From Uncultured Candidatus Berkiella sp. (lineage in GTDB: Bacteria > Pseudomonadota > Gammaproteobacteria > Berkiellales > Berkiellaceae): a DNA stretch of 41,309 nt. The stretch is taken from NCBI GenBank assembly GCA_964535225.1, contig CAZHSJ010000001.1, forward strand, positions 1 to 41,309. The letters are read 5' to 3'. The notes under the pieces are model-generated. The model ran no database searches, was not told where the DNA came from, and saw only the letters and a program-made list of their open reading frames with translations. The position numbers and the translations under genes were made by a program. Positions 1 to 41,309 of the stretch are shown here, piece by piece (position 1 is the stretch's first letter; every line of letters begins with the position of its first letter).

Positions 1-318
1 AGCCCAAATAGGAAACATGCATAAGGAGCTTTGCACCGATACAAAACTTCGTAACCCACTATCACCATACTCTAATTCCTGACAAGCCAAACCGTAGGCA
101 ATATTGCTTACCCCAGCTCCCCCAACCGACGTGGGCAGCGTCATGCCAAGCAAACCTAATTTCGCCACTTTTGGAATTAACTCTTTGCGAAAAAGTCCCT
201 TTTCATAATCATGTGCAATAGTCGGCATCACTTCATTTTTTACAAATTCGCGCACCGAATCTCGAATAAGTTTTTCTTCAACAGACAAAGCATTATCTAG
301 TAACAGAAAATCTTCCAT
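1..318 (-). CDS. Acyl-CoA dehydrogenase, glutaryl-CoA dehydrogenase-like (N-terminal part; runs off the window start)
   Basis: Manual translation from ATG at 318: MEDFLLLDNALSVEEKLIRDSVREFVKNEVMP...GLLGMTLP...YGLACQELEYGDSGLRSFVSVQSSLCMFPIWA. The ELE.GDSG.RS..SVQSSL.M.PI segment is typical of the GCDH branch. Starts 8 bp after the E1 gene stop. Not in the ORF track because it is truncated. Confidence 0.85.
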   Translation of the reverse strand, partial: MEDFLLLDNALSVEEKLIRDSVREFVKNEVMPTIAHDYEKGLFRKELIPKVAKLGLLGMTLPTSVGGAGVSNIAYGLACQELEYGDSGLRSFVSVQSSLCMFPIWA

Positions 319-326
319 ATGTGTTC

Positions 327-2513
327 CTATAATTTTTCAGATGCTAACACGGCATCGGTAATTTGCTTTACGCTTGGCAAAATAAATTCCCATGCTTTAC
401 CAAGGGGAATGAATGAATCATGCGCAGTTATTCTGTTTATTTTTGGGAAATGAAGATTTTTCTCAACAATAAGCGATATAATCTGTTCGCTAAGGCTTGC
501 TGTTTTTCGGCATTCATCTACAATAAACACCTGTTCACACGCTTGGATTTCTTTGAGCAAATCTGCTCCATTGATAGGCGCTAACCAGCGTAAATCAATT
601 AGTTTAACGTCGATGCCATGTTGTTCTTTCAAGATGAACGCTGCTTGTCTTGATAAAGCCATGCCATTACCATAGCTAATAATCACCTTATTACTATTGC
701 TATTTCCTTCAAGCCCTAATTCTCCAAACGCGATAGCTTGCTCTGGTTCGGGAAAAGCCATGAGCGCTAAATTATCATTTTCTTGCAACAGATCCTTTGC
801 CATATAAAGCGCAATAGGTTCGAGAAAAACAACCACACGTTTTGAGTATTGTGCCAAAGACACACTTGCGCGCAATAATCTAACCGCATCATTGGCATTT
901 GAAGGACAAACAATCACAATGCCAGGGATCTCGCGTAAAAAAGCAAAAGCATTATCATTATGAAAATGCCCCCCAAAACCCTTTTGGTATCCAAAAGAAG
1001 GAATACGTATTACCATGGGATTGGTGTACTGCCCTTTAGAGAAAAAGGATAAGGTAGAGGCTTCGCCCCGAATTTGATCAATCGCATTATGGGTATAGGC
1101 CAAAAATTGGATTTCGGGGATGGGAATAAAACCGTTGTGAGCAAACCCTATCGCTGTGCCTAAAATAGTTTGTTCATCGATAAGGGTATCGAAAACACGT
1201 GAAGGGCCAAATTTTGTTTGCAGATCGGCCGTCACGCGATAAACACCCCCTTTTTTACCCACATCTTCTCCAAAAATAACGGTATTAGGGTATTGTGCTA
1301 AAATTTCCGCCAAGGCAAGATTAAGGCTCTGCGCCATATTTTTTTTCAATTCGGTGTTATTTTTTTGTACAATCCGATTTGCTGATTTAACACTTGATAC
1401 AGCAGGAGGAATAATTGTAGAAATGACTTCATCTGCGCTGGATAACTTTGGCGCAGCCAAGGCTCGTATGGATGCTTTATTAACTTTCTCTCTTACCTGT
1501 TCATATAATTTAATAATATCTTCAGTGTTTAACCAATTCTCTTGGACAATGGTGCGCGCTGAATGTAGTAAGGGATCATCTAATTCTGTCTTTTCAATCT
1601 CTTCTATTTTTCGGTATTGTATTTCAATATCGGAACCTGCATGGCCCAGCAATCTTACCGTTTTAACATGCAAAAAAACAGGCTCGCTTTTTGCGCGCGC
1701 AAAATGCTCTGCCATTTTGGCTGCCTTGTAAACGTCGGCTAAATTGCAACCATCGCAGGAAATATAGTGTAAACCTTCTCTTTGTGAAAAAGTTCGCTCT
1801 ATCCAAGACGTTGGTGTTTTTACGGAGATCCCAAAACCATTATCTTCACAAACCCACACTAAGGGTAACTTTCTTCTTGCATAAAAAACCCATTGACTTG
1901 CATTAAAGGCGCCTTGCGCTGTGGAATGATTTACCGAGCCATCACCAAAGCTACATAACACCACGCTATCTTGTTTTAGTTTTGCAAATGCATTGTCTTT
2001 GAGTGTTTTTGCCGTGGTGATAGAAATAGCGGTACCTAAGGCTTTAGGTAAGTGCGATGCGATAGTACTGGTTTGTGGTGGAATAAGTAAAGGCACACTA
2101 CCAAAAACTTTATGTCGCCCACCGCTGATGGGATCTTCGCTTGAGGCAACTAAAGACAATATTTGATCATAGATAATATCGATATGGGGATCTTTTTTAG
2201 CGCGCTGGGCAACAAAGGCGCCACTCCTATAATGCAAAAAGGCGATATCATCTTTCCTAAAGGCTTGAGCAATGGCCGCATTTCCTTCATGACCACTGCT
2301 GCCGATAGTGTAATAACCTTTATTTTGCTCTTTTAAAATGCGAGCCATTAAATCCACATGACGGCTGATGAGTTGTGAATCAAATAGCGCTAAAAATGCT
2401 TCTTTGGTTAAATTGGCCTCTTGGGGGGTAGTTGTACTTTTGGCGATAGGGAAATCATGATGTCGCACATGGGATACAAAATTGTGATCGACGATTGATG
2501 CCCTATCTAACAT
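327..2513 (-). CDS. 2-oxoacid dehydrogenase E1 component, fused alpha/beta subunits (ThDP-dependent)
   Basis: Alpha-half motifs GHEG, HYRS, GDG...EDN (ThDP binding) and RLLGH. Beta-half motifs FGEDVG, RVFDT, PIPEIQF, GGHFH and DLRWLAP. 728 aa. Confidence 0.92.
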   Translation of the reverse strand: MLDRASIVDHNFVSHVRHHDFPIAKSTTTPQEANLTKEAFLALFDSQLISRHVDLMARILKEQNKGYYTIGSSGHEGNAAIAQAFRKDDIAFLHYRSGAFVAQRAKKDPHIDIIYDQILSLVASSEDPISGGRHKVFGSVPLLIPPQTSTIASHLPKALGTAISITTAKTLKDNAFAKLKQDSVVLCSFGDGSVNHSTAQGAFNASQWVFYARRKLPLVWVCEDNGFGISVKTPTSWIERTFSQREGLHYISCDGCNLADVYKAAKMAEHFARAKSEPVFLHVKTVRLLGHAGSDIEIQYRKIEEIEKTELDDPLLHSARTIVQENWLNTEDIIKLYEQVREKVNKASIRALAAPKLSSADEVISTIIPPAVSSVKSANRIVQKNNTELKKNMAQSLNLALAEILAQYPNTVIFGEDVGKKGGVYRVTADLQTKFGPSRVFDTLIDEQTILGTAIGFAHNGFIPIPEIQFLAYTHNAIDQIRGEASTLSFFSKGQYTNPMVIRIPSFGYQKGFGGHFHNDNAFAFLREIPGIVIVCPSNANDAVRLLRASVSLAQYSKRVVVFLEPIALYMAKDLLQENDNLALMAFPEPEQAIAFGELGLEGNSNSNKVIISYGNGMALSRQAAFILKEQHGIDVKLIDLRWLAPINGADLLKEIQACEQVFIVDECRKTASLSEQIISLIVEKNLHFPKINRITAHDSFIPLGKAWEFILPSVKQITDAVLASEKL

Positions 2514-2543
2514 AACTTATTCCATTAAGTTGTAAGATTTTAA

Positions 2544-2592
2544 CCCCCTCACCCGACACTTTGTGTCGACCTCTCCCCCTTAGGGGAGAGGT
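2544..2592. repeat. BoxC/REP-like GC-rich palindromic element (double hairpin)
   Basis: CCCCCTCACC, then CGACAC-TTT-GTGTCG (6-bp stem), then ACCTCTCCCC-CTTA-GGGGAGAGGT (10-bp stem). Matches the CCCTCACCC...CCTCTCCC...GGGAGAGG layout of BoxC-type repeats. Confidence 0.65.
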
Positions 2593-2620
2593 GAAAAGAG
2601 TATAAAGAAAGATCAAAAAA

Positions 2621-3304
2621 TCAATCTTTTACCGTTGATTTTTTGATCTCCGCCTTCATTGCCGCAATGGTTTTTTGATAATCCGGTGTTTGAAAAATGG
2701 CGCTGCCTGCCACAAAGGTATCCGCACCTGCTTTTGCAATTTCACCAATATTCTCAATCTTTACGCCGCCATCAATTTCTAAACGTATGGGTTTGCCGCT
2801 CTCATCAATGATTTTTCGCGCACGGCGCAGTTTATCAAGGGCACTGGAAATAAATTGTTGGCCGCCAAATCCTGGATTCACTGACATAATTAAAATCATG
2901 TCGATTTTATCCATCACATGTTCCAATACGCTTAGCGGTGTGGCTGGATTAAACACCAATCCTGCTTTACACCCATTTTCTTTAATCAGTTGCAAGCTTC
3001 TATCGATATGTTCACTTGCTTCAGGATGAAAGGTAATGTAGGTAGCTCCTGCTTTAGCAAACATGGGAATAATCGCATCAACGGGTTTAACCATTAAATG
3101 CACATCAATGGGTGCCAAAATACCATGCTTGCGCAAGGCCTCGCAGACTAAGGGGCCAATCGTTAAATTAGGCACATAATGATTATCCATTACATCAAAA
3201 TGGATAATATCAGCGCCTGCTTTTAGTACGGCGTTTACTTCTTCACCTAAGCGTGCAAAGTCAGCGGATAAAATGGAGGGGGCGATAGCAGCGGGTTGCA
3301 TCAT
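2621..3304 (-). CDS. rpe: Ribulose-phosphate 3-epimerase
   Basis: [44 protein letters not shown] and FVAGSAIF motifs. Confidence 0.98.
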
Positions 3305-3351
3305 ATTTATTAAGTCTGTTGTTGGTTGATAAAGCGCTATTATGCCATTTT

Positions 3352-3921
3352 CTACTTCTCAAACCACACTCCAAAACTGGCCATGGCCAGATTAACGCCG
3401 CTGTTGGGTCGTTTAATTGAACAATTTGAATAATGATAGGCTCGCAGCGCAACATCATATTGATGTTGCTTTCCAAATCGAAAGCCAAGGCCTGCTTTGT
3501 CTTCAAATTGGAAATGTAGCGATAAAATACGACCCTGAATTTCTGTTTCAGACAGCCATGAAAGCCCAACTCCTAACTCAGCATAAGGAAGAATATGGCT
3601 TCCTGTAAAAGCTTGTTGCCGCTGCCAACGAAACATCGGGCCGGAGGTGAATGCATTAAGGTTGGTTGCCCTGCCTGGACCAAGATGCGGACGATCGGGG
3701 CTATTCCATATAGCGAAGCTACTTTCCCAAACCGCATTCAGGCCCCACAATTCTTGTTTACGCCAAATGGGGCCAAAATCCCATGAAAGTGCTAAACGAT
3801 AAGGTTGAATGTCTTGTATGCCTTGGCCGCTGCCAAAAGCAACGCCAATATCGGCGCTCGCTACTTTACTAAATAGAAAGGCGAGTAAAATTACGGTAGT
3901 TCGAATTATAACTAAAAACAC
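3352..3921 (-). CDS. pagL: Lipid A 3-O-deacylase PagL family (acyloxyacyl hydrolase) outer-membrane beta-barrel
   Basis: [16 protein letters not shown] and C-terminal HYSN.SIK.PN.G.N catalytic signature. Probable start is the GTG at 3921 (AAGGA upstream), giving a signal peptide ending VASA. The ORF track extends to 3987. Confidence 0.85.
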
Positions 3922-4146
3922 CTTGTTCTCGTCCTTAAGACCCAAAGGGGTTTCTTTCAGTCTAACTTGTATGCTGAAGAATTCCACCTTTTCTACAAAT
4001 CTTTGCTAAGATAGACCACCTCATCGTCCTTCGTATTTTTTAAAAAATGGATATGACAAGCAAATCAACTTATGTTAATATTCCAGCCTTTCTCGATTAA
4101 CTAGATTATTAACATCGGCTGTACATAGATGTAAAGGGAGACTGAC

Positions 4147-4713
4147 ATGCCAAGAGCAAGAAGAAATGACAAACGGGAGCGCTTAATTGAGGCCGCTGAT
4201 AAATTAATTTACGAGCAAACATTTCATACCACCACACTCGCCGACATCGCGAAATTAGCCGATGTTCCCCTTGGAAATGTTTATTATTATTTCAAAACCA
4301 AAGAAGCCATTATGGACGCTGTTTTACACAGACGCATGACTGAATGGCGAAATCTCTTCCAACAATGGGAACAAATCCCCGATATTAAACAACGTTTAAC
4401 TGCATTGTTGCACCATAATAACGCTCAATCAGAAACCTTAGCTCGTTTTGGTTGCGTTATTGGTAGCCTTTGCCAAGAACTTGGTAAGCAAGGCGGTGTC
4501 CTGGCAACAGCCGCTTCTAAGCTGATGGCAGACATCCTCAAATGGGTTGAATCACAATTCCGTGAAATGGGCAAAGGTGAGCGCTCAACTCAATTAGCAA
4601 CTTACTACTTAGCTGCCATTCAAGGGATGAACCTTTTGACTCTAACTTTCAAAGAGCCACAGTATATGGAACGCCAAAGTGAATCTTTGCAAGAATGGTT
4701 AGCGACCATTTAA
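4147..4713 (+). CDS. TetR/AcrR family transcriptional regulator (NemR/LmrA-like C-terminus)
   Basis: HTH TTLADIAKLADVPLGNVYYYFKTKE; C-terminal GCVIGSL motif; SD AGGGAG upstream. Confidence 0.93.
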   Translation: MPRARRNDKRERLIEAADKLIYEQTFHTTTLADIAKLADVPLGNVYYYFKTKEAIMDAVLHRRMTEWRNLFQQWEQIPDIKQRLTALLHHNNAQSETLARFGCVIGSLCQELGKQGGVLATAASKLMADILKWVESQFREMGKGERSTQLATYYLAAIQGMNLLTLTFKEPQYMERQSESLQEWLATI

Positions 4714-4748
4714 AACTCCACTTGAGATCTCATCGATTTTAAGTAACT

Positions 4749-4783
4749 CCACCCCAGTACCGATTTTGTTGGCATTGGGGTGG
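4749..4783 (+). other. GC-rich stem-loop after the TetR gene (possible atypical terminator or stabiliser)
   Basis: CCACCCCAGTACCGA-TTTTG-TTGGCATTGGGGTGG: 15-position stem with two G-U pairs and one mismatch on the + strand; no U-tract follows. Confidence 0.45.
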
Positions 4784-4916
4784 CTGGCCACCGGCATGTA
4801 TAAATTCAAATATCCATACTATATTGTAAGTTGAAGGAAACTTTGCACCCATTAGCGAGGCCTTTCAATTTGTGTTATGTAAATAGCAAAAATATCATGT
4901 CTACAGGGAACCACCT

Positions 4917-6794
4917 ATGAAAACGCAAGCGCACACTTTTGACATTATTGCCTTAGGGCAATCTTTTGTAGACTTGTTTGGCGAACAACAGGGCGCCAGC
5001 TTAAAAGACATGATGAGCTTTAAAAAGCACGTGGGGGGAATGAGTGCTTTTGCTTGTGGTTTTGCAAGACTTGGACTAAAAACCGCGCTTATTTCATCGG
5101 TAGGTCAAGATGATTTTGGGCAATTTATCCTAGAAAGCATGGCACACGAAAATGTTGATGTTAGCCAAGTGCAAGTTGATGCACGAAAACAAACGGCGTT
5201 AATGTTACGCGCTATGTTAAATCGTTTCTCATTTCCCACACTCACCCATAAAAATAATTGCGCTGATGTATTAGAAGAAGAAGCTGATCTGTGCTCCTCT
5301 TTTATAGGTAAATCACAAGCACTATTTATTACCAGTTCAAACTTTAATAGTAAGAACGCACAACGCATCATTAAGGAAGCCATTAGCGTTGCTAATCAGA
5401 AACAAACCAAAGTGATCCTTGCTCTTGATTACGTTGATGATAATAATCAAAACATCTTACTTAAAACCTTACCTTTTTGCTCATTGGTCATAGGAAATGA
5501 ATCAGATTTTGCTTATTTATCTGGTGAAAAAGATCCCTTTCATTCATTGTCATCACTACGCGCATTAACGAATGCTATTTTTGTGATGAAAAATAGTCAG
5601 GGATGCTTTGTCTTTTCACAAATCCCCCATGATCTAACTACGGCTCCCCATCATGCTGGGTTCCTGACAGATAAACTCATTCCCTTCACTTCTAAAGAGT
5701 CATTTATAACTGGCTTTATCTTTGGGTGGTTAAACGGATTTTCATCGGAAAAAAGTTGCGAATATGCGATGGCAAGTTTAGCCTTGACCCAATCTCGAGA
5801 AGAACATAGTGATAGCTTTCCCAATATGGATGCATTAAAAATATTTTTATCTTCCCAATCACAAGTAGTGCAAACCATCCGTACCCCCTTATTTGATCAT
5901 CTGCATTATGCGCAAACACGCGCTAAACCCCATGAACATCTTTTTACCTTTAGCTTTGGCCACCCACAAGTTTGGTCAAAACTTGCAGAAAGTGCCAATG
6001 TGGATGAAAATACCCTTACCAAAGCTAAAATGCTGATTGCTAGTGGCATTCAGCAGGCTGCCATGAAAAATCCTCATATTAGCCTTATGACACAGGCCGA
6101 TCCCCAAGAAGAAATTATAGATTCGCTCCCCTCACCCCATGTCTTAATGCGAAGCTTGGATGCGCCAGGTGTTATCCCCTTACAGATCCAAGGTGATGCA
6201 GATATTACGCATACCTTACTCACTTGGCCAAAGCATCATGCTGCCAAAGTAACGTTGGCTTATCATCCTGATGATAGATATGCGCTTCGCCAGCAACAAG
6301 AAGCAACGCTAAATCATTTATATTTGGCAACCAGAAGAACGGGACATGAATTAATTGTTGAGATCTCACCGCCCACCAACAGCCTAATTACCGCAAGCAC
6401 GATAAGCCATATCATGCAACGCATCTATGAAATTGGGATCTATCCTGATTGGTGGCAAATATCCCCCCCAAGAGATCTGAGAGCTTTTGAAAATATTTCG
6501 CGCGTTATCAGCGAAAATGATCGCTTCTGTCATGGTGTGTTGATGATGGCTCAGCATGCTACCTTTGAACAATTGCCGATCATCTTTAACGCTTGTGCAA
6601 AACAGCCCTATAGTAAAGGTTTTATTGTCGATAAGAGTTTATTCCATGTTGCACTTAACCAATGGTTAGCACAAAGCTTAAGTAATCAAGTGTTTGTTGA
6701 AACGGTTTGTCGCAATTTTGAAAAAGCAATTAGCATTTGGGAACAAACAAAGTCGCTTGCCATTGAGAAGGAAGAAGCCGCTAAAGCGATTTAA
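4917..6794 (+). CDS. iolC: IolC-like PfkB kinase fused to a DUF2090 aldolase-like domain; divergent, catalytic motifs apparently lost
   Basis: N-terminus DIIALG..VDLFGEQ.G..L.D..SF.K..GG...ARLGLK...S.VG.D.FG. C-terminal YHPDD..ALR..QE..L..LY.A....GHEL..E and IYEIGIYPDWW match the gammaproteobacterial IolC-DUF2090 fusion. The ORF is intact (625 aa). Confidence 0.8.
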   Translation: MKTQAHTFDIIALGQSFVDLFGEQQGASLKDMMSFKKHVGGMSAFACGFARLGLKTALISSVGQDDFGQFILESMAHENVDVSQVQVDARKQTALMLRAMLNRFSFPTLTHKNNCADVLEEEADLCSSFIGKSQALFITSSNFNSKNAQRIIKEAISVANQKQTKVILALDYVDDNNQNILLKTLPFCSLVIGNESDFAYLSGEKDPFHSLSSLRALTNAIFVMKNSQGCFVFSQIPHDLTTAPHHAGFLTDKLIPFTSKESFITGFIFGWLNGFSSEKSCEYAMASLALTQSREEHSDSFPNMDALKIFLSSQSQVVQTIRTPLFDHLHYAQTRAKPHEHLFTFSFGHPQVWSKLAESANVDENTLTKAKMLIASGIQQAAMKNPHISLMTQADPQEEIIDSLPSPHVLMRSLDAPGVIPLQIQGDADITHTLLTWPKHHAAKVTLAYHPDDRYALRQQQEATLNHLYLATRRTGHELIVEISPPTNSLITASTISHIMQRIYEIGIYPDWWQISPPRDLRAFENISRVISENDRFCHGVLMMAQHATFEQLPIIFNACAKQPYSKGFIVDKSLFHVALNQWLAQSLSNQVFVETVCRNFEKAISIWEQTKSLAIEKEEAAKAI

Positions 6795-6811
6795 GGTGAT
6801 TTAAGAGAAAG

Positions 6812-6937
6812 CGTTCTTTACCGCGGAAAGTATTTTGTCAAAGGACGACAGATCCTAAGTTCCTTACCGCGGGAAGTACAATTTCCGGAAACACTACGGA
6901 TCCTATGTTCCTTACCGCGGGAAGTATACTGGGAACA
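6812..6937. repeat. Three-copy tandem repeat (period 46/48 bp) with near-palindromic core GTTCYTTACCGCGGRAAGTA
   Basis: 20-nt cores at 6813-6832, 6859-6878 and 6907-6926. Copies 2 and 3 share 27 of 28 nt (GATCCTAWGTTCCTTACCGCGGGAAGTA, starting 6851 and 6899). Confidence 0.9.
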
Positions 6938-6940
6938 ATT

Positions 6941-6987
6941 TTTTTAGCCCCAGGAGTGTACATATTAGTACACGACTGGGGTAAAAA
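6941..6987 (+). other. Long intergenic stem-loop with tandem GA/GA internal mismatch
   Basis: TTTTTA-G-CCCCAG-GA-GTGTAC-ATATTA-GTACAC-GA-CTGGGG-TAAAAA: three 6-bp helices. Confidence 0.75.
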
Positions 6988-7025
6988 TAGGAAGCACATA
7001 TTTAGCAGCGAAAAAGGCGAAGCTG

Positions 7026-7829
7026 CTAATGCCAGGCGCGGTGCTTGCAAACAAGATCATACGCCGCCTGTATCCTCTGCGCCTTCTCTGTGGCCACTTT
7101 AATCATTTCATTGGGTAGGCCTTTGGCGAGCAGTTTATCGGGGTGATGTTGGCTCATAAGCTTTCGGTAGGCTTTTTTTACTTGGGCGTGGGTTGCGTTA
7201 TCTTGAACACCGAGCAATGAAAAAGCTTGGGCTAATTCATCCTGCGGGTGTTTGGTAACGGCATGCTCTTGTTGTTCATAAGAATAGGTGCGCTGGGTAT
7301 AGCGTTGTGCTTCCATTTGCAAAACAACAGATTGTGGCACTTTTAATCTATCACATAGAATCATCAGCACTTGGTGTTTTAATCTATTGGGTTGACCATC
7401 GACAAGGGCAGCTTGAATTTGGATCTCGACAAATAGCTGCACCAATTGTGGCTGACGTCCACAATACTTAACAAAGTGATCTAACGCTGTGTTGAAGTTA
7501 AATTGCGGCGATTTTCCTTGGTTAAAAAACTCGATAGCATTCAACTTCTGCTCAGGGTTTAGCTGTAGGTGCGCCATGGCTTCTCTGGCAACTTGAATTT
7601 CCCTTTCACTGATTCGCCCATCTAATTTGGCAATATATCCCATCATGGTGAAGGTTGTTTTAAAAAAAACTTTTTTGGACAATTCCACATCAGGCAATTT
7701 TTCAGCCTGCATGTTTAAACTAAGCCCCCTATCGAAAAAATGTCCAATTAACATGCCAACAGCAAAGCCAAGGGGCCCATAAATAAGGTAACCAAAGATA
7801 GCACCAAAAATTTTGCCATAAAAGTTCAT
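7026..7829 (-). CDS. djlA: Co-chaperone DjlA (membrane anchor, TerB-like domain, J domain)
   Basis: N-terminal GKIFG...GHFFD anchor, MGYIAKLDGRISEREI, J domain with VKKAYRKLMSQHHPDKL. Confidence 0.96.
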   Translation of the reverse strand: MNFYGKIFGAIFGYLIYGPLGFAVGMLIGHFFDRGLSLNMQAEKLPDVELSKKVFFKTTFTMMGYIAKLDGRISEREIQVAREAMAHLQLNPEQKLNAIEFFNQGKSPQFNFNTALDHFVKYCGRQPQLVQLFVEIQIQAALVDGQPNRLKHQVLMILCDRLKVPQSVVLQMEAQRYTQRTYSYEQQEHAVTKHPQDELAQAFSLLGVQDNATHAQVKKAYRKLMSQHHPDKLLAKGLPNEMIKVATEKAQRIQAAYDLVCKHRAWH

Positions 7830-7833
7830 AAGG

Positions 7834-8520
7834 CTAGTGATTCAACTTATTCAAAAGCGGCATCGATTTTTCTAATGTATGTAATCGTTCAATGGTACCA
7901 ACATCCGTCCATTCACCATTAAAGTGCTCACCATATAATTCACCCGCTGCACTTGCTTTATCAAGATAGGGTGCTAAGCGAAAGGCGGTTCCCCGAATTG
8001 CGTCTTTAAATAGCAAGGGACTTAACACTGAAATACCTGAATAGGTATAGGTTGGCAAGTTTGTGCTTCGAATTAATCGATTGTTTTCAATAAGCGCAAA
8101 ATCCCCTTTTTCGTTATGTAAAGGATTTTTCACTAATACTAAATAGGCTAATCCTTTAGCTTTATGCTTTAAGGTGTCAAAAGAATAATCTGTCCAAATA
8201 TCACCGTTAACAATGACAAACGGTTTATCTTCGAGTAAAGGAAGTGCCTGACAGATCCCACCACCTACTTCGAGTTCAGTCGTTTCTACTGAATAGGTAA
8301 TATCAACGCCAAACGCATGCCCATTGCCAAGATAGTTTTGAATTTTTTTACCTAAGTGTCTCACGTTAATGATAATTTCTTTAAACCCAGCTTGTGATAA
8401 ATTTTCAAGGTGATAAACAATAAGTGGTTTATTGCATACTTTGACAAGCGGTTTTGGACAGGTGTCGGTGAGAGGTCGTAAGCGCTTTCCTTCGCCTGCC
8501 GCTAAAATCATTGCTTTCAT
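7834..8520 (-). CDS. murU: N-acetylmuramate alpha-1-phosphate uridylyltransferase
   Basis: MKAMILAAGEGKRLRPLT...PKPL, VNGDIWTD and WTDVGT motifs; translationally coupled to amgK. Confidence 0.9.
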   Translation of the reverse strand: MKAMILAAGEGKRLRPLTDTCPKPLVKVCNKPLIVYHLENLSQAGFKEIIINVRHLGKKIQNYLGNGHAFGVDITYSVETTELEVGGGICQALPLLEDKPFVIVNGDIWTDYSFDTLKHKAKGLAYLVLVKNPLHNEKGDFALIENNRLIRSTNLPTYTYSGISVLSPLLFKDAIRGTAFRLAPYLDKASAAGELYGEHFNGEWTDVGTIERLHTLEKSMPLLNKLNH

Positions 8521-9554
8521 TATGCCACCTTTACTTCTGGCGCTAGCACATTTTGTTCTTTAAGTACGGTTGTCATTAAGGGGTGTATTTTGTGCTGCAA
8601 ATAGTCGTGAAATGCAGAAAAATTTTCATATTTATGTGTTACTTCTAGCAGATATTGCATTATCCTTGGCATATGCTGTAAGTAATGTGATTTATTATCT
8701 CGTAATTTTAATCGAGAGAAGATCCCAAGCACCTTAAGATGTCTTTGTAATCCAACCCAATCGAACCATTGAATAAACTCCGTTAAAGAAACACCCACCA
8801 AGGTTTGATGCGCTTTGAGTCTTTCATAAAATATGCTTATCCAACGTTCTACGTCAGCCTGTGGCCAAGTGATGTAACAATCTTTTAAAAGAGAAACCAT
8901 GTCATATGTAATAGGGCCAACCATGGCATCTTGGAAATCGATGATCCCTAATGCATCATCTGGCAGCACCATTAAATTACGTGAATGAAAATCACGATGT
9001 ACCGTCACTTGGGGTTGCTGGCAAAAAACAGCTAATAATTGTTTGCATACTTGTTGCCAAACGGTACTTTCTTCTTCTGAAAAAGGGGCCCCTAATAACC
9101 TTGAAACAAACCATTCCTGAAAATGCGAAAGTTCTGTATAGGCATATTCTTTATTGTAGGGGGGAAGGTGACAACTAAGAGGATTGGTACTTTGCATTAA
9201 GATAATGGCTGACATGGCCCTTATATAAAAGGCGTCGACATTTTCCTTGGTTAACTTATCTAACAATAGCGTGTCGCCAAAATCGGATAAGAGCACAAAC
9301 CCTTTTTCTTTTTCCCAGGCAAAAATTTCAGGGACACACAAGCCATCGTTGTGCCATGCTTTGGCAATGCTCACAAACTCATGCGTGCACTCTTTGTGTG
9401 GCGGGGCGAGCATCGCGATGTAGGCGTTCATGCCCCACCTAACCCTGTAGTAAGTTCTAAAACTAGCATCCCCTGGCAAGGGTGTAAATTGATATTCGTG
9501 CGAACCAAAATGTTCCTTAAGCCATTGCTTGAGTTCCAATTCGCTGTTTTGCAT
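8520..9554 (-). CDS. amgK: N-acetylmuramate/N-acetylglucosamine kinase (APH phosphotransferase family)
   Basis: GDASFRTYYR, HRDFHSRNLM, IIDFQDA and QRHLKVLGIFSRL motifs; canonical position divergent from lptD. Start taken at ATG 9554 (the track gives 9602). Confidence 0.92.
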   Translation of the reverse strand: MQNSELELKQWLKEHFGSHEYQFTPLPGDASFRTYYRVRWGMNAYIAMLAPPHKECTHEFVSIAKAWHNDGLCVPEIFAWEKEKGFVLLSDFGDTLLLDKLTKENVDAFYIRAMSAIILMQSTNPLSCHLPPYNKEYAYTELSHFQEWFVSRLLGAPFSEEESTVWQQVCKQLLAVFCQQPQVTVHRDFHSRNLMVLPDDALGIIDFQDAMVGPITYDMVSLLKDCYITWPQADVERWISIFYERLKAHQTLVGVSLTEFIQWFDWVGLQRHLKVLGIFSRLKLRDNKSHYLQHMPRIMQYLLEVTHKYENFSAFHDYLQHKIHPLMTTVLKEQNVLAPEVKVA

Positions 9555-9634
9555 CACAATTCCCCGCCTGATGGTATACTCGGTAGGTATAAGCATTCTC
9601 ATTTTGACTATAAGACAGCCAAGCTTAAAATGGC

Positions 9635-12196
9635 TTGTCCCATTTAATAATAGACATAATAAAGTTGATAACCATAAAAAAGCTAGTTTTTTTACTTGCT
9701 ACGCTTGGAATACTTCCTTTGGCTGCGGCAAGTCGCCTACCCCCTGATCCGCAAAGCGATTGGGTAGATGAGCCTGCATCGCAAAGCCTGTGTCAAGGGC
9801 ATTATGCGCCATTTGTACAAAATCCATCAATGCTCAGTAAAGAAGATTGGCAGCTCCCCATTGTCCTTTCTGCCAATGAAACTGAATTTACCTTAAAGGG
9901 GCAATCTCATTTGCGCGGCAATGTTACCTTTATGCAGGGAGAGCGTTATCTGCATACGGACGATATTATTGTTGTACGCGATGAAGCAACCCAAGAATGG
10001 AATCAAATTATTGCCAAAGGAAATATTCAGTTTGCCGCCCCAGGCATGATGGTGTGGGGAAATCATGCAAAGTATATTCATTCACCGCAACACTTTTATT
10101 TTGACGACGCATTTTACCGCTGGTATCCACGCCACGCACGAGGGTATGCCAAAAGTATCGAAGTGGATGACAATGGTAACTTGCATCTTATCGATGCGAA
10201 TTACACTACCTGCGCCCCCAATAAGAACACCTGGCTGCTTTATGCCAAAAATCTTTCTCTTTACCCAAAAGACGGTCGCGCCACAGCCAAACATATTCGA
10301 TTAGATATGAAAGACGTTCCTCTTTTTTATTTTCCCTATTTTAATTATCCCATTGATAACAAGCGACACACGGGTTTTCTTTTTCCAAGTTATGGCTCTA
10401 CCAGCAATTCTGGTTATGAACTCAGTGTTCCTTACTATTGGAATATAGCCCCTAATTATGATTTTACCTTTGCGGCTAAGTTATTATCCGAGCGTGGCCT
10501 TGAAGGCCAATCTAAGTTCCGTTATTTGTGGCCGCATTCTGAAGGTACAATCCAATGGCATTTTTTACCTGATGATGGCAAATATGGCCTTTTTCAAAGA
10601 CAAAACCGTTTATCTCCGCCTACAGGGCTAGGCTACCAAGATCCCCGTATTATTGCGCTTGAAGGTAATAACAATCGCGCGGCTTTTAACTTAAGACATG
10701 TTTCACAATGGGATAGGCGCTGGCAATTTAATGCCATTTTTGATCATGTCAGCGATGATAATTATTTTGTTGATTTGGGTAATGATATTAACACCGCTAG
10801 TATCATTCATTTACCCCAACAAGCAAGTCTTACTTATTATGGTGATTATTGGTCCCATTTATTTAATGTAGAAGAATATCAAGTACTTCAACCGCTCTCA
10901 AAACCCATTAATGAAGAAATTTATAAACGCCAACCACAGTGGGTATTTCAAGGGGAATATCCACAAGTATATGGGTTTACCTTAAGCGTTAATGGTGAAG
11001 CTGTTAATTTTAACCACCGGCCTGAATTATTAACCCAATTACCTGTTACGATTGGTCAACGGTATCATTTGCGCCCTAGCATCCGCTTGCCGTGGGAAGA
11101 ACAATGGTTTTATATCACGCCTCGCATGCAGCTGGATTGGCTGCAATATTCTTTAAGATTATCCCAATTTGCGCTAGATGAAAATTTACCTTCTAAACCC
11201 AATCGTACTATCCCGATGTATGATATTGATTCAGGCTTGTTCTTTGAGCGCAATATTGATTGGCGATTTTTCTCTGGCATACAAACGTTAGAACCGCGCA
11301 TTTACTACTTATATGTACCTTATCGCGATCAACACTTTTACCCTGACTTTGATAGCGGTGTCATGAACTTTAGCTATGCCCAACTCTTTCGGGACAACCG
11401 ATTCAGTGGTCGCGATCGCGTCGGAGATGCTAACCAAATTAGCGTAAGCTTTATGTCGCGCTTTTTACCCCGGCATGGTGGCGGAGAAATTTTACGCGCC
11501 AGCATCGGGCAAATTTTTTATTTTCGTGACAGAAGAGTGTCATTGTGTGAAACCTTAACACAAGAAAATGCCTGCTTTTTATTTGAAGACGTTAATGCAA
11601 CTTCTAAACATTCTAAGTTAATTGCGCAAGCAGAAGTACATGCGACACAAACCTTAACTGGTGGCCTGTTTTGGGAATGGGATAGCGTGCAGCAAGTCGC
11701 AGAGCAGGCGGCGTTCTCGTTGCAATATAGGCCTTCCTCACACAAAGTGTTTAATATCAATTATTATTGGTTAGCCCATGACTTGGCTCAAACTGACTTT
11801 AACACGGGTGAAATCGGTAGCTTAAATCAAGGCGATGCCTCTGTGTTATGGCCCTTAAGTACGCATTGGGATCTTTTGTCACTGTGGCGCTATGATTTTG
11901 AGAAAAAGCAAACGGTAGAAATTATCGGCGGCTTAGAATATAACGGTTGCTGCGTTGCTGTGCAATTTGTAGGGTCTCGCTACCGCGTTTCTAATAATTT
12001 CTTTTATCCAGATGCCTATGCGAATGGCTTTTTTGCCCAATTGGTATTTAAAGGGTTAAGCGCAATTGGTATGAATAACCCCGATGGCCGATTAAAACAA
12101 AAAATCCCGGGTTATACCCCCCTTGCCTCACGCCAACAATGGCTGACAAATCCGGATAAAAATTATTTCCCGCCAAGCGAGATCCCGCTGTATTAG
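9635..12196 (+). CDS. lptD: LPS assembly outer-membrane protein LptD
   Basis: YTTC, PYYWNIAPNYD, QTLEPR.YYLYVPY.DQ, LFRDNRFSG.DR.GDANQ and EYNGCC motifs; precedes surA. The true start may be the TTG at 9665. Confidence 0.97.
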   Translation: MSHLIIDIIKLITIKKLVFLLATLGILPLAAASRLPPDPQSDWVDEPASQSLCQGHYAPFVQNPSMLSKEDWQLPIVLSANETEFTLKGQSHLRGNVTFMQGERYLHTDDIIVVRDEATQEWNQIIAKGNIQFAAPGMMVWGNHAKYIHSPQHFYFDDAFYRWYPRHARGYAKSIEVDDNGNLHLIDANYTTCAPNKNTWLLYAKNLSLYPKDGRATAKHIRLDMKDVPLFYFPYFNYPIDNKRHTGFLFPSYGSTSNSGYELSVPYYWNIAPNYDFTFAAKLLSERGLEGQSKFRYLWPHSEGTIQWHFLPDDGKYGLFQRQNRLSPPTGLGYQDPRIIALEGNNNRAAFNLRHVSQWDRRWQFNAIFDHVSDDNYFVDLGNDINTASIIHLPQQASLTYYGDYWSHLFNVEEYQVLQPLSKPINEEIYKRQPQWVFQGEYPQVYGFTLSVNGEAVNFNHRPELLTQLPVTIGQRYHLRPSIRLPWEEQWFYITPRMQLDWLQYSLRLSQFALDENLPSKPNRTIPMYDIDSGLFFERNIDWRFFSGIQTLEPRIYYLYVPYRDQHFYPDFDSGVMNFSYAQLFRDNRFSGRDRVGDANQISVSFMSRFLPRHGGGEILRASIGQIFYFRDRRVSLCETLTQENACFLFEDVNATSKHSKLIAQAEVHATQTLTGGLFWEWDSVQQVAEQAAFSLQYRPSSHKVFNINYYWLAHDLAQTDFNTGEIGSLNQGDASVLWPLSTHWDLLSLWRYDFEKKQTVEIIGGLEYNGCCVAVQFVGSRYRVSNNFFYPDAYANGFFAQLVFKGLSAIGMNNPDGRLKQKIPGYTPLASRQQWLTNPDKNYFPPSEIPLY

Positions 12197-12263
12197 TGGT
12201 ATAATTTGTTCAATTAAACCATAAAAAGAATGTTAAATAACTTTATACTCAGATAGGCCCCTT

Positions 12264-13553
12264 ATGCAAAAGCTCAAAACCCTCACTTGTTGCCTGTTAC
12301 TTGGACTAAGCCCGGCTTTATTGGCTAAAGCACAACCCATCGATGGTATTGCAGCCCTTGTGAATGACGCCATCATCACTAAAAGCGAGCTTGCTGATCA
12401 AGTTAAATTAGTCAAAATGCAACTACAAGAAAGTGGTGCCAAATTACCTGATGACAAAGCCATACAAAAACAAGTCTTAGAGCACCTCATTACCACGCAA
12501 GCACAAATTCAAATGGCAAAAAGAACTGGCATTCAAGTTGACGACAATATGCTGGACAATGCGATTGAAAAAATTGCCAGAGAGAATAATGTCACGGTTA
12601 CCCACATGCGGGAAATGCTGAGCGCCCAAGGTATGGATTTTAATACTTACCGTAATAATATTCGTCAACAAATTATGATTTCCCAACTTCAACAGCGCGA
12701 TATTTTTCCTGAAATACAAGTAAGCGAACAAGAAGTGAATCAATTTTTACAATCCCCCAATGGATTAGGGGGAATGTCTACGGAATATCATCTTGGACAT
12801 ATATTAGTTCCTTTATCTGATTCTCCCAGCCCTGAAGAATTGGATAAAGCCTCCGCAACGGCTCAAGCTATTATTGATAAATTGCGCCATGGGGCCGATT
12901 TTACCCAAGTAGCCATGACTGATGCGATTGGTGAACACGCCTTGAATGGTGGTGATTTAGGCTGGCGTAAATTACCCGAATTACCAACACTCTTTGAAAA
13001 AGTGGTTTTGGCGATGAAAGTGAATGATATTCCTGATGCCATTCGAAGCAGCAGTGGTTTTCATATCATTAAGTTGCTCGATAAACGCTCAACTTCTGCC
13101 GCTGTGCCGGTGGCCAAAACCAATGTCAGGCATATTTTAATTAAAACCAATTCAGGCATGTCTGATAGTGACGCCAAGGCTAAATTAACTGAATTAAGAA
13201 ACAAAATTGAAAAAGGTGAGGATTTTGCTCAATTAGCTAAAACACACTCTTCTGATTTAGCCTCTGCAAATAAAGGCGGCTCCTTGGGGTGGGTTTCTAC
13301 TGATGTTTTAGTGCCTGAATTTAGCGCCGTTATGGAAAAGCTCCCCGTAAGTGAAATCAGTGAACCTTTTAAAACTTCTTTTGGTTGGCACATTATGCAA
13401 GTGATCGATCGTAAAACCCTTTCCAACGATGAAGTTGCTTTAAGACAAAAAGCTAAAGACATGATTTCACAGCGCAAGTTTGAAGAAAAGCTTCAAACCT
13501 GGGCCCGACAATTACGTGATGAGGCCTATGTTAAAGTAATGGATGAAACTTAA
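12264..13553 (+). CDS. surA: Periplasmic chaperone/PPIase SurA
   Basis: Signal peptide, IAALVNDAII and two parvulin domains (HILV...GGDLGW; RHILIK...GGSLGW...FGWHI). Confidence 0.97.
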   Translation: MQKLKTLTCCLLLGLSPALLAKAQPIDGIAALVNDAIITKSELADQVKLVKMQLQESGAKLPDDKAIQKQVLEHLITTQAQIQMAKRTGIQVDDNMLDNAIEKIARENNVTVTHMREMLSAQGMDFNTYRNNIRQQIMISQLQQRDIFPEIQVSEQEVNQFLQSPNGLGGMSTEYHLGHILVPLSDSPSPEELDKASATAQAIIDKLRHGADFTQVAMTDAIGEHALNGGDLGWRKLPELPTLFEKVVLAMKVNDIPDAIRSSSGFHIIKLLDKRSTSAAVPVAKTNVRHILIKTNSGMSDSDAKAKLTELRNKIEKGEDFAQLAKTHSSDLASANKGGSLGWVSTDVLVPEFSAVMEKLPVSEISEPFKTSFGWHIMQVIDRKTLSNDEVALRQKAKDMISQRKFEEKLQTWARQLRDEAYVKVMDET

Positions 13554-14557
13554 TGACTTCTCGAATTGCCTTAACCCTAGGCGAGCCTGCCGGCATAGGG
13601 CCTGATATTTGCCTTAAGCTTGCAGCACAGCCCCTTGACTGCGAAGTGGTTGTGATTGGATCTGCAGCACTATTACAAGAACGCGCTCGTTTGTTATCTA
13701 TTAACATCGAGCTCTATGAATTTGATCCTTTGCAAGCGGTAAAACCTAATGGGGATCATCGTTTAGCGGTGGTGGATGTCCCACTTGCGGCACCTTGTGT
13801 ACCAGGTGAACTCAATATTGCTAATAGTAAATATGTGTTAAATACCTTAAACAAAGCACACGAGCTTTGTGTTACCCAAAAAGTTAACGCGATGGTAACC
13901 GCCCCCATCCACAAAGGCATTATTCAATCTAGTGGTATTATTTTTAGCGGACACACAGAATACCTTGCTGATCTGGCTGGGGTAAGTGATGTACTGATGA
14001 CTTTTTATACCCCCGAATTAATTGTGGGGATGGCAACAACCCATTGCCCCCTTGATAGGGTAAGCACCGTATTAACCAAAACGCGCTTAGAAAACGCAAT
14101 AAAGATTTTACATCAGGGCCTTGTTAACACTTTTCATATTCATCATCCTAAAATTACCGTCCTAGGATTAAATCCGCACGCTGGAGAAGGTGGACAAATC
14201 GGTACGCAAGAACAAACCATGATGATCCCTTTAATTAAATCCCTTCAAGCACAGGGATTGAACCTACATGGCCCCGTTGCCGGCGACACCGCCTTCACGC
14301 AAGAAAATAGAAAAAAATCCGATGCGCTTTTAGCGATTTATCATGATCAAGGCATTGCGCCCATTAAAGCGCTTTATTTTGGTCATATTGTCAACATGAC
14401 ATTAGGTTTACCCTATTTGCGCACCTCGGTTGATCATGGTACAGCGCTTGAACTGGCAGGAAGTGGTAAAGCCTTAGAAAATAGTTTGGTTAATGCGCTT
14501 AAAGTAGCTGTTCACTGCAACACCTATCAACCTCGCACGCAAGTTGAGCCTGCATGA
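13553..14557 (+). CDS. pdxA: 4-hydroxythreonine-4-phosphate dehydrogenase
   Basis: GEPAGIGPD, TAPIHK, FSGHTE, GLNPHAGE, YHDQG and RTSVDHGTA motifs. Confidence 0.98.
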   Translation: MTSRIALTLGEPAGIGPDICLKLAAQPLDCEVVVIGSAALLQERARLLSINIELYEFDPLQAVKPNGDHRLAVVDVPLAAPCVPGELNIANSKYVLNTLNKAHELCVTQKVNAMVTAPIHKGIIQSSGIIFSGHTEYLADLAGVSDVLMTFYTPELIVGMATTHCPLDRVSTVLTKTRLENAIKILHQGLVNTFHIHHPKITVLGLNPHAGEGGQIGTQEQTMMIPLIKSLQAQGLNLHGPVAGDTAFTQENRKKSDALLAIYHDQGIAPIKALYFGHIVNMTLGLPYLRTSVDHGTALELAGSGKALENSLVNALKVAVHCNTYQPRTQVEPA

Positions 14558-15381
14558 GGGACAAACATGTGCCCAAAAAGCGGTTTGGGCAAAACTTCTT
14601 AATTGATCACAATGTGATTGCAAAAATAGTGTCTGCTTTGCATCCCACACCTTCCGAATTAATAGTTGAAATAGGTGCAGGCCTTGGCGCACTGACCCAG
14701 GAAATTCTTCATCTTATTCCTCACTTGCACGTTATTGAAATTGATCGGGATTTGGGTGCCAAGTTGACGCGCACCTTTTCTCCTTCGCAATTAACCGTGC
14801 ACCAACAAGACGCTTTGGAATTTGATTTTAATACGCTCGCACAAACCCAATCCCTACGTGTGTTTGGGAATTTACCTTATAATATTTCCACCCCGCTTTT
14901 GTTTCATTTACTTACCTTTGCTCACCATATAACGGACATGCTCTTTATGCTGCAAAAAGAGGTGGTGATGCGCATGGCTGCCTTGCCCAATAGCAAAGAC
15001 TATGGCCGTTTAAGTGTAATGATTCAATATTACTGTGAGGTTCAAACCTTATTTGATGTACATCCGAAGTCTTTCTCTCCTCCCCCTAAAGTCATGTCGA
15101 GTATTGTTAAACTAACCCCCTATACAGCTAACCGTCCTTTTGCTTTTGCACACAATGAAAAGATGTTTGCAACTATCGTCAGGGCTGCCTTTTCGCAAAG
15201 AAGAAAAACCTTAAGAAATGCACTAAATGGTTATGTCAACGAAGCACAGTTCGAACAACTTGGTATTTCCATGATGCGCCGAGCGGAAACATTGAGCGTG
15301 TCAGAATTTATAGCGCTAAGTAATGCCTGTGCTACGGAATTTGCAAAAAGCCCCGATGCCCCGTATTCTGGGGAAATGTGA
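14554..15381 (+). CDS. rsmA: 16S rRNA m6(2)A dimethyltransferase
   Basis: KRFGQNFL, EIGAGLG, GNLPYNISTP, MLQKEV and F.QRRKTLRN motifs. Confidence 0.98.
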   Translation: MRDKHVPKKRFGQNFLIDHNVIAKIVSALHPTPSELIVEIGAGLGALTQEILHLIPHLHVIEIDRDLGAKLTRTFSPSQLTVHQQDALEFDFNTLAQTQSLRVFGNLPYNISTPLLFHLLTFAHHITDMLFMLQKEVVMRMAALPNSKDYGRLSVMIQYYCEVQTLFDVHPKSFSPPPKVMSSIVKLTPYTANRPFAFAHNEKMFATIVRAAFSQRRKTLRNALNGYVNEAQFEQLGISMMRRAETLSVSEFIALSNACATEFAKSPDAPYSGEM

Positions 15382-15776
15382 AAAAAAGAGGGCAAGCTAT
15401 GCCGATTGATAATCACATCAAGGTAAGCGCACAAACCCAATATTTACGTGAACATTCTGATCCTAGCCAACAGCGTTATGCTTTTAGTTATACCATCACG
15501 ATTAGTAATCACGGCACCAAAGCAGCCAGATTACTCACTAGACATTGGATCATCACGGATGGTGACGGCCATACCCAAGAAGTTCATGGTGAAGGCGTTG
15601 TGGGTGAGCAACCTTTAATTATGCCCGGCCAAAACTATCGTTATACCAGTGGCGCCATTCTCACCACCCCGGTTGGCACGATGCATGGCACCTATACCAT
15701 GGTAAACAATCAAGGTAATTATTTTGATGCAATTATCTCCCCGTTTGCCCTTGCCCTGCCGGAGTTAGTCAATTAA
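15378..15776 (+). CDS. apaG: ApaG protein
   Basis: YAFSYTITI, LLTRHWIITD, GEGVVGEQP and YTSG motifs; the start may be the ATG at 15399. Confidence 0.96.
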   Translation: MKKRGQAMPIDNHIKVSAQTQYLREHSDPSQQRYAFSYTITISNHGTKAARLLTRHWIITDGDGHTQEVHGEGVVGEQPLIMPGQNYRYTSGAILTTPVGTMHGTYTMVNNQGNYFDAIISPFALALPELVN

Positions 15777-15778
15777 TA

Positions 15779-16624
15779 ATGCCTACTTACGCTATTGGTG
15801 ATGTACAAGGCTGTTTACCGCCCCTTCTGCAACTGCTTGATAAGATCAATTACGAACCCACTCGCGATCACTTATGGTTTACCGGCGATTTAGTGAATCG
15901 TGGCTACCATTCTTTAGCAACGCTGCGGTTTATTAAATCCTTACCTCATACGGTTATCGTGCTTGGCAATCATGATCTCGCTTTACTGGCAATTAATCAT
16001 GGCAGTGTGAATAAACATCCAAAAGATACCTTTGATGAAATCTTAACTGCCCCAGATAAGGATGAATTACTTAACTGGCTCAAGCAACAAGTATTTTTAC
16101 ATCACGATCCGATGTTAGGTTACGCTCTTAGCCATGCCGGCATTTATCCCTTATGGGACTTTGCCTTAGCACAAGACTTGGCTAAAGAACTGCAAGACTG
16201 CCTGCAAGGATCTCTGTGTGATGAATATTTGTCCCATTTATTTGGGAATGAACCTTCAATCTGGGACGATGATCTCAAGGGCTGGGAAAGAAAGCGCTTT
16301 ATTACCAATGCCTTTACCCGAATGCGCTTTTGTAAGCAAAGTGGCGAGCTTGATCTGAAAGCTAAGGGAAATCCGGTGCTTCACCCTGAATTAATTCCTT
16401 GGTATGCCTTCCCTACGCGCAAAGCCTGCAAGGATCGTCTTATATTTGGTCACTGGGCAGCGCTCAATGCACAAAACGTTTCAGAGGATATTATTCCTCT
16501 AGATTCAGGATGTGTTTGGGGCAACTGCTTAACCGCTTTTTGTTTAGAAACTAAACAAAAAGTAACCGTGGATTGCAAGGATTACATCGATCAGCCCCTT
16601 TTACTTGGAGGCGATCCACGGTAA
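15779..16624 (+). CDS. apaH: Symmetrical bis(5'-nucleosyl)-tetraphosphatase
   Basis: YAIGDVQGC, GDLVNRG, LGNHD, HAG, FGHWAAL and LDSGCVWG motifs. Confidence 0.97.
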   Translation: MPTYAIGDVQGCLPPLLQLLDKINYEPTRDHLWFTGDLVNRGYHSLATLRFIKSLPHTVIVLGNHDLALLAINHGSVNKHPKDTFDEILTAPDKDELLNWLKQQVFLHHDPMLGYALSHAGIYPLWDFALAQDLAKELQDCLQGSLCDEYLSHLFGNEPSIWDDDLKGWERKRFITNAFTRMRFCKQSGELDLKAKGNPVLHPELIPWYAFPTRKACKDRLIFGHWAALNAQNVSEDIIPLDSGCVWGNCLTAFCLETKQKVTVDCKDYIDQPLLLGGDPR

Positions 16625-16774
16625 AGTACGCGCAGCGCAAAAAAAGCAATGAATTAGACTAACCACAACGCTAGGATGGAAAGGGATGAAGTGGCCACTG
16701 CGCCTCTTTATACGTTCAGGAACTAACTGATTGTTCTTGATCTCCAACCTCAAAGAAACAATGGAGAAAACGGC

Positions 16775-17650
16775 ATGTTTCGATTGCCGAAAGTAGCAGG
16801 TTTGCTCGCAACTATCCTCGGGCTTTTTGCCACCAATGCCTTTGCTGATTATGCCTTAAATATGACGAAAGGCGTTTCAACAACCAGCAGTAACATTCAC
16901 CAGTTGCATATGATCATCCTTTGGGTCTGTGTTGCTATTGGCGTCCTTGTTTATGGTTTGATGATTTATGCCATTATTCGCCACCGAAAAGCGGCAGGCT
17001 ATCAAGCCGCTGCCTTTCATGAAAGCACCACCGTGGAAATTATTTGGACCATTATTCCTTTTATTATCCTCATTGTGATGGCAGTTCCTGCAACTAAAAC
17101 GTTAATTGAAATGCATGACACAAGAGAAGCCGATGTAACCATTAAAATAACGGGCTATCGATGGTATTGGCACTATGATTACGTCGATGAAAATATCAAC
17201 TTCTTTAGTTACTTATCGACAAATGAAGATGAAGTAAACAACCTCGCCCCTAAAAATGAACACTATTTATTAGAAGTAGACAGGCCTGTTGTGATCCCCG
17301 TTGGTAAAAAAGTCCGTTTTCTTGTTACTGCGAAGGATGTTATTCATTCATGGTGGGTACCCGCCTTAGGCGTGAAAAAAGATGGTATTCCCGGTTTTAT
17401 CAACGAAACATGGACTTTTGTAGATGCAGACAAACCCGGTGTTTATCGCGGCCAGTGCGCAGAATTATGTGGTGTTAAGCATGGTTATATGCCGATCGTT
17501 GTTGAAGCTAAAACTGAAACGGAATATAACGCGTGGGTTGCTGAGCAACAAAAAGCAACCAAAGCGGCTCAAGTAACCGATGAAACAACAGAAGACTTTG
17601 CCTTAATGCCACCTTGTGATGAATCCAAAGATAAAACGGTGACTTCATAA
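16775..17650 (+). CDS. coxB: Cytochrome c oxidase (aa3) subunit II
   Basis: Two TM helices, W.W.Y.Y, DVIHSWWVP and the CuA motif CAELCGVKHGYM; no C-terminal CXXCH domain. Confidence 0.97.
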   Translation: MFRLPKVAGLLATILGLFATNAFADYALNMTKGVSTTSSNIHQLHMIILWVCVAIGVLVYGLMIYAIIRHRKAAGYQAAAFHESTTVEIIWTIIPFIILIVMAVPATKTLIEMHDTREADVTIKITGYRWYWHYDYVDENINFFSYLSTNEDEVNNLAPKNEHYLLEVDRPVVIPVGKKVRFLVTAKDVIHSWWVPALGVKKDGIPGFINETWTFVDADKPGVYRGQCAELCGVKHGYMPIVVEAKTETEYNAWVAEQQKATKAAQVTDETTEDFALMPPCDESKDKTVTS

Positions 17651-17697
17651 ACCCTATTTTGAAAAAATAGCGTGACTCTTCCAAGAAAGGAAAAACA

Positions 17698-19299
17698 ATG
17701 GGCGCAACTAATATTTCACATTCTGCAACAGATACGCATGATGATCACCATGATCATGGCCCTGCCAAAGGCCTGATGCGTTGGGTGTTAACCACAAACC
17801 ATAAAGACATCGGCACCATGTATCTGTGGTTTAGCTTTACGATGTTTTTACTCGGCGGTGTGATGGCATTGCTCATCCGAGCCGAACTATTTAAACCCGG
17901 AGAGCAACTGGTTAACCCAGAATTTTTTAATCAATTAACCACCATGCATGGGCTTATCATGGTATTTGGTGCTGTGATGCCCGCATTTGTAGGCTTGGCG
18001 AATTGGTTGATTCCCATGATGGTGGGCGCACCTGATATGGCGCTCCCCCGTATGAATAACTGGAGCTTTTGGATTTTACCCGTTGCATTTGCCATGCTCT
18101 CTAGCACCCTATTTATGGAAGGCTCGGCCCCCAACTTTGGTTGGACTTTCTACGCACCTTTGTCAACCACGTTTGGCCCCCCCTCAACCGACTTTTTCAT
18201 CTTTGCTGTCCATATGATGGGAATATCATCGATCATGGGTGCTATTAATGTGATTGCAACCATTCTCAACATGCGCGCCCCAGGTATGACCTTAATGAAA
18301 ATGCCGATTTTCTGCTGGTCTTGGTTAATTACCGCTTTCTTGCTTATTGCGGTAATGCCTGTATTAGCAGGGTGCGTGACCATGATGTTAACCGATAGAC
18401 ATTTTGGCACCAGTTTCTTTAATGCCGCAGGTGGTGGCGATCCGGTGATGTTCCAACACGTATTTTGGTTCTTTGGTCACCCTGAAGTTTACATTATGAT
18501 TTTGCCTGCTTTTGGCGTAATTTCTCAGATTTTGCCTACCTTCACTCGTAAAACCCTCTTTGGTTATGCGTCGATGGTATACGCGATAGCCTCGATTGCG
18601 TTTTTATCTTTTATCGTCTGGGCGCATCACATGTTTACAACCGGCATGCCGCTTGCAGGCGAACTCTTCTTCATGTATGCCACCATGCTTATCGCTGTGC
18701 CTACTGGCGTTAAAGTGTTTAATTGGACTGCAACCATGTTTAAAGGTTCCATGACATTTGAAACCCCCATGTTGTTCACCTTGGCGTTTATCTTTTTGTT
18801 TACCTGCGGTGGATTTTCTGGGTTAATGCTTGCCATTGCACCTGCGGACTTCCAATATCAAGATACTTACTTCGTGGTGGCACACTTCCATTATGTCTTA
18901 GTACCAGGCGCTATTTTCTCTATTATTGCCGCTACCTATTATTGGTTGCCAAAATGGACTGGCCACATGTACTCAGAAGTGCTTGGTAAAACCCATTTTT
19001 GGTTATCCTTTATCTCTATTAACCTTACTTTCTTCCCCATGCACTTTTTAGGTTTAGCCGGGATGCCAAGACGTATTCCTGACTATGCGCTACAATTTGC
19101 TGACTTTAATCAAATTGCCAGCATTGGTGCCTTTATGTTTGGTGCCAGCCAAGTGTTCTTTTTATATATTGTTATTAAAACAATTAAAGGTGGCCCCAAA
19201 GCATCTGCGCAAGTTTGGGAAGGCGCGCAAGGCTTGGAGTGGACATTACCCTCTCCGCCTCCTTATCACAGCTTTACGACCCCTCCTATTGTAAAATAA
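17698..19299 (+). CDS. coxA: Cytochrome c oxidase subunit I (A1 type)
   Basis: NHKDIG, WFFGHPEVY, WAHH and VAHFHY motifs. Confidence 0.99.
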   Translation: MGATNISHSATDTHDDHHDHGPAKGLMRWVLTTNHKDIGTMYLWFSFTMFLLGGVMALLIRAELFKPGEQLVNPEFFNQLTTMHGLIMVFGAVMPAFVGLANWLIPMMVGAPDMALPRMNNWSFWILPVAFAMLSSTLFMEGSAPNFGWTFYAPLSTTFGPPSTDFFIFAVHMMGISSIMGAINVIATILNMRAPGMTLMKMPIFCWSWLITAFLLIAVMPVLAGCVTMMLTDRHFGTSFFNAAGGGDPVMFQHVFWFFGHPEVYIMILPAFGVISQILPTFTRKTLFGYASMVYAIASIAFLSFIVWAHHMFTTGMPLAGELFFMYATMLIAVPTGVKVFNWTATMFKGSMTFETPMLFTLAFIFLFTCGGFSGLMLAIAPADFQYQDTYFVVAHFHYVLVPGAIFSIIAATYYWLPKWTGHMYSEVLGKTHFWLSFISINLTFFPMHFLGLAGMPRRIPDYALQFADFNQIASIGAFMFGASQVFFLYIVIKTIKGGPKASAQVWEGAQGLEWTLPSPPPYHSFTTPPIVK

Positions 19300-19320
19300 T
19301 GTAGGCACCTTTAACCAAAC

Positions 19321-19857
19321 ATGAGCACATCACCTCCTAAAAAAATGCGCAAGCAACTAACGCTGTTAACGTTGGTGGTGATAGGCATGTTTGGTTTTTG
19401 CTTTGCCTTGGTGCCGCTTTATAGCGTGTTTTGCAAAGCCACCGGCTTAAATGGCAAAACGGAAAACAAAACCCAGATTGTTAATGAAATTGATAAAACG
19501 AGAACAATCAACATTGTTCTGTTAGCAACCTTAAATGACTCCTTGCCCGACACTGAAAATGAATTTACAACAAAGGTAAGGAAGTTTACGGTGCATCCGG
19601 GAGAAGCAATTAATACGACTTTTTGGGTAAAAAATATCAGTGATAAATCAAAAGTGGTTCAAGCCATACCCAGCGTTAGCCCAGGCCTGGTTGCTAAGCA
19701 TGTTAAAAAAATGGAATGCTTTTGTTTTCAACATCAACCGCTTAAAGCACATGAAGGAAAGGAGTTGCCTTTAGTGTTTGCTGTTGATCCTAAAATACCA
19801 GCTGAAATTAATACTATCACTTTAGCCTACACTTTATTTGATGTGACCCAGAATTAG
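19321..19857 (+). CDS. ctaG: Cytochrome c oxidase assembly protein CtaG/Cox11
   Basis: FALVPLY.VFC..TG.NG and the ECFCF copper motif. Confidence 0.95.
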   Translation: MSTSPPKKMRKQLTLLTLVVIGMFGFCFALVPLYSVFCKATGLNGKTENKTQIVNEIDKTRTINIVLLATLNDSLPDTENEFTTKVRKFTVHPGEAINTTFWVKNISDKSKVVQAIPSVSPGLVAKHVKKMECFCFQHQPLKAHEGKELPLVFAVDPKIPAEINTITLAYTLFDVTQN

Positions 19858-19868
19858 GGAGATCATGA

Positions 19869-20750
19869 ATGTCACAAAAAACGCATCAACATGAACATTA
19901 CTACGTACCCGCGCAAAGCTACTGGCCCATCACAGGTTCTCTTGGCTTAGGTATCTTTATGGTGGGTTTTGCTAATTGGCTGCATGATAAGCCAATTGGG
20001 CATTACTTATTTTTTGCTGGCTCTTTAATTATTGCTTTTATGATGTTTGGCTGGTTCCGTGATGTTATTCACGAAAGCCATAAAGGCCTGTATTCAAAAC
20101 AAATGGATCGCTCATTCCGCTGGGGTATGGCGTGGTTCATTTTCTCTGAAGTGATGTTTTTTGCTGCCTTTTTTGGCGCTTTATTCTATGCCCGCGAGTT
20201 TTCCGTGCCCTGGTTAGGTGGCGAAGGGGATAGAGGATCTTCCCATCTTTTGTGGCCAAATTTTCAGGCAGTGTGGCCATTACTAAATACGCCCGATCCG
20301 GCACTATTTCCAGCCCCCAAAGATATTATCGGTGCGTGGGGGATCCCTGCGCTTAACACGCTGATTTTGCTTACCAGTGGCGTCACCATTACGATTGCCC
20401 ACTGGGGATTGGTGAAGAAAAATAGAATTCTTCTAAATATCGGTTTGCTTTTCACGATTATGCTAGGGCTCACTTTCTTATACTTTCAAGCCCATGAGTA
20501 CTATGAAGCGTATCATCACTATAATTTAACCCTTAAGTCTGGCATTTATGGCTCAACCTTTTTTATGTTAACAGGGTTTCACGGCGCCCATGTTACCGTG
20601 GGTACCATTATGCTCATTGTGATCTTTTTACGTTGTTTAAAAGGGCACTTTAGTCCTGAGCACCATTTTGCATTTGAAGCGGTGGCGTGGTATTGGCACT
20701 TTGTGGATGTGGTGTGGTTATTCCTTTTTGTGTTTGTTTATTGGCTGTAG
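19869..20750 (+). CDS. coxC: Cytochrome c oxidase subunit III
   Basis: WFIFSEVMFF, FFMLTGFHG.HV and WYWHFVDVVWLFLF motifs. Confidence 0.98.
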   Translation: MSQKTHQHEHYYVPAQSYWPITGSLGLGIFMVGFANWLHDKPIGHYLFFAGSLIIAFMMFGWFRDVIHESHKGLYSKQMDRSFRWGMAWFIFSEVMFFAAFFGALFYAREFSVPWLGGEGDRGSSHLLWPNFQAVWPLLNTPDPALFPAPKDIIGAWGIPALNTLILLTSGVTITIAHWGLVKKNRILLNIGLLFTIMLGLTFLYFQAHEYYEAYHHYNLTLKSGIYGSTFFMLTGFHGAHVTVGTIMLIVIFLRCLKGHFSPEHHFAFEAVAWYWHFVDVVWLFLFVFVYWL

Positions 20751-20967
20751 ACCAAAACGCGTTATGGGGTTTAAGCCACCCCATAACGTAGCAAAAAATC
20801 AACAAGAGAAATAAACCAAAAGACAAACTAATTCTTACAGTAAGCGCCTTAACCATCTGCTCACTTCTATCTTTACTTAAAAGATAATAAAGACCTGATC
20901 CCAAGGCAAAAACAATCGACAACATAAAAGCGAAAATAATTAATTTGATAATCCAGTGATTTTCCAT
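20650..20967 (-). CDS. Twin transmembrane helix small protein (DUF2909/HIG1-like), antisense within the cox cluster
   Basis: From ATG 20967: MENHWIIKLIIFAFMLSIVFALGSGLYYLL...MVKALTVRISLSFGLFLLLIFCYVMGWLKPH. The LGSGL..L...ALT.R..LS...G..PH pattern and the position between coxC and surf1 fit this family. The track's longer 21201 start overlaps surf1 and is unlikely. Confidence 0.85.
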   Translation of the reverse strand: MENHWIIKLIIFAFMLSIVFALGSGLYYLLSKDRSEQMVKALTVRISLSFGLFLLLIFCYVMGWLKPHNAFWSTANKQTQKGITTPHPQSANTTPPLQMQNGAQD

Positions 20968-21685
20968 GAAAGTAAGACCTTTTATAAAAGTTGGTTCGAT
21001 TGCTCTTTTAGTACTGATGATGATTACTTTACTGTGCAGTTTAGGGTTTTGGCAACTTGAACGCGCCAAAGAAAAGGAAGCATTACTTGCTAAAATAAAC
21101 CATGGCCAACAAAGCAGCGTGTTAACCCAAGCTGCTTTATATGCTAGCGATCCCCAAGCGCTTCGCTTTATGCGCATAAAGTTGCGCGGGCATTTTATCA
21201 ATCAAAAAACTATTTTGTTAGACAACAAAACAAATGGTGGTGCGCCAGGTTATCATGTCTTTGTGCCCTTTGCGCTTAATGATGACACCTTGGTACTGAT
21301 CAATCGTGGTTGGATCCCAAGCCCCCCATCACGTCGCCAAATTCCCTTACCAAATCCAGTAAAAGGTGAAGTTACCATTGAAGGTTATTTAGATTTTGCG
21401 TATCGTAACCCGTTTATTATTGACGCAATGGAAACTGACTCAATTCAATGGCCATTACGCGTTCAGCAACTTGATGAGCACGAATTACAAAACCTGATAG
21501 GTAAAAAAATACATAAAATGTTAGTTGTATTAGATAGAGATTCGCCTTATGTCTTTGAACCCGTCAGTCGTACTAACCCTATGTCACCCAGTCGTCACCG
21601 GGGTTATGCCTTTCAGTGGTTTTCTTTAGCGGCTTTGTTATTAGTACTGTGCCTTGGCGTGCTTTACTTTAGAGGTAAAAAATGA
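20966..21685 (+). CDS. SURF1 family cytochrome oxidase biogenesis protein
   Basis: LGFWQLERA.EK, LLDN, GYHV..PF, INRGWIP and H.GYAFQWF motifs. Confidence 0.96.
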   Translation: MKVRPFIKVGSIALLVLMMITLLCSLGFWQLERAKEKEALLAKINHGQQSSVLTQAALYASDPQALRFMRIKLRGHFINQKTILLDNKTNGGAPGYHVFVPFALNDDTLVLINRGWIPSPPSRRQIPLPNPVKGEVTIEGYLDFAYRNPFIIDAMETDSIQWPLRVQQLDEHELQNLIGKKIHKMLVVLDRDSPYVFEPVSRTNPMSPSRHRGYAFQWFSLAALLLVLCLGVLYFRGKK

Positions 21686-22305
21686 ATTCTAAAACCAAAA
21701 CATCGGTTTTTAACAACCCTAAGCTTATTCTTTTGTTGTTTTTTATTGTGATTGCAGGGCCCTTTTTCTTTGCTTATAACTTAGTACAAAAAGGCCAAGC
21801 CCATGAATTTCGTCAAACTAATCATGGCGATCTTATCACGCCACCTGTGAACATGACCAAAACCCCCCTTTATCGTGTTGGCGAACAAAAACCAACTACG
21901 GGTGAACAGTTGGCAGGAAAATGGTGGCTGCTTTATGCAAGCCCCGCTAAGTGCCAACAAACCTGCCATGACATTCTTTACAATATGCGCCAGATCCGTA
22001 CCTCCCTTGGCAAAGATGCCCATCGGCTTGAACGTTTATTTTTGGCACACCCCCGTTGCGCACAAAGTGTTTGCGAAACCTATTTAAACGAAAATTATCC
22101 AGACATGCTCCGTTTTACTCTTCTGCCAAAAGATTACGACATTTTGTTCAATCAAATTAGCAACAGTAATGCCCGTGAAACGGTGGGTGAAATTTATATC
22201 ATTGATCCCAAAGGTAATATCATGATGCACTATGATGCCGATATGGAAGCAAAAGCGATGTTAAGTGATGTAAAGCGGTTATTGAAGGTTTCAAAAATTG
22301 GGTAA
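21682..22305 (+). CDS. Membrane-anchored thioredoxin/SCO-like cytochrome oxidase assembly protein
   Basis: N-terminal TM, TNHGDLI.PP, GKWWL, C...C and IIDPKGNIMM.Y...D.KRLLK; conserved slot between surf1 and ctaA. Confidence 0.8.
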   Translation: MNSKTKTSVFNNPKLILLLFFIVIAGPFFFAYNLVQKGQAHEFRQTNHGDLITPPVNMTKTPLYRVGEQKPTTGEQLAGKWWLLYASPAKCQQTCHDILYNMRQIRTSLGKDAHRLERLFLAHPRCAQSVCETYLNENYPDMLRFTLLPKDYDILFNQISNSNARETVGEIYIIDPKGNIMMHYDADMEAKAMLSDVKRLLKVSKIG

Positions 22306-23320
22306 ATCACACATTTGGTTAAACCGTTTTATTGCAGCAAGCCTCATGCTTGCTTTTACTGTGATCTTGCTTGGGGCCTACACCCGATTATCCGATGCAG
22401 GATTAGGTTGCCCTGATTGGCCAGGATGTTATGGCAGGCTTAGTGCACCTGTCAGTACAACCGAAATTGAACAAGCGCAAAACGCTTTTCCCAACGCGCC
22501 CGTTGATGTCGCCAAAGCAAAAACAGAAATGACGCACCGTTACTTTGCTGAAACATTAGGATGCTTAATTCTAGTTGTTGCTATCCTTGCATTTATTTCT
22601 CGTAAAAAAACCTCACTCCCCCTGCCGCTGGCGCTTGGTTTGGTCTTGCTGGTAATAGCTCAAGGGATCCTTGGCATGTGGACGGTTACCCTAAAATTAT
22701 TACCTTTGGTAGTACTTAGCCACTTATTGGGCGGATTTTGCACGCTTTCCTTATTATGGCTATGTTGGTTATTTTTACGTTTTCCAACCTTGCCTACCCA
22801 CGCTATCCCTCGCTCATTAAGTACCCTTGCCTTAGCGGCCTTAGTGATATTGATTCTACAAATTGCTTTAGGAGGTTGGACCAGTGCCAATTATGCTGCC
22901 CTCATTTGCCCAGACTTTCCCTACTGTCAGGGACAATGGCTTCCCAACATGAGTCTGCGTGCCTTTAACCTACTTGGCGCAATTGGCATTTCAGAGCCGC
23001 TAGCCTTTATGGATGCGATTGAAAAAACAACCATCCATGTAACCCATCGCTTTGGCGCACTCGTCACATTTGTCTTAGGTGCATTTTTAAGTTTTCGACT
23101 TCATCAACAAGCGCTGCATTCGCCAAGCCGTAAATTATTGATGGGCTTAAGCCATTTGCTAGCCTTGCTTCTCTTTATGCAAGTCTCCTTTGGGATCTTA
23201 AATGTTGTTTTACATTTACCCTTAAGTATTGCCGTATTGCATAATGGCATCGCTGTTTTGTTACTACTTACCCTGATTAGCATTAATTATGTGCTTATAA
23301 AATCAAGGAGCGGTGTATGA
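22298..23320 (+). CDS. ctaA: Heme A synthase (COX15/CtaA)
   Basis: GAYTRL.DAGLGCPDWPGCYG, EMTHRY, HLLGG, HRFGA and HN motifs. Confidence 0.95.
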   Translation: MGKSHIWLNRFIAASLMLAFTVILLGAYTRLSDAGLGCPDWPGCYGRLSAPVSTTEIEQAQNAFPNAPVDVAKAKTEMTHRYFAETLGCLILVVAILAFISRKKTSLPLPLALGLVLLVIAQGILGMWTVTLKLLPLVVLSHLLGGFCTLSLLWLCWLFLRFPTLPTHAIPRSLSTLALAALVILILQIALGGWTSANYAALICPDFPYCQGQWLPNMSLRAFNLLGAIGISEPLAFMDAIEKTTIHVTHRFGALVTFVLGAFLSFRLHQQALHSPSRKLLMGLSHLLALLLFMQVSFGILNVVLHLPLSIAVLHNGIAVLLLLTLISINYVLIKSRSGV

Positions 23321-24219
23321 ATAAACTTCAGCTGGTGGAACCTACACAGTGGCGAGATTATTGGGAATTAACTAAACCACGTGTCATTGCTCTAATGTTA
23401 CTCACCGCTTGGGTGGGCATGTTATTAGCAAGCCCGCCCGATGTTTTTCCCCTACATGCCCTTATTTTTGGCACACTGGGCATTGCCCTGTGCGCGGGCT
23501 CTGCCGCTGTTATTAATCAATTGGTGGAAAGACATATTGATATCCATATGCGCCGAACGCAAAATCGGCCCTTGGCACAAGGCCGTGTTGGCCCCCTTCA
23601 AGGCATGATGTTTGCCTTACTGTTGGGCATGATTGGTCTTGCCGTGCTTATTTACTACGTCAATTATTTAACCGCGTGGTTAACGTTACTGAGCTTGGTG
23701 GGCTATGCCCTTTTTTATACTATTTTTTTAAAACGCACGACCCCACAAAATATTGTGATTGGTGGTGCCGCAGGGGCAGCCCCCCCCTTGCTAGGCTGGA
23801 CAGCCGTCACCGGGCAGATTGATCCCTTTGGGTTATTATTGGTCCTGATTATTTTCACCTGGACACCACCGCATTTTTGGGCGCTGGCGATTTATCGTCA
23901 TGAGGACTATGCCAAAGCCAAATTACCCATGTTACCCGTAACGCACGGGATTGTTTTTACGAAATTATGTATTTTACTTTATACAGTGCTCTTAATTGCC
24001 TGCACCCTGTTGCCTTATATTACTGGCATGTGCGGCATTACTTATCTTATCTGTGCGATGGGGTTAGGGGCGTATTTCTTGTATTACGCGTTTTTACTCT
24101 ATTTCTCAACTGATCCTCGCATTGCAATGAGCACCTTTACCTATTCTATTGTTTATTTGATGGCGCTATTTATCGGGCTATTGGTTGATCACTATTTACC
24201 TTATTTTTTGAATTTTTAG
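23317..24219 (+). CDS. cyoE: Protoheme IX farnesyltransferase (heme O synthase)
   Basis: LTKPRV, D..M.RT..RPL, LKR.TPQNIVIGG.AGA.PP and WTPPHFWALA motifs. Confidence 0.97.
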   Translation: MNKLQLVEPTQWRDYWELTKPRVIALMLLTAWVGMLLASPPDVFPLHALIFGTLGIALCAGSAAVINQLVERHIDIHMRRTQNRPLAQGRVGPLQGMMFALLLGMIGLAVLIYYVNYLTAWLTLLSLVGYALFYTIFLKRTTPQNIVIGGAAGAAPPLLGWTAVTGQIDPFGLLLVLIIFTWTPPHFWALAIYRHEDYAKAKLPMLPVTHGIVFTKLCILLYTVLLIACTLLPYITGMCGITYLICAMGLGAYFLYYAFLLYFSTDPRIAMSTFTYSIVYLMALFIGLLVDHYLPYFLNF

Positions 24220-24226
24220 GTCAGAT

Positions 24227-24883
24227 ATGAAAAAGCAAACATTATTTATTGTATTAATTATTGGGATCGCTATTAGCATTGGGATCTGGCGCGATAAGCA
24301 TGACGTTGTTTCTAGCAACGATACAACTACGATGTTTGCGGCAATGCCCTTGTCTGTGGGAACTGCCTTGCCTTTACCCCATCAGTTACCCAAATTCACC
24401 TTAACCGACACCGACGGTAAGCCATTTTCTAATGAAGGATTGAGAAAAAAATGGTCTTTTTTATTTTTTGGGTATAGCCATTGCCCCGAAGTATGCCCTG
24501 CAACCTTAGGTACCTTAAATCAAATTTCACAACGATTGGGTACTAATCCCCATGTTCAATTTATTTTTGTGTCCATTGATCCTGAGCATGACACCCCCCA
24601 GATACTCAAAGCGTATTTGAAACAAGATCAATTTTCCAAAGCTAGTATTGTTGGCTTAACCGGCGATAAGCAGCATGTTTCTACGCTCGCTCGCAAGGTT
24701 GGCGTTTATGTTCAAGACGAACAAAAACTACCCATTAGCAAGGAACATATTGAACATGGTGGTGCCATTTTATTAATTAACCCTGAAGGTAAATTAATGG
24801 CTATCTTTACCACCACAGACAAACCTGGTGCGATTGTGAAGGACTTTAAAGACATTATGCATCGTTATGCTAATGCGGTGTAA
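24227..24883 (+). CDS. SCO1/SenC copper chaperone
   Basis: FFGYSHCPEVCP, VSIDPEHD and conserved His in IEHGGAILLINPEG. Confidence 0.95.
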   Translation: MKKQTLFIVLIIGIAISIGIWRDKHDVVSSNDTTTMFAAMPLSVGTALPLPHQLPKFTLTDTDGKPFSNEGLRKKWSFLFFGYSHCPEVCPATLGTLNQISQRLGTNPHVQFIFVSIDPEHDTPQILKAYLKQDQFSKASIVGLTGDKQHVSTLARKVGVYVQDEQKLPISKEHIEHGGAILLINPEGKLMAIFTTTDKPGAIVKDFKDIMHRYANAV

Positions 24884-24900
24884 ATAATCTAAAATAAATT

Positions 24901-24940
24901 CCCTCATTCCCCACTTTACCGCAAGCGGGGAAATGGGTGG
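24901..24940. repeat. Degenerate BoxC/REP-like palindrome between convergent genes, possibly the cox operon terminator
   Basis: CCCTCATTCCCCACTTTACCGCAAGCGGGGAAATGGG with a CCGC-AA-GCGG core; followed by TGGTTTTGTATTT. Confidence 0.45.
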
Positions 24941-24964
24941 TTTTGTATTTCGCTATACCCACGT

Positions 24965-25621
24965 TTATCTTAAATTTATTTTTCTTGTAGGGCGTTTTTG
25001 TTGTTGCATAGCGAGTTGTTTTTGTTCTTTTATATATTGAAATTGTGAATAGATACCTCTTGGGCTTAACCCCTGAATTTTTTGCTGTTGCTCTTTATTT
25101 ACCACTTGTCTTGTACGCACGCTAGAAGAAGCCAAGTGCATACCGGATAAGGTTTTAAACCAATCCCCAATGCTGATCACTTTTTCAATGATTTTTGAAG
25201 CAAAAGTACTTAAGCCATAAGTAAGGGAACCCGTTAAAATGCCAGATACCATCATCAGTGGCCAAGAATAACCCATTAAAAAACCGTAACCTGCTCCAAG
25301 TGCTGAGCCCGCCATACCGATTAAAATTGAATTTAAATGCCGATTTTTTGCTTCTATGAAACGTTCTAATTGATGCGTTGTTTGCGTGAGGTGCGCTGTG
25401 TCTTGTTTAAGTGCAGAGGTTTTGCCCGTAAGTTGCTCAAGTAATTGGCCTCTTTCAATTAATTTTTGCGCCTTAAGTGCTTCTAACTTTTTCACCTCGG
25501 CCATTGTTTTTTGAATTTCAGCTAAATCCGCTTCATCTTGTAGGGGATTATCCATAGGTAAAAGATCTTTTGTTTTTTTTGGCGGTGTTGTCTTTGCTCT
25601 TTGCCTCTTTTTTCCCATCAT
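24965..25621 (-). CDS. Synaptobrevin/VAMP-like R-SNARE-motif membrane protein (putative secreted effector)
   Basis: Strong SD (AAGGAGG). Residues 33-93 carry heptads centred on Arg57 (KLIERGQLLEQL..KT..L) and end L.R....KN, followed by two Gly-rich hydrophobic segments. Confidence 0.75.
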   Translation of the reverse strand: MMGKKRQRAKTTPPKKTKDLLPMDNPLQDEADLAEIQKTMAEVKKLEALKAQKLIERGQLLEQLTGKTSALKQDTAHLTQTTHQLERFIEAKNRHLNSILIGMAGSALGAGYGFLMGYSWPLMMVSGILTGSLTYGLSTFASKIIEKVISIGDWFKTLSGMHLASSSVRTRQVVNKEQQQKIQGLSPRGIYSQFQYIKEQKQLAMQQQKRPTRKINLR

Positions 25622-25702
25622 AACCCCTCCTTTTTACTCAAGTTACGCTGAGTTTACTTTATTTTTTTTATAGGGGGTACTGATAATTTATAACCAATGA
25701 AG

Positions 25703-27049
25703 CTATTTGTTAGGCGGTGTGCCTTGGGCAAGCATGGCTGATTTTCGTCTGGTTTGACGAAATAATTCGTGCAATAGGGGGGCCTCAAATGAGGTAAACT
25801 CAAAGACGGGACACCTTACCCCCTGCTGATCTGACAATTTTTCTAATTGTTGCAAGATACATTGTTTTGCTAAAGCGAAATTACTGGCTTTTAATTTTAA
25901 TTCAACAAAAAAGGGGGTGGATTGTACTAACTGATATTTTTCAATCCCACCGCTTGCTTTACCAATAGCCAAATGAATGTCATCGGCATATATCGTTTTT
26001 AAACTCAAATTTGATCCCTTTTTTTGAAAACATAACATGTCTTCACAACGGCCAACAATATGGCTTACCGCCAATTTAGTGCTGCCACAAGAACAGGGCG
26101 TTTTCTTTAAACATAAAATATCATTCATGCGGTAGCGCACTAAAGGCTGCATACGACGATGCAACGTGGTAATTACCGGGATGAACTTATCTTTATGTTC
26201 ATCCACCCATTCTTTTTCAATAAAATAATTATCCTCGTTTAAGTGCATTGTACCCATTTCACACGTGGTCCCTAAAAACCCTTCTGCACATTGATAAAGT
26301 TGGTGAACATTTTGTTTAAAGGTGGTTGCAATTAATTTTTCCTCTATGGGCGTGAGTACCTCATACGTTGCAACTAGCTTTTTAGGCGTAATAGGCAGCT
26401 TTTTACCATTATATAAATGGGCTATTTGGCACAACGTTTGCACCGGCGCCACGATCACGTCAGGCGAAAACTGCGTTAAAGCCTGCACGTAGTTCTCAAG
26501 ATTTGATTTTATATCAAAAAATTGCCACTTTAAAAAGGGGGATTTAATTGTGGTAAAACAAGGGGTTTTAGATAAATAAAAAACCGCAATTTTTTGCGGC
26601 CATTTATTTATAGGTAGTAATTGACTCAATATAGAAGTGAGATCTTTATATTTTTCACTGTCGGTAAATAAATAAATACTCTCCTTGCCTGTGGTGCCAA
26701 GGGAATAGTTTGGGTTGTAATTGAGCGCTTGTAAATAGCCGCCTAAGCAAGCCTCTTGCGTGAGCTTTTCAACATTCATCTTTTCAAATTGTTCATCCAT
26801 TAAGATTTTATCGATGTAGGGTAAATCATAAAACCCGAGGTTGGCCTTTTCTTGATAAAAAGGAATAGTAGCCTTCACCTGTTTCATCAGGCGCTTTAGT
26901 TTACGTTGTTGATTAAAATAGCGGATAGATGACGGTAAAGATCCCTTCAGTTTTGCTATTTGGTACGAAAACCAAAAGCTATAGATTTCCATGTTTTGTT
27001 CCACAAGATCACAAATATGATGTAAAGAATCATAGAGGATATTGCGCAA
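25703..27049 (-). CDS. Putative adenylate-forming enzyme (coenzyme F390 synthetase / PaaK-like), divergent
   Basis: IPFY, VHQLYQCAEGFLGTTC..G.MHLNED..FIEKEW, P.IT...R..QPLVRYRMNDIL, C.CGS and I.GR.ED motifs. The real start may be the ATG at 26992. Confidence 0.8.
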   Translation of the reverse strand: MRNILYDSLHHICDLVEQNMEIYSFWFSYQIAKLKGSLPSSIRYFNQQRKLKRLMKQVKATIPFYQEKANLGFYDLPYIDKILMDEQFEKMNVEKLTQEACLGGYLQALNYNPNYSLGTTGKESIYLFTDSEKYKDLTSILSQLLPINKWPQKIAVFYLSKTPCFTTIKSPFLKWQFFDIKSNLENYVQALTQFSPDVIVAPVQTLCQIAHLYNGKKLPITPKKLVATYEVLTPIEEKLIATTFKQNVHQLYQCAEGFLGTTCEMGTMHLNEDNYFIEKEWVDEHKDKFIPVITTLHRRMQPLVRYRMNDILCLKKTPCSCGSTKLAVSHIVGRCEDMLCFQKKGSNLSLKTIYADDIHLAIGKASGGIEKYQLVQSTPFFVELKLKASNFALAKQCILQQLEKLSDQQGVRCPVFEFTSFEAPLLHELFRQTRRKSAMLAQGTPPNK

Positions 27050-27123
27050 AAAGAGACGGTAATCTAGACGGGCGGGCTAAAACAGTCGATAAGCGGAGCA
27101 AGCTCCTAGATAAATCAATGAGC

Positions 27124-27153
27124 AAAAAAAACGGCGCTTTACGCGCCGTCTTT
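27124..27153 (-). terminator. Rho-independent terminator for the 27164-28552 gene
   Basis: ACGGCGC-TTTAC-GCGCCGT 7-bp stem followed by a T run on the minus strand (A run at 27124-27131). Confidence 0.85.
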
Positions 27154-27163
27154 ATGCTTTGCA

Positions 27164-41309: not shown

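Follow-up and report, generated by a model that had tools for sequence, protein, structure and literature searches.

The R-SNARE gene of the DNA stretch analysed in this study (41,309 nt from an uncultured Candidatus Berkiella species, here called the window) is apparently, as judged from sequence comparison, the remaining second half of a gene for a fused double R-SNARE, a history that the original prediction had missed. The open reading frame (24965..25621, minus strand) encodes a protein of 218 aa, or 217 aa from the second ATG, which consists of a C-type R-SNARE module standing alone. Its closest homologues are proteins of 350–377 aa with two complete modules arranged as motif-hairpin-linker-motif-hairpin-tail; the window protein is 45–69 % identical to the second of these modules, only 27–32 % identical to the first and about 25–35 % identical to the single-module members of the family. 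The fused form (R-SNARE–TM–TM–R-SNARE–TM–TM) was found in six genomes (G001, G002, G003, G008, G013 and G014). Very probably, a single gene was first duplicated in tandem, with the two copies translationally coupled, the copies were then fused, and this lineage finally lost the first module; four natural states are found at the one locus, i.e. a single gene, two coupled genes, a fused gene with an inner start and the second half only, in addition to outright loss. The family itself was already known; what is new is this gene history (duplication, fusion, inner start and halving), along with a paralogue that has a polar −3 layer. Neither such duplication, fusion and halving of a motif-hairpin arrangement nor a membrane protein in which two R motifs have a hairpin anchor each was found in the openly accessible literature searched.

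In a tree of three neighbouring oxidase genes from 20 genomes (G016 and the other genera of the family were left out), the fused genomes, the window genome (G000) and G006 formed one clade (bootstrap 98), with the window genome nested among G014, G008 and G013 (bootstrap 96). The 81 bp intergenic region upstream of the window gene contains a non-coding remnant of 39 bp (25645..25683, minus strand) that corresponds to the linker between the modules of fused relatives and is in frame with the ATG but interrupted from it by stop codons that follow the remnant. Its match to the linker of G013 (L013/L005) scored 55, against 31 for the best of 300 shuffles; the match was marginal for G008 and not significant for the other four fused genomes. 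We take this remnant to mark the deletion of the first module. The unfused state is found at the same locus on a metagenome contig (L148) carrying the F390-like gene, an N-type gene (P0034) and a C-type gene, where the stop codon of the complete P0034 gene overlaps the ATG of the C-type gene, which has a Shine–Dalgarno (SD) site of its own (−6.9 kcal/mol). Over the 45 residues before the contig end, the C-type product is 91 % identical to P0010, which is sister to ten fused or derived C modules (98/82). A history in which the window gene was never fused was rejected by AU tests, both when the fused modules were held together as a clade without the window protein (p 1e-116) and when the latter was placed as sister to the stand-alone C gene (p 5e-4), and the linker remnant also speaks against it. 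Nor is the short form an assembly artefact, because the breakpoint is bridged by contigs from independent runs: five of the six DNA or untyped runs, from other studies, span it (X2, X3, X5, X7 and X4), and X11 stops short of the breakpoint. One of these runs (X2, record 2, matching window positions 25645–25677) also has a contig from a relative with a fused-type linker, which shares its sample with the C-only species. Two further R-SNAREs were seen. L031 (G014:C26) is a second, non-syntenic single-module R-SNARE, placed close to where the C clade begins. P0014 (342 aa) is a fused double form whose second motif has Met at −3 and lies outside the C clade; it is possibly an independent duplication, its branch being long and its placement unsure.

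All ten distinct full-length fused proteins have a Met at residues 146–155, and in the six fused genes for which DNA was available this inner Met stands behind an SD-like site in every case (−3.7 to −7.1 kcal/mol); 3 of 46 other internal Mets had a site at or below −3.5. When the seven upstream codons were recoded synonymously, the observed SD strength had p values of 0.02–0.23 (below 0.05 in three of the six genes) and a combined p of 0.0009, or 0.003 without one member of a sister pair, values to be read with the relatedness of the genes and the use of window-genome codon usage for all of them in mind. As synonymous sites are near saturation between the fused genes and the window gene, retention of the inner SD suggests that it is used, and we regard an active inner start in the fused genes as fairly probable; alternatively, the inner SD may be a relic. 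The site is not a by-product of the Lys-Lys-Glu codons of the N gene: the matching tail Met in the unfused P0034 lacks an SD (0.2), against −6.9 at the start of the C gene itself.

The start of the window gene is the same site as the inner start of the fused genes, in strengthened form. The SD-like AAGGAGG (25626..25632, minus strand) has a free energy of −10.5 kcal/mol against the anti-SD heptamer, lies at the position of the inner site and is stronger than that of any fused relative. The second ATG (25616–25618) is probably the start codon, since it lies 7 nt from AAGGAGG, compared with 4 nt for the first ATG, and aligns with the inner Met of the relatives; in an independent assembly the protein was likewise called at 217 aa (P0002). 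Upstream of the gene, a promoter scan found no sigma-70-like promoter. Eight loci (L012, L013, L014, L016, L018, L020, L015 and L148) share a conserved box, ending TAGGTC(A), 37–76 nt before the first ATG, which is likely to be a promoter or regulator site; a reverse-complement half-site of it occurs in four single-module loci (L008, L009, L011 and L019). The box is absent before the window gene, and a scan of the window genome gave four matches of at least 14 bits, the best at 18.5, compared with 29–37 bits for true sites, and thus no strong copy. It went with the deletion, which counts against expression of the window gene. It could therefore be argued that, with the first module and the box deleted, the remaining gene is poorly expressed and heading for loss, as the want of a promoter match and the outright loss of the gene in G006, of the same clade, would suggest. 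We consider this improbable, given the open frame, an SD of −10.5 against −3.7 to −7.1 in the fused relatives, an end branch (0.21) that is not lengthened and is like that of P0004, and only one in-gene variant across the sequencing runs examined. Two runs of RNA or possibly RNA, furthermore, each have a single contig from a 3.2 kb stretch, and it covers the start of the window gene; as the reads may derive from DNA and from either strand, the support that they lend to expression is weak. DNA of the organism is present in metagenomes from freshwater, biofilm, sludge and bioreactors.

The identification of the protein as a VAMP-like R-SNARE was borne out. Residues 31–103 match the Pfam Synaptobrevin family (PF00957; E 1.3e-7, 31.7 bits against a cut-off of 26.4), the match that the original prediction had proposed as a check, so that the protein is a homologue of R-SNAREs and not a generic coiled coil; no NCBIfam match was found for it. 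It is the sole PF00957 match above cut-off in its genome, and none was found in 14 control genomes. A second candidate in the window genome, G000:C74 (E 0.003), is an unrelated protein of 590 aa. The alignment to VAMP8 and VAMP4 is free of gaps, as predicted, and places Arg57 on their central Arg. PDB matches of the single sequence were weak, and six of the seven were VAMPs, aligned without gaps on Arg57; the Atlas leads at 0.83 were both Synaptobrevin clusters. Against a profile of 28 other motifs of the family, from which the window motif was left out, that motif scored 43.3 bits, the next-best protein of the genome 8.5 bits and the best of 1000 shuffles, in which layer and non-layer residues were kept apart, 14.1 bits. 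When the profile of six C-type modules was compared with the PDB, 23 R-SNARE chains came out on top (best VAMP8, 1e-7) and no Q-SNARE was found, and the profile of single and N-type motifs matched VAMP4 (2e-19), VAMP2, VAMP7 and VAMP8 well above Sec22b (1e-7), a preference that points to endosomal or post-Golgi partners. The likeness to VAMP7 that had been drawn does not make it VAMP7 proper, as only about 30 residues precede the motif and Pfam gives no longin match.

The two hydrophobic segments that had been predicted were confirmed as hydropathy peaks at residues 99–117 (25271..25327, minus strand), directly after the motif, and 122–140 (25202..25258, minus strand), both of which are also helical in the structure model. 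They are predicted to form a hairpin that would return the C-terminus to the side of the motif; the Pfam match runs unbroken from the motif into the first helix. The model itself is of low confidence (mean pLDDT 54, pTM 0.20), with helices at residues 26–116 and 120–158 and a turn between them, and that of the fused protein P0003 (pLDDT 55, pTM 0.24), read for secondary structure only, has a long helix plus hairpin twice. Inc proteins are defined by a bilobed hydrophobic segment of about 40–60 residues, and the proposed resemblance to them holds for the shape of the anchor (residues 99–140); it does not extend to homology, as no Inc family was matched in Pfam at E values up to 10 and the relatives are Ca. 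Berkiella proteins. For 70–80 % of the membrane effectors of Dot/Icm systems the predicted topology places both termini inside, in most cases by way of two helices (PMC12981334), so that a link with Inc proteins is not needed.

The hairpin anchor is also not as unusual as had been supposed. Bona fide SNAREs have been described in the Legionellales by Neveu et al. (bioRxiv 10.1101/810531), whose cluster 3 consists of hairpin-anchored R-SNAREs, among them KRG19470.1 of Ca. Berkiella cookevillensis and OJV90465.1 (bioRxiv 10.1101/810531; PMC9546365 Table S2), bacterial proteins of this kind being listed there from three sequences so far; a ‘Synaptobrevin’ of B. aquae is likewise listed as a putative effector (PMC9803151 S1/S4). 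The window protein, which has the same R motif, two-helix hairpin and cytosolic tail, belongs to the same family as cluster 3: two of its database hits (P0016 and P0025) are, by eye, close to the two printed cluster-3 sequences, and single-module members are found at the locus of the window gene. Each printed member, however, has just one module, in which −3 is Met and +6 is Phe, whereas the window protein is a diverged second paralogue. The longin-R-SNARE-CAAX proteins of Legionella and Aquicella (clusters 0 and 1 of Neveu et al.) are also R-SNAREs of Dot/Icm bacteria, but by their description a CAAX end gives them a lipid anchor, and their N-terminal domain is longer. A related protein of the CAAX clusters, OGT53257.1, is reported to form a ternary complex with syntaxin 1 and SNAP-25 (bioRxiv 10.1101/810531), and two are described as having ‘two R-SNARE motifs in a row’ (PMC9546365); in the Berkiella tandem, unlike these, the repeated unit is the motif together with its hairpin, and there is an inner start. 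VAMP4, VAMP7 and VAMP8, which gave the best PDB matches, share the zero-layer Arg and a motif leading straight into a membrane helix, but have a one-helix tail anchor and, in VAMP7, a longin domain. IncA and LegC2, LegC3 and LegC7 resemble the window protein as secreted membrane coiled coils acting on SNAREs, with bilobed or two-helix anchors (PMC12981334); they are described as mimics (of Q-SNAREs, in the case of LegC), whereas the window protein is a true R-SNARE homologue.

The C-terminal tail (24968..25201, minus strand), largely disordered in the model and with a basic end, is a candidate secretion signal. The ends of the protein had been called NLS-like, a description that is not supported: the basic N-terminus goes back to the start of the second paralogue, and the C-terminus is a family-wide basic tail, which would fit a secretion tail better than an NLS in a protein that is predicted to be membrane-bound. 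The net charge of the last 12 residues averages +2.5 in the family and +0.6 genome-wide, and at +5 the window protein is in the top 3 %; its last three residues include a hydrophobic one (Leu at −2), and it lacks an E-block. With a profile of the family tail, 34 other proteins of the window genome scored at least 6 bits, and 22 of these were Pfam-less, ankyrin or LRR proteins, effector-like classes that made up 3 of 20 random proteins (p 6e-4; six other proteins examined lay outside the set and were left out of the count), an enrichment to which composition may contribute. Ankyrin, LRR and orphan proteins of the genome have tails resembling that of the family, and a similar tail is found on a eukaryote-type mitochondrial carrier homologue of 266 aa (L084:1-801, i.e. 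G000:C317:34-834, plus strand; PF00153, E 6e-8). A P-x-F/Y motif lies 29–38 residues from the C-terminus in 20 of 34 family members and is followed by the basic end; the two together are a candidate Berkiella secretion signal. The P-x-F motif, present in 21 of the 34, is absent from the window protein, and as a plain regular expression it was not enriched at C-termini genome-wide (66 versus 66 proteins).

A Synaptobrevin match was found in 24 of 36 genomes of the family Berkiellaceae, the window genome included (23 of 35 without it), and in 14 of the 16 other genomes of the genus. In a survey of the class outside the family (an even draw, with one genome left unscored), 5 of 298 genomes had a PF00957 match; four of these matches have open frames, all in genomes with DotA and none with a hairpin after the motif, and the fifth has internal stops and is from a genome without DotA. 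Among 1.84 billion representatives searched with phmmer there were 23 hits, which by inspection all comprise the motif and a hydrophobic segment, and no relatives were found in viral contigs or in the first metagenome scan. Broad occurrence of homologues in free-living bacteria, which would have told against the original prediction, was not found among the genomes searched. The window genome has DotA, three copies of DotI and IcmS above cut-off, together with a DotB split over two contigs, and DotA is present in 34 of 36 family genomes. As the R-SNARE was confined, in what was searched, to Dot/Icm-bearing bacteria, a host-directed effector is the best reading of the gene, as had been predicted.

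Recent acquisition from a host is not supported; the gene is old, vertically inherited and syntenic in the family. The nearest named loci, in Ca. Berkiella MAGs, have the same gene order, comprising zinc transporter genes, an orphan membrane protein (missing in L007), the F390-synthetase-related gene and the SNARE gene, and in two of these three loci the oxidase cluster also adjoins the SNARE gene. In the window, the upstream neighbour (25703..27049, minus strand) encodes the F390 synthetase-related protein (TIGR02304), and the convergent downstream neighbour (24227..24883, plus strand) lies at the end of the cytochrome c oxidase cluster, its product being presumably SCO-like in view of its CPxxC motif; we use both genes as synteny markers and imply no functional link for the former. 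Between the converging genes (24884–24964) is a stem-loop of about −20 to −23 kcal/mol, a candidate two-way terminator. Elsewhere in the window, 27164–28579 (minus strand) encodes a protein of 471 aa without Pfam or NCBIfam match, with three hydrophobic peaks and a basic C-terminal end, an effector candidate whose synteny is kept across many genomes of the genus, and 33377–35035 (minus strand) encodes a protein of 552 aa, also without a match in either database. The R-SNARE gene is missing at an intact locus in 2 of the 16 other genomes of the genus (G006 and G004), so that it is dispensable.

A stable chromosomal place beside housekeeping genes across the genus, unlike that of many patchy effectors, might suggest that a host-derived SNARE has been domesticated as an inner-membrane protein that works inside the bacterium and is never secreted. 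We regard this as very improbable, as the gene occurs only in DotA-bearing genomes of the samples, its product has an effector-like tail, and no bacterial Q-SNARE partner was found in the window genome with the queries used (Qa and Qbc of related genera); a PF12352 search of this genome likewise gave nothing credible. Pfam searches for Q-SNAREs (PF05739 and PF00835) were negative in all 36 genomes and silent in the controls, a result uninformative as to absence, since they missed a Qa-SNARE that was found later. In another genus of the family, G042 encodes a Qa-SNARE with a CAAX end (L063) and a Qbc-SNARE (L138), Qa-SNAREs being present in 3 of 36 family genomes, all of this genus. L023 (G005) is a syntenic single-module member in which the zero layer is Asn instead of Arg.

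The SNARE motif of the window protein extends from layer −7 (Leu33) to layer +8 (Leu85) (25367..25525, minus strand), as established by profile, alignment and layer scoring. Layers were placed from Arg57 (25451..25453, minus strand), which is invariant in two family alignments, with Arg56 as the zero layer of VAMP2. Arg57 is flanked by Leu layers (Leu54, Leu61 and Leu64). Ten of the 15 non-zero layers are Leu, Ile, Met or Val and three are Thr, with Glu at −3, Lys at −2 and Leu at +6, and the motif keeps the zero-layer Arg and hydrophobic residues at +1, +2, +4 and +8. Where only one deviation (Glu47) had been claimed, three layers depart from the VAMP pattern, i.e. Glu47 (−3), Lys50 (−2) and Leu78 (+6), and a strict heptad count from Arg57 puts Lys50 at the −2 layer that had been assigned to Ala51; the corresponding residues of VAMP8 are Met, Asn and Phe. 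In all ten C-type motifs the −3 layer (25481..25483, minus strand) is Glu or Gln, whereas each N module (7 of 7) and each single-module motif (22 of 22, 15 of them with Met) has a hydrophobic residue there; in these counts the script did not anchor G008_N and P0022, and the second motif of P0014 (Met) was kept apart. The +6 layer has changed from Phe to Leu in four C-type motifs, the window motif among them. N motifs score 72–79 bits and C motifs 26–50 bits with Pfam. Despite their diverged motif, the C modules are under constraint (dN 0.21–0.61 in the motif and 0.13–0.41 in the hairpin, with dS from 1.3 to saturated), and it is the stem branch of the C clade that is long. In the published numbering of VAMP2, V39/V42, M46, A67 (+3), L70 (+4), F77 (+6) and L84 (+8) are layer residues, M46A weakens the N-terminal half of the neuronal complex, and F77A costs about 12 kBT in its C-terminal half (PMC4744192); Leu at +6 would be a milder change than Ala. 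Both −3 and +6 belong to the layers of small volume in the SNARE bundle (PMC11344281). A C motif with a polar −3 layer may thus form a weaker or re-specified zipper.

Our working hypothesis, held tentatively, is that the window protein is a secreted R-SNARE of the vacuole and a weakened fusogen. Dot/Icm would export it, a step that we consider likely, and the hairpin would insert in the vacuole membrane so that the two termini face the host cytosol. The R-SNARE helix would then zip with host endosomal Q-SNAREs, bringing host vesicles to fuse with the vacuole, with zippering that is probably less tight for the C paralogue than for the first (N) paralogue. Pairing with host Q-SNAREs, inferred because no bacterial Q partner was found in the window genome with the queries used, is reasonably probable; that it would drive rather than block fusion is the weakest step. 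Against this hypothesis are the lower Pfam scores of C motifs, the altered −3, −2 and +6 layers, the lack of an E-block and of P-x-F, the dispensability of the gene and the absence of the upstream box, and no test of a hairpin-type member was found in the passages of the literature searched. The vacuoles in which cultured Berkiella multiply travel to the host nucleus, and those of B. cookevillensis do not take up Rab5a (PMC6507137), so that fusion with early endosomes is not suggested.

A close rival is that the secreted and anchored protein is a decoy, whose altered layers hold host Q-SNAREs unproductively and shield the vacuole from lysosomes. A −3 layer that is polar in all ten C-type motifs and has been fixed since the duplication, the change at +6 in four of them and the long stem branch of their clade would fit such a role, and SNARE-like membrane effectors of Legionella and Chlamydia are reported to block fusion as well as to drive it (PMC12981334). 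We think this possible, though rather doubtful, and chose the weakened fusogen in view of the zero layer and of the direct link between motif and membrane helix, which have been kept although a decoy would not need them, and because this is the only R-SNARE found in the genome, where it occupies the place held by a canonical motif in single-copy relatives. Alternatively, the C paralogue may act as a tether or regulator that pairs with the N paralogue or, in the manner of homotypic IncA pairing, with itself, and not with host Q-SNAREs, leaving the window copy as a homo-oligomeric tether. Translational coupling of the N and C genes in L148, their fusion in six genomes and the greater conservation of the hairpin than of the motif in C modules are consistent with such a partnership; it appears unlikely when set against a layer pattern that is still R-SNARE-specific and the persistence of the C module, alone and intact, in several populations of the window species, which argues that N is not needed.

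If the inner start is used, it may be, although we put this forward only as a speculation, that a fused gene yields two products, a long, two-headed R-SNARE anchored by four helices and a short form, i.e. a fusogen together with its own tuner or decoy, and that the window species uses the short form alone; if true, the species would be a natural test of the action of the rewired motif on the vacuole. The hairpin-anchored R-SNARE emerges as a stable, vertically inherited gene in about two-thirds of the genomes of the family, and the window gene itself is the less surprising end of the series found at its locus. This natural series would allow side-by-side tests of motifs as to whether bacterial SNAREs drive or block vacuole fusion, and also bears on the effect of a polar −3 layer on SNARE pairing.
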